Shown piece after piece: positions 1-64,000 of a stretch of DNA of 64,000 nt. Source of the DNA: Candidatus Moraniibacteriota bacterium (GTDB lineage Bacteria; Patescibacteriota; Minisyncoccia; Moranbacterales; UBA1568). Under the pieces are notes generated by a model that saw nothing but the letters and a program-made list of their open reading frames with translations, ran no database searches and was not told where the DNA came from. The DNA lies in NCBI GenBank assembly GCA_030648835.1, contig JAUSGT010000002.1:200081-264080 (forward strand). The letters are read 5' to 3'. A program made the position numbers and the translations under genes. Every line of letters begins with the position of its first letter. Position 1 is the first letter of the stretch.

Positions 1-481
1 CGATGTTGCCGAAGCGGTAAAATTGCAGTATGGGAGCGCTCTTCCGGATGAGATCGGGAAAAAAGAGGAGGTTGATTTGAGCGTGTTTGATTCGCAGGAA
101 GACGCCGTGGTTTCGCGGCGCCATATCGCGGAAATTATTGAAGCGCGTTTTGAAGAAATTCTGAATTATGTCAATTCCGAACTGAAGAGCATTGGTCGCG
201 AAGAATTGCTGCCGGGTGGTGCGATACTTTCCGGGGGCGGGGCCCTTCTTCCGGGGGCTGTCGATTTGGCGAAGCGGGTACTCCGTCTTCCCGTGCAAAT
301 CGGGTATCCAAAACCGCTTGGAGGCATTTTGGATCAAGTGGATACTCCCCAGTTTGCGACGGTTGTCGGCCTTCTTCTTTTGGCGCAATCCAACCATGTG
401 GATAAGCATACATTTTCTCCGAGCATGATGCATGGTATGATGTTGAAAGTGAAACGTTGGGCAAAACAATTCCTCCCTTAA
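1..481 (+). CDS. ftsA: Cell division protein FtsA, C-terminal part (5' end lies outside the window)
   Basis: In-frame ORF running off the window start. Actin-like C-terminal motifs (AILSGGGALLPGAVDLAKRVLRLPVQIGYP) and position just upstream of ftsZ. Confidence 0.8.
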   Translation, partial: DVAEAVKLQYGSALPDEIGKKEEVDLSVFDSQEDAVVSRRHIAEIIEARFEEILNYVNSELKSIGREELLPGGAILSGGGALLPGAVDLAKRVLRLPVQIGYPKPLGGILDQVDTPQFATVVGLLLLAQSNHVDKHTFSPSMMHGMMLKVKRWAKQFLP

Positions 482-570
482 GAGTCCGTTTGGGGGAAGA
501 GAAAACAAAGAGAGAAATACAAGATGTTGTATGTCGGAAAACTCGTGTTTTCCTCTGTTTTTTCGCTACC

Positions 571-600
571 TTGACATATTTTCTTACGTTGTGATACAGT
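571..600 (+). promoter_or_regulatory. Candidate sigma70 promoter upstream of ftsZ (TTGACA-18-TACAGT)
   Basis: Perfect -35 hexamer with a plausible -10 at 18-nt spacing in the ftsA-ftsZ intergenic region. Confidence 0.35.
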
Positions 601-707
601 AACCTTTCGAGAAACCCGCTTTCACCCATGTGAACTTTCAGAGCGGGGAAAACAAACAGAATAGTAATAGGCCAATTACTTAACCAACCTTTTAAAAGGG
701 GATACAT

Positions 708-1943
708 ATGGCGGAAATCAAACCTGACATCGAGACTTTCGCGAAGATCAAGGTGGTCGGCGTAGGTGGTTCTGGCGGCAATGGTATTACGCGCATGATT
801 GATGCCAAAATCAAAGGCGTTGAATTTGTCGCTATCAATACGGATGCTCAGGCGTTGCACAATTCCAAGGCGCAAGAAAAGATTCACATTGGGAAAAATC
901 TGACCAAAGGATTGGGTGCCGGAATGAATCCGGAAATTGGCCGTCAAGCGGCTGAAGAAAACCGTGATGAAATCCAGGAAGTGTTGAAGGGCGCCGATAT
1001 GGTGTTCGTTACCTGCGGGCTGGGCGGAGGAACCGGTTCCGGTGCGGCGCCGATTGTAGCGGAAACTGCCAAGGAACTTGGAGCGCTTACCGTGGGTGTC
1101 GTGACCAAACCATTCGCATTTGAAGGTTCTCAGCGGCGCGCTATCGCCGACGAGGCCTTGGAAAATTTGAAAGATCGTGTCGATACGCTTATCACCATTC
1201 CCAACGACAAGCTCTTGACGATCATCGACAGAAAGACGACGTTGGTGAACGCTTTCCGCATCGTCGATGATGTGCTTCGTCAGGGAGTGCAGGGTATTTC
1301 CGATCTGATTACCAAGCCGGGCATCGTGAATGTCGACTTTGCCGACGTGCGGGCGATTATGGAAGACAGCGGCAGCGCTCTCATGGGTATTGGCATCGCT
1401 TCCGGGGACAACCGCGCTATAGAGGCTGCCAAGGCTGCCATCAATAGCCCTCTTCTGGAACTTTCTATCGATGGTGCCAAAGGTGTCTTGTTCAACATCT
1501 CCGGCTCGAGCGATCTGACGATGCTCGAAATCAACGAGGCAGCCAGTATCATTACCGAAAACATTGACCCGAATGCCAAGGTTATTTTTGGCGCCGTGAC
1601 CGATGATCAGATTCGCAAAGGGGAAATACAGATTACCGTGGTAGCTACCGGGTTCGACATTGCCCGAGTCAAAGAGCCTTCTGCCGGATTGATTACCAAT
1701 AGGGCGAACGCGACTCATCCCAAATCCCGTTTTGCTTCTTCCGCTGCGGAAGAGGCTGAGAGAGAAGAAGCTTTGTTGGAGGAGACGATGAGTTTCCCAA
1801 CTCGTAAACTGGAACAGCCGGTGATGATTATCGACGAGAAAATCCAGCCGCGCGGTATCGCTCCGCGGAGCGAATCCAAAGAGCTGGTGGAAGACGAGGA
1901 TCTCGAAATCCCGGCTTTCATCCGTCGCAAGATGAAGAAATAA
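708..1943 (+). CDS. ftsZ: Cell division GTPase FtsZ
   Basis: Tubulin signature GGGTGSG and N-terminal [21 protein letters not shown]-type RBS precedes the ATG. Confidence 0.95.
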
Positions 1944-2106
1944 ACGGATTTTTCTTCAGCATATTTTTTGTTTCAAGGAATGTAAGAGGTGAAAGGAGTT
2001 TTTGCTCCTTTTTCTTTTTTCTGTCAGTTTGCTATAGTGAAGGCATCTTTGAATTTCTTGGTTTTGCTGAAAAGCCAATGAAGCTAAAAGCTAAGAAGCT
2101 ACCCAT

Positions 2107-2553
2107 ATGCATTGCCCATTTTGCAATCATCCGGAAACCAAGGTTATCGATTCTCGCGATACGCAGGAAGGACGGGCGATTCGCCGGCGCCGCGAATGTG
2201 AGAAATGTCAGGCCCGCTTCAGCACTTATGAAGAAGTGGAAATTTTTCGTTTGCAAATCGTCAAAAAGGATGGGCGCAAGGAGGAGTATGACCGCACAAA
2301 AATTGAGCATGGTTTGGAGCGGGCTTTTGTAAAGCGCCCCGGAGCGGAAGACCATATCGAAAAAATCATGGGGGAGATAGAGTATGAGTTGCACGAAAAA
2401 AGGGCGGATGAAATTTCCAGTCGGGAAATCGGCACGCTGGTTATGCGAAAATTGAAAGAAACCGATGAAGTGGCCTATATCCGCTTCGCATCCGTGTACA
2501 AATCTTTCGGCAGCGCCAAAAGCTTTCTTCGGGCGCTGGAGACTCTCGAGTAG
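2107..2553 (+). CDS. nrdR: Transcriptional repressor NrdR (zinc ribbon + ATP-cone)
   Basis: MHCPFCNH...CEKCQARF zinc ribbon followed by an ATP-cone-like region, 148 aa. Confidence 0.9.
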   Translation: MHCPFCNHPETKVIDSRDTQEGRAIRRRRECEKCQARFSTYEEVEIFRLQIVKKDGRKEEYDRTKIEHGLERAFVKRPGAEDHIEKIMGEIEYELHEKRADEISSREIGTLVMRKLKETDEVAYIRFASVYKSFGSAKSFLRALETLE

Positions 2554-2580
2554 ATTTTTTTGGTGTTTTCTTGTGTAGTT

Positions 2581-2767
2581 CCTAAATATTGTTTTTTCTT
2601 TCCCTTTTTTGTCGCCGAACATTTCTGACTCACTCTGTCGAACAGGGAGCTGTCCTGTCGAGACCCTGCCTACCGGCAGGCAGGCATCCGTCACGCTCGA
2701 CTGTTACCGACTCGTTCGTCACAAATGTGACCGTCGCCAACCGGAGAAAGAAAAAACAATATTTAGG
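2581..2767. mobile_element. MITE-like repeat family A, copy 1
   Basis: Core of about 130 bp (cgaacatttctgactcactctgtcgaac...gtcacaaatgtgacc) bracketed by a perfect 23-bp inverted repeat (cctaaatattgttttttctttcc / ggaaagaaaaaacaatatttagg). Sits immediately 3' of nrdR. Confidence 0.6.
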
Positions 2768-2788
2768 AACTACTTTCGAATGTGACAT

Positions 2789-3010
2789 ATGCAAAAAATT
2801 TCCGTGACTATCGTTCCGCGGTCGGGGAAAAATAGTGTCGAAAAAACTGGAGAACATTCGTATCGCGTACACGTGACAGCCATTGCCGCTGAAAATCAGG
2901 CGAACCAGAAATTGATCAAAGTGTTGGCAAAGTATTTTTCCGTCGCGCCCAGCCTCCTGACGATTGTTTCCGGGGCGCGGAGCCGGAAAAAAATCATAGA
3001 GACTTTGTAG
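2789..3010 (+). CDS. DUF167 (YggU-like) small protein
   Basis: 73-aa ORF whose length and composition fit the UPF0235/YggU family. It lies between two MITE-A copies. Confidence 0.55.
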   Translation: MQKISVTIVPRSGKNSVEKTGEHSYRVHVTAIAAENQANQKLIKVLAKYFSVAPSLLTIVSGARSRKKIIETL

Positions 3011-3022
3011 ATTTTCTTAAAT

Positions 3023-3244
3023 AAGGTCTTTATTACTTCTTTTCTTCTCGTGGCAGCCATCGAACATTTCTGACTCACTCTGTCGAACGGGGAGCTGTCC
3101 TGTCGAGACCCTGTCTACCGGCAGGCAGGCATCCGCCCGCCTCGACGAGCGAGAGCGAGGCCGGGTCACGCTCGACCGTTACCGACTCGCTCATCACAAA
3201 TGTTACCGCTGCCTGCCAAAGAAGAAAATAAATACATAAAGACC
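3023..3244. mobile_element. MITE-like repeat family A, copy 2
   Basis: Same core as copy 1 with an extra internal GC-rich hairpin segment, bracketed by an imperfect ~35-bp inverted repeat. Sits between the DUF167 gene and comEC. Confidence 0.6.
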
Positions 3245-3260
3245 CAAAGGGAATGGTGTT

Positions 3261-4745
3261 ATGTTGATGAAGGACCAGGTTTTTCTTTTGGCGTGCCTGG
3301 GGTATATCGGGGGAGTCTTTGCGGGCTCTTTTTTTGTTGTTCCGGGGTGGATGCTTTTTCTCGGAGCTGCTCTGTGGGGCGCGCTTTTTGTAACGTTTCC
3401 GAGAAAGAATATTTTTCTCCTTTTCTTTCCTTTTGGGCTGTTCCTTTTTGGCACTTTTTCCGTTACACAATCCCTCGAACATTTTCACGAGGAGAATATG
3501 CGGATGGGCGAAGTGTCCGGCATAGTGCGCGTTGTTAGTGATCCGGAAGAGAAAAGTTTTTATAACCAAATCATCATCCGGATGGAAACATGTGAGAGTG
3601 AAGTGTGCCCATCGGAAAAAATCCTTTGGCAAGCGCCGAAAACCGTGGCCGTTGTTTCTGGCGCACGAATGGAATTTTCCTGTGCATTAGAACTGCCGGA
3701 AAACTTTGATCCGACGTTTGATTATCGGATGTTTCTGGCTAAGGATAATGTTGGGTATGTTTGTCGCAAGGCGTCATCGTGGGTCACTTTGCCAGAAGAC
3801 GATCGAACACGTTTCGCGAGAATCTTTTTTTGGCCGAAACACGCTTTTGAAGAAGCTCTTGGCAAAAGCTTGCCCCAGCCGGAAGCGGGACTGGCTCTCG
3901 GGCTCATCGTGGGGGGTGACAATCGTTTGCCTGAAACGCTGAAAACAGCTTTCGCCCGGGTAGGACTGACTCATATCGTTGCTATCTCAGGATACAACAT
4001 CGCGCTCATCGCTCAAGGGCTTTTGATTTTCGGTATTGGTATTGGATTGTGGCGGAAGCAAGCGATTTTTCTGGCGGCTCTGGGGGTTATATTTTTTGTT
4101 TTTCTTGTGGGTGCTCCGGCTTCGGCTGTTCGCGCTGGCGTTATGGGACTCTCTGTGTTCGCCGCTTTTTTTGTCGGTCGGCTGTCGCGTGGAGTGAATA
4201 TGCTTCTTTTGGCGGCGGTATCTATGCTCTTTTTTCAGCCACTCCTTCTGCGTTATGATGTCGGTTTTCAATTATCGTTTTTGGCGACACTTGGCATCAT
4301 CGTCATGGCGCCATTTATGGATCGATTTTTATCCAAAGAATTTTTTGGCAAAGGTTTTCTCGAGATATTTTTTCTTACTTTTGCCGTGGAGCTCTTTGTG
4401 ATGCCGGTACTCATGTATCAATTTCATATTTTTTCTCCCTGGGCGCTTCTGACCAATGTCCTCTTGCTTCCGCTGGTACCGTACGCTATGGCGCTCGGGT
4501 TCGTTTCGGCTGTCGCGTTTTTTATTTTGCCGGGACTCCATATGCTACCGGCCACTCTGACGTATTTTTTCTTATGGGTTATCACGTATGTTGTGGAGCG
4601 ATTTGGTGCGTTACCGAGCGCCACGATAGAGGTGTCTCTCGGCGGGGTGGCGCTTCTCGCGTGGTATGTTCTTCTGTTTTTTGGTATCGTGATAATGAAA
4701 AAACAGCTGCGACGGAAATATGTCCAAACGAAAGATCTTTCTTAG
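3261..4745 (+). CDS. comEC: ComEC/Rec2 competence membrane channel (DUF4131 + competence domain)
   Basis: Polytopic membrane protein with GLTHIVAISGYNIALIA-type competence-domain motifs. It overlaps the next ORF by 26 nt in a different frame. Confidence 0.8.
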   Translation: MLMKDQVFLLACLGYIGGVFAGSFFVVPGWMLFLGAALWGALFVTFPRKNIFLLFFPFGLFLFGTFSVTQSLEHFHEENMRMGEVSGIVRVVSDPEEKSFYNQIIIRMETCESEVCPSEKILWQAPKTVAVVSGARMEFSCALELPENFDPTFDYRMFLAKDNVGYVCRKASSWVTLPEDDRTRFARIFFWPKHAFEEALGKSLPQPEAGLALGLIVGGDNRLPETLKTAFARVGLTHIVAISGYNIALIAQGLLIFGIGIGLWRKQAIFLAALGVIFFVFLVGAPASAVRAGVMGLSVFAAFFVGRLSRGVNMLLLAAVSMLFFQPLLLRYDVGFQLSFLATLGIIVMAPFMDRFLSKEFFGKGFLEIFFLTFAVELFVMPVLMYQFHIFSPWALLTNVLLLPLVPYAMALGFVSAVAFFILPGLHMLPATLTYFFLWVITYVVERFGALPSATIEVSLGGVALLAWYVLLFFGIVIMKKQLRRKYVQTKDLS

Positions 4746-5568
4746 TTTCTTGGTGTTGCTTCTCCTTACGGTACTGCTTGCGGTATTTATTTTTTGGTTG
4801 GAGAAATATGAAAAAACAACTACGGTGACGTTTCTCGCTGTTGGAGAAGGGGACGCCATTCTCATTTCTCAGGGACAAAATCAGATACTTATTGACGGCG
4901 GCCGTTCCGGCAAAGAACTGCTTGCCCGTATGGGACGGCATATGCCGTTTTGGGATCGGAGGGTGGAGATCGTTATCGCGACTCATCCGGACGCGGATCA
5001 TATCGGCGGATTTGTTGGTCTGCTCGGGGCGTATCGCGTAGGGCAGTTTTTGTATACCGGGGCACAGAGTAAGACGGAAACTTTCACGCTCTTGCAAAAA
5101 GCGCTGACAGAGAGCAACCTCGAACCGCAGAAAATTTTCCGAGGAAGTAGTATCAAACTTCCGCGAGGAGGAGAATTGGCTATCGAATACCCGCTCTCGG
5201 CACTTCCCAAGGATGTGGCGGAAACCAACACGGGGAGTATCGTTTCGCGCCTCACCTATGGCGTGACACAGATACTCTTTACAGGAGATTTGCCGGATGA
5301 GGAAACGGTACTGCCGGAGATACAAACAGCCGACATCCTGAAGGTGGCGCATCATGGTTCTCGGTATTCAACGAGTAGCCCCTTTCTTGATTGGCTTCAA
5401 CCGAGCGAGGCGATCATTTCCGTGGGCAAGAATACGTATGGGCATCCGAGTCCGGATGTACTGCAACGCTTGAGAGAACACGATGCTGTTATTCGTCGGA
5501 CAGATACCGAAGGAGACATTAGCTATCGTTGTACCAAAGAGCTTTCCCGCTGCGTCTATGTGTATTAG
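4720..5568 (+). CDS. ComEC C-terminal metallo-beta-lactamase-fold domain, encoded as a separate ORF
   Basis: HxHxDH-type motif (ATHPDADHIGG), plus VAHHGS. This is the typical third domain of ComEC, here in a separate frame. Confidence 0.75.
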   Translation: MSKRKIFLSFLVLLLLTVLLAVFIFWLEKYEKTTTVTFLAVGEGDAILISQGQNQILIDGGRSGKELLARMGRHMPFWDRRVEIVIATHPDADHIGGFVGLLGAYRVGQFLYTGAQSKTETFTLLQKALTESNLEPQKIFRGSSIKLPRGGELAIEYPLSALPKDVAETNTGSIVSRLTYGVTQILFTGDLPDEETVLPEIQTADILKVAHHGSRYSTSSPFLDWLQPSEAIISVGKNTYGHPSPDVLQRLREHDAVIRRTDTEGDISYRCTKELSRCVYVY

Positions 5569-5652
5569 CTTATCTGTATTTTAGACTCTGCGTGCCCTTC
5601 GATTCCGGTTCAACAACCAAAAGTAATCTTTTGTCATTATTTCACCTCTCAG

Positions 5653-5728
5653 AAGCGCTCTCGGCTGGCGAAAAAAGCAAACACTAATCGACGGCGGGAA
5701 TATTCCTTTTTTCGAACCGAGAGCGCTC
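5653..5728. repeat. Palindromic repeat family Y, copy 1
   Basis: Long imperfect palindrome centred on aatcgacggcggga. A second copy lies at 46619-46696. Confidence 0.45.
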
Positions 5729-5857
5729 CTTCAGTCATTGTGAAACAAACGCCAAAAAATTCTTTTGGTTGCTGAGTTTATTATTACAAGTCTTGCCATT
5801 TCTGTTTTTTTATGTCATGCTTGTTTTCAGCAAAGTAATTGGTTGAGGAAAATACTT

Positions 5858-6469
5858 ATGACAGCGCATTTGAAAAAAGAACATTCACTGGTAATCATCA
5901 AGCCGGATGGCGTACAACGCGCTCTTATGGGGGAGATTATTCGCCGCTATGAACGGACCGGACTGAAACTTGTCGCTTTGAAAATGGTTATTCCTACTCC
6001 TGAAATGGCAACAGCGCACTACATGGTGGGCGGAGAGGAATGGTTGGAGACAGTAGGCAAGAAAGCGGCAGCTGCGTATGAGAAGAAGGGGCAGAAGTCG
6101 CCATTTGCCACGTTTCGTGAAAATGGAGTGGCTATTCTTGAAGCTAACACGAAATATCTTTCATCCGGACCGGTAGTGGCTATGATATGGGAAGGTCACC
6201 AAACTGTCGGTATCGTGAGAAAAATAACCGGCGGGACGGAGCCGCTTTCGAGTGATGTCGGAACTATCCGAGGAGATTTGACTGTTGATTCCTATCAATT
6301 GGCCGATTCTGATCAGCGTTCAATCCGCAATTTGATTCATGCATCCGGTACGCCGGAAGAAGCAGAAAAAGAAATTCCCATCTGGTTCACAGAGAAAGAA
6401 CTGTTGAAGTATCGTTTGATAGCGGAGCAGATTCTCTACGACGTGAACTTGGACGGTATTTTGGAGTAG
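5858..6469 (+). CDS. ndk: Nucleoside diphosphate kinase (long form)
   Basis: LVIIKPDGVQRALMGEIIRRYERTGLKLVALKM NDK signature. Start set at the ATG preceded by a gaggaa RBS rather than at the longer upstream frame. Confidence 0.85.
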   Translation: MTAHLKKEHSLVIIKPDGVQRALMGEIIRRYERTGLKLVALKMVIPTPEMATAHYMVGGEEWLETVGKKAAAAYEKKGQKSPFATFRENGVAILEANTKYLSSGPVVAMIWEGHQTVGIVRKITGGTEPLSSDVGTIRGDLTVDSYQLADSDQRSIRNLIHASGTPEEAEKEIPIWFTEKELLKYRLIAEQILYDVNLDGILE

Positions 6470-6539
6470 ACTTTTTTTAGAACTTCACTTGACAAGCAGC
6501 CCCTTGACAAGGGGGGTTGCTTTTTTTATTTATTTCTCA

Positions 6540-6568
6540 TTGACAATTACGTAAAAATATGATATAAT
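6540..6568 (+). promoter_or_regulatory. Consensus sigma70 promoter TTGACA-17-TATAAT
   Basis: Exact consensus hexamers at optimal spacing in an intergenic region, followed by a strong RBS and a small ORF. Confidence 0.7.
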
Positions 6569-6619
6569 AGGATATAGTTGTTATTCGTTTCTTGTGCTTT
6601 ACCAACCGAGGAGGGCGTC

Positions 6620-6808
6620 ATGTACAGCATTTTGAATTCGCAAGATGTAGCGTCATCCGTGAAAGTTATGGAAAGAGCCACCTTTGGGAGCCTCTTTCAC
6701 CGGAGTTGTGCCTTTTTTGGAATGTGCGGAGCTTTCGGCTGTCAGAAGAGGAGCTCCGTCACCAAGAAGGCAGTAGTGTGCATCTGCCCGCTCAATCGGC
6801 GCCGGTAG
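6620..6808 (+). CDS. Small Cys-rich protein (62 aa), hypothetical
   Basis: ATG 7 nt downstream of a gaggaggg RBS and about 45 nt from the predicted TSS of the consensus promoter. An intrinsic terminator follows. Core reads CAFFGMCGAFGC...VVCICP. Confidence 0.4.
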   Translation: MYSILNSQDVASSVKVMERATFGSLFHRSCAFFGMCGAFGCQKRSSVTKKAVVCICPLNRRR

Positions 6809-6850
6809 CACCCCAAACCGAATACAATATCCCCCACGAGGGAAGAGAAA

Positions 6851-6891
6851 AGCAGGACTTTAGAAACTAAAGGTCCTGCTCTTGCTTTTTT
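6851..6891 (+). terminator. Rho-independent terminator (agcaggac...gtcctgct stem + T-run)
   Basis: 8-bp GC-containing stem followed by cttgctttttt. Confidence 0.5.
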
Positions 6892-6910
6892 ACAGCTTTT
6901 GTAGTATAAT
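6882..6910 (+). promoter_or_regulatory. Sigma70-like promoter TTGCTT-17-TATAAT
   Basis: Perfect -10 with a good -35 at 17 nt. It overlaps the preceding terminator T-run. Confidence 0.5.
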
Positions 6911-7029
6911 GTCGCAATCAGGAGTTGCGAAGCTTCTGATGTAGTGGTTCTTTAGTGTCTCACAAAGAAAAAGTGGGGCGAACTTTGATTCTTAATGGGA
7001 GAACGGAGTTGTTTAATAAAAAAGGTTGT

Positions 7030-7227
7030 ATGCATAATCCGGCATGCCAGTGCTTTGCTGGTCTTGCAAAGTGCCGCGGGGCTGTCGGAAGTGGTGAATG
7101 CAAGCCACCGGCGAAAGTGAGAGTGGATTTGGGGTTGACTCTCGCGAACGTAGATGTGGGGGATTTCACCAAGCTTCTCGAAAAGCATGGTGGTTGTATC
7201 CCTGTCCGGGGTTTCTGTTCGAGGTAA
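7030..7227 (+). CDS. Second small Cys-rich protein (65 aa), hypothetical
   Basis: ATG in frame within ORF 6955-7227. Cys pattern CQCFAGLAKCRGAVGSGEC...GGCIPVRGFC resembles the upstream small protein. The RBS is weak. Confidence 0.3.
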   Translation: MHNPACQCFAGLAKCRGAVGSGECKPPAKVRVDLGLTLANVDVGDFTKLLEKHGGCIPVRGFCSR

Positions 7228-7311
7228 AACAACAAGGAGGAATCAGTGCTGTCAGCGAACGGCACACCGAAGGCGACCAAACAACAACTGGCCGCCTTTA
7301 AAATTTTCCAT

Positions 7312-7339
7312 TTGACAGATTTTGAGGAAACTCTATACT
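7312..7339 (+). promoter_or_regulatory. Sigma70-like promoter TTGACA-16-TATACT
   Basis: Consensus -35. The predicted TSS coincides with the ATG of a 19-codon ORF (MKNIAQVLSVKGLLLLKKG), and a 12-bp stem plus T-run follows at about 7405-7475. Confidence 0.4.
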
Positions 7340-7534
7340 AATGGTATGAAAAATATCGCCCAAGTTTTGAGTGTCAAGGGTCTCCTTCTTCTCAAGAAAG
7401 GATAACTTGATGCTGGGAAAATATTTTTTAGAAAGAGAACCCGGCATCAAGACCGGGATTTTTGTTTTTTAACAACAAAAAAGTCTGTCAAATTCCAATT
7501 TTCCATCGAGTGTTTCATGGTGAAGGAGAAAGCA

Positions 7535-7699
7535 ATGACTGAGCAACAAGAGAGGGATCTGGTTTTGGGGCTGCCACCGGAGCAATTGATGGCAAATTTG
7601 CGCCTTGTCCAGGAACGTTTGGATGGTGGCGATAGTGTCAACCCGAACTGTAGTGATACGCGGGTGGAGGATACGGAGGTTTTGAAAGAACAAAAATAA
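7535..7699 (+). CDS. Small acidic hypothetical protein (54 aa)
   Basis: ATG 7 nt downstream of an aaggag RBS. No recognisable domain. Confidence 0.35.
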   Translation: MTEQQERDLVLGLPPEQLMANLRLVQERLDGGDSVNPNCSDTRVEDTEVLKEQK

Positions 7700-7870
7700 T
7701 GTTGTGCTACGTCATGACAAAGAAAGGAGCGATCTGCGGACCGTTCCTTTTCAATTCGCTAGAATTCTGATACGCTCAAGGTTGTTTCGGGCTGTAGCCC
7801 TCCTTCGTCCTACGGATTGCGGGTCGCACGCCGCCAAAGGCTCTGGCCGACGGAGCGCGGGTAAATATAT

Positions 7871-7941
7871 CGGAGTGTAGTATAGTGGTAGTACGCAAGG
7901 CTGGGGGTCTTGTAGTCCGGGTTCGATTCCCGGCACTCCGA
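7871..7941 (+). tRNA. tRNA-Pro (anticodon GGG)
   Basis: Manual cloverleaf: acceptor cggagtg/cactccg, D-arm gtat/gtac, anticodon stem caagg/tcttg with loop ctGGGgg, T-arm ccggg-ttcgatt-cccgg, discriminator A. CCA is not encoded. Confidence 0.85.
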
Positions 7942-7965
7942 CATTTAAAGTAGCGGGCATGGGGG

Positions 7966-7990
7966 CAAAAAGTGAACTGCTTCACTTTTT
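7966..7990. terminator. Perfect 11-bp hairpin (caaaaagtgaa/ttcactttttg), bidirectional terminator-like
   Basis: Inverted repeat directly downstream of the tRNA-Pro. Confidence 0.45.
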
Positions 7991-8039
7991 GCGGGTGTTT
8001 CCGTAAGACATCTCGGCTTACGGATTAAAGACACACCGG

Positions 8040-8074
8040 AGCATGTAGGCCGGGTTCGATTCCCGGCAGCCCGA
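8040..8074 (+). other. Partial duplicate of the tRNA-Pro 3' half (variable loop, T-arm, 3' acceptor strand)
   Basis: 31/35 nt identical to tRNA-Pro positions 7907-7941, including an identical 17-nt T-arm. No matching 5' half lies within 85 nt upstream. Confidence 0.5.
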
Positions 8075-8098
8075 CAGTTTTTCGTAATAAAAAAATTT

Positions 8099-8296
8099 AT
8101 GAATCTGCAGACGTATAAAAAACTGAAGCAAGAAACTGAAGAAACAGTTGTGGCTTTCGGCGAGAACTCTCTTTCGGAGCTTGTGGCGTTGGAGCGTGAG
8201 GCTGAAACGGCGGAAGGAGAATTTGTGGCGGAGCTTGAAGCGATCAAAACAGAAGAGCTTCGAAAAAAACTCAAAGGTATTCCGGCTTCCGAATAA
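8099..8296 (+). CDS. Small acidic hypothetical protein (65 aa)
   Basis: ORF only. No RBS and no recognisable motif. Confidence 0.25.
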   Translation: MNLQTYKKLKQETEETVVAFGENSLSELVALEREAETAEGEFVAELEAIKTEELRKKLKGIPASE

Positions 8297-8300
8297 ATTT

Positions 8301-9371
8301 ATGCATGAGGAACACGAAAAAATTGTTTTGCCAAACGAAGCTGCGCCGTTAGCGGAAGCTTCTCCGGATTACCCGCTGGAAAGTCACGAAGGAGGTATGC
8401 AAGGAGTACTTACTCGGCTCCAGGAACAAGGGAAAGCTCTTTTGAAAAAGATAGATCTTGATGGGAATGTTCACCTTGAAAAGCTAGGGCTTGTCGATAA
8501 TCCAGAGGCACAAAAAGCAGCAGAGAGGTATGATGCTCACAGGCGAACGATGATGGATGGAGTTCGCGAGAAGATAGTTCTTGCAGCCACACTCATGATG
8601 CTGACAATGGGGGCTGGAAAAGTGTTGGGGGCAGAGCCTGGAGATTTGGAAGAAGGATTCCAATCTACTCATGCAGAGCAGAGTGTTGTGTTGGAAGATG
8701 AAGTTATGGATACACAGACTGCCCAGCCGCCACTGTCGGAAAGTATTGAAGAAACGGTACGCATGGGGGAAGCGGGTATAGAAAAGAATATGGCAGCAAG
8801 TGTGGTAATGGAAAAGGCCGATGGAACCTTACAAAAAACTGAAACTTTTGCGAAGGAAAAACCGTTGTCTACTGACGAAAAAGAATTTCGGAAAATGAGT
8901 CAAGCAGTCTCCGATATTATGAGTGCCTGTATGGGACTACAGAAAGATAGCTGTCTGGCGACGGTTACCGGCGCGGCTATGAAACATATAGTTTTGGACA
9001 GCCTTATTCCTTTCAAACGAGGGGTGACCAGTCTCAAAGAAGCGGCTGAAGGGGAAAAAATGGAAGCTGGTGAGCGCTTCGGGAAGGTCATCAGCGGTAT
9101 TTTTGATCTCTTGACGGATGCGGTAACTTTGCAGATGGGAGGAAAGGGGGTCATTAAATTGGCCCAGCTCTACCGGGCGTATCAAGGAGTAAATACCGCT
9201 ACAGCAGCCTATACGTTTTACGTAGAGAATAAGAAAGACGTTCATGCTGCCCTGCAAATTATTTTTGGTGGTGCTTCTCAAGAACGGCAGGCGGTAGAGA
9301 ATACACTCTTTACGCTCGAAAAGGTAGGTCAGATAAGTGGAGAGAAATCTGCGCCTGTTCAGATAAACTAA
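8301..9371 (+). CDS. Hypothetical protein (356 aa)
   Basis: Long ORF starting at the internal ATG of the 8148 frame. One hydrophobic segment (ATLMMLTMGAG) and no recognisable domain. Confidence 0.5.
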   Translation: MHEEHEKIVLPNEAAPLAEASPDYPLESHEGGMQGVLTRLQEQGKALLKKIDLDGNVHLEKLGLVDNPEAQKAAERYDAHRRTMMDGVREKIVLAATLMMLTMGAGKVLGAEPGDLEEGFQSTHAEQSVVLEDEVMDTQTAQPPLSESIEETVRMGEAGIEKNMAASVVMEKADGTLQKTETFAKEKPLSTDEKEFRKMSQAVSDIMSACMGLQKDSCLATVTGAAMKHIVLDSLIPFKRGVTSLKEAAEGEKMEAGERFGKVISGIFDLLTDAVTLQMGGKGVIKLAQLYRAYQGVNTATAAYTFYVENKKDVHAALQIIFGGASQERQAVENTLFTLEKVGQISGEKSAPVQIN

Positions 9372-9394
9372 TTTTTTGTTTCACAAGCAAAAAA

Positions 9395-9410
9395 CCTCCC
9401 TGAAGGGAGG
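9395..9410. terminator. Bidirectional terminator hairpin (cctccc-tgaa-gggagg) between convergent genes
   Basis: Perfect 6-bp GC stem flanked by A-run and T-run. Confidence 0.5.
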
Positions 9411-9430
9411 CTTTGTTGATTTCTGTATCT

Positions 9431-9607
9431 TTAGCGAGTGGCTTTGGCGAGAGTGCGGATAGCACGGGTAGAGAGATTCAATTTCATACCGCCCACGTGT
9501 TTGACCTGGAGATTGATCTTGAATTTGCGCCGACTGGCGATGTTGGAATGGCTGCGGGCATTGCCTGAGGCAGTTCCGCGTCCGGTCAATTGACATACAC
9601 GACTCAT
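9431..9607 (-). CDS. rpmB: Ribosomal protein L28
   Basis: Reverse-strand translation MSRVCQLTGRGTASGNARSHSNIASRRKFKINLQVKHVGGMKLNLSTRAIRTLAKATR matches the L28 N-terminal signature MSRVCQ.TGK. 58 aa, so below the ORF-track cutoff. Confidence 0.85.
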   Translation of the reverse strand: MSRVCQLTGRGTASGNARSHSNIASRRKFKINLQVKHVGGMKLNLSTRAIRTLAKATR

Positions 9608-9673
9608 AACGTTGGTTCTTGAGATATTACTCTGAGTACGGTATCATAGTTATATATTAATGTCAAAGCTCAC

Positions 9674-10396
9674 ATGACCAACGAAATAGTACTCATCGGA
9701 TTCTATATTCTGACGCTCGTCTACTCCGTGATGATTCACGAAGTGGCGCACGGCGTGGTGGCCTTGTGGCTTGGGGATATGACGGCCAAGTATGCCGATC
9801 GTTTGAATCTCAATCCAATGAAGCACATCGACCCTTTTGGCTCGATAATTTTGCCGATGCTTCTTTTTATCAGTACGGGATTCGCTTTCGGATGGGCCAA
9901 ACCGGTTCCTTATAACCCCTACAATCTGCGCAATCAGAAATGGGGGCCGACCTGGGTAGCGTTGGCCGGACCGGGATCGAACCTGATACTGGCTTTTGTG
10001 GCAGCGCTCATCGCCAAGGTTTTGCCGCTTACTCTTCTCACCAAAATAGATATTTTAGAACGCTTTATTGGTGTCGTTGGCGGGCGAGGGGCGTTTCTGG
10101 ATCGTTTTTCTCTTTTGGCAGAGGCTATTTCAGGGTCGCTCCCGAGTATTTTTTTCGGACTATTGCTTCTGGTGATTTTTTGGAATGTGGTTCTGGCGTG
10201 TTTCAATCTTCTGCCGGTGCCACCGCTTGATGGCTCGAAGCTTCTCTACGCTTTGGTACCGCTCTCCGAGCGGACGGTGTTTTTTCTCGAACAATATGGC
10301 TTGTTTGTCCTTATCTTCGCTATTTTCTTTCTCTCCGCTCCTATCAGTATCTTCATCAACTTTGTCTTGAGCCTTTTTCTCAGGTTTTCCCTGTGA
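9674..10396 (+). CDS. Site-2 protease family (M50) zinc metalloprotease
   Basis: HEVAHG (HExxH) motif inside a TM helix. Polytopic membrane protein, 240 aa. Confidence 0.8.
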   Translation: MTNEIVLIGFYILTLVYSVMIHEVAHGVVALWLGDMTAKYADRLNLNPMKHIDPFGSIILPMLLFISTGFAFGWAKPVPYNPYNLRNQKWGPTWVALAGPGSNLILAFVAALIAKVLPLTLLTKIDILERFIGVVGGRGAFLDRFSLLAEAISGSLPSIFFGLLLLVIFWNVVLACFNLLPVPPLDGSKLLYALVPLSERTVFFLEQYGLFVLIFAIFFLSAPISIFINFVLSLFLRFSL

Positions 10397-10480
10397 AATG
10401 TCGCGTAGCGACTGACGATTTGAATATCAAATCGTATTTCACGGGGTGAACTTTGTAGAGGGAATAGGAAGAAATTGAGC

Positions 10481-10509
10481 TTGACATTCTTCATCTTTTA
10501 GTGTATTAT
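10481..10509 (+). promoter_or_regulatory. Sigma70 promoter TTGACA-17-TATTAT
   Basis: Consensus -35 at optimal spacing, upstream of the secreted-protein gene. Confidence 0.5.
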
Positions 10510-10620
10510 ACGAGGTCCTTAATATTTATGGACTGTAGTGTTGAGCTTTGACACGATACCTTGTTTTTTAACAACGTTCACAAGTTTGGTCGCTTGTGGA
10601 TATTTCAAAAGGAGTCGACC

Positions 10621-11400
10621 ATGGAAAAGTTATATGCGATTTTTACCGCCATCATTATTGGCTTTTCTCCCTATGTTTCTTTCGCCGGCGGAGGGGGCAT
10701 GGACAGCTGTAATATTCAGCTGAACACTGGTTGGAATCTGGTGGGCTCCACCGCGGGGACAGCCTCTGTTGCGTCGCTCTTCAGTGACAAGACAAAAGTG
10801 AGTACGGTGTGGAAATGGCTCACGCCAAAAAACACCTGGGCGTTTTATACCCCGGCGAATACCGATGGTGGGGTGGCCTATGCGATGGGCAAAGGCTACG
10901 AATTTCTTACCAGTATTGCTGGCGGTGAAGGTTTTTGGGTGAATGCCCTTTTGCCGGGCACAATCAACATCTGTGCAGACTTGTCTGTGCCGCCAGTTGC
11001 CCCACCGGTTGCTACCTTGGAAACAGTTATCTCTATTTCCACCGCTACGGGAATGGTGGAAATAACCCCTGTCATGGCGGGTGGCAAAGTTACCAACTTG
11101 GCCGGCAGTATTCCGGTCGAGCAAGTACTGGATACCAACAATCAGGTAATTCCGGGCTACCGTATCGCCTGGAATGACAACGGCGATTGGTATCCGGCTG
11201 GTGGGAAAGTCACTGCCTTGCAATTGCCGAAAACCAGTATTGTCGGTGGCGCCAAACCTGTTGGTGTTGGCGCGGGCATGCCGTATCTGGTACGGCCGGA
11301 CGGAACATTTGTTCCGTTCAACACGGATTCTTTCCACACCATGTTCGCGGTGAACGGAGTTCCTATCCCAATCAATGCGGATGGGCAGGTGCATTATTGA
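10621..11400 (+). CDS. Secreted hypothetical protein (signal peptide)
   Basis: ATG after an aaggag RBS. N-terminal hydrophobic signal MEKLYAIFTAIIIGFSPYVSFAGGG. No known domain. Confidence 0.6.
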   Translation: MEKLYAIFTAIIIGFSPYVSFAGGGGMDSCNIQLNTGWNLVGSTAGTASVASLFSDKTKVSTVWKWLTPKNTWAFYTPANTDGGVAYAMGKGYEFLTSIAGGEGFWVNALLPGTINICADLSVPPVAPPVATLETVISISTATGMVEITPVMAGGKVTNLAGSIPVEQVLDTNNQVIPGYRIAWNDNGDWYPAGGKVTALQLPKTSIVGGAKPVGVGAGMPYLVRPDGTFVPFNTDSFHTMFAVNGVPIPINADGQVHY

Positions 11401-11488
11401 CCGGCTTTGCAGTATGTAACAGAGGGCGTCTTGAAACTTGAGACGCCTTTTAACTTTTTTATATAATTTTTTCTCTAAAGCCTCCCTT

Positions 11489-11617
11489 GCAAGCAACCTT
11501 CTCGGGAGTCATTTGTCCGTCCAGCGACGGACTTCACTTATGAACTTTTTTTGATCCGTCAAAGTGATGGCACCGTGCTCAAAAAAACTTCAACTCTCCC
11601 GAGAATGTTCTTGCGAC
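11489..11617. mobile_element. MITE-like repeat family X, copy 1
   Basis: About 128 bp with ~22-bp terminal inverted repeats (gcaagcaaccttctcgggag...ctcccgagaatgttcttgcgac). Second copy at 49505-49631. Outer flanks form a short inverted repeat. Confidence 0.55.
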
Positions 11618-11714
11618 TGGAGGCTTGTCCTGAACAGGTAGAAATTAGTGCGGGGTTGACCACCGTCGCTCGCTTGCCACGGTCGTTCGCGAAACGACGT
11701 GGTGAGGGACGCGG

Positions 11715-11743
11715 TTGACAAGAAATAAGACTTTCGGTAGTAT
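11715..11743 (+). promoter_or_regulatory. Sigma70 promoter TTGACA-17-TAGTAT for the str operon
   Basis: Consensus -35 and near-consensus -10 about 80 nt upstream of rpsL. Confidence 0.55.
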
Positions 11744-11821
11744 GGGTTATACGAAAAGCCAGAGGCTTTTTTGTTTATCTTTTGTCTAGATTCTAAATCC
11801 CATATTCTAAATTCCATTTTT

Positions 11822-12238
11822 GTGGCAACGATCAACCAGCTTATCAAGCGTCCCCGGAAGTCTACCGCTCGGAAATCGAAATCTCCGGCGATGACGTATT
11901 CCATCAACAGCGTCAAGAATCGCAATACGTTTCATGACAGTCCGTTCAAACGTGGGGTGTGTATCAAGGTGTCGACGACCACTCCCAAGAAACCGAACTC
12001 CGCTTTGCGTAAGATCGCCCGCGTGCGGCTGACCAATGGTATGGAAGTGACAGCTTACATCCCGGGAGAGGGACACAATTTGCAGGAACACTCGATCGTC
12101 ATGATTCGTGGCGGCCGGGTGAAGGATTTGCCGGGTGTGCGGTATCACATCGTGCGTGGCATTTTCGATGCGGCCGGTGTAGCGCGCAAGCAGAGTCGCT
12201 CCAAGTACGGCGCGAAGAAGGATAAGAAGAAATCCTAA
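11822..12238 (+). CDS. rpsL: Ribosomal protein S12
   Basis: [12 protein letters not shown]...[10 protein letters not shown] signature. A GTG start is inferred, because the ORF-track start lies upstream of the conserved N-terminus. Confidence 0.9.
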
Positions 12239-12283
12239 TTTTTTTGGTTATTGATTATTGGTGATTGGTTATTGTAAATATAT

Positions 12284-12751
12284 ATGCCACGAAGAAAGCG
12301 ACAATTTGTCAGAGAATGGAAACCGGATACCTTGTATGGCAATCCGCTGGTTGGTCATTTCGTGGGGATGATTATGTGGGAAGGCAAGAAAAGCATTGCC
12401 GAGAGGATTATTTATAATGCCTTTGATATTATTCACGAACGGACCAAAAAAGGCGGACTGAATACTTTTGAACAAGCTATCAAGAACGTATCTCCTTTGC
12501 TTCAGTTGAAGAGCCGCCGCGTGGGCGGTGCCAACTATCAGGTACCGGTGCCGGTCTCAGGGGAGCGTCGCCAGGTGCTCGCCATGCGCTGGATCCGTGA
12601 TGCTTGCCGCAAACGCAAAGGCAAAGGCATGGCTGAAAAGCTGGCCGATGAACTGCTCGATGCTTCAAATAAGACCGGGTCTGCCATGAAAAAGCGCGAC
12701 GAGACGCACCGCATGGCCGAAGCCAATAAAGCCTTTGCCCACTTCGCTTAA
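12284..12751 (+). CDS. rpsG: Ribosomal protein S7
   Basis: MPRRKR...GGANYQVPVPV S7 signature. Confidence 0.95.
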   Translation: MPRRKRQFVREWKPDTLYGNPLVGHFVGMIMWEGKKSIAERIIYNAFDIIHERTKKGGLNTFEQAIKNVSPLLQLKSRRVGGANYQVPVPVSGERRQVLAMRWIRDACRKRKGKGMAEKLADELLDASNKTGSAMKKRDETHRMAEANKAFAHFA

Positions 12752-12832
12752 GAAAAATTTTTGCGAATGATGCCACGAAATAGCACGAATGAATTCGTGT
12801 GAATTGGTGGAGTATTCGTGTATATTAGGAAT

Positions 12833-14935
12833 ATGAGAAAGACGCCAATTGAAAATTATAGAAATATCGGTATCATCGCGCACATCGACGCCGGCAAGAC
12901 GACGACGACCGAGCGTATTTTGTTTTACACCGGTATTACCCACAAGATCGGCGAAGTACACGAAGGGACAGCTACCATGGACTGGATGGAGCAAGAGCAA
13001 GAGCGGGGGATTACCATCACCTCTGCTGCTACCACTTGTTTTTGGAAGGGATATCATATCAATATCATCGACACGCCGGGGCATGTGGACTTTACTGTGG
13101 AAGTGGAACGCAGTTTGCGTGTTTTGGACGGTGGAGTGGTGGTATTCGATGGCAAGGAAGGTGTCGAACCGCAATCGGAAACCGTGTGGCGCCAGGCTGA
13201 AAAGTATGGCGTGCCTCGGATGTGTTTTATCAACAAAATTGACAAAGAGGGGGCAGTCTTCGAAGATGCTCTGGCTTCTATCTGGAATCGTTTGACTCCG
13301 CACGCCGTGGCTATCCAGTATCCGCTGGGATTGCGCGGTGATTTTTATGGATTGATCGACCTTATGTTGATGAAGGCCTTTACTTTCGAGGGAGAGATGG
13401 GAGAAAAAGTAATCGAAGGAGAAATCCCGGCCGAATATCTCGACCGTGCCAAGGAGTGGCGGGAAAAAATGGTGGAAAAAATATCCGAAACGGATGACGC
13501 GTTGACGGAGAAATACTTGAATGGCGAGGAAATTTCTGTGGCTGAATTGAAAGCGGCTTTGCGCCGCGCGGTCATCGGCGTGCGCCTCCATCCCGTATTT
13601 ACCGGTACCGCTCTCAGGAACAAGGGTGTGCAGCTGATGCTTGATGCTGTCGTGGATTATTTGCCATCGCCGATCGATATTCCTCCGGTGACAGGTATTG
13701 ACCCTGAGACAGACCAGGAGCTGGTGCGTGAAACGAGAGACGATGAGAAATTTTCTGCTTTGGCGTTCAAAATTGCTACTGATCCATTCGTTGGGCAGTT
13801 GACATTTTTCCGTGTGTATTCCGGTACGGTCAAGGCCGGTTCTTATGTACTGAACTCCACCAAGAATGAAAAGGAACGCATCGGACGAATCTTGCGTATG
13901 CATGCCAATCATCGCGAAGAAATCGAGGAACTGACGGCCGGGGACATCGGCGCTTTGGTCGGGATGAAATCAACCACGACCGGTGATACGCTGTGTGATT
14001 TGGAAAGCCCGGTCATTCTCGAGAACATCGTCTTTCCGGAACCGGTCATCGATATTTCCATCGAACCGAAAACCAAAGTCGATCAGGAAAAAATGGGAGT
14101 GGCTTTGAAAAAATTATTGGAAGAAGACCCGACTTTTCGCGTTCACACCGATGAAGAAACCGGCCAGACAATCATGTCCGGTATGGGAGAACTGCACCTT
14201 GATATTCTGGTGGACCGGATGAAGCGCGAATTTAAAGTGGAAGTGAATGTCGGCCGTCCGCAAGTGGCCTATCGTGAAACGATTCGGACAACAGCGGAAT
14301 CAGAAGGCAAATACATCCGTCAGTCGGGTGGTCGGGGACAGTACGGACATTGTTGGATCCGCGTAGAACCGCAACCCGAACCGGGGCTGGGTTATGAATT
14401 CTTGAACGAAGTCAAAGGTGGAGCCATTCCGCAAGAGTTCATCAAGCCGATCGATAAGGGTATTCAAGAGGCTATGCAGACGGGAGTATTGGCCGGCTAC
14501 CCAATGGTGGATATCAAAGCCACAGTTTTTGATGGTTCGTATCATGATGTTGACTCTTCCGAAGCCGCTTTCCGCATCGCCGGTTCCATGGCGTTCAAGG
14601 AAGCCTGTCGTAAAGCCAAACCAGTGCTTCTTGAACCGATTATGAAAGTAGTGGTGATTACGCCGGAGAATTTTATGGGTGATATTGTGGGGGACCTTTC
14701 TTCCAAGCGTGGGGTGATCAAGGAAATGAACGCGCGCGGCGAAGGGGCTTCCGCCGTGAAAGAAATTCATTCCGAAGTGCCGCTCTCGACCATGTTCGGT
14801 TATGCCACCCAGATGCGCTCCATGTCTCAGGGCCGCGCCAACTACTCCATGGAATTCGGCCACTATGCCGAAGTGCCAACCAATGTTGCAACGGAAATTA
14901 TTGGTAGTCGTCAGGCGCCAGGGGAAGGGAAGTAG
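12833..14935 (+). CDS. fusA: Elongation factor G
   Basis: [16 protein letters not shown]-domain and full EF-G domain order. Start at the ATG preceded by an aggaa RBS. Confidence 0.95.
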
Positions 14936-14946
14936 GTGACGTGGAG

Positions 14947-14975
14947 TTGACAAAAATGTGGGAGATTGATAGTAT
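14947..14975 (+). promoter_or_regulatory. Candidate promoter TTGACA-17-TAGTAT in the fusA-tuf spacer
   Basis: Consensus -35. Confidence 0.4.
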
Positions 14976-15078
14976 AGCGAGTGATGCTTTTGCCCAAGCT
15001 TTTTTCGTTTTTGGTGACAAAAATCGCCTGGGGAGAAGAGACGTTTTTAATAAATATAATTTGTTTTATAACAAGGTT

Positions 15079-16269
15079 ATGGCAGAGCAATTTGATCGCA
15101 GTAAGCCGCATGTGAACGTCGGCACGATCGGCCACGTCGACCACGGCAAAACCACTTTGACCGCGGCTATTCTTCATGTGCAAAGCATGAAAGGATTGGC
15201 CAACCCGAAGGGTGTCGATGAGATTGATAAGGCTCCGGAAGAGAAGGAGCGCGGTATCACTATTTCCACATCACACTGTGAATACTCCTCAGACAAGCGT
15301 CACTATGCACACGTTGACTGTCCTGGTCACGCTGACTATATCAAGAATATGATTACCGGTGCCGCTCAGATGGACGGCGCCATTCTCGTCGTTTCCGCGA
15401 CTGATGGTCCGATGCCACAGACTCGTGAACACATTTTGTTGGCGCGCCAAGTGGGTGTACCGGCGATTGTGGTGTTTTTGAACAAGGTGGATATGGTGGA
15501 TGATGCCGAGTTGATTGAGCTGGTTGAAGCCGAAGTACGCGAACTTCTGACAAAGTATGAATTTGATGGTGAACATGCCGCTATCATCCGTGGGAGTGCC
15601 ACCAAAGCTCTCGTCTCCAAGTCTGTCGATGACGCGGATGCCAAGCCGATTCTTGATTTGATCACTGCTCTTGATGAACAGATTCCACAACCGGTGCGTG
15701 ACACCGACAAACCATTCCTCATGCCGATCGAAGATATTTTCTCGATTGAAGGCCGTGGGACAGTGGTGACCGGTCGCATTGAGCGCGGTACGGTGAATAT
15801 CAACGAAGAAGTAGAAATTGTCGGTTTGCGTGATACCGCCAAGACCGTGGTCACCGGAATCGAAATGTTCAACAAGCAACTTGACAAAGGAATGGCTGGT
15901 GACAATGCCGGTCTCCTTATTCGTGGTATCAAGAAAGAGGATGTCGAACGTGGTCAGGTGTTGGCCAAGCCGGGATCTATCACTCCGCACACTGAATTTG
16001 AAGGTGAAGTCTACATTCTTTCCAAAGAAGAAGGTGGCCGCCACACTCCGTTTTTCAAGGGATACAAACCGCAATTCTATATCCGAACGACTGATGTGAC
16101 CGGCGAAGTGATTCTTCCGGAAGGGACCGAGATGGTGATGCCAGGGGACACGGTGAAACTCAATATCAAGCTTTTGGCTCCGGTAGCTATGGAAGAAGGT
16201 ATGCGTTTCGCTATTCGTGAGGGTGGCCGCACAGTTGGTGCCGGTGTCGCGACAAAAATTTCAAAATAG
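15079..16269 (+). CDS. tuf: Elongation factor Tu
   Basis: [18 protein letters not shown] and NKVD motifs. Start at the internal ATG ([19 protein letters not shown]). Confidence 0.95.
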
Positions 16270-16358
16270 GTCTTGTTGAGGTAACTGAGTCCCGAAAAAA
16301 GAACTTCGTTCTTCTCGGGACGATTGTTCTCTTAAGAAGATAGTTGTATAATGACGCA

Positions 16359-16685
16359 ATGAAAAAGACAGAAACAACGCAGAATCTGCGGGTCAGAATT
16401 AAAATCAAGGCGTACGATCATAAGGTGATTGACCAGTCTGCCCGGAAGATTGTCGAGACAGCCGAGCGTACCGGAGCAGAGATCACCGGTCCCGTTCCGT
16501 TGCCGACAGAAATCCACAAGATGACTGTCAATCGCTCCACATTTGTGCACAAGAATTCTCGTGACCAGTATGAGATGCGGGTGCACAAGCGTTTGATCGA
16601 TATTCTGAATCCGACATCCAAGACCATCGAAAATTTGACAAATCTAGACCTCCCCGCCGGTGTGGATGTAGAGATTAAGATGTGA
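16359..16685 (+). CDS. rpsJ: Ribosomal protein S10
   Basis: [19 protein letters not shown]10 signature. Confidence 0.9.
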
Positions 16686-16849
16686 TGTAGAAGAAAAATA
16701 GAATATTCGTTCAAGTCTGGCTTCATTTGGTAGATATCAGGTGAGAAGCGCGGATACTAAGCGATCGAGAGTTTCAAAATGAGACTGGCTCGCTTAATGA
16801 GGTCCAGTTTTTTGTTTATAAAAATGGTTATTCAAGAAAAAGTACGGCG

Positions 16850-17458
16850 ATGAAATTTATCCTTGGTAAAAAACTTGGTATGACGACACTTTTTGATGAA
16901 ACGAAAGGTGCTTTGAATGTGACTCTGATTGCCTGTGAGGAAAACAAAGTGAAATTGAATAGGACATTGGAGAAGGATGGCTACTTGGCTGTCCAGCTGG
17001 AAACAAAGAAGACTGTCAACAAGACTGTTCGCAAAGAATTCCGGATTGATAAAGCCATCGCTCTTGGTACTGATCGCACAGCGCTGACCAAAGAATTGGA
17101 AAAGTATCCGATAGACGGGGCAGTTGATGTGACGTTGTTTGAGGTTGGCGAGAAAGTAAATATCGCCGGCGTGACCAAGGCCAAAGGATTTCAGGGTACG
17201 GTGAAACGCTATGGGTTTTCCGGAGGCCGAAAATCTCATGGTGGCAAGCACGATTTGCGGAAGCCGGGTTCGATAGGCGCGACATTTCCGGAACACGTAG
17301 TGAAAGGTCGGCGTATGGCCGGGCGGATGGGTGGTGCCAATATGACCGCTCTCAACCTTTCTGTCGCGTATATCAACAAGGAAGAAGGCATCATTGCGGT
17401 ACGCGGAGCGGTGCCGGGAGTGAATGGCCGCATCGTCAAGATAATGAGCGTGAAATAA
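16850..17458 (+). CDS. rplC: Ribosomal protein L3
   Basis: MKFILGKKLGMTTLFDE L3 N-terminus. Confidence 0.9.
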   Translation: MKFILGKKLGMTTLFDETKGALNVTLIACEENKVKLNRTLEKDGYLAVQLETKKTVNKTVRKEFRIDKAIALGTDRTALTKELEKYPIDGAVDVTLFEVGEKVNIAGVTKAKGFQGTVKRYGFSGGRKSHGGKHDLRKPGSIGATFPEHVVKGRRMAGRMGGANMTALNLSVAYINKEEGIIAVRGAVPGVNGRIVKIMSVK

Positions 17459-17459
17459 T

Positions 17460-18113
17460 ATGGCCAAGGTGACTGTCAAAAATATAGCCGGCAAGGATGT
17501 AAAGGAAATCAAGCTCAAGGATTTCATTTTTGACGTGCCTTCCAATGATACCTTGATCCATCAGGTGTATGTGGCTCAGGCCGGTAACGCGAGGAAGCCG
17601 ATTGCTCACACGAAAGATCGCAGTGAACGGGCCGGTTCCGGTATCAAACCGTGGCGTCAGAAGGGGACGGGACGGGCGCGTGCCGGTTCTGTCAGAAGTC
17701 CTTTGTGGCGCAAGGGTGGTGTGACTTTTGGTCCGACTAAGGATCGTAATTTCAGTAAAGATACCAATCAGAAGATGCGTCAAAAAGCTGTCATGGTGGC
17801 GCTTTCCGAGAAACTGCGCTCGGAGAAATTGATTGTTATCGATACCCTCAATTATTCCGAAAAAAAGACAAAGTTATTTGCCGAAACACTGAAAGCTCTT
17901 GGCATTACCGGGAAGAGTCTCGTATTTTCCCTCACTGGCGATGAGCGCGCTTGTACAGTGATGAGTCGCAATATCCCCAAAGTGGAAAATACTCCTACGG
18001 AAAATCTCAACGTGACGCAGCTTCTCGATCGTGAGTACCTCATTTTGACAGAGGCCGGTATCAAGAGTTTGGAAGGGCGTTTTGCGGCGTGGGATAAGAA
18101 AGAGACAAAGTAA
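17460..18113 (+). CDS. rplD: Ribosomal protein L4
   Basis: Position in the S10 operon and L4-like composition. Confidence 0.85.
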   Translation: MAKVTVKNIAGKDVKEIKLKDFIFDVPSNDTLIHQVYVAQAGNARKPIAHTKDRSERAGSGIKPWRQKGTGRARAGSVRSPLWRKGGVTFGPTKDRNFSKDTNQKMRQKAVMVALSEKLRSEKLIVIDTLNYSEKKTKLFAETLKALGITGKSLVFSLTGDERACTVMSRNIPKVENTPTENLNVTQLLDREYLILTEAGIKSLEGRFAAWDKKETK

Positions 18114-18122
18114 AGAAATTTT

Positions 18123-18512
18123 ATGGCGTTATTCGGCAACACAACTGAAGAGAAAAAGCCCGCCCAAGGCGGGTCCGCCTCGGGTGGAGAAAAGCTTCTC
18201 AACAAGCTTCCTATAAAAGAAAGTCCATTAGCGACAAGAATTCTGTCTCGCCCGCGTATTACGGAAAAATCGTATGCTCTCAATGCCCTCAATCAGTACG
18301 TGTTTGTGGTATCGAAGACCGCTACCAAGAAATCAGTCAAGCGGGCGGTAGAGGAAGCATACGCCGTACAGGTGGAAAAAGTTCGTATAGTGCGATTGCC
18401 TGCCAAACGGCGTTTGTTTGGGAAGAGTATCGGTATGAAGAGTGCCATCAAAAAAGCTATCGTTAGCGTGGCCAAGGGGCAGTCCCTGGAACTTTTTAAG
18501 GGCGGAATGTAA
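18123..18512 (+). CDS. rplW: Ribosomal protein L23, with an N-terminal extension of about 40 aa
   Basis: Core ILSRPRITEKSYAL...YVFVV L23 signature preceded by a Gly/Ser/Lys-rich extension. Confidence 0.8.
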   Translation: MALFGNTTEEKKPAQGGSASGGEKLLNKLPIKESPLATRILSRPRITEKSYALNALNQYVFVVSKTATKKSVKRAVEEAYAVQVEKVRIVRLPAKRRLFGKSIGMKSAIKKAIVSVAKGQSLELFKGGM

Positions 18513-18522
18513 GGAAAAAATT

Positions 18523-19350
18523 ATGGCTATCAAGATCTACAAAAAGAATAACGCGGGGCGCCGCAATATGTCAGTCGTCAAGCCGGAAGGTGTGACCGAT
18601 CGGCCGCCGGAGAAGTCTCTCCTCGCTCCACTTGCGAAAAAGGCCGGCCGTTCAGGCGGGAAGATTTCCGTGCGTCACCAGGGTGGTGGCGCCAAGCGTC
18701 GTTATCGTATTGTTGATTTTCGTCAGGACAAATTGAATATTCCCGGGCGTATCGCCAGTATTGAAAAGGACCCGAACCGATCGGCTTTGATCGCGCTCAT
18801 CCATTATGCGGATGGCGAAAAGCGTTATATTCTTGCCACGAATGAAATGAGACAGGGACAGCAGATTATTTCCGGAGAGAATACTCCGATTGTGAATGGA
18901 AATCGTTTGCTCTTGAAGAATATTCCTGCCGGCACGACTATTTGCAACATTGAAATGAAAGTCGGCAAGGGAGGGCAGATTGTGAGAAGCGCTGGGACGG
19001 CGGCCGTGCTTATGGCGCTCGATGGCGCGATGGCGCAGATAAAACTTTCTTCCGGAGAAGTCCGTTTGATTAGCAGGGATTGCTATGCTACGCTCGGGCA
19101 AGTGAGTAACTTCGAACATGGAGCGGAGCGAATCGGTTCTGCCGGGCGGGCTCGCCATATGAACCATCGCCCGGGAGTGCGTGGTAGCGCTATGAACCCA
19201 CATGACCATCCACATGGTGGCGGTGAAGGTCGCCAGCCGATCGGTATGCATCCGAAGACTCCGTGGGGCAAACCGGCGCTTGGCAAGAAGACCCGCAAGA
19301 GAAAGCATCAGAGTAATAAGTACATTGTCAGTCGTCGCCAGAAGAAATAA
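18523..19350 (+). CDS. rplB: Ribosomal protein L2
   Basis: GRNxxGxITxRHxGGGxKRxYR-type motif. The start ATG corresponds to MAIKIYKK. Confidence 0.9.
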   Translation: MAIKIYKKNNAGRRNMSVVKPEGVTDRPPEKSLLAPLAKKAGRSGGKISVRHQGGGAKRRYRIVDFRQDKLNIPGRIASIEKDPNRSALIALIHYADGEKRYILATNEMRQGQQIISGENTPIVNGNRLLLKNIPAGTTICNIEMKVGKGGQIVRSAGTAAVLMALDGAMAQIKLSSGEVRLISRDCYATLGQVSNFEHGAERIGSAGRARHMNHRPGVRGSAMNPHDHPHGGGEGRQPIGMHPKTPWGKPALGKKTRKRKHQSNKYIVSRRQKK

Positions 19351-19387
19351 TTGAAACAGTTTCAAAGTTAATAAGCTGATTAAAGAT

Positions 19388-19738
19388 ATGTCACGAAGTC
19401 TCAAAAAAGGTCCATACGTTGATCCCAGAGTGCTGAAAAAGCTCGAAGGGAAAAAGCTTGGCGATCGCACCGTTATCAAGACGTGGTCGCGCGCTTGCAC
19501 CATTTCTCCGGAAATGACCGGTTTTACTTTTGGCGTGCACAACGGGAAGGATTTTATTTCTGTTTTTGTGACGGAAGAAATGGTAGGACACAAATTGGGT
19601 GAATTTTCTCCGACACGCAAATTCAGTCGTCACGGAGGGAAGATGCAGAAAGAATTGGAAATCGCCGCCAAGCAACGTGAGCTTGATGCCGCCAAAGCCG
19701 CCAAGGTCGCCGTGACCGCTCCAACCGATAAAAAGTAG
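19388..19738 (+). CDS. rpsS: Ribosomal protein S19, with a C-terminal extension
   Basis: [13 protein letters not shown]19 N-terminus plus an Ala/Lys-rich tail. Confidence 0.9.
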
Positions 19739-19746
19739 ATATCTAT

Positions 19747-20286
19747 ATGAAAGTCCACGCCACTCTCACAAATCTCCGTATTGCTCCACGTAAAGTGCGT
19801 CTCGTGACGCATACGCTTATTGGTGTTGATGCGCGTGAAGCGATGCTTCAGCTTTCGAAGATGGTCAAACGATCCACACAACCGATTTCTGATCTTTTGA
19901 AGAGTGCGATGGCGAATGCGACGAATAACAACGGACTAGATGAAGCGAACTTGTACATTCTGGAAATTCGAGTAGGAGACGGTTTGCGTTTGAAACGCTG
20001 GTTGCCACGGGCATTCGGAAGGGCGACCCCGCTTCTCCGCCGTGGGTCCAATGTGACGATTATCCTTGAGGAAAAGATTGAAGGCAAGAACCGTACAACG
20101 AAGAAAGCGGCGACTGAAACTGAAATTGAAAAAACAGAGGATCAGGAAACGACCGAAACGGAAAAAGACCACAAAGTTTCTCAAGTGGTGAAGCGTATAG
20201 AAAATAAAGAAGTAGCCAGAGGGGGAGCGGGCAAAAAAATCGCTCCCAAAGTGGTGAAAAAGGTGTTTCAACGAAAATCCGTCTAA
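19747..20286 (+). CDS. rplV: Ribosomal protein L22, with a long charged C-terminal extension
   Basis: L22-like core followed by an extension of about 70 aa rich in E, K and T. Confidence 0.85.
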   Translation: MKVHATLTNLRIAPRKVRLVTHTLIGVDAREAMLQLSKMVKRSTQPISDLLKSAMANATNNNGLDEANLYILEIRVGDGLRLKRWLPRAFGRATPLLRRGSNVTIILEEKIEGKNRTTKKAATETEIEKTEDQETTETEKDHKVSQVVKRIENKEVARGGAGKKIAPKVVKKVFQRKSV

Positions 20287-20307
20287 TAGAGGAAGCAAAT
20301 TATTGTT

Positions 20308-20967
20308 ATGGGAAATAAAGTCAATCCAACTGGTATCCGTCTCGGTATTACGACCAACTGGCTCTCGCGCTGGTTCGGGAGTAAGAAAACATATCGGCAG
20401 CAACTGCGCAAGGATATAGAGATCCGTGAGCTTATTGTGAACAAATGGAAAGCGGCCGCGATCGCTTCAGTACAGATTGAGCGGAATGGAAGCGCGGTAC
20501 GTCTTATCATTCACACAGCCCGTCCTGGCGTGCTTATTGGTCGTGGTGGTACCGGTATCGAGGATATGGCTCGGGTGATCAAAAAAAGATTCTTTGCCGG
20601 AAAAAAAGTGGATCTCAAAGTGGATATACAGGAAGTGAAGAACCCGGAAACGAATGCGATGTTGGTTGGTCAACAAGTGGCCGAACAATTGGAGAAGCGG
20701 CTGCCGTTTCGGCGCGTGCTGAAAACGATGCTGGATCAGGTGGAAGGGAACAAATCGGTGCAAGGAGTGAAAATAGAAATCTGTGGTCGCTTGGGCGGTG
20801 CTGAAATGTCGCGACGCGAATGGCTGTCTCGCGGAAAAATTCCTCTCCACACGCTGCGAGCCGATATCGATTTTGCCCTTGCGGAAGCGAGAACGACCTA
20901 TGGAGTGATTGGCGTGAAAACGTGGATTTACAAAGGTGAAAAGTTCGAAGAAGCGGAAAAAGAATAA
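20308..20967 (+). CDS. rpsC: Ribosomal protein S3
   Basis: [14 protein letters not shown]-terminus and KH-domain region. Confidence 0.9.
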
Positions 20968-20978
20968 CGGAAACATGT

Positions 20979-21389
20979 ATGTTGATGCCCAGAAAAGTAA
21001 AACATCGAAAAATCCATCGCGGAGGTTGGTCCGGAAGTAGCGCGACGCGTGGAGAGAAAGTCAGCTTTGGAAGCTATGGTCTGAAGGCTATGGAAGAAGG
21101 GTTGATTTCCGCTCGCCAGATCGAAGCCGCTCGTCGGGCTATGACGCGTTCCATCCAGCGCGGTGGCAAAGTGTGGATTCGTATATTCCCGGACAAGCCA
21201 ATGACCAAGAAAGGTGAACAGACGCCGATGGGTAAGGGGAAAGGGAGTGTCGATCATTTTGTCGCCAAGGTACGTGCCGGAAAAGTTCTTTTTGAACTGG
21301 ATGGCATCCCGAAGGCCGCCGCGGCTGAAGCGCTCCGTTTGGCTGCGCACAAACTGGCCGTAACGACAAAATTTGTAGTAAGACAATAG
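20979..21389 (+). CDS. rplP: Ribosomal protein L16
   Basis: [12 protein letters not shown]16 N-terminus. Confidence 0.9.
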
Positions 21390-21450
21390 GAAGAGTTTAT
21401 AAAGTAGAAAATTCATAAAGTTAAGAAGGTAAAAAGTTTGAAAAATTATA

Positions 21451-21666
21451 GTGATAGAAGATATGAAAGCAAGAGAATGGCGAGAAAAATCAAACGGTGA
21501 GCGCGAGAAAGCGCTTCTCGAACAGAGAGATAAGGCCCGCAAGCTGCGGTTTGATTTGGCGACGCGCGAGACCAAAACACATAGTGAATACAGAAAGACC
21601 AAGAAAGATATCGCTCGGCTGATGACACTCGAACAGGAGGCTTCCGTGACTATTGACGCAGTCTAA
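21451..21666 (+). CDS. rpmC: Ribosomal protein L29
   Basis: MKAREWREKS...L29-like helical protein. The true start is probably the ATG at 21463. Confidence 0.8.
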   Translation: MIEDMKAREWREKSNGEREKALLEQRDKARKLRFDLATRETKTHSEYRKTKKDIARLMTLEQEASVTIDAV

Positions 21667-21668
21667 AC

Positions 21669-21944
21669 ATGACATTAAGCAAGCATAGTATGAAAACGAC
21701 AACCGACAAAGTAAATAAAGCACCGAAGTGGAAGGGTGTGGTAGTCAGTAACAAGATGGCCAAAACCATTGTTGTGGCTGTGAGCACTCTGAAGACGCAT
21801 CCGAAATATCTGAAACAGTATCGTTCGACCAAGAGGTACAAGGTGCACGTCGAGGAAGGCACGTATGTTGTGGGTGATACCGTCACCTTTCAGGAGTGCC
21901 GTCCCATTAGTCGCGATAAACGGCACAAGATTGTCACCACATAA
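21669..21944 (+). CDS. rpsQ: Ribosomal protein S17
   Basis: KGVVVSNKMAKTIVVAV...RYKVHVEEG S17 motifs. Confidence 0.85.
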   Translation: MTLSKHSMKTTTDKVNKAPKWKGVVVSNKMAKTIVVAVSTLKTHPKYLKQYRSTKRYKVHVEEGTYVVGDTVTFQECRPISRDKRHKIVTT

Positions 21945-21959
21945 GAGAGAACAAGATTT

Positions 21960-22331
21960 ATGATCCAAGCAGAATCCATGCTCGTAGTAGCTGATAACAG
22001 TGGCGCAAAAACCATCAAGTGTTTCAAGGTGCTCGGTGGTACACGCCGCCGGTATGCCGGACTCGGGGATATAGTTGTCGCTTCCGTAAAGTCCGCTCTG
22101 CCACGGGGTATTGTCAAGAAAGGTGAGATAGTGAAAGTTGTGATTGTCCGTCAGCGCAAGGCGTATCGCCGCAAAGATAACTCCTACATTCGTTTTGACG
22201 AAAACGCTGCCGTGATTCTCGATGCCAATAATGTTGATCCCAAGGGTACGCGTATTTTTGGTCCGGTTGCGCGTGAACTGCGTGAAAGGGGATTTGCCAA
22301 AATTGTTTCGCTCGCTCCGGAAGTTTTGTAA
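21960..22331 (+). CDS. rplN: Ribosomal protein L14
   Basis: [18 protein letters not shown]14 signature. Confidence 0.95.
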
Positions 22332-22340
22332 AGTATACAT

Positions 22341-22646
22341 ATGAAAATTAAGAAAGGTGATCAGGTGGAAATCATTGCAGGCAAAGACTCCGGGAAACGC
22401 GGAGAAGTGTTACACGTTTTTCCAAGGTTGGAAAAAGTAGTGGTAAAAGGGGCCAACAGCATGAAGCGCCATGTTCGCCCCAAGCGGGATGGAGAAAAAG
22501 GACAACGGATTGAGAAAGAGGCTCCAATCCATGTTTCCAATGTTATGCTCGTTTGCCCTCATACGAATACAGTGACTCGGATCGGTTACAAGATTGAGGG
22601 CGGAGAAAAAGTACGGATAAGCAAGAAGAGCGGTAAAGTTATCTAA
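22341..22646 (+). CDS. rplX: Ribosomal protein L24
   Basis: [24 protein letters not shown] motif. Confidence 0.9.
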
Positions 22647-22649
22647 CCT

Positions 22650-23216
22650 ATGAAAATGTCATCGAAGAAACAAATCTATAGCGAGAAAGTCGTTCCGGCT
22701 CTCATGAAGGAACTTGGCATCAAAAATGTGCTGGCTATTCCGCGTGTCGGAAAAGTTGTCGTGAATGTTGGTACGGGCAAGATTTTGAAGGATACGAAGC
22801 GAGTAGACGATGTCATCGCATCTCTTGAGGCAATCACCGGGCAAAAAGTGCTTCAGACCAAGGCGCGCAAGGCGATTGCCGGTTTCAAAACACGAGAGGG
22901 TTTGGAGGTAGGTGCTCGCGTGACACTGCATGGTAAGCGGATGTGGGATTTTCTCGATCGTTTGTTCAATGTGGCGCTGCCTCGCGTACGTGATTTCCAA
23001 GGGATTCCAAAGAGTTCCATTGATCAGAGTGGCAATTGCAACATCGGCATCAAGGAGCACGTGGTTTTCCCGGAAATTGTTCCGGAGAGAGTGCAGAATA
23101 TTTTCAGTTTCCAGGTGAACATTGTCACGACCGCGAAGAACAAGAAGGAAGGTGAAGCGTTGTTCCGTCTCCTTGGTCTGCCCATTTCACAGGATGAATT
23201 TAAACAGGAAAAATAA
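22650..23216 (+). CDS. rplE: Ribosomal protein L5
   Basis: Operon position and L5-like motifs. Confidence 0.9.
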
Positions 23217-23233
23217 CCCATTCTCTTACCTAT

Positions 23234-23419
23234 ATGGCAAAAACATCAACTGCGGCGCGCGCACTCAAAACCCCGAAATTTTCGACCCGTATTGTCAGAC
23301 GGTGTTGGAAGTGCGGTCGGAAACGTGGGTATTTGCGTAGATTCGACCTCTGTCGTATCTGTTTCCGTGAACTTGCCAACAAGGGTGAGATTCCGGGAGT
23401 GAAAAAAGCCTCCTGGTAG
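23234..23419 (+). CDS. rpsN: Ribosomal protein S14, type Z (zinc-binding)
   Basis: [23 protein letters not shown] CxxC...CxxC motif, 61 aa. Confidence 0.9.
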
Positions 23420-23534
23420 TCGAAAAAAGCTCCATGAGCTTCTTCACTTCACTAGCTTGTTAGGAATAACGGCTGATGAGATGAGGAAATTAAGGAGACC
23501 GAAAGTTAACGAAGCTAAAAGCTAGATAAAGAAT

Positions 23535-23939
23535 ATGTTAGATCCAATTGCAGACATGTTGACCAGAATTCGCAACGCGCAGGCCGCTGGCCACACCACG
23601 GTGACTATGCACGCTTCGAAACTCAAATGTACTATTGCCGAGATTCTTCTTCGCGAAGGATTTGTCGCGCGTATGGAAAAACAGATTGATGGTATCCGTG
23701 AAACGTTGTGCATTTGGCTCAAATATACTGTTGTATCACAAACAGAAAGGGCTCCGGCTATTCAAGAGATGACGCGGATCAGCAAGCAGGGGTGTCGTGT
23801 TTATGTGAAAAAAAGTGAAATCAAGAAAGTGAAAAATGGGTACGGTATCGCGATTGTCTCCACCTCAGAGGGGGTGATGACCGGCAAGGAAGCCTATCGC
23901 CGAGGTTTGGGAGGAGAATATATCTGTCGCGTGTGGTAA
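23535..23939 (+). CDS. rpsH: Ribosomal protein S8
   Basis: MLDPIADMLTRIRNA S8 N-terminus. Confidence 0.95.
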   Translation: MLDPIADMLTRIRNAQAAGHTTVTMHASKLKCTIAEILLREGFVARMEKQIDGIRETLCIWLKYTVVSQTERAPAIQEMTRISKQGCRVYVKKSEIKKVKNGYGIAIVSTSEGVMTGKEAYRRGLGGEYICRVW

Positions 23940-23958
23940 AAAATGAACGTCAAGAATT

Positions 23959-24495
23959 ATGAGTAGAATCGGAAAAAAACCAGTCAGTATCCCAGCCGGA
24001 GTAGAAGTGAAACTCTCAGGGAGCGTGATCGCCGTCAAGGGTTCCAAGGGGACACTCCAGTTTTCGCATCGTCGTGAAGTGAAAGTAGCCGTGGAAGAAA
24101 ACACGGTTTTGGTGACGAAAGTGGGAGAGACCAAGAAAGCTCAGGCTATTTGGGGGACAACGACGAAGCTGATTGCCAATATGATCGCCGGAGTGACAAC
24201 TGGTTTTCAGAAACAATTGGAATTGAACGGCGTCGGTTTCCGAATGGCGGTTGCCGGAAAGAAACTGAATATGGCGCTCGGTTTTTCTCACCCGGTAGAA
24301 AAGGTCATTCCGGAGGAGTTGGAAGCAAAAGTGGAAAACAACATCTTGACTATTTCCGGTATTGACAAACAAAAAGTGGGGGAATTCGCCGCGGTTGTGA
24401 GAAAATTGAAACGGGTCGAACCGTACAAGGGGAAAGGGTTCCGCTATGTGGGCGAGATTGTGCGTCGCAAAGAGGGCAAGAAAGCCGCTGCCTAA
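23959..24495 (+). CDS. rplF: Ribosomal protein L6
   Basis: MSRIGKKPVSIPAGVEV L6 N-terminus. Confidence 0.95.
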   Translation: MSRIGKKPVSIPAGVEVKLSGSVIAVKGSKGTLQFSHRREVKVAVEENTVLVTKVGETKKAQAIWGTTTKLIANMIAGVTTGFQKQLELNGVGFRMAVAGKKLNMALGFSHPVEKVIPEELEAKVENNILTISGIDKQKVGEFAAVVRKLKRVEPYKGKGFRYVGEIVRRKEGKKAAA

Positions 24496-24507
24496 TAAAA
24501 TATTTTT

Positions 24508-24870
24508 TTGAGTATGTTAAAGCGAGAAATGAAAAAAGTGAAGCGGTTCGAGCGGAAGCGTCGGATTCGCGCCAAAATTATCGGTACGGCAACAGTCCCG
24601 CGTCTGGCAATATTTCGTAGTTTGAGAAATATTTCGGTGCAGGCTATTGATGATAAAGCAGGTAAAACATTGGCGCAAGCGAATTTAGCCGAACTTGGCA
24701 AGAAGGCAAAAAATACGGTTGTTGGGGCAGCTCTTGTGGGGACAACAATTGCCGAGCGTCTAGTGAAACTAAAAGTGGAGAAAGTAGTTTTTGATCGCGC
24801 TGGATATACATATCATGGCAAGGTAAAAGCGCTTGCCGAAGCGGTACGGCAGAGCGGTCTTCTTTCTTAA
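24508..24870 (+). CDS. rplR: Ribosomal protein L18
   Basis: Operon position. PRLAIFRSLRNI...and the L18 C-terminus. Confidence 0.85.
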   Translation: MSMLKREMKKVKRFERKRRIRAKIIGTATVPRLAIFRSLRNISVQAIDDKAGKTLAQANLAELGKKAKNTVVGAALVGTTIAERLVKLKVEKVVFDRAGYTYHGKVKALAEAVRQSGLLS

Positions 24871-24901
24871 GTTACGTTAATCAGCCAGTATTCAAGCATT
24901 T

Positions 24902-25426
24902 ATGGCAAAACCAGGAAAAAGAATGGGTAGACGGGAGAAACCGGAGTACGAACAGAAGCTTCTCAATTTGGCGCGTGTCACACGCGTGGTGAAGGGGGGC
25001 AGACGTTTTCGTTTTCGCGCCACTCTCGTGATCGGTAACCGCAAAGGCAAAGTGGGAGTAGGCGTTGCCAAGGGCTCCGATGTGTCTGACGCTATCCAGA
25101 AAGCTTTTAATGATGCCAAAAAAAATCTTGTCACCATCCAATTGGCCGGTTCGACTATTTCTCATGACATTTCAGCAAAGCTTGGCAGCGCGCGAGTTCT
25201 CCTCAAGCCGGCTTCGGAAGGGCGGGGGATTATTGCCGGCGGAGCGGTGCGCAGCGTGGTTCATCTCTTGGGAGTGAAAGATATTGTTTCCAAATCTTTG
25301 GGGGCTTCCAACCCGCTCAATGTCGCTCGGGTTACCGTGAAGGCGCTTCTCAAATTGAAGGCACCACGGGAAAAAATAACCAATAACCAAGAACCAATAA
25401 TCAAAGAAGAATCAAAAAAATCTTAA
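24902..25426 (+). CDS. rpsE: Ribosomal protein S5
   Basis: RVTRVVKGGRRFRFRATLVIGN S5 signature. Confidence 0.9.
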   Translation: MAKPGKRMGRREKPEYEQKLLNLARVTRVVKGGRRFRFRATLVIGNRKGKVGVGVAKGSDVSDAIQKAFNDAKKNLVTIQLAGSTISHDISAKLGSARVLLKPASEGRGIIAGGAVRSVVHLLGVKDIVSKSLGASNPLNVARVTVKALLKLKAPREKITNNQEPIIKEESKKS

Positions 25427-25452
25427 GTTATAGGTTATAAGTTACGTATATT

Positions 25453-25878
25453 ATGCAAATTCATCAACTCTCTGTCGCAAAAAAGAAAGAACGCAAGCGT
25501 ATCGGGCGCGGTGGCAAACGTGGCACAACGGCTGGTCGGGGTAGCAACGGCCAAAAATCCCGTTCCGGGGCTTCTGTAGACCCGCTTTTTGAAGGTGGAC
25601 GCTCGACATTTCTGGAACGTTTGAAAAAGGTGCGCGGGTTCAAATCCATTCACGCGAAAAAATGTCTCGTAAATCTGACCGAACTGGACGCGGCGTATAC
25701 AAGTGGCGAAACAATCACTGTCGCTTCACTTATTGAGAAAAAAATAGTCGCGAAAACAGCCCTGCGGCGCGGTATCAAGATTGTAGCGACCGGAGTGCTC
25801 AAGAAAAAGCTTATTTTGGGAGACGGTATTGACGCATCGGAGAAAGCCGGCATTCTCTTTCAGACAATCTCCAAATAA
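25453..25878 (+). CDS. rplO: Ribosomal protein L15 (no rpmD/L30 gene precedes it)
   Basis: KRIGRGGKRGTTAGRGSNGQKSRSG L15 glycine-rich N-terminus. Confidence 0.9.
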   Translation: MQIHQLSVAKKKERKRIGRGGKRGTTAGRGSNGQKSRSGASVDPLFEGGRSTFLERLKKVRGFKSIHAKKCLVNLTELDAAYTSGETITVASLIEKKIVAKTALRRGIKIVATGVLKKKLILGDGIDASEKAGILFQTISK

Positions 25879-25963
25879 GACTGGCTCTTTCTTTCGGCGG
25901 TTGCTTCTCGGGCGCGTAACAAGGTATACTAGTCCGTGTTAAGGAAACTGATTTTTTTCTGCT

Positions 25964-27235
25964 ATGCGCGAAACTTTTCTGAATATTTTCCGGATAACGG
26001 AGCTCCGTAATAAAATTCTTTTTATCCTGGGGCTGCTCGTTGTCTACCGTATTGCCGCCAATATTCCGCTTCCGGGAGTGGATGTTTTGGCTTTGAAGCG
26101 GCTTTTTGAGGATAACGCTTTTCTGGGGCTTCTCAACGTTTTTTCCGGCGGTGGGCTTTCCAATATTTCCATTGTTCTTCTCGGTGTTGCGCCGTATATT
26201 ACGGCTTCGATTATTATGCAACTTATGACGACAATCGTTCCGAGTTTGGAACGACTCTATAAGGAAGAAGGTGAAATTGGTCGGCAAAAATTCAATATGT
26301 GGACGCGTTGGATCACCGTGCCCCTCGCTGCTTTGCAGTCTTTTAGTATGCTTTCTCTCCTCCGTTCCCAACAGATCTTGGGTGATATTACACCGTTCAA
26401 TATGGCGGTGATCATCGTCAGCGCCACGGCCGGAACAGTATTTCTCATGTGGCTTGGCGAACTGATTACAGAGAAAGGCCTCGGTAATGGAGTCTCTATG
26501 ATCATTTTTGCCGGTATCGTATCGAGTTTGCCGACCGATGCCTCGCGTTTTGTAGCCACATGGGAACCATCTCAGGTTTTTACATATATTCTTTTTGCTT
26601 TGGTGGCTGCCGTGACTATCGCCGGAGTAATTTTTGTCAATGAAGGACAGCGGACAGTTCCGGTGGCTTATGCCAAACGCGTACGGGGGGCTCAGGTATA
26701 CGGTGGGTCGGCTACTCACTTGCCGCTTAGGGTCAATCAGGCAGGCGTCATCCCGATCATTTTTGCGGTGTCGCTTATTCTGATTCCGACCATGGTAGCC
26801 AACTTTCTTGCCCAAAGCAGTAATGCAAAAGTAGCGAGCATCGCTCTTTCCGCAAGCGCCTGGTTGCAGGATCAATGGGTATACGGGCTCCTCTATTTTG
26901 CTCTGGTGGTGGTGTTCACCTATTTCTACACAGCCGTTGTTTTCGACCCGGTCAAGATAGCAGAAAATCTTCAGAAGCAAGGAGGCTATATCCCCGGTAT
27001 TCGTCCGGGCAATACCACGGCGGAATATCTCTATCATATTATCAACCGTATCACGTTGGCGGGGGCGTTTTTCTTGGGAGGCATCGCCGTATTGCCGTTT
27101 GTTGTGCAAGGAGTGACCGGTATTCAGTCGTTTTCCATCGGAGGTATAAGCATTCTCATCGTCGTTTCCGTGGTGTTGGAGACGATCAAACATGTGCAGA
27201 GTCAGCTGACGATGCGCAGTTACGAAAGTTTTTAA
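25964..27235 (+). CDS. secY: Preprotein translocase SecY
   Basis: 10-TM protein in the canonical position after rplO, with SecY-like motifs. Confidence 0.95.
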   Translation: MRETFLNIFRITELRNKILFILGLLVVYRIAANIPLPGVDVLALKRLFEDNAFLGLLNVFSGGGLSNISIVLLGVAPYITASIIMQLMTTIVPSLERLYKEEGEIGRQKFNMWTRWITVPLAALQSFSMLSLLRSQQILGDITPFNMAVIIVSATAGTVFLMWLGELITEKGLGNGVSMIIFAGIVSSLPTDASRFVATWEPSQVFTYILFALVAAVTIAGVIFVNEGQRTVPVAYAKRVRGAQVYGGSATHLPLRVNQAGVIPIIFAVSLILIPTMVANFLAQSSNAKVASIALSASAWLQDQWVYGLLYFALVVVFTYFYTAVVFDPVKIAENLQKQGGYIPGIRPGNTTAEYLYHIINRITLAGAFFLGGIAVLPFVVQGVTGIQSFSIGGISILIVVSVVLETIKHVQSQLTMRSYESF

Positions 27236-27262
27236 CGCAAGCTAAAAAATAAAAACTTCAAC

Positions 27263-27928
27263 GTGATGATGACACCAAAGAATTATATTTTACTGGGACC
27301 TCCGGGCAGCGGCAAGAGTACTCAGGCAGAGCTTTTGAGAGAAGTGCTGAATCTCCGGCATATCGATATTGGTTCGGAACTTCGAGCGGTCGCGGAAGAG
27401 GATACGCCGTTTGGACGCGCGCTCAATGATATTATTCATCGTCAGCATATGTTGGCTTCGGATGATATTATGAAGACTGTTTTTGAGCAGGCCATTCGGC
27501 GCGTTCCTGAAACGCAGGGTATATTGCTTGATGGCGCGCCGCGGCGCAGTTCCCAAATCGATGAGGTCCTGCAGGTGTTTCAGTCGGTAAATCGCTCCGT
27601 CAGTAAGGTTATTTTTATTGATCTTCCCGAGGCAGAATCTATCAGTCGTATTTCCAAACGTTATCTGTGTTTTGGTTGTCGGCGGCCGTATATTCTTGGC
27701 AAGGATCTTTTGACTGCCGATGTCGCCTGTAGCGTCTGTGGAGGAAAAATCGGTCAGCGCAAAGATGATACGACCGAGGGGGTGCGCAAGCGTTTCCAGA
27801 TTTTTCAATCCGAAACGTTGCCGGTTATAGAATATTTTGAAAAAGAAGGTCTGCTGTTACGTATTGACGGTAAGCGGGAAGCTCCGGCAATCTTTCAAGA
27901 TATCCGAGAGAAAATCAATATGGCGTAA
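27263..27928 (+). CDS. adk: Adenylate kinase (zinc-lid type)
   Basis: GPPGSGKSTQ P-loop. Lid carries CFGC...CSVCGG cysteines. Confidence 0.9.
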   Translation: MMMTPKNYILLGPPGSGKSTQAELLREVLNLRHIDIGSELRAVAEEDTPFGRALNDIIHRQHMLASDDIMKTVFEQAIRRVPETQGILLDGAPRRSSQIDEVLQVFQSVNRSVSKVIFIDLPEAESISRISKRYLCFGCRRPYILGKDLLTADVACSVCGGKIGQRKDDTTEGVRKRFQIFQSETLPVIEYFEKEGLLLRIDGKREAPAIFQDIREKINMA

Positions 27929-27933
27929 GCTTT

Positions 27934-28707
27934 ATGATTGTGACTCTCACTAAAACAGAGGAGGAGATAGCGCGGCTCAAGGAGTCGGGGAAACGTTTGG
28001 CCCACGTGCTCGAAAAAGTGACGGCAATGGTTGCTCCGGGACTGTCAACCAAGGATATTGATGTTTTGAGTGAGCGGCTTATCCGCGAATCCGGCGGCAT
28101 CCCTATTTTCAAAGGGTATGGCGGCGGTTCAGGCCGGCCGTTTCCGGCGACACTCTGCACATCGCTCAATGAGGAAGTAGTGCACGGTATTCCCAACGCA
28201 GAAAGAAAAATACGGACCGGAGATTTGCTGAAATTGGATATTGGTATGCGGTTTGAAGGAATGGTGACCGATATGGCGCGGACCGTCCGAGTGGGGGAGG
28301 TAACTCCAGATGTGGAAAAACTCGCGGCTGTGACGGAAGAGAGTCTCAAACGCGGTATTGTGGAGCTTCGTCCGGGAGCGCGTATCTCGGCGTATGCCAG
28401 GGCTGTGCAGAGTTATGTTGAAGAAAACGGTTTTTCGGTCGTGCGTGATTTGGTCGGCCATGGTGTCGGCCACGAACTTCATGAAGAGCCTCAGATCCCC
28501 AATTACGTTTCTCGGGAAATGGATGACTTCGTCGTAAAGAAAGGGATGACACTGGCCCTCGAACCGATGGTTAATATGGGAACCTTTGCCGTAAAGATTG
28601 CCCGCGATGGCTGGACTTTTGTGACAGTCGATGGGAAGTGGAGCGCTCACTGCGAGGATACCGTCGTGATCACGGAAAACGGAGCGGAAGTCGTAACGCG
28701 TGTTTAG
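27934..28707 (+). CDS. map: Methionine aminopeptidase type I
   Basis: Pita-bread fold motifs (VHGIPN, DIGMRFEG, HGVGHELHE). Confidence 0.9.
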   Translation: MIVTLTKTEEEIARLKESGKRLAHVLEKVTAMVAPGLSTKDIDVLSERLIRESGGIPIFKGYGGGSGRPFPATLCTSLNEEVVHGIPNAERKIRTGDLLKLDIGMRFEGMVTDMARTVRVGEVTPDVEKLAAVTEESLKRGIVELRPGARISAYARAVQSYVEENGFSVVRDLVGHGVGHELHEEPQIPNYVSREMDDFVVKKGMTLALEPMVNMGTFAVKIARDGWTFVTVDGKWSAHCEDTVVITENGAEVVTRV

Positions 28708-28798
28708 TATCGGGTATCTGGTATTACGTATCATGTATAAAGCAGAATATGGATACGTGATACAAAATACATGATACATTATACGAAATCCGTCTAAG

Positions 28799-29245
28799 AT
28801 GGAAAAATTTTTCTGTAAAAAATCTATTATGGACGAAGATAAATCAAAAAATTTCCTAGGCATTGACTGGGGTTCGGTGAAAGTCGGGATAGCGCTCGGG
28901 CACGCTGAAACAAGGCTAGCGCTCGCTTATGCGACTTTGGAAAATAATAAAGAACTACTGCTTCGTCTGGGTGAAATAATTGCCGCGGAGCATATCGGTA
29001 CGGTGGTGATCGGTATTCCATCGTATATCAACCGTGAAGAAGTGGAATATGAAGGGGAGAAACTCGGGCGCCTGCTAGAGCAACGCTTTTTGGTCTCAGT
29101 GGAGTATCAAAACGAAATGTTTACGACGAAGATGGCTCAGGCCAATCTGATCGAGCGTGGGGAAAAAGGCGTATCTTCGCATGATGACGAAGAAGCCGCA
29201 CGGATTATTCTCCAGGAATGGCTGGAGAGGAAAGACATCCGATAG
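28799..29245 (+). CDS. ruvX: RuvX/YqgF-family Holliday junction resolvase-like nuclease
   Basis: GIDWGSVKVGIALG RNase H-like N-terminus, about 140 aa. Confidence 0.7.
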   Translation: MEKFFCKKSIMDEDKSKNFLGIDWGSVKVGIALGHAETRLALAYATLENNKELLLRLGEIIAAEHIGTVVIGIPSYINREEVEYEGEKLGRLLEQRFLVSVEYQNEMFTTKMAQANLIERGEKGVSSHDDEEAARIILQEWLERKDIR

Positions 29246-29352
29246 TGGAGGTGTTTTTTGTTGTCAAGCGACGCGGGCGGGGTGTGGAACTTCCTTTTTT
29301 GTGTTAGAATACAGGCATAATATATGAGGGTACTTTTGTCCCGATTTTTTCT

Positions 29353-30126
29353 ATGGAACAGCCTTTTTTATCGGTGGTTATCCCTGCGTATAAGGAAGGG
29401 GATCGTATTGGACGCAATTTACTGGAAATAGATCAGTATCTCAAGGGAAAGAATTATACGTATGAGATTGTCGTTGTTGTGGACGGCTCTCCGGACAATA
29501 CCGCAGAAGTGGCTCGCAATTATGCCCTGCAGGTTCCGCATGTGCGTGTCATCGACAATAAGGAAAATTATGGCAAGGGGTACGTCGTGCGCCAAGGACT
29601 GCTGGAGGCCAAAGGAAGATGGCGTCTGTTTCTTGATGCCGACGGGTCTACTTCCATCACGCATTTGGATTCGTTTTCCACTCAATTTGAAGCCGGATAC
29701 GACGTGATTATTGGTTCGCGTAAGATCGAGGGCGCTTTTATTCAGGTTCATCAGCCGAAGTATCGCGAAATTATGGGAGAGGGAGGGAACTGGCTCATTC
29801 GCATCGTTTTGGGATTATGGAGTTATCCGGACACACAATGCGGCTTCAAGATCCTTTCTGATACCGCTGCCAAAGAAATAGCCAGTCGCATGGTGGTAGA
29901 TCGCTTTGGTTTTGATTTTGAGCTTATTATTCTTGCCATCAAACTTGGTTTCAAGGTGAAACAGATGCCGGTGCGCTGGATGAATGAAGAAGGATCGACC
30001 GTGAAACTGACGGGATCGAACGGATTTATTCAAGTGCTTATCGATTTGTTCAAAACAAAGTGGCGCTTTTTTACCGGAGCGTACCATATTGGCGAATACA
30101 CGAAAAAGAAAGCCATCATCGTTTAA
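29353..30126 (+). CDS. Family 2 glycosyltransferase (DPM1-like)
   Basis: LSVVIPAYKE...VVVDGSPDNT...DADGS GT-A fold motifs. Confidence 0.8.
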   Translation: MEQPFLSVVIPAYKEGDRIGRNLLEIDQYLKGKNYTYEIVVVVDGSPDNTAEVARNYALQVPHVRVIDNKENYGKGYVVRQGLLEAKGRWRLFLDADGSTSITHLDSFSTQFEAGYDVIIGSRKIEGAFIQVHQPKYREIMGEGGNWLIRIVLGLWSYPDTQCGFKILSDTAAKEIASRMVVDRFGFDFELIILAIKLGFKVKQMPVRWMNEEGSTVKLTGSNGFIQVLIDLFKTKWRFFTGAYHIGEYTKKKAIIV

Positions 30127-30173
30127 AATAAAAGGCCGAAAGAAAAAGAGGACAAAAACAAATTTTAAAACAC

Positions 30174-31202
30174 ATGTCACAAAAAGAAGTCAAAAAAAGT
30201 AAATCGGCGCCGTATGAATCGGAACTGCGTCAGGATATCGTCACCGGCGACTGGGTGGTAATCGCGACCGGGCGAGCCAAACGTCCGCAGGAATTTGCTG
30301 AAGGCAAGCGCGTTATCACGGATGATGCCGTTGACCCTTTTGAGAATCCGGAGGAAAGTGGTCAAGAGAAAGACGTACTTATCTATAACCGCGAGGATGG
30401 GGAGTGGAGTTTGCGCGTGTTCCCCAATAAATACCCGGCATTTTCGCGTGGTCGGGCAGCCCGAGAACTTTCCGAGGGACCGTATTTTGCTATGACCGGT
30501 GTGGGGTATCATGAGATAGTGGTGACGCGCGATCCCAAACTCTCCCTTGCTCTTCTGGATGTTTGGCAAGGAGCCGAAGTGTTTGATGCGTATCAGGATC
30601 GATATCTTTCTCTGATGAACAAAAAAAGCGTCAATTATATCCAAATATTCCATAATCACGGCAAAGAAGCCGGTGCGTCCATCGCGCATCCGCACTCGCA
30701 GCTGATGGCGGTGCCGGTTGTTTCGCCGTATATCGCTCTCGAACTTAAAGGAGCGGAAGAATATTTCCTTAGCCACAAGCGCAAGGTTTATAGCGTGATG
30801 ACGGAATATGAAAGCCAAGCAAAAAAACGGGTCATTTTCGAAAACGAACATTTTATCGCTTTTTGTCCTTTTGCTTCGCGGGTGGCTTTTGAAATCTGGG
30901 TAGTCGGAAAACGGGAGAACCCTTACTTCGAACGTATTACCGATGATGAAAAATTTTCCTTGGCGGAAATAACGCAGAAGGCGCTCTATGCAATCTATCG
31001 GGGTCTCGGTGATCCACCCTATAATTTTTATATCCATACCTCTCCCTGCGATGGGAAAGATTATCCGCATTATCAGTGGCATATCGAGATTTTGCCACAT
31101 ACGGCGACTTGGGCCGGTTTTGAGCTTTCCACCGGTATAGAAATTTCAACCATTCAACCGGAAGTGGCGGGAGAGTACTTGCGCGAACAACTGAGTAAGT
31201 AA
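30174..31202 (+). CDS. galT: Galactose-1-phosphate uridylyltransferase (HIT superfamily)
   Basis: HNHGKEAGASIAHPHSQLMA HIT-like motif and length of about 340 aa. Confidence 0.75.
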   Translation: MSQKEVKKSKSAPYESELRQDIVTGDWVVIATGRAKRPQEFAEGKRVITDDAVDPFENPEESGQEKDVLIYNREDGEWSLRVFPNKYPAFSRGRAARELSEGPYFAMTGVGYHEIVVTRDPKLSLALLDVWQGAEVFDAYQDRYLSLMNKKSVNYIQIFHNHGKEAGASIAHPHSQLMAVPVVSPYIALELKGAEEYFLSHKRKVYSVMTEYESQAKKRVIFENEHFIAFCPFASRVAFEIWVVGKRENPYFERITDDEKFSLAEITQKALYAIYRGLGDPPYNFYIHTSPCDGKDYPHYQWHIEILPHTATWAGFELSTGIEISTIQPEVAGEYLREQLSK

Positions 31203-31220
31203 CCGGGAGCAATCAATTGT

Positions 31221-32000
31221 ATGCGGAAATTCTATGTTGTTGGAAATCTGAAGATGAATATACTTTCACGTGAGGAAGTGACGCAGTATCTTTCGGTGCT
31301 CAAACGTGAAGCAGAAAACAAACACTATCAGCATGTGACCTTGGTCGTGTGCCCGCCGTTTCTCTATCTTTCCCAATTTGATGACTTGCCTCAGGGCATA
31401 GCAAAAGGTGCTCAGAATCTTTTTTCGGAGAAAAGCGGCGCATACACGGGAGAAATTTCGCCTGTGATGCTCAAGAACGACAATGTGGAGTATGTTATTT
31501 TGGGCCACAGCGAGCGCCGGCGTTATGGAGGCGAGACAAATGAGATGATCCGCGGAAAAATTCTTGCGGCCATCAAACATCATATGACACCAATCGTCTG
31601 TATCGGAGAGACGGAGAAAGAACGTCGCGCGGAAGAAACGGACAGGGCACTCGAGTTGCAGATAAAGACGCTTTTTTCCGGTTTTTCGAAATCGCAGGCA
31701 GAGCGGGTTATTGTCGCTTATGAACCACTCTGGGCTGTCGGAACCGATGTTGTGCCGACTACGGGCGAAATTCTCCAGGTGCGGGTGCTTCTCAGAAAAT
31801 TATTTACCGAAATGTTTGACGCGGAGACAGCAGGGCGGATAGTTATTCTCTACGGTGGTTCGGTCAAGAGTTCTTTCTTGGGAGCGGTTTCTTGGGAGGC
31901 CGAGATGGATGGAGTGTTGGTCGGACGGGAAAGTCTTTTCCCTTATGAACTGGTGAAGATGATGGGTCTTTTTGAAGAAGCAGCGGGAAAAGAATTATAG
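31221..32000 (+). CDS. tpiA: Triosephosphate isomerase
   Basis: GNLKMN, ILGHSERR, AYEPLWAVGT, YGGSV motifs. Confidence 0.9.
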   Translation: MRKFYVVGNLKMNILSREEVTQYLSVLKREAENKHYQHVTLVVCPPFLYLSQFDDLPQGIAKGAQNLFSEKSGAYTGEISPVMLKNDNVEYVILGHSERRRYGGETNEMIRGKILAAIKHHMTPIVCIGETEKERRAEETDRALELQIKTLFSGFSKSQAERVIVAYEPLWAVGTDVVPTTGEILQVRVLLRKLFTEMFDAETAGRIVILYGGSVKSSFLGAVSWEAEMDGVLVGRESLFPYELVKMMGLFEEAAGKEL

Positions 32001-32097
32001 TCCGTAGTATGTATTGGGTATTACGTAGTATGAAAAAGAAAAATCCAATACGTAACAAATTTAATACTCAATATCAAATACTTAATACCTCCTCACT

Positions 32098-32955
32098 ATG
32101 CTCGTAGATGTCAAAACGATGTTGGAAAAAGCGCGGCTGGGCAAATATGCCGTGGGTGCTTTCAACACCGTCAATTTGGAAACGACGCGAGCGATTATTG
32201 AGGCAGCCAAAGAACTGGCTGCGCCGGTTATTGTCCAAGTGACGGAGAAGACTCTTGATTATGCCGGCGGTCGGGCAATTTTTAATCTGATCAAGAATAT
32301 CGCGGAATTTTACGCGGCGGATATCCCGGTCGGGATTCATCTCGATCATGGTAAGAGCTTTGAGGCGGTGGAACGGGCGGTGGATATCGGTTTTACATCG
32401 GTTATGTATGACGGATCGCGCAAAGAATACGTCGACAATATAATGACAACCAAGAAAATTGTCGACATCGCTCACGCTCGCGGCATCGTAGTACAGGCGG
32501 AACTCGGTAATGTTCCTTACCTCGGCGAGATGCAGATGGAGAATATCCAGTGGGAAAAGTATATGACTGATCCGGATCAGGCACTGCAGTTTGTCAAAGA
32601 GACGGGGGCGGACACTCTGGCGGTGGCTATCGGGAATGCTCATGGTTTTTTCCAGGAACGCAGCGAGCCGGACTATGAGCGGTTGGAGATGATCGCAAAG
32701 CGTGTGGCTATTCCCTTGGTATTGCATGGGGCTTCTGATTGGAACAATGGTCGGGTACAAGAGGTCATCGCGCGTGGCATCAGTTGTTTCAATATTGATA
32801 CGGCGCTCAGATTGGCGTTTATCGGTGGTCTTCGTGAAGCTCTGCACGCCGAAGAGGAAACAGATTTGCGCAAGGTGCTGACCAAGGCCAAGGAGTATAC
32901 CAAAGGGGCAATCAAAGAAAAGATTATCTCTTTCGGGAGTGCGGGGAAAGCATAG
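32098..32955 (+). CDS. fba: Class II fructose-bisphosphate aldolase
   Basis: YAVGAFN...HLDHG class II aldolase motifs. Confidence 0.85.
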   Translation: MLVDVKTMLEKARLGKYAVGAFNTVNLETTRAIIEAAKELAAPVIVQVTEKTLDYAGGRAIFNLIKNIAEFYAADIPVGIHLDHGKSFEAVERAVDIGFTSVMYDGSRKEYVDNIMTTKKIVDIAHARGIVVQAELGNVPYLGEMQMENIQWEKYMTDPDQALQFVKETGADTLAVAIGNAHGFFQERSEPDYERLEMIAKRVAIPLVLHGASDWNNGRVQEVIARGISCFNIDTALRLAFIGGLREALHAEEETDLRKVLTKAKEYTKGAIKEKIISFGSAGKA

Positions 32956-32992
32956 GGGGAGAATCAAGAATTATGAATTAAGCATAAAAAAT

Positions 32993-33997
32993 ATGTCAAA
33001 AAAACGAGTAGCCATTAATGGCTTTGGGCGTATCGGTCGGGCGGCATTCAAGATTGCTCTTGAAAAAAAAGATATTGAAGTGGTTGCCATCAATGATTTG
33101 ACGAGTGTCGGCACGCTTGCTCACCTTTTGAAGTACGATAGCGCGTATGGACATTATCGGAAATCGGTAACCGCGAGTGGTGGAAAACTGACGGTTGAAG
33201 GAAAGGCGTTTCCTGTGTATGCCGAGCCGGATCCGCGAAAACTCCCCTGGAAAGAACTCAGAGTAGATGTCGTGCTCGAGTGTACGGGCCGTTTTACCGG
33301 GAAGGATGGCGCGTATGGGCATATTGAAGCCGGAGCGAAAAAGGTGATTCTTTCGGCGCCGGTGAAAGAGGATGATGATTCGGTGCCGACTTTTCTTATA
33401 GGTGTCAACGAAGGGGAGTACAAAGATGAGGAGATTATTTCCAATGCGTCCTGCACGACCAATTCGTTGGCGCCGGTTGCTCAGGTACTCGACGATGTTT
33501 TCGGTATACAGAAGGCGCTTATGACGACGATTCACTCCTATACCGGGGACCAGAATATTCAGGATGGCCCGCACAAGGATTTGAGACGCGCTCGGGCAGC
33601 CGCGCAAAATATCGTGCCGACGACGACGGGAGCCGCTTTGGCGGTGACCGAAGTGATCCCGAAACTTACGGGACTCTTCGATGGTATTGCTGTCCGTGTC
33701 CCGACGATTGTCGTATCGCTCTCGGATTGCACCTTCCTTCTGAAACGCAAAACGACAAAAGAAGAAATCAATCAGGCTTTGAAAAATGCTGCTCTCGATG
33801 TGCGCTATGCGTCGGTGCTTTCCGTTACGGAAGAGCCGCTCGTGTCGTCGGATTTTATCGGCAATCCCTACTCGAGTATCGTCGATCTCTCTCTGACAAA
33901 AGTAGTGGACGGCGATCTCGTTAAGGTGGTTGCATGGTATGACAATGAGTGGGGATATTCGAATCGTTTGGTAGAAATGGTAGAGTTGGTTGGATAA
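32993..33997 (+). CDS. gap: Glyceraldehyde-3-phosphate dehydrogenase
   Basis: INGFGRIGR NAD-binding motif and SCTTN catalytic Cys region. Start at the internal ATG (MSKKRVAING). Confidence 0.95.
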   Translation: MSKKRVAINGFGRIGRAAFKIALEKKDIEVVAINDLTSVGTLAHLLKYDSAYGHYRKSVTASGGKLTVEGKAFPVYAEPDPRKLPWKELRVDVVLECTGRFTGKDGAYGHIEAGAKKVILSAPVKEDDDSVPTFLIGVNEGEYKDEEIISNASCTTNSLAPVAQVLDDVFGIQKALMTTIHSYTGDQNIQDGPHKDLRRARAAAQNIVPTTTGAALAVTEVIPKLTGLFDGIAVRVPTIVVSLSDCTFLLKRKTTKEEINQALKNAALDVRYASVLSVTEEPLVSSDFIGNPYSSIVDLSLTKVVDGDLVKVVAWYDNEWGYSNRLVEMVELVG

Positions 33998-34014
33998 AAA
34001 TGTGAAAGAGAAAT

Positions 34015-35112
34015 ATGGCAAAAACCGTACAGGGACAAAATACTTCGGGAGAAAACAAAAGGCGGTTGCAAGAAATCGCTGAGACGCGATTTGGCGTGCT
34101 TTCAGACGATGAAATTCTTCGTTTTTTGGCTCAGCGCAAGCAACTTTCCGATCTGGAGCGGGAATACGAAAAAGTGCAAAAAGAAGAGGAATTTCGTTTG
34201 GAGCAGGAAAGAAGAAAAGAGGAAAGTTTGAAGGCGACGGAAAAAAAGAAAATTGCTATTCTCGAAAAAATTAAGGAACTCAATAAATCTATTTCCGGAG
34301 AAGTGTCGGATGATGACCTTCTCATTCTCGTTTCACACCGAAGAGAATTGGAAAAAGAATTGGAAGAATTGGGAGGTGGGGCTACTCCGCAAAAAGAAAA
34401 AGTCTCACCAAGACCTGTTTCTCCTTCGCGCGTGGGAGAAAATACTCTCCCCGAAAAGGAATCCCCGAAGACAGCGGTGCCAAACGCCCGGAAAGAAGCC
34501 GCCCCAGGAGACGGAGAGAAAAGAGCTTCAACCGAAGGCTCTTTGCAGAAACTTGCGGGCCACGTCGAAGAAGGATACGGGAGTGAAAAGATACTGAGCA
34601 ATGGGACCCAAGAGGACAGCCAGTTTCATCGTTACCTCGATCAGTTGAAAAACAACGTCGGATCTTTGGGGACACTTCTTCAGGATATGCCACTCGACGC
34701 CAAAAAAAATAAAGCATTTATGTTGAAGGTGGCGGAAATAGATCCTGCTTACGCTATGCACTTCGCGGACAAGGATGCACTCAAAAAGGACGAGAGTTTC
34801 AATATTCAGGTGGTTTCTTTGAAAAACCAACGCAATTCCGGAAACGCCTTGGCTGAGATGCTCCCGGAAGCAAGAACGTCAAAGGTTCTTCTGGCGGCCG
34901 TGAAACAGGACTATCGCAATGTCAGATTTATTCAGCCGAATATGGCGGATTATGAGGAAATGATAAACATAGCGAAGACAGGAGCATTGGAGAAAGTGAG
35001 GAGTCTCAAAGAGGCCGTGGATATGAGGCTGCTTATTCCGAAACTGCTGGGACAGGATAAGCAGTTTATGCTTCAGGTAAAAGAAATGACGGATCCAAAG
35101 AAAGAAGAATAG
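34015..35112 (+). CDS. Hypothetical charged coiled-coil protein (365 aa)
   Basis: E/K-rich. No recognisable catalytic motif. Confidence 0.5.
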   Translation: MAKTVQGQNTSGENKRRLQEIAETRFGVLSDDEILRFLAQRKQLSDLEREYEKVQKEEEFRLEQERRKEESLKATEKKKIAILEKIKELNKSISGEVSDDDLLILVSHRRELEKELEELGGGATPQKEKVSPRPVSPSRVGENTLPEKESPKTAVPNARKEAAPGDGEKRASTEGSLQKLAGHVEEGYGSEKILSNGTQEDSQFHRYLDQLKNNVGSLGTLLQDMPLDAKKNKAFMLKVAEIDPAYAMHFADKDALKKDESFNIQVVSLKNQRNSGNALAEMLPEARTSKVLLAAVKQDYRNVRFIQPNMADYEEMINIAKTGALEKVRSLKEAVDMRLLIPKLLGQDKQFMLQVKEMTDPKKEE

Positions 35113-35138
35113 ATTTTCAAACAAATTATGAGGAAGGT

Positions 35139-36734
35139 ATGTATGATATTTTGATAAAAAATGGGACTATCATCGATGGCAGCGGCCGGCCGATGTACCG
35201 TGCGGATATCGCGATCAGAGGGGATTCGATCGTCACAATAGATGATTTGACCGAAGCCAAGGCGGAGCGCGTGATTGACGCGACGGGACAGTATGTTGCT
35301 CCGGGTTTTATTGATGTCAACAACCATTCCGATACGTATTGGCAACTGCTTGCTCACCCGGAACTGGAGAGTCTTCTCTATCAGGGGGTGACGACAATTA
35401 TCGGCGGTAATTCGGGATCATCCTTGGCGCCGCTCTCTGACGCGAAGATCATTCGTTCCATCCAAAAATGGACGGATGTGGAAAAAATCAATTTTAATTG
35501 GCTTTCCATGAAGGACTTTTTGCGGGAGATCGATCGTCGTCGCCCCGCCGTCAATTTTGCCACTTTCGTTGGTCATGGGACGATTCGGCGTGGCGCGATG
35601 AAGGATAAAACACGCGTCATCACACCGGAGGAAATTCAAGTCATGCAAAGAATGTTGGAAACCGCTCTGGGAGAAGGCGCTATTGGGTTGTCTACCGGGC
35701 TTTTGTATACGCACGCGCGTGGTGCTGGGGCAAGAGAACTTTTAGCGCTTGTCAGAACTGCTGTTTCTCAGGGGGGGATATATGCCACGTATGTGCGTGA
35801 TGAAGGACAGGGTCTCGTGAAATCGGTTGAAGAAGCGATTACCGTCGCTCGTGATGCCGGGGCGTCGCTTCATATTTCACACCTCAAGGCGGTGGGGGAG
35901 AATAACTGGCATCTTATGGATGAGGCCTTCAATCTTATCGAAACAGCGGCGCTTTCCGGTCTTGATGTGAGTTTTGATGTCTACCCGTACACGACGACGG
36001 GGTCGGTACTCTATACACTGCTTCCGGAATGGGTGACACAAGAAGGGCGCAAGATGATGCTCGCGCGTTTGAAGGATCCGAGTGTCCGGAGCACTATAGA
36101 AAGAGATATGCGTCAGAAAGAGATTGATTATTCACAAATTCTTGTCTCTTCGTCGGCTTTAAGCAAGATGTTGTCACGCCGCAAGATTTCCGAAATCGCG
36201 GCTTCACAAGGGAAATCCCCGGAAGAAACCATACTTGATTTTCTTATAGCCAGCAATGGTCAGGCAATTGTTTCTTTGGAAGCTCTTTCGGAAAAGAATG
36301 TTTTGAAAGCCATTCAACATCCGTTTTCCATTATTTCGAGCAACGGTGCCGGGTACGATGTCGCGCATGCGAAAACCGGAGAATTGGTGCACCCTCGCAA
36401 TTTTGGAACATTCCCCAAGGTGTTTTCCGAATATGTGCGCAAACAAAAAGCGCTTTCCTGGGAAGAGGCGGTGCATAAGATGAGTGGCAAACCGGCCGTA
36501 AAGTTTCAACTTGAAAAAAGAGGTTTCTTGCAGGAGGAGTATTTCGCTGATATAGTGGTGTTTCAGCCGGAAACCATCACTGATCGGGCTACCATGGAGG
36601 ACCCGTATCAGTACGCGACGGGGATATCCTCCGTTATCATCAATGGTTTTCTGGTGATGGAAGAGGGGAAACTCCTCCCTGGGAAACGACATGGGGTAGT
36701 TCTTCAGAGGAAGAGAGGTTGGTTTGGACGGTAG
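35139..36734 (+). CDS. N-acyl-D-amino-acid deacylase-like amidohydrolase
   Basis: APGFIDVNNHSD metal-binding motif in an amidohydrolase fold, 531 aa. Confidence 0.75.
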   Translation: MYDILIKNGTIIDGSGRPMYRADIAIRGDSIVTIDDLTEAKAERVIDATGQYVAPGFIDVNNHSDTYWQLLAHPELESLLYQGVTTIIGGNSGSSLAPLSDAKIIRSIQKWTDVEKINFNWLSMKDFLREIDRRRPAVNFATFVGHGTIRRGAMKDKTRVITPEEIQVMQRMLETALGEGAIGLSTGLLYTHARGAGARELLALVRTAVSQGGIYATYVRDEGQGLVKSVEEAITVARDAGASLHISHLKAVGENNWHLMDEAFNLIETAALSGLDVSFDVYPYTTTGSVLYTLLPEWVTQEGRKMMLARLKDPSVRSTIERDMRQKEIDYSQILVSSSALSKMLSRRKISEIAASQGKSPEETILDFLIASNGQAIVSLEALSEKNVLKAIQHPFSIISSNGAGYDVAHAKTGELVHPRNFGTFPKVFSEYVRKQKALSWEEAVHKMSGKPAVKFQLEKRGFLQEEYFADIVVFQPETITDRATMEDPYQYATGISSVIINGFLVMEEGKLLPGKRHGVVLQRKRGWFGR

Positions 36735-36828
36735 TGTTTGGAAACTTCAAAATACAAATTTCAAATTTTAAAATTAGAGACTGAATAAAAACAGTCTGTT
36801 TATGTATCCATCATAAATTTTTTCTGGT

Positions 36829-38232
36829 ATGCTGCAAGAATCATTTTTCAAAGATAAGCGGATTACCGTGTTTGGCCTTGGCCTCAATACGGGGGGTGTG
36901 GGGACGGTCAAATTTCTTGTGGAGCGAGGTGTCCGCGAGGTTATCGTGACTGATATCAAGTCGCGCGAAGAGCTTGAGCCGTCGCTTCAAAAACTGGCGA
37001 AATACAAGAACGTGACGTACGTGCTTGGTCAACATCGGCCGGAGAATTTCACGCACGTTGATATGGTAATCAAAAATCCCGTCATCCCTTGGACGAATGA
37101 ATATGTGAAGTTGGCAGAAAAGCATGGCGTACCGGTAGAGATGGATTCAAGTATCTTTTTTGCGTTGTGTCGGGTACCGATAATCGGTGTGACAGGAGCC
37201 AAAGGGAAGACGACGACGGCGACTTTGATTGCGCATATATTGGAAAAAGCCGGCAAATCCGTTACCCGCGTCGGCATTGGACAGGCAGGCGTTCTCGGAA
37301 CGTTGGGGGATATTACACCGGAAAGCGTTGTCGTGTTCGAGCTTTCTTCATGGCGGCTTTCGGCGCTTGGTCGTCTCAAAAAAAGTCCGCACGTAGCTGT
37401 TTTGACAAATATCTATCCGGACCACCTCAATTATTACAAGACAATGGCCGCGTACATTGCCGACAAAAAAAATATCTTTTTGTTTCAGAAACAGAAAGAT
37501 ATTTTGGTAGCCAGTTTCGATGATGTGGAAATACGCACCATGGCGCAAGATGCCAAAGGAATACTGCTCTGGTTTTCCAAAGGACTGGAGGTCGATGGCG
37601 ATGGCGCATGGGTGAAAGACGAAAAAATATATATACGCAGACAAGGGAGCGTACAGGAGTTGCTTCCGCTCGAACACGTCCCTTTCAAGGGTGAACACAA
37701 TATGGGGAATATTGTGGCGGCGGTTGTTGCAACTCTGGCTTACGGAATATCTCCGAAACAAATTGCCAGCGGGATAAGGAGTTTTGTCGGATTACCGCAT
37801 CGTTTGGAGTATATAGGAGAGAAAAAGGGTGTTGGGTATTACAACGATACGGCGGCGACAATACCGGAAGCAACCATTGCCGCCCTGCGTTCTTTTACGG
37901 AGCCGGTTATTCTTATTGCCGGAGGGAGCGATAAACGCCTGGATTTCGGCACGTTGGCCAAAGAAATTCTTAAACGTTCCAAGGGGCTGATTCTTTTCAA
38001 GGGTGATGCGACGGAAAAACTTTTGCAAGCGCTGAAAGAAGCGCTGCCCGCAGGGGAAAAGGAACGTTCTTTTGAGGTAGTGGAAAGCATGGCTAAGGCA
38101 GTGGAATTGGCAACTCGCGGTGCGGAACCGGGCGATATCGTTCTTCTTTCCCCCGGCGCGACAAGCTTTGGAATTTTTAAAAATGAATTTGATCGTGGAG
38201 AACAATTTCGCAAAAGCGTCAGTGAACTATAA
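36829..38232 (+). CDS. murD: UDP-N-acetylmuramoylalanine--D-glutamate ligase
   Basis: ITVFGLGLNTGG Rossmann N-terminus and GVTGAKGKTTT Mur-ligase P-loop. Confidence 0.9.
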   Translation: MLQESFFKDKRITVFGLGLNTGGVGTVKFLVERGVREVIVTDIKSREELEPSLQKLAKYKNVTYVLGQHRPENFTHVDMVIKNPVIPWTNEYVKLAEKHGVPVEMDSSIFFALCRVPIIGVTGAKGKTTTATLIAHILEKAGKSVTRVGIGQAGVLGTLGDITPESVVVFELSSWRLSALGRLKKSPHVAVLTNIYPDHLNYYKTMAAYIADKKNIFLFQKQKDILVASFDDVEIRTMAQDAKGILLWFSKGLEVDGDGAWVKDEKIYIRRQGSVQELLPLEHVPFKGEHNMGNIVAAVVATLAYGISPKQIASGIRSFVGLPHRLEYIGEKKGVGYYNDTAATIPEATIAALRSFTEPVILIAGGSDKRLDFGTLAKEILKRSKGLILFKGDATEKLLQALKEALPAGEKERSFEVVESMAKAVELATRGAEPGDIVLLSPGATSFGIFKNEFDRGEQFRKSVSEL

Positions 38233-38349
38233 CTTGTAGTTGTTACTTTTTCCTTTGTTTCAAACGAATCTTAGCTCCCGGTAATATATTGGTTATTGAT
38301 ACGTCCTTTCAGTAGGGGTTTTGAAGAATCTTTTTAAAATGCAATAGTT

Positions 38350-39585
38350 ATGAACAATCCTCTCGAATCTGCTCGTCAGCAGCTGGCCAATATACAAACC
38401 ATACTAAAAATTGATCCGAATATCTTCGAACGTCTGCTGTACCCCGATCGGATGATCGAGGTGGCGGTACCGGTCAAGATGGATGACGGTACGACAAAAA
38501 TATTTATTGGGTACCGCTGCCAGCATAATAACGCGCGTGGACCGTACAAGGGCGGGATCCGTTTCCATCCTGGCGTGACGCGCGAAGAAGTCATGGCTCT
38601 TTCGATGTGGATGACGTGGAAAACAGCTGTCGTGGATATTCCCCTTGGTGGCGGCAAGGGTGGCGTGATAGTGGATGTCAAACAACTTTCACAGAGAGAA
38701 TTGGAAGCCCTTTCTCGCAGTTACATGCAGGCAATTTTTCCTCTCGTGGGGAAAAATCAAGACGTGCCGGCGCCGGATGTTTCGACGGATGCCCGCATCA
38801 TGGGCTACATGCTTGATGAATATGAGAGTCTTTTGGGTGAGCGTGCTCCCGGGGTGATTACCGGAAAACCGTTGTCCATCGGTGGGTCGCTCGGTCGTGG
38901 CTACGCGACAGCGCAAGGAGCCTTCTATATATTGGAGCGGGCGGCCGAAAAACTGCATCTCGGTAAAGAAGCGAGCGTGTTGATTCAAGGGTTCGGCAAC
39001 GGCGGCGGACATTTGGCACGGATGCTTCATAAAGCCGGCTATAAGGTTGTCGCCATAGCTGATTCGAAAACGACAGTATATCGGAGCGAGGGACTCGATG
39101 TGGTAGAAGTGGATGAACACAAGCGCATGACCGGTGACTTGAAAACTTGTGAAGGATGTGAGAAGCTGCCAATCGATGCGGTACTCTCTCTTCCGGCGGA
39201 CATCCTTGTGCCTGCGGCGCTCGAGAATGCGATTCACGCGGGGAATGCGGATACCGTACAGGCGAAACTCATTGTGGAAATTGCCAACGGACCTACGACA
39301 CCGGAAGCGGAAGAGATGCTTCTCAAGAAGGGGATTACGGTGGTACCGGATATTTTGGCCAATGCCGGGGGAGTAGCTGTTTCGTATTTTGAGCAGGTGC
39401 AGAACGCGATGAACTACTCCTGGACGGAAGCGGAGGTCAATGTCAAACTGAAAGAGAAGATGGAAACGGCCTTTGAGGCAGTATGGGGTGAAAAAGAGCG
39501 TTATACTACATCTGTGCGTATGGGCGCGTACGCGCTCGCTGTGAGACGGGTGGCGCAGGCGATGCAGGATCGCGGGAGGATGTAA
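38350..39585 (+). CDS. gdhA: Glutamate dehydrogenase
   Basis: GGGKGG and GFGNGG(G)H nucleotide-binding motifs. Confidence 0.9.
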   Translation: MNNPLESARQQLANIQTILKIDPNIFERLLYPDRMIEVAVPVKMDDGTTKIFIGYRCQHNNARGPYKGGIRFHPGVTREEVMALSMWMTWKTAVVDIPLGGGKGGVIVDVKQLSQRELEALSRSYMQAIFPLVGKNQDVPAPDVSTDARIMGYMLDEYESLLGERAPGVITGKPLSIGGSLGRGYATAQGAFYILERAAEKLHLGKEASVLIQGFGNGGGHLARMLHKAGYKVVAIADSKTTVYRSEGLDVVEVDEHKRMTGDLKTCEGCEKLPIDAVLSLPADILVPAALENAIHAGNADTVQAKLIVEIANGPTTPEAEEMLLKKGITVVPDILANAGGVAVSYFEQVQNAMNYSWTEAEVNVKLKEKMETAFEAVWGEKERYTTSVRMGAYALAVRRVAQAMQDRGRM

Positions 39586-39591
39586 TTTTCA

Positions 39592-39762
39592 TTTACAAAA
39601 CTTTCTTTTTTCATTCATCGTATTTCCCGAACACTTCTGACTCACTCTGTCGAACAGGGAGCTGTCCTGTCGAGACCATCCGTCACGCTCGACTGTTACC
39701 GACTCGCTCGTCACAAATGTTACCGATAAATACGAGGTGAAGAAAAAAGGAGTCTTTGTAAA
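39592..39762. mobile_element. MITE-like repeat family A, copy 3 (lacks the central hairpin segment)
   Basis: Core cgaacacttctgactcactctgtcgaacagggagctgtcctgtcgagacc...gtcacaaatgttaccg bracketed by an imperfect ~38-bp inverted repeat. Sits immediately 3' of gdhA. Confidence 0.6.
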
Positions 39763-39790
39763 AAGAGGTAACTGTTTTAATTTCAAAATT

Positions 39791-40705
39791 ATGTACGATG
39801 TGATAATTATTGGTGGAGGACCGGGAGGAGTGGCAGCCGGAGTGTACGTAGCGCGCAAGCAATTGAAAACGCTGTTTATCACGGAGCATTTTCAAAGTCA
39901 ATCGGCGGTGTCGGCGAGTATTGAGAACTGGATCGGCACTCTCTCGATCACAGGGTGGGAGTTTGCGGGGATGCTCGAAAAGCATTTGCGGGCGCAGGAG
40001 GGGATTGAAATTGTTACGGAAGTGCGGGCGACCGCTGTTTTGGGAAAAGATGGTCATTACGTAGTGAAGACAACTGACAACAAAGAATACGAGACAAAAA
40101 CGATCATTATCGCGGCTGGTGGCCGACATCGTCATCTCGATATCCCCGGCGAAGAGAAGTTCAAGGGCAAGGGAGTTGTCTATTGTTCGACGTGTGATGC
40201 GCCGTTCTTTCGCGGTAAGTCAGTGGCTGTGGTGGGTGGCGGCAATGCGGGGTTGGAAGCTGTGGAGGACTTGTTACCGTACGCATCCGCAATCACGCTT
40301 TTGGTGCGCTCTGGTGTTCTCAAGGGTGATCCGGTGACGCAAGAAAAAGTTTTGGCGTCGGAAAAAGTAAAAGTGATGTACAATGTTTTGCCACAAGCGG
40401 TGTTGGGTGAGACAAATGTGGTCGGGCTGACATATAAAGACGCAAAGACCGGTGAAGAAAAAACATTACCGCTCGACGGTGTGTTTGTGGAAATTGGGAT
40501 GGTACCCAACACTGAATTCGTGAAAGATTTGCTCGACCTCAATCCGCGCGGAGAAATTATTCTTGACCATCGGACCAAGGCAACGTCCAAGCCGGGAATT
40601 TTCGCGACCGGTGACGCCACCGACGCCCCATATAAACAGAACAATATTTCCGCTGGTGATGGAGTAGTCGCCGCCTTGTCCGTGTATGATTACTTGCGCA
40701 GATAG
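39791..40705 (+). CDS. trxB: Thioredoxin reductase
   Basis: YDVIIIGGGPGG FAD motif and CSTCDAPFF redox CxxC. Start at the internal ATG. Confidence 0.9.
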   Translation: MYDVIIIGGGPGGVAAGVYVARKQLKTLFITEHFQSQSAVSASIENWIGTLSITGWEFAGMLEKHLRAQEGIEIVTEVRATAVLGKDGHYVVKTTDNKEYETKTIIIAAGGRHRHLDIPGEEKFKGKGVVYCSTCDAPFFRGKSVAVVGGGNAGLEAVEDLLPYASAITLLVRSGVLKGDPVTQEKVLASEKVKVMYNVLPQAVLGETNVVGLTYKDAKTGEEKTLPLDGVFVEIGMVPNTEFVKDLLDLNPRGEIILDHRTKATSKPGIFATGDATDAPYKQNNISAGDGVVAALSVYDYLRR

Positions 40706-40757
40706 AAGAGCTAACGCAATTAGCCGGATAGATTATAGAAGAGGCTGTTTTCTGAAA

Positions 40758-40782
40758 AAATGCTTTGTTTGAAGCATTTTTT
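40758..40782 (+). terminator. Rho-independent terminator after trxB (aaatgctt...aagcattt + T-run)
   Basis: 8-bp stem followed by ttttt. Confidence 0.5.
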
Positions 40783-40793
40783 ATGATTTGCTC

Positions 40794-40822
40794 TGGACAA
40801 AATTAACAAAAAGGTGTATACT
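40794..40822 (+). promoter_or_regulatory. Sigma70 promoter TGGACA-17-TATACT upstream of the DGR target gene
   Basis: Good hexamers at 17-nt spacing. A 5' UTR of about 150 nt follows, with a perfect 15-bp inverted repeat (ttttgccatagcgaa/ttcgctatggcaaaa). Confidence 0.5.
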
Positions 40823-40979
40823 AAGCGGTTCATTAAAAATTCATACTTTTGCCATAGCGAAGAGACTTTTCACATTTTTGGAAGCAAGGCTTCCAAAAAG
40901 AGGTGTTGTGGAAATTTTTTCGCTATGGCAAACTCGAAGACTCGAGAGCCCGCTGGCGTGTATCTGAAAGGAACAGACC

Positions 40980-41798
40980 ATGAATACTCATGGAACAGAC
41001 CGCTCGGTACCGACTATGCAACAGGTGAAGCAGCTGGGGATTTTACTTGGATTCATCCTGGAAATTGTGACCAGGATCGTTACACGCTATTTCTTCGCCT
41101 TGAACTCTGACGAAGCGAAGGCTACGCTCCAGAACAAAGGAGCCCTTTCCAAGAAAATCAAGGTTGCGCTTGCGCCGGTGTTTATGATGGCAGTCGATGA
41201 ATATGCTGCCCAACGAACGTATTGGGAAGGCATCTATCTCACTCACTACGGCATGGCTGCGGATTTCGGCGAAGTAACGGTGCCGGAGAAACCGACAGTC
41301 GGCAAGTGGCGCCTCATTTTCATTCTGAAGGGATTGACGATGAATCACGCGGCGGCCATGTACCGAAAAATTCTTGCGGCCATCGATCCACCGTGGCAAC
41401 TGGTACAGTATATCGATGATTTGGACGCGCAGATTCCTTACAACATTCGTACTTCGGCAGAATCCTATGCTCTTTGGGTACGGGATGGGCAAGAGGCTGA
41501 CGAGGAATTTCGTGCTCAAACGACCAGCCAAGCCGATCCGAATCAATTGATTGGTGTCACGCCGCTCGAGCGTCTCGTTCATGGAGCAGCCCATTTTGTT
41601 GAAACCAAACAACACCTCGACGAGAAAGGGATTACTATCTGTTCAGGTTCGCGCAATGCGGATGGCTGCGTGCCTTGCGTGTGCTCGTATCCGGACAGTC
41701 GCGAGGTGTGCGTGTTTTGGTACAATCTGGGCTATTCGTTTTCCGCTGGCGGTGTCCGTCGAACAGTAGCGCTGCCGCAGGCGGCGCAGACAGCTTAA
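40980..41798 (+). CDS. DGR target protein (variable C-terminal ligand-binding region)
   Basis: 272-aa ORF whose last ~40 codons are the VR (SRNADGCVPCVCSYPDSREVCVFWYNLGYSFSAGGVRR). N-terminal hydrophobic segment. Confidence 0.75.
   Translation: MNTHGTDRSVPTMQQVKQLGILLGFILEIVTRIVTRYFFALNSDEAKATLQNKGALSKKIKVALAPVFMMAVDEYAAQRTYWEGIYLTHYGMAADFGEVTVPEKPTVGKWRLIFILKGLTMNHAAAMYRKILAAIDPPWQLVQYIDDLDAQIPYNIRTSAESYALWVRDGQEADEEFRAQTTSQADPNQLIGVTPLERLVHGAAHFVETKQHLDEKGITICSGSRNADGCVPCVCSYPDSREVCVFWYNLGYSFSAGGVRRTVALPQAAQTA
41645..41766 (+). repeat. DGR variable repeat (VR)
   Basis: 122 bp that differs from the TR at 16 positions, all where the TR has A and the VR has T or G. Confidence 0.8.
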
Positions 41799-42106
41799 CC
41801 TCGATTCTCAACTCTTTTTCTCTTTTTTCCCCGCTGTGCGCGTGCGCGCAGCGGGCTTTTGTTTTTGTCTTTTTCCATCCTTTTCTCGAAAGCTTTGAGA
41901 AGTTGTTGTATACTACAGAAGGTTGTTAAGCCAGTCTTGCTTGGGCAAGATGATGGTTTGCCAAGAACTGAAACTGCCTGTGAGTATTTACGCATAGATT
42001 TTTCATGGTAGGAAATGATGCGACACAGCGCTCGTGACCACGAGGAACACAGATGCTCTGGCGACAGAGGTTCGGTGATAGGGATGGATACTCACAGTAA
42101 AGATGG

Positions 42107-42228
42107 AGGTTCGCGCAATGCGGATGGCAACGTGCCTTACGTGAACTCGAATCCGGACAATCGCAAGGTGAACGTGAATTGGTACAATCTGGACAATTCG
42201 AATTCCGCTGGCGGTGTCCGTCGAGAAG
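42107..42228 (+). repeat. DGR template repeat (TR)
   Basis: Non-coding cognate of the VR with A at all 16 variable positions, rich in AAC/AAT codon-equivalents. The overlapping ORF 42015-42281 is probably not a gene. Confidence 0.8.
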
Positions 42229-42249
42229 TTTCAACACAAGAACATCCCG

Positions 42250-42624
42250 CTAGAGTGCGGGATTTTGTGTCAGGTATTTGATCCAACCATTCGTCATTTT
42301 GGAAGTTTCAACGAGGAGAGCAGCTACCTCGATGTATGATTTTTCAGGGATGACCTTTTGTTCATATTCTATGCGCACCAGGTGTTTCAGGATTTCCAGA
42401 GAGACGCGTACATGCTCGAGTATTTCTCGTTTCTGATATTTCTGCGTGAGCGAGGCGCGAAGGATACCGCTCATGGTTTCTAGCGTGAGATGCTCAATAA
42501 CCTGGTGGATACCGAGTTTATCTCGTTTGGGAATCTTGTGTCCAATTTGGTACAGAGTGGCATATACTTGTTTGATACTATGAACAATCGAAATATCATT
42601 ACTCCGAAGGGGGGGGGGTAACAC
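42250..42624 (-). CDS. avd: Avd-like accessory variability determinant (four-helix-bundle family)
   Basis: 124-aa helical protein between the TR and the RT. Size and placement are typical of DGR Avd, though it is divergently oriented. The N-terminal PPP is encoded by a C10 tract. Confidence 0.55.
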   Translation of the reverse strand: MLPPPLRSNDISIVHSIKQVYATLYQIGHKIPKRDKLGIHQVIEHLTLETMSGILRASLTQKYQKREILEHVRVSLEILKHLVRIEYEQKVIPEKSYIEVAALLVETSKMTNGWIKYLTQNPAL

Positions 42625-42715
42625 TAGAGGAAATTTTTTTCATGATATTATCAGTGTAGCAAATCTTCTCGCCGCTTGGAAAGAGTTTCGGAAGGGAAAA
42701 AGGAAAAAAGGTGAT

Positions 42716-43672
42716 GTGGCTTTGTTTGAATTTCAACTGGAAGACAACTTACTGCAACTGCATCAAGAGCTGGCTTCCCAGACCTACAGGCACGGTCCCT
42801 ACGAAGGTTTTTATGTTTCTGATCCCAAGTTGAGGCACATTCACAAAGCTAGTGTGCGCGATCGAATTCTGCATCAAGCGATTTTCCGTGTGCTATATCC
42901 GATTTTTGACGCGCATTTTATTTATGATTCGTATTCATCGCGCGTTTCCAAGGGTACCCACTTTGGCGTGAAGCGCCTCTTGCAAGCCTGTCGCAAAGTA
43001 AGCGAGAATTGGAAAGCTCCGGCGTACGCGCTGAAATGTGATATACGCAGGTTTTTTGATTCGATAGATCATGCAATTTTGCGCAAGCTCGTCGTAAAGA
43101 AAATTACCGACCATAAGACGCTATGGTTGATCGATATCATTTTTGCAAGCTTTGAGAAAGAAAAAGGGAAAGGACTGCCGCTCGGAAATGTCACCAGCCA
43201 GCTTTTTGCCAATATCTATCTCAATGAGCTGGATCAATTCGCGAAACATACATTGAAGGCGAGGCATTACTTCCGTTATTGCGATGATTTTATTATTGTT
43301 CACCGCAATCGGATTTTTCTTGAAGAAGCATTGGTAAAAATAAGAGCCTTTGTTTCTGAAACATTGTTTTTGGAACTGCATCCTTATAAAGTGGAAATCC
43401 GCAAAGTCAGTCAGGGAATCGATTTTCTGGGCTATGTCATTTTGCCACACCGGACAGTCGTGCGGATGGCTACCAAGAGCCGTCTACTACGAAAGTTAAA
43501 CGATGCCCGAAAAAACTTTCGGACCGGGAAGATAACAGGAGAGACGTTTGGAAGTATTATACATTCTTACCTCGGCGTACTTTTACACTCACGGAACCGG
43601 AGAATAAGAAGATGGGTATGGAAGTTACGCGAGTTGACACAAAGCGGAGATAAAAATGTAAAGTGGCGGTGA
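42716..43672 (+). CDS. DGR reverse transcriptase
   Basis: RT motifs DIRRFFDSIDH (A), LPLGNVTSQLFANIYLNELD (DGR-type motif 4/B) and RYCDDFII (YxDD). Conserved N-terminal residues continue in frame upstream to about 42647 without a canonical start codon. Confidence 0.85.
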   Translation: MALFEFQLEDNLLQLHQELASQTYRHGPYEGFYVSDPKLRHIHKASVRDRILHQAIFRVLYPIFDAHFIYDSYSSRVSKGTHFGVKRLLQACRKVSENWKAPAYALKCDIRRFFDSIDHAILRKLVVKKITDHKTLWLIDIIFASFEKEKGKGLPLGNVTSQLFANIYLNELDQFAKHTLKARHYFRYCDDFIIVHRNRIFLEEALVKIRAFVSETLFLELHPYKVEIRKVSQGIDFLGYVILPHRTVVRMATKSRLLRKLNDARKNFRTGKITGETFGSIIHSYLGVLLHSRNRRIRRWVWKLRELTQSGDKNVKWR

Positions 43673-43682
43673 TTGACGAGAT

Positions 43683-43711
43683 GGTAAAAACGTGCTACAA
43701 TGGGTGTACAA
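43683..43711 (+). promoter_or_regulatory. Sigma70 promoter TTGACG-17-TACAAT
   Basis: Near-consensus hexamers immediately after the RT stop. Confidence 0.5.
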
Positions 43712-43717
43712 GTTTGA

Positions 43718-43971
43718 GGCGGGCCGCCACGACTGGGTCGGGCGAGCCTCGCCAAAACGGCGGGAGTTTCATGGGTGAAACGTCCGTTTTTCTTTTTCTA
43801 GGAAGGTCGGCAATGAAAATTGTTACTCTCCCTAGGGGAAATGTTCATTAAAAACAAAAACCAAAACAAAAAACAAAAACCTTTGTTTTCACCAAAAACA
43901 AGGCAAGTTCTCTTGCCTTGGCCTCTCGAAAAAGAGGCCAGATAGGCCGCTAACTCTTTAGCGGTCTTTTT
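43718..43971 (+). ncRNA. Candidate non-coding or leader transcript (GC-rich structured 5' part, CA-rich tract, terminator)
   Basis: Bounded by a promoter and a terminator hairpin (ccgctaa...tagcgg + T-run). Contains an (AAAAC)n-like tract. Only very short ORFs. Confidence 0.3.
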
Positions 43972-44011
43972 ATTGATTTAAAGCCTGTTCTCGGCTATAC
44001 TGGGCAATAAG

Positions 44012-44141
44012 CCCGGTAGTAGAACTTCGAAAGTTTTGGTATAGTAACGATATCTTCGGTATTCCTGCAATATGGGCTTTGTTGAAGCAAAAAATATAAT
44101 TCTTTTTTAAAACTTCGTTTGTTCGAAGTTTCACTACCGGG
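44012..44141. repeat. Inverted 20-mer pair R1/R2 (cccggtagtagaacttcgaa ... ttcgaagtttcactaccggg) abutting the murA start codon
   Basis: 18/20 complementary arms about 90 bp apart. The right arm ends 1 nt before the murA ATG. Confidence 0.55.
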
Positions 44142-44142
44142 T

Positions 44143-45405
44143 ATGGAAGTTTTTGAAATCGAGGGCGGAAAACGGCTCAAAGGACGGATTGCTGTTTCGG
44201 GACTGAAGAATGCCGCAACGCCCATTATTGCCGCGACGCTTCTCTCCAAAGAACCATGCGTCTTGAAAAATATCCCTCGTATCGAGGATGTTTTTCGCAT
44301 GCTGGAAATCTTAGAGAGCATGGGAGCGACAGCCAGGTGGCAGGGGCGGTCAACGGTGATGATCGATACGCGCGCGGTTGATCCAAAAAAAATAGACCAG
44401 GACAAAGTCAAGCGCTTACGTTCGTCGATTTTTCTTCTGGGAGCTTTAGCCGGTCGTTTTGAAAAATTTCATTTGCGGCAACCCGGCGGGTGTGTCATCG
44501 GCGCGCGTCCGGTAGAAACGCACATTGATGCTTTGACAAAACTGGGAGTGAAGATTGTCTCGGATGAAAAAGGGTATGCCGTCGATGCCGGAGGGAGGCA
44601 GAGTGCCAACATAGTGCTCAAAGAGTTTTCCGTGACAGCGACGGAGAATGCGATGCTTTTGGCCGCGACGCTTCCCGGAGTTACACAGATAAAAATTGCC
44701 GCTTGTGAACCGCACGTCGAAGATCTTGGACATTTTCTCGAAAAGATGGGCGCGCGGATCGAAGGACTGGGAACCCATACGCTTCGGATAACGGGCAAGA
44801 AACGACTCATCGGTGTGACACATACGATCGTTCCCGATCACAACGAGGCCGCGACATTTCTCATTCTTGGCGCGGCTACCGGAAGCGAAATCGCTGTCGT
44901 CAACGCTCGGAAAGAACACTTGGATATTGTTCTTGAGAAATTGGAGGAGTTTGGGGTTCGTTTCACGGTAAAGAAAAATGAGATTACGGTGCATCCCGCC
45001 AAAAAATTACGAGCTGTTTCAAAAGTCGACACCCGCACGTATCCCGGAGTTCCTACCGAGACGCAAGCGCTCTTCGGTATGCTCGCGACGCAGGCGGAGG
45101 GGGAGACACTCATTTTTGAAACTTTGTATGAAGGGCGTTTCAACTACATTCCCGAACTGGTGAAGATGGGAGCCAGAGCGACTATTCTCAATCCGCATCA
45201 GGTTATTGTTTCAGGGAAGACGCCACTCAAAGGGACAGTCATAAAGAGTTTTGATTTGCGCGCGGGGGCGACGCTTATTATCGCCGCGCTGGTCGCTCGG
45301 GGGAAGACGATTATCGAAGATATTTATCAGGTGGATCGCGGCTATGAACGTATCGAAGAGCGTCTGCAGAAAATTGGCGCGCGGATACGCCGGGTAGATT
45401 TGTAG
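44143..45405 (+). CDS. murA: UDP-N-acetylglucosamine 1-carboxyvinyltransferase
   Basis: MEVFEIEGGKRLKGRIAVSGLKNAATPIIAA EPSP-synthase-fold N-terminus. Start at the internal ATG. Confidence 0.9.
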   Translation: MEVFEIEGGKRLKGRIAVSGLKNAATPIIAATLLSKEPCVLKNIPRIEDVFRMLEILESMGATARWQGRSTVMIDTRAVDPKKIDQDKVKRLRSSIFLLGALAGRFEKFHLRQPGGCVIGARPVETHIDALTKLGVKIVSDEKGYAVDAGGRQSANIVLKEFSVTATENAMLLAATLPGVTQIKIAACEPHVEDLGHFLEKMGARIEGLGTHTLRITGKKRLIGVTHTIVPDHNEAATFLILGAATGSEIAVVNARKEHLDIVLEKLEEFGVRFTVKKNEITVHPAKKLRAVSKVDTRTYPGVPTETQALFGMLATQAEGETLIFETLYEGRFNYIPELVKMGARATILNPHQVIVSGKTPLKGTVIKSFDLRAGATLIIAALVARGKTIIEDIYQVDRGYERIEERLQKIGARIRRVDL

Positions 45406-45417
45406 AAAAAAGATATG

Positions 45418-45540
45418 CCCGGTAGTAGAATTTCGACCAGGCAATTTCAGGAGTGTATACACTAAGTTTAAACCAGAGGATTAAGAAGTGGCATAAGTTT
45501 CTTTGATGTATTAAATACATTGTCGAAATTTCACTACCGG
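45418..45540. repeat. Inverted 19-mer pair R3/R4 (cccggtagtagaatttcga ... tcgaaatttcactaccggg) abutting the mreB start codon
   Basis: Same architecture as R1/R2, with compensatory C:G to T:A changes in both arms. Confidence 0.55.
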
Positions 45541-45542
45541 GT

Positions 45543-46559
45543 ATGAAATCGATGTTTGTACGAAAAATCGGTATTGATCTCGGGACGACGAATACCCTGG
45601 TATTCGTGCCCGGCAAAGGAGTCGTCGTCAATGAACCTTCGGTGGTGGCGATTTCTTTGCTTGAGAACAAAGTGTTGGCTGTCGGGAACGAGGCCAAAGA
45701 AATGCTGGGGCGCACGCCGGATACGATCATCGCCAGCCAGCCACTGAGAGATGGAGCCATCGCCGATTACCGCGTGACGGAGGCGATGCTCAAATATTTC
45801 TTGAATCGCGTGAGCGGTCGGATTCGTTTTTTTCGTCCGGAAGTGGTCCTCTCTATTCCGGCCGGTGTCACTTCAACGGAGCGACGTGCTGTCATTGACG
45901 CGGCGCTCAAGGCCGGTGCCAAAGCGGCGTACGTGGTGAAGGAGCCGATTTTGGCGGCCATAGGCGCGGGTATCCCGATTCACGCGGCGCAGGGGAATAT
46001 GATCATCAATGTCGGTGGTGGCACATCGGAGATTGCTATCATTTCTCTTGGTGGTATCGTGGCGGCGCACAGCGCCCGCGTTGGCGGTAACCGGATTGAT
46101 CAGGCCATTTCCGATTACATCAAGCGCAAATACAGTTTGGCTATCGGTGATCGGACAGCAGAGGAAATCAAAATAAAAATCGGATCAGCCATCGCTCAGG
46201 TGAAGGAGGACCACGTAGAAGTGCGCGGTCGCGATCTGATGGGGGGATTGCCGAAAACCGTCCTCATTTCTTCCAACGAAGTGACGGAAGCTATTCAGGA
46301 TGAGTTACGGGAAATCATCAATGTTATCAAGACTGTCCTTCAAGAAACACCGCCGGAATTGGCGGCGGATATTATGGACAAGGGGATGGTACTTTCGGGA
46401 GGGACAGCTCGGCTCAAGCATTTGGATCAGCTTATTTCCAAAACTATCAACGTGCCGTGTTATGTGGCGGATGACCCAGCATTGTGCGTGGTGAAAGGCA
46501 CCGGCATCGTACTGGAGAATCTGGAAGTGTATAAAAGGAGCATTATGCTTGCAAAATAG
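45543..46559 (+). CDS. mreB: Rod shape-determining protein MreB
   Basis: IGIDLGTTNTLVFV actin-fold phosphate-1 motif. Confidence 0.9.
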   Translation: MKSMFVRKIGIDLGTTNTLVFVPGKGVVVNEPSVVAISLLENKVLAVGNEAKEMLGRTPDTIIASQPLRDGAIADYRVTEAMLKYFLNRVSGRIRFFRPEVVLSIPAGVTSTERRAVIDAALKAGAKAAYVVKEPILAAIGAGIPIHAAQGNMIINVGGGTSEIAIISLGGIVAAHSARVGGNRIDQAISDYIKRKYSLAIGDRTAEEIKIKIGSAIAQVKEDHVEVRGRDLMGGLPKTVLISSNEVTEAIQDELREIINVIKTVLQETPPELAADIMDKGMVLSGGTARLKHLDQLISKTINVPCYVADDPALCVVKGTGIVLENLEVYKRSIMLAK

Positions 46560-46618
46560 CTTCTTAGTTTTGAGACGGTCTATAATTTCAAAGATTTTTT
46601 GTTTCTGCTCCAGACTTG

Positions 46619-46696
46619 CCAAGGCTTTTGGTTAGCGAAAAAAATCGCCTCCAATCGACGGCGGGACACAGCTCTTTTTTCGAACCAAGAGCCTTG
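46619..46696. repeat. Palindromic repeat family Y, copy 2
   Basis: Imperfect palindrome sharing the core agcgaaaaaa...aatcgacggcggga...cttttttcgaacc with the copy at 5653-5728. Confidence 0.45.
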
Positions 46697-46796
46697 CCTC
46701 AGACAAGTGGAGCAACCAAAAAAAATCTTTGAAATTACAAGACATGGGGGTTTCTCTGATTTCCAGCCTGATTCATGATTCTTAATTCCCGATTCT

Positions 46797-47960
46797 ATGT
46801 TAATAGGTATCGATGCATCGAGAGCATTTCTCAGACGGCGGACGGGGATCGAGGAATACGCTTACCAGACCATCAAATACTTGTGCAGTGTCATTTCTGG
46901 AAAAGACACTGTTGTTTTGTATATTCGTAAAAAATTGGAAGTCGAAAATTGGAAATTGAAAATTCGCACGCCCGAAATAGACTTTGAAGTACCGAAAAAT
47001 TGGGAAGTAAGAGGCATATGGGCGCCACGCTTTTGGACACAGATTGGTCTATCGCTTGAGATGTTGTGGCGAGCGCCTGACGTGCTTTTTATTCCGGCCC
47101 ATACCGTACCTTTGGTACATCCCAAAAAAACTATCGTGACGATCCATGGTTTGGAATACGAATTTTGCAAAAAGGGGTATGCGTGGTGGGAGCGGCTCTA
47201 TATGCATTTCTCTATTCGTTACTCATGTCGGGTCGCCTCTACGGTGGTTTGTGTTTCGGAAAATACCAAACGGGATGTGATGAAACTCTATGGCGTAGCG
47301 GAAGAGAAGATCAAGGTTATTTATGAAGGGTATTCGACTTGTCATTCCGAACGAAGTGAGGAACCCCGTAACATTCAGGAAAGCGATACAAAGGACGGGA
47401 TCCCTCGGCAAGCTCGGGATGACGTCAAAAAACCATATCTTCTTTTTACTGGGAGATTGGAAACGAGAAAAAACATTGTGCGGATTATCGAGGCTTTTGA
47501 GATATTGAAAGAAAAATATTGCATTCCACATCAGTTAGTGCTCGTTGGCAAACCAGGATATGGGTATGAGCGTATCAAGTATCAAGTATCAAGTATCAAG
47601 TATAAGAGTGATGTTATCGAACTCGGCTATGTGAGCGAAGGAGAGAAATGGGAGTTGTTGAAAAACGCCGATGTATTTTTGTTTCCGACATTGTATGAAG
47701 GGTTTGGGCTGCCGGTTCTGGAGGCACAGAGTGTCGGGGTGCCGGTCGTGGTTTCCAGCATTTCATCTTTGCCAGAGGTGGCGGGTAGTGGCGCGGTATT
47801 GGTGGATCCATTGAGTGTGGAAAGCATCGCAGAGGGCATAGAGAAGGTGCTTTCGGACAAGGGGCTGCGAGATGATATAATAGAAAAAGGATTGAAGAAC
47901 GTGGGACGTTTCAGTTGGCAGAAATGCGCGGAGGAAATTGTGGAATTACTCCAGAAATGA
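46797..47960 (+). CDS. GT4-family glycosyltransferase containing a 7-bp tandem repeat
   Basis: C-terminal GT-B motifs (FLFPTLYEGFGLPVLEAQSVGVPVV). Carries (gtatcaa)x4 at 47572-47599. Confidence 0.8.
   Translation: MLIGIDASRAFLRRRTGIEEYAYQTIKYLCSVISGKDTVVLYIRKKLEVENWKLKIRTPEIDFEVPKNWEVRGIWAPRFWTQIGLSLEMLWRAPDVLFIPAHTVPLVHPKKTIVTIHGLEYEFCKKGYAWWERLYMHFSIRYSCRVASTVVCVSENTKRDVMKLYGVAEEKIKVIYEGYSTCHSERSEEPRNIQESDTKDGIPRQARDDVKKPYLLFTGRLETRKNIVRIIEAFEILKEKYCIPHQLVLVGKPGYGYERIKYQVSSIKYKSDVIELGYVSEGEKWELLKNADVFLFPTLYEGFGLPVLEAQSVGVPVVVSSISSLPEVAGSGAVLVDPLSVESIAEGIEKVLSDKGLRDDIIEKGLKNVGRFSWQKCAEEIVELLQK
47572..47606 (+). repeat. Heptanucleotide tandem repeat (gtatcaa x4 + gtataag) within the GT4 coding sequence
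   Basis: Direct reading. The unit is not a multiple of 3. Currently in frame, encoding IKYQVSSIKYK. Confidence 0.8.
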
Positions 47961-48023
47961 AGGAAACCGCAGACGTTAGTCGGCGGCTTCGAGGTTGGGC
48001 GCAGCGCGCCGGGAATGGTTGGC

Positions 48024-48224
48024 CTACGGACGGGGAGGTAACCTGTCCAGAACCTCAAAGAGGAGGAGTACTCCTGTTACGAGGCATAGAACGACGAGGG
48101 AGGTGAAGATTCCAGCGGCCATTCCGAGGTCTGCATTGCCGGTGGCCTGCCGAATGTAATCGTAAATTTGGTAACTCGATCCCAAGCTTGCTAACACGCT
48201 TACCAGTAAACGCCAAGGTTTCAT
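48024..48224 (-). CDS. Small membrane protein (66 aa), hypothetical
   Basis: ATG 5 nt downstream of a ggagg RBS on the minus strand. Two hydrophobic helices. Confidence 0.5.
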   Translation of the reverse strand: MKPWRLLVSVLASLGSSYQIYDYIRQATGNADLGMAAGIFTSLVVLCLVTGVLLLFEVLDRLPPRP

Positions 48225-48301
48225 GATTTCCTCCGTTGAGGTTGCAAAATAACCAAACAATAAACCAAATTTAGTTTACCGTCCAGTATAGCATATATTC
48301 T

Positions 48302-49480
48302 ATGAAAAGTCAAGAGACAGAAGTGAACAAAAAAAGACCTCAAAAAGTGGCTTTAGTTCACGATTTTTTGGTGGCGTACGGAGGTGCGGAGCGGGTACTT
48401 CAGGCAATGGCTGAGATGTTCCCGGAAGCACCGATTTATACGCTCCTGTATGATAAAGAGCAAATGGGCGATCATTTTCATGGTCGGGATATCCGAGTAT
48501 CGTGGCTTTCCAAGCTGCCGCAGTTTTTGAAAAAACGCTATCGTTTTTTTCTGCCGTTTTTCCCGGTGGCGGTGGAGTCGTTCGATCTTCGGGACTTCGA
48601 TCTGGTGATTTCTTCTTCGGGAGCATGGAGCAAGGGTATTGTGACGCGCCTCAATACGAAACACATCGCGTATCTGCACTCCCCGATGCGTTATGCCTGG
48701 GATTACCATGAAACATATTTGGGGGAATTGGGCGCTCGTGGAAAGTTACGTATTTTCACCCGGATGCTTATGAGTTATCTTCGGGTGTGGGATCGGCAGG
48801 CGGCGGAGCGGCCGGATGCCCTTATCTCCAACTCCCGGTTTACAGCGGCGCGGGTGAAGAAATACTATCGGCGAGAGAGTGAGGTGGTATACCCACCGGC
48901 AATGGATTTATTTAATAAGACACAGAATACCCGTTCGATAGAGGCAGAGATCCCTCGACAAGCTCGGGATGACAGTGGAAGTCGCCGTCACTTTTTGGTC
49001 GTATCGCGTCTGACTCGTTCCAAAAAAATTGACAGAGTTATTGAAGCATTCAACAAGCTGGAACTTCCGCTTCTGATTGTCGGTGATGGACCGGAGCGTG
49101 CCCGCCTCCAAGCCCAGGCAGAAAAAAATATCCGCTTCGTAGGATTCACCAGTGATGAAGAGTTGGCGAAATTGTATGTTTCCGCTCGGGCCGTTATCTT
49201 TCCTTCGGAAGAAGATTTTGGTATGGTGGCGGCGGAGGCGCTTTCTTTCGGTACGCCGGTGATCGCGTATGAATATGGCGGCATTCGGGAAATCGTGAAA
49301 CTTGGGGAAACTGGGGAATTGTTTCATGCGGAGACGCCGGAAATTATCGCTGAGGGGGTGCGGCGGTTTCTCCAGCATGAGGGGCAGTACGATGAAGTGG
49401 CGATGAAGCAATCGGTGGCGCATCTGACGAAAGAAAATTTTCAGAATGGTATAAGAAAGTTTTTGGAAATGAATGTGTAA
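48302..49480 (+). CDS. GT4-family glycosyltransferase
   Basis: GT-B C-terminal domain motifs (EDFGMVAAEALSFGTPVIA). Confidence 0.8.
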   Translation: MKSQETEVNKKRPQKVALVHDFLVAYGGAERVLQAMAEMFPEAPIYTLLYDKEQMGDHFHGRDIRVSWLSKLPQFLKKRYRFFLPFFPVAVESFDLRDFDLVISSSGAWSKGIVTRLNTKHIAYLHSPMRYAWDYHETYLGELGARGKLRIFTRMLMSYLRVWDRQAAERPDALISNSRFTAARVKKYYRRESEVVYPPAMDLFNKTQNTRSIEAEIPRQARDDSGSRRHFLVVSRLTRSKKIDRVIEAFNKLELPLLIVGDGPERARLQAQAEKNIRFVGFTSDEELAKLYVSARAVIFPSEEDFGMVAAEALSFGTPVIAYEYGGIREIVKLGETGELFHAETPEIIAEGVRRFLQHEGQYDEVAMKQSVAHLTKENFQNGIRKFLEMNV

Positions 49481-49504
49481 AAGTTATTTTTTATAGTATT
49501 GATC

Positions 49505-49631
49505 GTAAGCAACCTTTCCGGGAGCCTTTCGTTCGTCCAGCGACGAACTCTCTGTGTGAACTTTTTTCGATCCGCCGAATCGGCGGCACCATGCTCGAAA
49601 AAACTTCAACCCTCCCAGAAAGATTCTTACG
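49505..49631. mobile_element. MITE-like repeat family X, copy 2
   Basis: High similarity to 11489-11617. TIRs gtaagcaacctttccgggag / ctcccagaaagattcttacgac. Flanked by tagtatt/aatacta. Confidence 0.55.
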
Positions 49632-49669
49632 ACAATACTACCTACACTTTAGTTTTTATAATTTCTATT

Positions 49670-50569
49670 ATGCATATCATCGGTCATCATATAATCAGAG
49701 AGAGACTGGGAAAATTTGTGCGGGGGAACAAGATTTCTCAAGGCTATCTTTTTTCCGGACCGCAAAGCGTGGGGAAAAGTCTTTGCGCTTTGGAATTCGC
49801 CTCTGTATTGGTGGACGAACCGGATTTTGAACCGAGTGAAGCCAAACCGCATCCTTTTGACGTGCTCATTATTCGGCCGGAAGAAGTTACGAAGCATGGT
49901 GTCACGAAAGCGAAAAGCATCGGGGCAGAGGCGATGCGTGAGGCGTTGCAGTTTTTGGGGCGCTTTCCAGCGGAGGGGCGCTTCCGGGTTGTCATTATTG
50001 AGGATGCCCATAAGCTTACCCAAACCGCCCAGAACAGTATCCTCAAAAGTCTTGAGGAGCCGAAGTCCACTGCCGTGATAATTCTCGTGACGCATGAAGG
50101 AGGGGCTATCCTATCGACGGTCCTCTCGCGTGTCGAACGTGTTCGTTTTGATTATGTTCCTTCCGAAGAAATAAGGAGGGATATTTTGCCTGTGAAAAGT
50201 GGAGAACGCGCGCTGGCGCCATTTTTCTTTTCTTTGGGGCGACCAGGAATAATCCTTCGGGCAGAGCGTGATCCGCAAAGCTTTGAAGAAGAGCGAGGGA
50301 AACTGGAGAGGCTCTTTCGTCTTTCGGCACTCACCCTTGGAGAACGGCTTGGGTTGGCGGAAGAACTGGCAAAAAATGTTTCTGAAACACTGCGGTTGCT
50401 CGAGTGGTGGTTGCCGGGACTTCATACACAGGCTCTCAAGGGTACCGATACACGCCATACGACACGTTTCTTCTGGCTTTTGGAAGCGGTGGAAGAAACA
50501 CTGGCTCTCCTCAAGGCGACCCAGAGTAACGCGCGGTTACTCTTAGAAAAACTTTTCCTCTCAGTATAG
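49670..50569 (+). CDS. holB: DNA polymerase III delta-prime-like clamp-loader subunit
   Basis: AAA+ Walker A GPQSVGKS and arginine-finger region. Start at the internal ATG. Confidence 0.7.
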   Translation: MHIIGHHIIRERLGKFVRGNKISQGYLFSGPQSVGKSLCALEFASVLVDEPDFEPSEAKPHPFDVLIIRPEEVTKHGVTKAKSIGAEAMREALQFLGRFPAEGRFRVVIIEDAHKLTQTAQNSILKSLEEPKSTAVIILVTHEGGAILSTVLSRVERVRFDYVPSEEIRRDILPVKSGERALAPFFFSLGRPGIILRAERDPQSFEEERGKLERLFRLSALTLGERLGLAEELAKNVSETLRLLEWWLPGLHTQALKGTDTRHTTRFFWLLEAVEETLALLKATQSNARLLLEKLFLSV

Positions 50570-50633
50570 TGTTGTCAGTCGCCCGCCTTGATGAGTCGGC
50601 GAGGCAGGTAAGTGGTTAGTTGTCAGTTATTCT

Positions 50634-51605
50634 ATGTGGTTTACATCAAAACAGACGAAACAAAAACACCAGGAAAATACAGCGACGCAGTTCTTGCGTA
50701 AGGGAATGCCTGTGCAGCACAAGCACCGCACGGTGGCAAAGAAGAACTACCGCATCATCGGGGCGGGTACGTTTTTTCTTTGGATATTTTTCTTTGGAAC
50801 GCTTTTCTACACGGCCTTTTTTTCCATATTTTTTTTCATCACCCCACCACGGATTACCGGGATGAGTGAAGTTTCTGAAGAAAGACTGCGTGGATTTATC
50901 GATGGTCAGCTGTCAAAAAAATATTTTCGGATTTTTCCCCGGAATAATTTTTTCTTGGTACAGCCACGGGACTTAGAAGAGCGGCTACGCTTGGAATATC
51001 CGCTTCTGGCTTCTGTCTCCGTCACACGTATTTTTCCGAATAGCCTTTCTGTCGAGGTGGTGGAGCGCGAAAAAATAATTCTTTGGAATTCCTTGGGCGG
51101 ATCTTACCTTATCGACGAAGAAGGAGTGGCACACGATAGTGCGCAGGCGCTTCTTCCGGAGAATGCGCCGTACGTGTTTTCCATCACCGATATGAGCAAC
51201 AAGAAAGTGACTCCGGGAGAAAAAGTTTTTGATACGAGCTATGGAGTCTTTGCTATTCGGGTAAATGAGCTTTTCTTGCAGCAGTTGGGGTTGACGCTTG
51301 AGTCGCACTATACAACGGCTTCTCGTTTCGCCGATGAACTTCGTGCCAAGACGAGTGAGGGATGGGAAGTGTATTTTGGAACCACTCTTCCGATCGAATC
51401 ATCGCTCAGTGTGCTCAAGCTTCTTTTTGAGAAAGAACTCCCACAGGAGCGGCGGGCGCATTTGGCCTATATCGACTTGCGCGCGGAAAACCGAGCGTAT
51501 TATGCGTTTCGCGAAGGAGAGAATATAGAAAGTCCAAGCACTGTTTCTCTTCCAACGCCGACAGAGGAAAAGAAAATCAGCGCTCCCTCGAAGAAAAAGA
51601 AGTAA
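50634..51605 (+). CDS. FtsQ/DivIB-like membrane protein (POTRA-like)
   Basis: Single TM followed by a POTRA-like pattern (VSVTRIFPNSLSVEVVEREKIILWNSLGGSYLIDEEG). Confidence 0.5.
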   Translation: MWFTSKQTKQKHQENTATQFLRKGMPVQHKHRTVAKKNYRIIGAGTFFLWIFFFGTLFYTAFFSIFFFITPPRITGMSEVSEERLRGFIDGQLSKKYFRIFPRNNFFLVQPRDLEERLRLEYPLLASVSVTRIFPNSLSVEVVEREKIILWNSLGGSYLIDEEGVAHDSAQALLPENAPYVFSITDMSNKKVTPGEKVFDTSYGVFAIRVNELFLQQLGLTLESHYTTASRFADELRAKTSEGWEVYFGTTLPIESSLSVLKLLFEKELPQERRAHLAYIDLRAENRAYYAFREGENIESPSTVSLPTPTEEKKISAPSKKKK

Positions 51606-51717
51606 TAAGGGAAATGTATTGACATGATGGTTAAAACGGTGAATAATGAACGGATACCTTAACAATCCAGTTTTTCGATAAATATTGGAAGTCGCATAAA
51701 TCACAAGGAGGCTTATC

Positions 51718-52173
51718 TTGAATACAATGATTCGCGTTGACCGTTCTAAGGACCCCGTTTACCCGGACTTCATAAAAGGGGCAATACACCCCGAGATGGC
51801 GAAAAGTGGTCCGGAAGAATATGATTTTTCCAAGCTTCCTGGCGTTCTCTGGTTTCATGAAGACCAGATGATTAAAGGTTTCAGTCACCCGTCAGCGATT
51901 TACCAATTTCTCAAGGAACAGCAGATGTTTGAAGACTGTTTGGCGCTTAGCGATGGCATGGAAATTGCGAAGAAAGATGCCCGCATCTTCCGCTTATTGT
52001 TTCCTGGGGAAAAGCTTTTTCTCTGGAGATCCGTTGCACAGGACAAGCATAATGACTTGTGCGTTCCATATCTCATGGAACGCAAAGGTCTTATCTATGG
52101 GGATTGGCACTGGTTTGATTTCAGCATAGACAATAACTCTCCAGCGGCGCGTTTTCCTCAGGTTAGCCTCTGA
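51718..52173 (+). CDS. Hypothetical protein (151 aa)
   Basis: aaggagg RBS upstream. No recognisable motif. Confidence 0.5.
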   Translation: MNTMIRVDRSKDPVYPDFIKGAIHPEMAKSGPEEYDFSKLPGVLWFHEDQMIKGFSHPSAIYQFLKEQQMFEDCLALSDGMEIAKKDARIFRLLFPGEKLFLWRSVAQDKHNDLCVPYLMERKGLIYGDWHWFDFSIDNNSPAARFPQVSL

Positions 52174-52427
52174 CCCAGATTTTTTCGAAAACATCAAATT
52201 GATATCCCTGTGCTCTTTTCGCCCCCGTCTTTACCCAGCGTCTGGTAAAGCGGGTTTTTTATTACCAAACGAAGTGAGTGTAGTGAAAGTAGACTTTCAC
52301 TACCGAGCGCAGTGCCGGTAAAATCGGGTTGAATACCCCGCGGCTTGCCGCGGATATGAAACGAGCTTGAGCTCGTTTCAGGGTCCAGGGTAAGCCCATG
52401 GGGTAAATACCTGTTATTTTATATTCT

Positions 52428-54314
52428 TTATGGTTTTTGGATGTAGTAGACGAAGATGGAGTCGCCGGCACGAGTCACTGGAGTTATATCTTTGAGCCAG
52501 GCATAATTGCGTTCGCCGGGCTGTTTTGTTTTATAGAGGCTCTGCTGATAGAAGAAAGACGAAATGGCATACCAGCCAGCTTCCGGTTCGCGAGTGTCCC
52601 ACCAGCCGATATATTTGTCTTTGAGATAATAAGCTGGACTGGCTCCGCCGAAATAATCGATGCGGATTTTGTCGATGCGCGGGAAATTTGCGCCAAGAGG
52701 ACAGTCTGTATAGATGCTTGTTTCTTTCTCGTCTTTGCAATTGTTTTGATGTTCGACAAAATTTTGCAGGTGTTTCAGGTCCTGACCCCAGTCGTAGTTG
52801 GAGTCGGTGACATACTTATAACCATTGAGATGCCCACCGGCAGCGGCGTTGAAATAAGAAAGATAATTCGGGTAGGCGAGGATAGGAATAGCTATAATTG
52901 ACAACGTCAATCCGCCAAGAATAATTGAAAGAACCTTTTTGGTTGTTTTGTTGTTTTCGTGGCGTCTGAAGAGATCAAAAGCAGTTTTTGCTATGAGCAT
53001 ATACAGAAACGGAAGAATTGGGAAAAGATGGCGGAAGCCGATATTGAGATTCCCAGTGATACTGATATAACTATAAAAAAGAATAAAAAATACAGCGAGA
53101 TACTCAGTGATGTTATTTTGGAAAGAACGAGAAAGGAAAGAAACCCCATCGGTTGATTTTTCGCGAATAACAACTCTTCCCATGCGGTAGAGAGCGTAGA
53201 GAGAAGTAAAAGCGAGAAGAAAAAGAAAGGGCAGCGTTTCTTTGAGGAGGAAAACAACAGGGAAATACCATGGTGAGGCAAGGTTGGTTACGGTACCGAG
53301 AAAGTAATGGTCATTGCCGCTGGCGACGCGAGCAAAGACCATGAAGACACCGAGGAAATATTCACTGAGTGGCTTAAGGAAATTGCTCTCGCTTGTCTTG
53401 ATCACGAATGCGTGCGCGAACTGTGCAAGTTGGTTTTTTTGTCCGAGCGAGAAGTTGGCGGCATCGACAAGTTTTTCTGCCGGCATATTGATTGTGTTCC
53501 ACGCGTACAGCAACCAAATAAGCGCGAAACAGATGAGGACACTCCCGGCAAATTTAAGGCCGTATTTAAGGATTGTTTGAAGTGTAAAAGAAAGAGAGCT
53601 TCGTTTATCATCGGCAGTTTTTTGTTTTGTGATGGCATAGAGGATAACAAAAAGTCCAAAAACAGGAAATAGCAGGACTGCGGAAAATTTGGAGAGCTCC
53701 GCTAGCCCCAGAAAGATTCCTGCTATAAAGACGTTTTTGAAACTTGGCTTTTTCAAGAAACGGATGAAAAAATAAAACGCGAAGAAAATGAAAGCGGCGA
53801 TGCCGATGTCGGTCGTCACATAGTGGTTGTGAGCGATGATATTGGGGTCGAAAGCATACAAGGTAACCGCGAAAAGTCCTGCCAGTGTCCCCGCCAGTTC
53901 TCTGGTCCAGATGAAGATAACGAAACCGAGTATGACAGCAACCAGAGTAACAGGGATGCGTGACCAGAAAAGGATGGTATCAGCGTCATTGCAAATGACA
54001 TCCGGTCGCGTGCAATTGACGAACATATCGCCGATAGCCCACTGTTCGTTAATACCGGATTGCCACTGAGGCGTGTCGATGGGAAAAGATGGCTGCAAGA
54101 AAAGAAGTGGAAGTCCCGCGAGATCTTTGAGGAGGGGCGGGTGTTCGGGATTGAGACGCATATCACCGTAACGAACATAGCTATAAGCAGCCGGAATGTG
54201 AGCCTTTTCGTCAAAAATCATGGATTCTTGTTTGGATACCGAAAGAGACAGAACAAAATGGAAGGCAAGAATCCCGGTGACAATGAGAAACGCGTGTTTT
54301 TTTAAGAAGTTCAT
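52428..54314 (-). CDS. GT39/ArnT-like polytopic membrane glycosyltransferase
   Basis: Multi-TM N-terminal region with PMT/ArnT-like loop motifs. Confidence 0.65.
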   Translation of the reverse strand: MNFLKKHAFLIVTGILAFHFVLSLSVSKQESMIFDEKAHIPAAYSYVRYGDMRLNPEHPPLLKDLAGLPLLFLQPSFPIDTPQWQSGINEQWAIGDMFVNCTRPDVICNDADTILFWSRIPVTLVAVILGFVIFIWTRELAGTLAGLFAVTLYAFDPNIIAHNHYVTTDIGIAAFIFFAFYFFIRFLKKPSFKNVFIAGIFLGLAELSKFSAVLLFPVFGLFVILYAITKQKTADDKRSSLSFTLQTILKYGLKFAGSVLICFALIWLLYAWNTINMPAEKLVDAANFSLGQKNQLAQFAHAFVIKTSESNFLKPLSEYFLGVFMVFARVASGNDHYFLGTVTNLASPWYFPVVFLLKETLPFLFLLAFTSLYALYRMGRVVIREKSTDGVSFLSRSFQNNITEYLAVFFILFYSYISITGNLNIGFRHLFPILPFLYMLIAKTAFDLFRRHENNKTTKKVLSIILGGLTLSIIAIPILAYPNYLSYFNAAAGGHLNGYKYVTDSNYDWGQDLKHLQNFVEHQNNCKDEKETSIYTDCPLGANFPRIDKIRIDYFGGASPAYYLKDKYIGWWDTREPEAGWYAISSFFYQQSLYKTKQPGERNYAWLKDITPVTRAGDSIFVYYIQKP

Positions 54315-54322
54315 AGAGAGAA

Positions 54323-55966
54323 TTATTCTGGGAGAAGAAAATTATCTTTTAGTTTGGGGAGAACCACAACGTTGAAATCTCCTCCGGTGCGCTCCGGCCC
54401 GTTCATATCGATGTGTTCAACATACGCCTCCGGATACAGTTTCTGAATCTGCCCGGTGAGGACATCATTGTAATTGAGCATAAGAAATATTCCGGGTCGG
54501 TGAAGAACCGTATCTTTTTGCACGATTTCGAGGCGGTCAACCTTATGATAGGTGAGAAAATAGACCGGGTGAGCGAAAACAGGTAAGGTGGAGAGGTTGT
54601 TGTTGCCTTTCTCGTCAATGAGCACATACTTATATGTTTCTTTCGGTAAAGAAATGAGGTAGCGGGCCATATTGGTGTAGTTTTCGTTAAAAGAAGCGGC
54701 GGCAGATTCATTGTGAGTGAAGAAAACAAAATATTTTGTGAGATTGAAAACAGCGCTCCCCAAGAGAGCGACGATAAGGAGCGAAAAGAGGGCAACGCGG
54801 GCTCCGGTTTGCGCACGAAGGGCCTTGCGGATTATCCAAAAAGCCGGGAGAGCGGCCATGAGAAAAACCGGCGCCTGTGTGCCGATGGAGCGGAGCGCGT
54901 GTGGCAAACTCTCATTGGTGAGGAATTCGGGCATGAGCATAACAAAAAACGATCCGAGGAGAAAAAAATCCGTGATGAGACGCGTATCTCGGTCACCTCT
55001 CCGGATACGCCGACCGAGGAGGATAATCGTTTGCGATATGACAAAGAGAAAGCCAGCGAGGAAAAATGTTCCGACAAAAGGATCGAGAATCGGATAGGGA
55101 GGATAATTGTGGCGGAAATTCTGGTCACCGAAGAAGTTGTACTTTATGAGTGATAGGGAAAATGTTTTTGCCAGTGTTCCGAAGGGGTCCCCGTGATTGG
55201 CTTCCGCCGAAAAGACAGAAATATGGGATGAACGCGAAGCAAAGTCTTCCGGATGCAAAACGAAAAAATGATAGAGCATGGGCATTGCCGCGATGAGCGC
55301 TGCCAGAAAAAAGAGCGCCGCGTGTTTCCAAAAACGGCGGAGAAAATTTTCGTATGAGAGGATCAGGGCGGGAAGAAGAATGATGAGGATGAGGGGGGCG
55401 ACGCGAAAGGCGATATACGTGTGTAATCCCAACCCAAAGAGAAGTCCGGAAAAGATGAAATCGTGGAATTTTCTCGTGCGGAGCCCGCGAAAGAAAAAGT
55501 AGAACGAAAAAGAGAGGAGGAAGGTCGTCATGATGGCTCGAAAACCGATGCGGGAGAAATTGATCGCCCAATAGGAAGTGGCGAGCATAAACGCGGCAAG
55601 GATGCCCACGATACGGCGGTGGAAGAGTTCTTTTCCCAAAAGATAGATGCCAAGGACGGAAAAAGTTCCGAAAAGAATAGACCAGAGTTTCAGTCCGGTG
55701 ACAGTGTTGCCGAAGATGGCGATCGAGAATGCCTGCAGATTGATAAAGAGTCCTTCACGTCCGAAATTGGCGGGGTAGAAAAGTTTGAAGTCTTTGCTCT
55801 CGAGAGCGTGAAGGGCGTCAACACCATTGGCGGCCTCGTCGGGGTAGAGTCCGGCGGGGGCGGTTTCGATGTGGTAGATCCTGACGGTGAAGGCGAGAAT
55901 GAGGATGACAGCGAGAGCAACCCACGTCGCGATGTGGTGAGGAAGATGAGTGGAACGCTGACTCAT
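54323..55966 (-). CDS. GT39/ArnT-like polytopic membrane glycosyltransferase (second paralog)
   Basis: RIYHIETAPAGLYPDEAANG...FGREGLFINLQ ArnT/PMT signature. Start at the internal ATG (MSQRSTHL). Confidence 0.7.
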   Translation of the reverse strand: MSQRSTHLPHHIATWVALAVILILAFTVRIYHIETAPAGLYPDEAANGVDALHALESKDFKLFYPANFGREGLFINLQAFSIAIFGNTVTGLKLWSILFGTFSVLGIYLLGKELFHRRIVGILAAFMLATSYWAINFSRIGFRAIMTTFLLSFSFYFFFRGLRTRKFHDFIFSGLLFGLGLHTYIAFRVAPLILIILLPALILSYENFLRRFWKHAALFFLAALIAAMPMLYHFFVLHPEDFASRSSHISVFSAEANHGDPFGTLAKTFSLSLIKYNFFGDQNFRHNYPPYPILDPFVGTFFLAGFLFVISQTIILLGRRIRRGDRDTRLITDFFLLGSFFVMLMPEFLTNESLPHALRSIGTQAPVFLMAALPAFWIIRKALRAQTGARVALFSLLIVALLGSAVFNLTKYFVFFTHNESAAASFNENYTNMARYLISLPKETYKYVLIDEKGNNNLSTLPVFAHPVYFLTYHKVDRLEIVQKDTVLHRPGIFLMLNYNDVLTGQIQKLYPEAYVEHIDMNGPERTGGDFNVVVLPKLKDNFLLPE

Positions 55967-56063
55967 AAACAGTATTATCTTTTTGTTTTTTATGGTAGAA
56001 TTATAGCAGAAATAACGGATATTTACTACTCCAGAGTGGAAGCAAACTTCCACTATACTTGCT

Positions 56064-58160
56064 TTGTTTGGTAATAAGCAAAAAAGAAAAACTAAAATGG
56101 GTGGTTTCATGGAGTTTAGCCGCAAGTTGATGGGGAGAGCCGGAGATGAAAAATCTTCCGGTGGTTTGGCGTTGTCTGGATTGAATCCTCAGCCCGGAGA
56201 AATAATTTTTACCGATCGACACGTGACAATGCCAAAAAAAGAAGTGATTGCTGAAACTGCCGTAGCCAAGGCTGCTTTGGATTTGGTCAAGAGAGTGAAT
56301 GGAAAAAACCATACTGTAGCCCCAGCTTTCCGTTTGGGGACCGGAGAAGTTTTTGCTTCTTCGCAGGGGGAGGATGGTGTACGGAAAAATATTGCTTCGC
56401 CACCGGTTCAGCCGGCAGTGGAGAAAGTAGCGGTTTCAAAAATGGATGTCAGCGTAAAGGAAGACGCTGGCTTACAGCAGGCTACCCCGAGTGACACAGG
56501 AGAAAATATTGGTAGGGTTAAGGAAGTATCGGAAGACCTAGGGAGTCAAGGCGCTACTATGAGAGTACACACGGAAACTGGAAGTATAAGGGGTAGTAAA
56601 AAAATAACGATGGAGCATCCGTTTCAAGCGGTTGAGAAAAGCCATTTACGTAGGAGCGCCAAGCATTTGAGAGAAGGAGATTTATCTGATCAGGTGAGAG
56701 AAGGGTATCTGAAACAACTTACGAAAGTTCAGGCGAGAAAACGGACGGCTACCAAAGAGGATGTTACAAAAGCGAGATCCTTACGAAAGGGTATTTTAGG
56801 AAGTATTGAGCAAAAAAAGATCGATACCGCAGATCAGGCTCAAAGAGAAGAGGAAGAACACCGAGTAGAGCAGGAAAAACTTGCTCGCCTTGAAGCTTTT
56901 AAGAATGAGAATCCGGACTATTATCAAAAGTACGAAGGGGAGATAGCAAAACTCGAGCCGGCCTTCGCTCAAGAGTTTGAAGCCAGCAGGGAGGCTTACA
57001 AGACGTGGGAGCTTTCTTTGAAAAGAAGTGATGGTAAGCTGTTGAAATCTCAAGAGGAAAGCCCGGAGAAAGCAGAAGCGCAGGCTCGTATGGCTGCAAT
57101 GGATGTGCGTTTTCACAAAATGGCAGATCTTGTAGAGGAATTCAATAACCTTGATACGCGCCTTCCGGAAGATGGTCTCAAAGGGCTACTGCTTCTTACG
57201 GAGATGCGCGCGTTGGAAAAAGAAATGCCCAAGAATGCCCAGGAGAAAAAGAAAAAGGTTCTTGACAAACAAAAAGAGATGTATGGGAGCGAGGAACCGA
57301 ATGTGGAACTTATTGAAAAAGGGCATATTCAGGTACTTATCAAGAGAGAGTTGGAAGTGTTGAAAAGAAATTGCGAAAAAGTTCGCGAAAGAGAGCTATT
57401 CATGACAAATAATTTCCCTAACATCGGACAACTGGAAGACCACATACAGTCATTGGCAGATTTGGCTGATTCTTTCGATGATGAGACACCGATGGCGGAG
57501 GTGGAAAAAGCGCTAGAAGAGTTGAGAACACTCGAAAACATGGCTTTTAGTGAAACGCCTCCCGAAAGAGGTAAACCTTTTGGAAAAAAAGCCGGAATAA
57601 AAAGATTGCGGGATGACAAAGAAGTTGCTGGGGGTGCTAAGGGGGAGAGAAAATTTGTGAGAAATCGCGGGGATAAACGAGATCTGGCGTTGGATGAAAC
57701 AGGCGAAGGCGCGAGTCAAGAACCGATTCCGGACAAGCAAAAGAGCGATATGTTACCACAAGGAAATACAGGTGATACGGCTGATGCGGCATCTGATATT
57801 GAGACGTTCCCTATGGATGAACTACCGTCATTCGAAACGGTCGTCTCGGAGAGTGAACGGCAGGGGATTGTTGGAGAGTTACAAGGATTTATAGATGGAG
57901 GATTAGTTGATATTGTCGATTATTTGAAAGAGACAGGAAACAAAGAACTGGGAGCATTGTTAAATAGTAAAAGCCCAGAAGACATAAAGGTGATGGACGA
58001 AGTAGTTCAACCTCTTCTGGACACGATTAGCACGAGTATGCTGAATGTTGCAATCGCATGTGGGGAGAGAATAAAATCTGCAACGCCGGATATTGTAGTT
58101 TCTGCTATTCATAAAAAAGGAACCGATTTGTTAATCGAGGCACAGATGCGATACCTATGA
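56064..58160 (+). CDS. Large charged coiled-coil hypothetical protein (about 690 aa)
   Basis: Long ORF, E/K-rich, no recognisable domain. Start is uncertain (56064, 56097 or 56109). Confidence 0.55.
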   Translation: MFGNKQKRKTKMGGFMEFSRKLMGRAGDEKSSGGLALSGLNPQPGEIIFTDRHVTMPKKEVIAETAVAKAALDLVKRVNGKNHTVAPAFRLGTGEVFASSQGEDGVRKNIASPPVQPAVEKVAVSKMDVSVKEDAGLQQATPSDTGENIGRVKEVSEDLGSQGATMRVHTETGSIRGSKKITMEHPFQAVEKSHLRRSAKHLREGDLSDQVREGYLKQLTKVQARKRTATKEDVTKARSLRKGILGSIEQKKIDTADQAQREEEEHRVEQEKLARLEAFKNENPDYYQKYEGEIAKLEPAFAQEFEASREAYKTWELSLKRSDGKLLKSQEESPEKAEAQARMAAMDVRFHKMADLVEEFNNLDTRLPEDGLKGLLLLTEMRALEKEMPKNAQEKKKKVLDKQKEMYGSEEPNVELIEKGHIQVLIKRELEVLKRNCEKVRERELFMTNNFPNIGQLEDHIQSLADLADSFDDETPMAEVEKALEELRTLENMAFSETPPERGKPFGKKAGIKRLRDDKEVAGGAKGERKFVRNRGDKRDLALDETGEGASQEPIPDKQKSDMLPQGNTGDTADAASDIETFPMDELPSFETVVSESERQGIVGELQGFIDGGLVDIVDYLKETGNKELGALLNSKSPEDIKVMDEVVQPLLDTISTSMLNVAIACGERIKSATPDIVVSAIHKKGTDLLIEAQMRYL

Positions 58161-58224
58161 TAGAAAAAATATAAGGTGTATTATAGGAGAATAAAAGTAG
58201 ATACAAACTTATTTACGAACTCAT

Positions 58225-60624
58225 ATGTTGATTGAAGACGCAAAGAATCAGATCATAGCACGCTCGCTCGCGGCTGCAGAAAATGCCAGAAAATCTCGGG
58301 CGAGTGGGGCAGGAACACCGGGTTTGCCAGAACTCACACCAAACGGACAGGGAGATGTTGTAGTTGATGTCGTAAAAGTTGCAGATGGAGAGAAACCAGA
58401 TGTTGATGTGGAAAAGAATACGAGGGTACGGGAACCCAGAGCTAAAAAGCCAACGGCGGGTGCTCCAGCTCGGCCAGATTTACACAAAGAAGTGGGAGAA
58501 GTTCCGGATGCCAGGAAAGAGGCATTTCTGACGGTTTTTACGAAAAAATTTGAAGAGTTGAAAGAAAAAATATCGACAGCAGATGGCAGGACGTTGAGAG
58601 GTGTGAAACGCGGCAAAGAAGGCGACGTTTACAGGTTTTTTAATCTTGATGACTTTGCCGATTATTTCAATAACTTGAATGGGAAGAGGGAAGAAGCGGA
58701 ACGTGTGGAAGGAATTGAAAAGATAGTTGTGGCGGAAAGAGAACTGGGAGAATTATATAGGGCCCGGTGGGAGGCGCTAAAAGGAAAAGGAGCAACATCG
58801 GTAGATAGACAAGGGCGAGAAAAGAGACCTTCGATTCAAGAATCAGTGAGTGATGGTGACAAGTGGTTACAGGAGACGAAAACGTTGATACCGGAGTTGG
58901 GCAATCTGGATGCTTTGAAGAAGCTGACAGTTTTTATAGGTGAGGGCGCAAGAAGAACAAGAAGTTTTGATTTTCCCGCTGGGTTTACATATCTTTTAGG
59001 AAAAAATGTTCCAGAAAATATTCGGGAACGATTCAGAACTGAGAAGAGTGACCTTATGAAGCTCTGGCAGGTGCAGGTGGTGAAGGTTCTCTTCGATCAG
59101 CCGGGTGTCGAATCAGGCTTCGCAAACTTTTTGCAAGGCTCATTTCAAGAACTGAAAGATAAAAAATTGAGGAAAACAGATTTTATTGAAAGGTGTGTTC
59201 AGAGACTGGGCCTCAAAGAAAAGGAGCTGGAGGATTTAGCAGAGCCAAGACCCTGTAAAGCTTTACAGGATGAGCTTCACGAACTTTATAATAAAAACTT
59301 CGCGGCTATTGAAGCGGCACAGCAGGCAAAAGGGAGTGGCGGAAAACCAGAGGATAAAAAACTTACCAATGAGGAGTTGTTTGCAGAACTGGCCAACAAA
59401 TTGAAAGTGGACGGAGTCTTTAAGAAGGGCGAGGAACCGTTACTGATCATAAGAACTCTTCCTTTGGAAAATGCCCCTCCAGAGATAGGTATAGAGTATA
59501 GAGATGACAGTGGGACTTGGAAGAAAGGAAAAGTTACGCCAAAACTCGTGCAGGGATTTTTGAAACAATTGAAGACAAACTTCGGCTGGACTTTGGAGAA
59601 AATGATCGTGGTACAGCCAGCGGCGAAGAAAAAACGTTCGGGTGTTTCTAAAGGTTTGCCGATTACCCCGGATGAAGCTGCCAGGAGAGCTCTAGCTTCT
59701 AAAAAAGCTTGGGATGAACAATATGAAAGAAATATGGCAGCTCAGAAAGCAGAGGCTGAGGAAAAAAGAAAAGCAGGAGCTGTAAAGCCAGAGCTGAAGT
59801 CACCAGTGGATGAGCAAGAGAGCGTACGGGGAATGAATGAAAATAGAGAAATCAAGGAAGCGATATTGAAAGCAGGAAATTTTAGTGAATTATTTGAGAC
59901 TTTAAACGGTGTAGAAGGGATTCAAGGGGAAGAGCGATTTTTCGAGTCGGTGTATCTCATCGCCACTATCAATTCAGTCAGGGAGGGGACTCTTGAAGTT
60001 AACTCTGTAACGAGAGGGGCTAGCCTGCGCGACAAGGTAGGAGAGCTCTTGAAAATAGAGAGGAAGGCACAAGCGGCACTGAAGATATTGGGGGGTATTA
60101 TCGAGAAAAAGAAAACATGGGCGGAGAGATATTTTAAAAAAAATCCTGATACAATAACACAGGGACAATACAATCAACTGGTTTCCTTCCTTGACAGATT
60201 ATTGGATTCCACCACGAGCGCTCTTACAAAAGATCCTAAGAACAGAAAAGTAATTTACGCTCTCAAGGAGGCTCGCGAGGTCAGATTTATGCCGGAAGAA
60301 CCAGTAAAAGGGCAGCCTGTCGTTGTGCCTGAACAGTTAAAACCGCAAGAACGGACGTATGAAGAACTGGAGGCGCAATTGCAGGAAGACGGCACCGATC
60401 TTCTGATAATGGGTTCTTTGGGCAAGGCTTTCCATGCCATGAAGACAACGTCGGCTGAACTTGCCAAGAATAAAGAACAGTATTGGGAGGTTATCAAGAC
60501 TGAAATGTTGAAAAACTTCGGAAAATCCCTGAAGGGAATTCAGAAGAGGTTTGGCTGGATTGATGCGGAATTGAATGACTTTTCCGAGAAAATCATCCGC
60601 AAAGCATTTGAGAAGTATCTCTAG
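58225..60624 (+). CDS. Large charged hypothetical protein (799 aa)
   Basis: Long ORF, no recognisable domain. Confidence 0.55.
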   Translation: MLIEDAKNQIIARSLAAAENARKSRASGAGTPGLPELTPNGQGDVVVDVVKVADGEKPDVDVEKNTRVREPRAKKPTAGAPARPDLHKEVGEVPDARKEAFLTVFTKKFEELKEKISTADGRTLRGVKRGKEGDVYRFFNLDDFADYFNNLNGKREEAERVEGIEKIVVAERELGELYRARWEALKGKGATSVDRQGREKRPSIQESVSDGDKWLQETKTLIPELGNLDALKKLTVFIGEGARRTRSFDFPAGFTYLLGKNVPENIRERFRTEKSDLMKLWQVQVVKVLFDQPGVESGFANFLQGSFQELKDKKLRKTDFIERCVQRLGLKEKELEDLAEPRPCKALQDELHELYNKNFAAIEAAQQAKGSGGKPEDKKLTNEELFAELANKLKVDGVFKKGEEPLLIIRTLPLENAPPEIGIEYRDDSGTWKKGKVTPKLVQGFLKQLKTNFGWTLEKMIVVQPAAKKKRSGVSKGLPITPDEAARRALASKKAWDEQYERNMAAQKAEAEEKRKAGAVKPELKSPVDEQESVRGMNENREIKEAILKAGNFSELFETLNGVEGIQGEERFFESVYLIATINSVREGTLEVNSVTRGASLRDKVGELLKIERKAQAALKILGGIIEKKKTWAERYFKKNPDTITQGQYNQLVSFLDRLLDSTTSALTKDPKNRKVIYALKEAREVRFMPEEPVKGQPVVVPEQLKPQERTYEELEAQLQEDGTDLLIMGSLGKAFHAMKTTSAELAKNKEQYWEVIKTEMLKNFGKSLKGIQKRFGWIDAELNDFSEKIIRKAFEKYL

Positions 60625-60632
60625 TTTACCGT

Positions 60633-63600
60633 ATGGCATCCAAAGAATTCGATATACTAAAAGCGATTCAAGCAGGGGCGAAGACCGGGAGCGAAGAGCT
60701 CGAGGGCCAGCTTGGCATTGGTGGAAAAGACAAGAAAAAATATTCACCAAAATCCCGTAAGTCCGCTAGAGCCGCTGTAACGTCTGAAATTGCTCCGGGC
60801 ATTCCCGTTACCCCGGTTGTTGTGGAACCGATGTCGGCATCGGCAGATGTCATTGTACCCAAAAAACTGAGAGGGCGGCGGAGACAAGGTGGAGGAGATA
60901 AAGGAAAAAAATCAGAAAGTATAACTATTTCTTCGGCGATGCAAGCTCCGGCCTTGCCCAATGTTGTTGTGGCGCCTGATTCAGAAGCAGCAAAATTGAA
61001 CCGCGTTTCTCCCATTGATCTTTCGGAAGTGAAGAACGGAAAAGACTTTCAATTTGCTGACAAAGATGGAAGCGACTTCATTGTGAGAGCGGATAATGAA
61101 ACACCGGGCCATTACCTTCTTCTTTCCGGAGATGGAAAACGAGTTTTAGGTTCTTTTGGCGAAGGCCATATAAGGGGAATAATAGAAGATGAAAGAGTGG
61201 AAGCGGTTGTTGAGCCAGTAGCATCAGCTTCAATGGAACCAGTAGCAATGGCAGAACCAGAACTGACAGTTGAACCTGCAATGGCTACTATCCCGAAAGC
61301 AGTTATCCCGGACGCCATCACCAAGCCTTTCATATCTACTCCAGAAGTGGAAGCGTCTCTCAATGCGGGTCTAAACGCTTTGGAGAGAGGCGAAACATTG
61401 CGTTTTGTCGGGAAAACCGGAGATATTTATAGGGTGAGCAAACGAGATAGTGTTCATTATAATTTGACACAGCCTGATGGGAGGATTGATGCGGTTAATG
61501 AGATATATTTACGGGAACAAATGGAGGGGAACTGGACGCGTTTGGAAAACGAAGAACCGGAACTGCCCAAGGGAACCACTCCGGAAAATCCTTCCGTTTC
61601 TCCTACTGAGAGAGAAAAGCTTGAACAGAAAATTGCCGCCTTGAAAAAAGAGGTGGAAGATCTACGCAAAGAATATGTAAAAGCAGATTACGAAGAGACG
61701 AATGCGTGGGCGAGGGTGAGGAAGTTTTTCGGAAAAAATTTGAAAGGTCTCGGTGAGAGAGACTGGCAGGAAAAACAATATAATAAGAAAGATGGTAATT
61801 CAGATGGTGTGTACATGCAGGCATTGTATCAGAACAAACTGGTTGATTTGAAGAATGCAGAGCTGTCTTTGATCAAGGAGCGCGCAGCCGCAGGCGATGG
61901 ATGGAAAAAAGAAATGGGCGATATGATCAAATACTTCGGTGTGGATGAAGTGACGAAGTTGATAGACGCCCGCACACAGTATCGGGCGGAGAATCAGAAT
62001 TTTCCGACGAAAATACTCGACGCATTTGGGGCTTTGGGAAGAGAGTATAACAAGCTTTCCATGAAACAAAAATTGGCTATTACTGCTGTCTGTGCAGCTG
62101 GGACGATTGGGCTTACTTTATCCGGTGGCACGGCGGCCGGTGCGATGGCTGGTTTGATCATGGGCGGAAAAAGATTTTTTGCGACTGCCGGACTGACGGT
62201 CGGTACGGAGGCCCTGCTTGATAGTTCCCGGACAAGGATGCGTAGCAAAGAAATGGAAGAAGAAATGAAGACGCTCGAAAAAGAGATGTCCGAAAAAGGA
62301 TTTGCCCACCTCGAAGCTGTTATCAAGAATAAAGCGCTCTCGATCGATGATGAGCTCCAGAAGGCGAAACTGACGAAGTTGCTCCACAAGGCCGGTGCAT
62401 TGACTGTTGGTTTGGCTGTCGGTTCCGGTTGGCTGACGCAGGTAGTGATGGATCATTTTGGCGGGCATGAAGCCGTCGATTGGGTGAAAGAGCACGCTAA
62501 AAATCTTATGGGAGATTATACTGTGATCCATCCCAAAGCAGAATTTGCCGCAAAAATGCCGATAGATCTTGATTTAGATTCAGACGCGCGGGACAGCGCT
62601 ATGGCCGCGGCCAGCCAAGCTCCAGTGATGTCTGGAGGTGTTCCTGACCCAGGTCTTGAACTGGATTCAGACGCGCGGGACAGCGCTTACTTGGCAGCGG
62701 ATAAAGGATCAGCGTCGCCTGGTAGTGCTTTTATCACAGGGAACGAATCAGAGTTGGACATGCGGGACAGCGCCCAAATAGCAGCAGGCCAAGCAGAGAC
62801 AGTTCCTGGGAATCTTTCCGGTACAGGCGATGGATCAGAGTTGGACATGCGGGACAGCGCTCAAGCAGTAGTAGAACAAGCGAAGGAATCACCTAGCAGT
62901 GCTTTTATCACAGGGAACGAATCAGAATTGGATATGCGGGCTGACAATCCACTAGCAAGTGAAACGGGCAATGGATCAGAGTTGGATATGCGAGATAGCG
63001 TTCAGATTGCGGCTGCCACAGCCGCTGAAGCGAGGCCTAGCATCATCAATGAGTTTATCAATCAAGACATCACCGTGAAGAAAGGCGATTCAGTATGGAA
63101 AATTGCCGGCAGGTTGGCGAAAGAACTTGGGATAGACGAAAAAAGTCCTCAAGGCACGCGTTTCATCAATGCCTTGAAAAATCAGTATGGGGATGTCTTA
63201 CTGAAAGAGGGATCTGTCATCAATCTTGCAGATAGCGGTATAGACAAGGAATTTGTCGAAAATGCATATGCAGATGCCACTACCTTGTCACCGGAAAAGA
63301 TGGCGAGTATCGCGGCCAACGATGTGAAGCTTCGGGAATTTGCGGCGGCTCATCCGGATGTCACGCTGACGGACGGCAAAGTGGATGATATTTTACATGG
63401 GAATGGAGCGGATCCGGCGGGGAAAACAAATCTTGGGTGGGAACATGGAGATGATGAAACCATAAACTATAATGATCATACGGTGAGAGAAACACCATCG
63501 GAAGAGAATATGGACGATCTTGTTTCTGATTCATCATCTGATACTCAGGCGGAATCCAGTGGAGCAGCCGCGTCGGAAAACGAAACGGTAATTGTAACTC

Positions 63601-63992
63601 GCGATGAGGGATCGGTAAAAAGTGCTGACATAGAATATGAGCGGGATATTCGTTTGGGGAAAGCGTACGATATCAATGTATATAAGGAGTATTTTGTGCA
63701 AAATCCGGAAGCATTCGGAGCATATAAAAAACTGGGAGAAGGCTATCTGGGGTTCATTTCGCAGGGCGATGCGAGCGCGATGAGATCTTTGGGAGGCAAG
63801 ACATTCCGCGAGTTAGGGAATATTGTGAGCGATCCTTTGGGGAGATTTGTGGCGTTGGCCAGGGAAGTCTATGGGAGTAAACTCGGTCTGCCCGGTCCGA
63901 AAGAAAAAGTGTATGAATATGTGGCGCGCATGGCGATGATCGGTATGGAACATCCGGAAGGCAAACTCATTCGGATTCCGCAGTCGATATGA
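60633..63992 (+). CDS. Giant membrane-anchored hypothetical protein (1119 aa) with acidic tandem repeats and a LysM-like segment
   Basis: Central TM helices (AITAVCAAGTIGLTLSGGTAAGAMAGLIMGG), repeats of (G)SELDMRDSAQ / LDSDARDSA, and a LysM-like ITVKKGDSVWKIAGRLAKELGID. Confidence 0.6.
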   Translation: MASKEFDILKAIQAGAKTGSEELEGQLGIGGKDKKKYSPKSRKSARAAVTSEIAPGIPVTPVVVEPMSASADVIVPKKLRGRRRQGGGDKGKKSESITISSAMQAPALPNVVVAPDSEAAKLNRVSPIDLSEVKNGKDFQFADKDGSDFIVRADNETPGHYLLLSGDGKRVLGSFGEGHIRGIIEDERVEAVVEPVASASMEPVAMAEPELTVEPAMATIPKAVIPDAITKPFISTPEVEASLNAGLNALERGETLRFVGKTGDIYRVSKRDSVHYNLTQPDGRIDAVNEIYLREQMEGNWTRLENEEPELPKGTTPENPSVSPTEREKLEQKIAALKKEVEDLRKEYVKADYEETNAWARVRKFFGKNLKGLGERDWQEKQYNKKDGNSDGVYMQALYQNKLVDLKNAELSLIKERAAAGDGWKKEMGDMIKYFGVDEVTKLIDARTQYRAENQNFPTKILDAFGALGREYNKLSMKQKLAITAVCAAGTIGLTLSGGTAAGAMAGLIMGGKRFFATAGLTVGTEALLDSSRTRMRSKEMEEEMKTLEKEMSEKGFAHLEAVIKNKALSIDDELQKAKLTKLLHKAGALTVGLAVGSGWLTQVVMDHFGGHEAVDWVKEHAKNLMGDYTVIHPKAEFAAKMPIDLDLDSDARDSAMAAASQAPVMSGGVPDPGLELDSDARDSAYLAADKGSASPGSAFITGNESELDMRDSAQIAAGQAETVPGNLSGTGDGSELDMRDSAQAVVEQAKESPSSAFITGNESELDMRADNPLASETGNGSELDMRDSVQIAAATAAEARPSIINEFINQDITVKKGDSVWKIAGRLAKELGIDEKSPQGTRFINALKNQYGDVLLKEGSVINLADSGIDKEFVENAYADATTLSPEKMASIAANDVKLREFAAAHPDVTLTDGKVDDILHGNGADPAGKTNLGWEHGDDETINYNDHTVRETPSEENMDDLVSDSSSDTQAESSGAAASENETVIVTRDEGSVKSADIEYERDIRLGKAYDINVYKEYFVQNPEAFGAYKKLGEGYLGFISQGDASAMRSLGGKTFRELGNIVSDPLGRFVALAREVYGSKLGLPGPKEKVYEYVARMAMIGMEHPEGKLIRIPQSI

Positions 63993-64000
63993 AGCTCAAA

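What the first reader, a model, noticed from the sequence alone, without database searches (positions are those of the whole stretch)
56064..63992. Three tandem giant charged proteins; the last is membrane-anchored with acidic tandem repeats and LysM
ORFs of 698, 799 and 1119 aa are co-directional with about 10-65-nt spacers, E/K-rich, and lack recognisable catalytic motifs. The third has central TM helices, at least five repeats of (G)SELDMRDSAQ / LDSDARDSA, and a LysM-like peptidoglycan-binding segment. The arrangement suggests a surface or cell-contact apparatus, of the kind often enlarged in small-genome symbiotic lineages.
Basis: inference. Interest (0 to 1): 0.5.

Follow-up and report, generated by a model that had tools for sequence, protein, structure and literature searches.

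The report
Split giant envelope protein beside orphan ATPase
Three large unannotated genes in a tiny-genome Moranbacteria (CPR) bacterium are the fast-evolving, split-up front half of a conserved six-gene operon that ends in a DNA/protein-pump-like ATPase, which points to an undescribed wall-anchored membrane machine rather than a simple surface adhesin.

Summary
Three co-directional ORFs (698/687, 799 and 1119 aa) are real genes of a Candidatus Moranbacteria MAG. None has a Pfam, NCBIfam, PADLOC, PHROG, PDB or fold match. ORF3 has conserved hydrophobic helices, six 29-aa acidic repeats and a sub-threshold LysM-like module.

ORF3 belongs to a large unannotated Patescibacteria family (563 clusters). 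In about 19 distinct loci examined, plus the source genome, it is followed by DUF5663, a ~140-aa protein and a membrane-anchored DUF8128/VirD4-TraG-like ATPase. The setting is core chromosome (ftsQ, two PMT_2 glycosyltransferases, mreB, murA).

ORF1 and ORF2 have no export signal and diverge much faster than their flanks. They are absent or replaced in many genomes. Elsewhere they are fused to each other or to the predicted cytoplasmic N-terminus of ORF3-type proteins. The acidic repeats are specific to this genome and triple an extracellular linker.

Best reading (about 0.4): the trio is a split modular scaffold that spans the envelope, binds the wall and partners the orphan coupling-protein-like ATPase. 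The substrate is unknown. No SMC/Muk, T4SS-core, adhesin or phage tape-measure relationship was found.

The parts
52428..54314 (-). PMT_2 (GT-C, ArnT/PMT-like) membrane glycosyltransferase, 628 aa. It is a conserved neighbour transcribed divergently from the trio.
   Evidence: Precomputed Pfam PF13231/PF02366. It sits in the same position in L001-L015, L018, L021, L023 and L024, at 56-72% identity in Moranbacteria.
54323..55966 (-). Second PMT_2 glycosyltransferase (called as 547 aa; the mechanical ORF extends to 56125). About 130 nt of divergent intergenic DNA separate it from ORF1.
56064..58160 (+). ORF1: a soluble, charged protein (pI 5.6). The likely start is ATG 56097 (687 aa). It has a conserved N-terminal peptide (MGGFxEFxRKLMGRAGDEKSSGG), a helical middle module and a conserved ~115-aa C-terminal domain. 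It has no TM helix, signal peptide or known domain.
   Evidence: Homologues exist in L001, L003, L007, L010, L012, L013, P0008 and P0011.
58225..60624 (+). ORF2: a soluble, basic, charged protein (pI 9.0) with no TM helix, signal peptide or known domain. Its modules recur fused to ORF1-type proteins (P0008, L003 808-aa protein) and to the N-terminus of ORF3-type proteins (P0026, P0077, P0078).
60633..63992 (+). ORF3: a 1119-aa polytopic membrane protein belonging to a 563-cluster Patescibacteria family without annotation.
61020..61547 (+). ORF3 aa 130-305: two small beta domains (130-190 and 240-305) joined by a disordered linker, predicted to be cytoplasmic.
   Evidence: AF2 with 78 sequences gives pLDDT ~90 or above. 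There is only a weak, non-significant Sm/Hfq-like resemblance. An HMM of this region finds only ORF3-type proteins.
61593..62492 (+). ORF3 aa 321-620: the conserved family core, a helical bundle that includes the membrane segments.
   Evidence: It is covered in about 100-138 of 139 aligned homologues. R345 and Y399 are invariant or nearly so. pLDDT is 80-97 for most helices.
62073..62168 (+). H1, aa 481-512: an uncharged Gly/Ala-rich hydrophobic stretch with a central SGG turn, interpreted as a membrane hairpin with both ends inside the cell.
   Evidence: Across 68 family members it is a median 31 aa long, has essentially no charges, and is flanked by K/R on both sides. The hairpin reading is an inference.
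62394..62453 (+). H3, aa 588-607: a transmembrane helix predicted to run from inside to outside.
   Evidence: Across 68 members there are 5.16 K/R per 14 aa before it, and 1.6 K/R against 2.49 D/E after it. The loop at 513-587 has pI 9.0 and the part at 608-1119 has pI 4.5.
62562..63022 (+). Six tandem acidic repeats (87-nt / 29-aa period; core motifs LDSDARDSA and SELDMRDSAQ). They form a disordered extracellular linker and are an insertion specific to this genome.
   Evidence: They are absent from P0002-P0004. pLDDT is below 50. The linker is 198 aa here against a family median of 69 aa.
63048..63407 (+). ORF3 aa 806-925: a conserved extracellular module made of a divergent LysM-like beta-alpha-alpha-beta unit (aa ~813-865, motif ITVKKGDSVWKIAGRLA ... 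LLKEGSVINL) followed by a helical subdomain.
   Evidence: pLDDT is 92-97 with DSSP elements b813-814, a821-831, a839-852 and b862-863. Ten of 22 family modules give sub-threshold Pfam LysM hits. The family profile hits the LytE and SafA LysM repeats.
63669..63947 (+). ORF3 aa 1013-1105: a C-terminal helical domain, predicted extracellular. It is one of at least three alternative C-terminal types in the family.
   Evidence: pLDDT is about 76-85 for aa 1050-1100. The C-terminal variants are listed.

Best explanation
The three ORFs are the variable 5' half of a six-gene operon: ORF1, ORF2, ORF3, DUF5663, a ~140-aa acidic protein, and an 830-aa ATPase. The last three genes begin 37 nt past ORF3's stop, just outside the window.

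The ATPase is anchored in the membrane at its N-terminus. It carries a DUF8128 region and a VirD4/TraG/TrwB-like P-loop domain.

ORF3 is the membrane-spanning partner. Its predicted layout, from N- to C-terminus, is:
- a cytoplasmic arm of two small beta domains and a helical bundle;
- a Gly/Ala-rich membrane hairpin and a third TM helix;
- an extended extracellular linker, tripled in length here by six acidic 29-aa repeats;
- a divergent LysM-like module that most likely binds peptidoglycan;
- a helical end domain.

ORF1 and ORF2 are soluble, charged cytoplasmic modules of the same system. In other genomes they are fused to each other or to the cytoplasmic N-terminus of ORF3-type proteins. 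The trio therefore behaves as one modular giant protein that has been split into three genes.

Proposed mechanism: ORF1, ORF2 and ORF3 form a wall-tethered scaffold or stator. It positions, and perhaps gates or regulates, the hexameric coupling-protein-like motor, which moves a macromolecule (DNA or protein; the substrate is unknown) across the membrane without a VirB4-type T4SS.

Shown here: the genes are real, and the family size, conserved linkage, gene fusions, lack of known domains, charge and topology signals, and the lineage-specific repeat insertion.

Inferred, not shown: physical complex formation, peptidoglycan binding, and translocation as the function.
For: 1. Linkage. An ORF3-type gene is directly followed by DUF5663, a ~140-aa ORF and the DUF8128/TraG-like ATPase in all loci with enough flank: L001-L015, L018, L019 and L021, and the distant members P0075, P0150, P0108 and P0099 at about 18-20% identity.

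2. Operon structure. The only strong terminator (12-bp stem) lies right after the ATPase stop and is followed by a 12/12 promoter. Nothing comparable occurs from the ORF1 start to the ATPase end, and the gaps are 8-110 nt.

3. ATPase identity. TrwB_AAD_bind scores 28.9 bits (cutoff 20.5) and TraG-D_C 26.9 (cutoff 22). The best PDB sequence hits are TrwB and DotL. It has an N-terminal TM segment (aa 6-36) and a Walker A motif, GQTGVGKS.

4. Rosetta-stone fusions. ORF1-ORF2 fusions are P0008 and the L003 808-aa protein. ORF2-ORF3 fusions are P0026 (BLASTP 7e-17 to ORF2 and 1e-49 to the ORF3 core), P0077 (5e-19 and 5e-12) and P0078.

5. Topology. Positive-inside statistics over 68 members, a basic loop and an acidic C-terminal part, and an AF2 helix break at the SGG turn.

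6. LysM-like module. It is confidently modelled as beta-alpha-alpha-beta, with recurrent sub-threshold LysM hits.

7. Divergence contrast. Against the closest genome (L001), the flanking genes are 72-90% identical, but ORF1 is 56%, ORF2 44% and the ORF3 N-terminal part 38%.

8. Literature. Patescibacteria carry 5,713 VirD4-like T4CP homologues, of which only 148 are near virB4. The authors suggest exaptation for other functions (PMC12102498).
Against: - No physical interaction was tested; linkage and fusions only imply a functional association.
- LysM membership fails the Pfam cutoff, and no LysM structure appeared among the top fold hits.
- The 31-aa H1 segment is short for a full double-spanning hairpin. 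If it spans the membrane once, the C-terminus would be cytoplasmic and the wall-binding idea would fail.
- No dedicated topology predictor was available.
- The ATPase's T4CP similarity is weak outside the P-loop and C-terminal motifs. Full-length homologues (about 22% identity) exist in large Bacillus phages with unknown function.
- ORF1 and ORF2 are missing from many genomes that keep the rest of the operon, so they are dispensable for the core function.
Confidence: 0.4

Rival explanations
1. Surface or host-contact apparatus with secreted cargo. The ORF3 exterior contacts the host cell. ORF1 and ORF2 are fast-evolving effectors or surface components exported in a Sec-independent way by the adjacent coupling-protein-like ATPase.
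For: - ORF1 and ORF2 diverge much faster than their flanks, and their number and content vary between genomes.
- They lack Sec signals yet sit in an operon with a secretion-type ATPase.
- Repeat expansion has occurred in the exposed linker.
- Patescibacteria are commonly epibionts, and their T4SS genes matter for epibiotic growth (PMC12102498).
Against: - ORF2 modules are found fused to the N-terminal side of ORF3-type proteins, which is predicted to be cytoplasmic. That fits tethered intracellular modules better than released cargo.
- No adhesin, toxin or enzyme domain occurs in the trio or in 36 large family members.
- No translocation channel components (VirB4, VirB6, VirB3) are nearby.
- No Moranbacteria host association is documented in the data used here.
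Confidence: 0.2
2. Cell-division or morphogenesis scaffold. The operon is a housekeeping envelope module in which an FtsK/HerA-class DNA pump works with a peptidoglycan-tethered bitopic/polytopic partner (analogous to FtsN/SPOR- or DivIVA/EzrA-type organisers). ORF1 and ORF2 are cytoskeletal-like coiled-coil accessories.
For: - The neighbourhood is invariantly chromosomal and envelope- or division-related: holB, ftsQ-like POTRA, two PMT_2, mreB, murA, murD, GT4s and, downstream, rmuC and a mraY-like gene.
- The ATPase is 77-93% identical across Moranbacteria, which is a housekeeping level of constraint.
- The ORF3 architecture (cytoplasmic N-terminus, TM, linker, wall-binding domain) resembles division proteins with peptidoglycan-binding ends.
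Against: - The ATPase matches FtsK_SpoIIIE only at 13 bits (cutoff 24) but passes the T4CP models.
- ftsA and ftsZ are not adjacent.
- There is no sequence or fold similarity of the trio to DivIVA, EzrA, FtsN, SMC or MukB.
- ORF1 and ORF2 are dispensable in many genomes.
Confidence: 0.2
3. Domesticated phage or mobile-element module. ORF3 is a tape-measure-like protein (long helical, Gly-rich hydrophobic segments, wall-targeting module) and the ATPase is a phage-derived packaging or injection motor, fixed in the chromosome.
For: - The ATPase matches phrog_5156 over its full length (2.3e-87) and has ~22%-identical homologues in Bacillus phage G, SP-10 and CP-51.
- The gross architecture of ORF3 recalls tape-measure proteins (author's knowledge).
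Against: - The trio has no PHROG hit.
- Foldseek against BFVD gave 0 hits at E<=1e-3, and tape measure reached only probability 0.04.
- There are no capsid, tail or integrase genes in the 64-kb window or the downstream 10 kb.
- The chromosomal position is identical in all 14 loci with upstream flank, 13 of them other genomes.
Confidence: 0.05

Closest known systems
Type IV coupling proteins (VirD4/TrwB/TraG/TraD) and the monoderm-type T4SS of Patescibacteria (PMC12102498)
   Same: - The ATPase at the 3' end of the operon passes Pfam TrwB_AAD_bind and TraG-D_C.
- It has an N-terminal membrane anchor and a Walker A motif.
- Monoderm T4SSs also use large membrane proteins with wall-directed modules (VirB1/PrgK-type, some with LysM).
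- Most Patescibacteria T4CP homologues are likewise 'orphans', far from virB4.
   Different: - No VirB4, VirB3, VirB6, VirB8, VirB1 hydrolase or relaxase is present in the window or the 10 kb downstream.
- ORF1-3 have no similarity to any T4SS component.
- The ATPase carries an unusual ~400-aa DUF8128 region.
- ORF3 has no hydrolase domain.
LysM-domain wall-binding proteins (e.g. LytE, SafA, YneA)
   Same: - They share the motif Y/I-x-V-k-K-G-D-S-l-W-k-I-a.
- ORF3's module has a confidently predicted beta-alpha-alpha-beta unit.
- The family profile hits the LytE and SafA LysM repeats.
   Different: - The module scores below the Pfam gathering threshold in every member tested (best 19.3 against 20.9).
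- Only the first 16 profile positions align.
- The second helix and the loop are longer, with insertions of up to ~25 aa in some members.
- No catalytic partner domain is present.
FtsK/SpoIIIE-HerA division and DNA translocases with peptidoglycan-tethered partners (FtsN/SPOR-type architecture)
   Same: - The ATPase belongs to the same superfamily.
- The neighbourhood is division- and envelope-related.
- The partner protein has the layout cytoplasmic N-terminus, TM, flexible linker, wall-binding module.
   Different: - There is no sequence or fold relationship to FtsN, DedD, DivIVA or EzrA.
- The FtsK_SpoIIIE Pfam model is not passed (13 bits against 24).
Phage tape-measure proteins
   Same: They are also very long and mostly helical, with central Gly-rich hydrophobic segments, a wall-directed module and rapid length variation through repeats.
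   Different: - No PHROG or BFVD match was found.
- There is no phage gene context.
- The chromosomal position is conserved across a whole lineage.
SMC/MukB-type chromosome organisers
   Same: They share only large size and charged helical content.
   Different: - There are no conserved Walker A/B heads, no hinge and no SMC/Muk hit in Pfam, NCBIfam or the PDB.
- The single G-x4-GKT match, at ORF3 residue 925, lies in a disordered segment with no clear consensus in the family alignment.

Membership tests
LysM domain (PF01476) | Sequence match to the family model at or above the gathering score (20.9 bits) | tested here: not met
   15.3 bits on whole ORF3 and 19.3 bits on the isolated module. 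Ten of 22 family modules hit at E<=1, none reaches the cutoff, and only profile positions 1-16 match.
LysM domain (PF01476) | Beta-alpha-alpha-beta fold of about 45 residues | tested here: inconclusive
LysM domain (PF01476) | Binds GlcNAc-containing glycans (peptidoglycan or chitin) | not testable with these tools
   This needs a binding assay with recombinant ORF3 aa ~800-925.
Type IV coupling protein (VirD4/TrwB/TraG), for the downstream ATPase that defines the operon | P-loop NTPase matching T4CP family models, with an N-terminal membrane anchor | tested here: met
   TrwB_AAD_bind 28.9 bits (cutoff 20.5) and TraG-D_C 26.9 (cutoff 22). TM segment at aa 6-36 and Walker A GQTGVGKS. TrwB and DotL are the best PDB hits.
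Type IV secretion system (as a system) | VirB4 ATPase plus channel components (VirB3/6/8) and/or a relaxase encoded with the T4CP | tested here: not met
   None is present in the 64-kb window or the 10 kb downstream. Whether they occur elsewhere on the 636-kb contig could not be examined.
SMC/MukB | N- and C-terminal ABC-type ATPase head halves (Walker A/B) flanking a long antiparallel coiled coil with a hinge | tested here: not met
   ORF1 and ORF2 have no Walker A motif. ORF3 has one non-conserved match in a disordered region. There are no SMC/Muk hits.
Phage tape-measure protein | Match to tape-measure families or structures, and location in a tail-gene cluster | tested here: not met
   No PHROG hit. 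BFVD tape-measure probability is 0.04. The neighbours are housekeeping genes.
Gram-positive-type surface adhesins | N-terminal Sec signal peptide, a C-terminal LPXTG or other wall-sorting signal, and Ig-like or beta-rich stalk domains | tested here: not met
   The N-termini are not hydrophobic and there is no LPXTG motif. The predicted structure is mainly helical.
Type VII secretion (EssC/EccC + WXG100) | A multi-domain FtsK/SpoIIIE ATPase with small WXG100 helical-hairpin substrates | tested here: not met
   FtsK_SpoIIIE scores 13 bits against a cutoff of 24, and only a single P-loop domain is present. The ~100-aa neighbour is DUF5663, with no WXG100 hit.
ORF3 family (unnamed; 563 clusters) | Conserved helical core with an uncharged ~31-aa Gly/Ala segment and a third TM helix, followed by the V-x-K-G-D-S-V-W-K-I module; gene followed by DUF5663 | tested here: met

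The most novel reading that the evidence does not exclude
The operon encodes a previously unrecognised envelope machine, found in Moranbacteria and related Patescibacteria. It would be a minimal, VirB4-independent translocon built around the 'orphan' coupling-protein-like ATPase. Its giant, modular, wall-anchored partner (here split into ORF1, ORF2 and ORF3) would diversify rapidly because it interfaces with host cells or with imported or exported macromolecules. This would give a function to part of the more than 5,000 orphan T4CP homologues reported in Patescibacteria.
Probability: 0.25. Interest if true: 0.8.

Novelty: new variant of a known kind. Interest (0 to 1): 0.55.

Why it matters
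Patescibacteria (CPR) make up a large share of bacterial diversity, and most of their lineage-specific proteins have no assigned function.

A 2025 survey (PMC12102498) found thousands of VirD4-like coupling-protein genes in these genomes that are not next to any T4SS, and it left their role open. This locus gives those orphan ATPases, at least in Moranbacteria and relatives, a fixed set of partners:
- a giant wall-anchored membrane protein family (563 clusters, none annotated);
- DUF5663;
- a ~140-aa acidic protein.

It also shows that the partner's cytoplasmic arm is a hotspot of gene fission, fusion, module shuffling and repeat expansion.

That turns 'three hypothetical giants' into a testable system, through complex prediction, peptidoglycan binding, localisation and essentiality. 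It also gives annotators a rule: an ORF3-type gene followed by DUF5663 and DUF8128. If the machine moves DNA or proteins, it bears on how ultra-small, auxotrophic bacteria exchange material with their surroundings.

Tried and rejected
- Domain and family scans of the trio against Pfam, NCBIfam, PADLOC and PHROGs found nothing above threshold.
- Profile searches of the ORF1, ORF2 and ORF3 families against PDB sequences found nothing meaningful. The protein A hit is a chance match to 'LNEEQRNAFIQSLKD'.
- Paralogy among ORF1, ORF2 and ORF3 is rejected. BLAST all-against-all and hhalign (probability below 1%) show three unrelated families.
- A shared small beta-domain between ORF2 and the ORF3 N-terminus is rejected: the HMM finds only ORF3-type proteins.
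- A shared C-terminal domain between ORF1 and ORF2 (both contain 'GTDLLI' and end in 'YL') is rejected: the ORF1 C-terminal HMM does not hit ORF2.
- A J-domain in the N-terminus of homologue P0004 ('YHPDKN') has no Pfam support.
- Fusions of ORF1 directly to the ORF3 core are supported only by a short N-terminal peptide resemblance in P0004/L005. The ORF1 HMM does not hit any ORF3-type protein.
- The first structure job, with 4 sequences, was too shallow (mean pLDDT 41.6) and was superseded by the 78-sequence job.
- The GTDB scan with the deep alignment failed for lack of a conserved 7-10-column stretch and was repeated with A1.
- Literature searches for DUF5663, DUF8128, PF18908 and PF26449 returned no papers. 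Two broader searches were uninformative.
- dN/dS was not attempted, because the closest genome is already only 44-56% identical at the protein level and synonymous sites would be saturated.

Full report
**Observation**

The window carries three co-directional + strand ORFs exactly where stated: 56064-58160 (698 aa), 58225-60624 (799 aa) and 60633-63992 (1119 aa). They are separated by 64 nt and 8 nt. ORFs of this length cannot be chance events, and each has protein-level homologues elsewhere. The source is a Candidatus Moranbacteria MAG (locus tags Q7S04_02320 and Q7S04_02325, contig 635,596 bp).

- ORF1 most likely starts at ATG 56097 (Met12), because homologues align from there.
- ORF1 and ORF2 are E/K-rich. 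ORF3 is A/G/E-rich.
- ORF3 has two hydrophobic regions, aa 481-512 and 588-607.
- ORF3 has six acidic repeats of 29 aa (87 nt) at 62562-63022. No shuffle out of 20,000 reproduced them.
- ORF3 has a 'VKKGDSVWKIA' segment that scores 15.3 bits against Pfam LysM, below the cutoff of 20.9.
- Nothing else passes threshold in Pfam, NCBIfam, PADLOC or PHROGs.

**Context**

The window is core chromosome. It holds the S10-spc ribosomal operon, secY, adk and map. It also holds murD, gdh, trxB-like, murA, mreB, two GT4 genes, holB and an ftsQ-like POTRA gene, and two divergently transcribed PMT_2 (GT-C) glycosyltransferases directly upstream of ORF1.

A longer contig of the same genome (L002) shows what lies past the window's end. 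ORF3 is followed after 36 nt by DUF5663 (102 aa), a 139-aa acidic protein and an 830-aa protein. That 830-aa protein:
- passes Pfam TrwB_AAD_bind (28.9 bits against 20.5) and TraG-D_C (26.9 against 22);
- has an N-terminal TM segment and a Walker A motif;
- finds TrwB and DotL as its best PDB relatives.

The only strong terminator, followed by a perfect promoter, lies just after this ATPase, and nothing comparable interrupts the stretch from ORF1 to the ATPase. A six-gene operon is therefore likely; this is an inference.

**Conservation**

The word-indexed search found only 3-4 relatives per protein. A full HMMER profile search with the ORF3 alignment found 563 cluster representatives (362 at E<=1e-10). 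They share a core at ORF3 aa ~321-620 and, in most cases, the module at ~800-925. Thirty-six of the largest members contain no significant Pfam domain. The sources name them only 'hypothetical protein' from Patescibacteria or Moraniibacteriota.

In about 19 distinct loci examined, plus the source genome, with enough flank, the ORF3-type gene is directly followed by DUF5663, a ~140-aa ORF and the DUF8128/TraG-like ATPase. In the Moranbacteria loci with upstream flank it is preceded by ftsQ and the two PMT_2 genes. These loci include members only 18-20% identical.

The literature held here has no mention of DUF5663 or DUF8128. It does record that Patescibacteria have 5,713 VirD4-like T4CP homologues, of which only 148 are near virB4, and that exaptation 'cannot be ruled out' (PMC12102498).

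**The trio is the variable part**

The slot between PMT_2 and DUF5663 holds different sets of proteins in different genomes:
- 698+799+1119 aa here;
- 684+960+928;
- 961+1031+1021;
- 808+411 (PP2C-like)+858;
- 327+1005;
- 394+815;
- 167+1551;
- a single protein of 879, 903, 982 or 1252 aa.

Against the closest genome, the flanking genes are 72-90% identical, but ORF1 is 56%, ORF2 44% and the N-terminal part of ORF3 38%. The acidic repeats are absent from all close homologues. They stretch the linker between the last TM helix and the LysM-like module to 198 aa, against a family median of 69 aa; this is the second longest of 68.

**Relationships among the three**

They are not paralogues (BLAST; hhalign probability below 1%). 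They are, however, linked by gene fusions.
- P0008 and the L003 808-aa protein combine ORF1-type and ORF2-type modules.
- ORF2-type modules occur at the N-terminus of proteins that carry the ORF3 core. These are P0026 (BLASTP 7e-17 to ORF2; 1e-49 and 64% identity to the ORF3 core and module), P0077 (5e-19 and 5e-12) and P0078.

The first protein of the slot also tends to begin with the same short peptide (MFGxEKxLGR...), whether it is ORF1-type or an ORF3-type protein. This last point is weak.

**Structure and topology of ORF3**

With a 78-sequence alignment, AF2 gave mean pLDDT 63 and 315 residues above 90. The model shows:
- two small beta domains (130-190 and 240-305);
- a helical core (325-600) with a break at the SGG turn inside the first hydrophobic stretch;
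- a disordered repeat region;
- a very confident module at 800-925 (pLDDT 92-97) beginning with a beta-alpha-alpha-beta unit;
- a helical C-terminal domain.

Across 68 members, the first hydrophobic stretch is about 31 uncharged residues flanked by K/R on both sides. The second is about 20 residues, with 5.2 K/R before it and a net-negative flank after it. In ORF3 the intervening loop has pI 9.0 and the C-terminal 510 residues have pI 4.5.

By the positive-inside rule this gives a cytoplasmic N-terminus, a membrane hairpin, a single span and an extracellular C-terminus. This is an inference, because no dedicated predictor was available.

LysM membership is unresolved. Ten of 22 family modules give sub-threshold LysM hits and the family profile finds the LytE and SafA LysM repeats. 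No member reaches the cutoff, and no fold search returned LysM. Fold searches were otherwise uninformative.

**Interpretation**

The best-supported reading is that ORF1, ORF2 and ORF3 are one modular, envelope-spanning, wall-tethered scaffold that has been split into three genes. ORF1 and ORF2 sit on the cytoplasmic side. The scaffold works with the downstream coupling-protein-like ATPase and its two small acidic partners. I put this at about 0.4, with the transported substrate unknown.

The rivals are:
- a host-contact apparatus with ORF1 and ORF2 as exported cargo (0.2). It is favoured by rapid divergence, but disfavoured by the fusions to the cytoplasmic arm and by the absence of adhesin or effector domains.
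- a division or morphogenesis module (0.2). It is favoured by the neighbourhood and by the strong conservation of the ATPase, but there is no similarity to known division scaffolds and the FtsK model is not passed.
- a domesticated phage module (0.05). The ATPase has full-length homologues in large Bacillus phages, but the trio has no phage match and the context is chromosomal.

**Novelty**

The parts that can be named (a T4CP-like ATPase and a LysM-like module) are of known kinds. The ORF1, ORF2 and ORF3 families, DUF5663 and the operon as a unit are undescribed in the resources searched. I rate the finding a new variant of a known kind: a coupling-protein/FtsK-HerA-class motor with a novel wall-anchored partner. 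It has moderate-to-good interest because it makes the 'orphan T4CP' question in Patescibacteria directly testable.

Noticed in passing
window 40980-43672 (+): A complete diversity-generating retroelement (DGR). The target gene is a 272-aa ORF (40980-41798) with a variable repeat at its 3' end (41645-41767). The template repeat is at 42107-42229 and the RVT_1 reverse transcriptase at 42716-43672. The 123-nt repeats are 85% identical, and all 16 mismatches inside the core are A in the template copy, which is the adenine-mutagenesis signature.
   Followed up: partly
L002 14277-16769 (same genome, 285-2777 nt past the window end): The 830-aa DUF8128/T4CP-like ATPase matches phrog_5156 (unknown function) over its full length (2.3e-87). 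It has ~22%-identical full-length homologues in large Bacillus phages (phage G gp156, SP-10, CP-51, Goe26), all annotated as hypothetical. It also hits PADLOC mad8 (2.8e-13).
   Followed up: partly
L002 17253-19721 (-) and 19888-20493 (+): Two further conserved neighbours of unknown function. The first is an 822-aa single-TM protein (TM at aa 519-537) with no domain hit, 42-79% identical across Moranbacteria. The second is a 201-aa protein, 80-87% identical, that matches the PADLOC candidate family PDC-M05A (8.9e-20). It is followed by rmuC.
   Followed up: no
L003 8610-9845 (related genome): In one lineage a 411-aa PP2C/SpoIIE-like phosphatase gene occupies the slot between the ORF1/ORF2-fusion gene and the ORF3-type gene. 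This hints at phospho-regulation of the system.
   Followed up: no
window 52428-55966 (-): Two paralogous PMT_2 (GT-C) glycosyltransferases lie immediately upstream of, and divergent from, the slot in all 14 loci with upstream flank, the source genome's among them. The extracellular linkers of ORF3-type proteins are A/P/S/T-rich, so they could be the glycosylation substrates. This is pure inference and was not tested.
   Followed up: no
window 1-64000: GC skew is positive in every 2-kb bin and the cumulative skew rises monotonically. Purine excess is strongest over the trio (GC skew 0.19-0.29, AT skew 0.20-0.23 at 56-62 kb). Nearly all of the genes identified are on the + strand, which is consistent with a single replichore and leading-strand coding.
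   Followed up: no
window 51718-52173 (+): A 151-aa ORF lies between the ftsQ-like gene and the PMT_2 genes. It has no Pfam hit and was detected by tblastn only in this genome's own contig, not in the other loci then fetched.
   Followed up: no
P0006 / P0007 (ORF2 homologues in L007 and L001): ORF2-type proteins in related genomes contain an internal duplication of the module equivalent to ORF2 aa ~206-471. This is another sign of module shuffling in the family.
   Followed up: no
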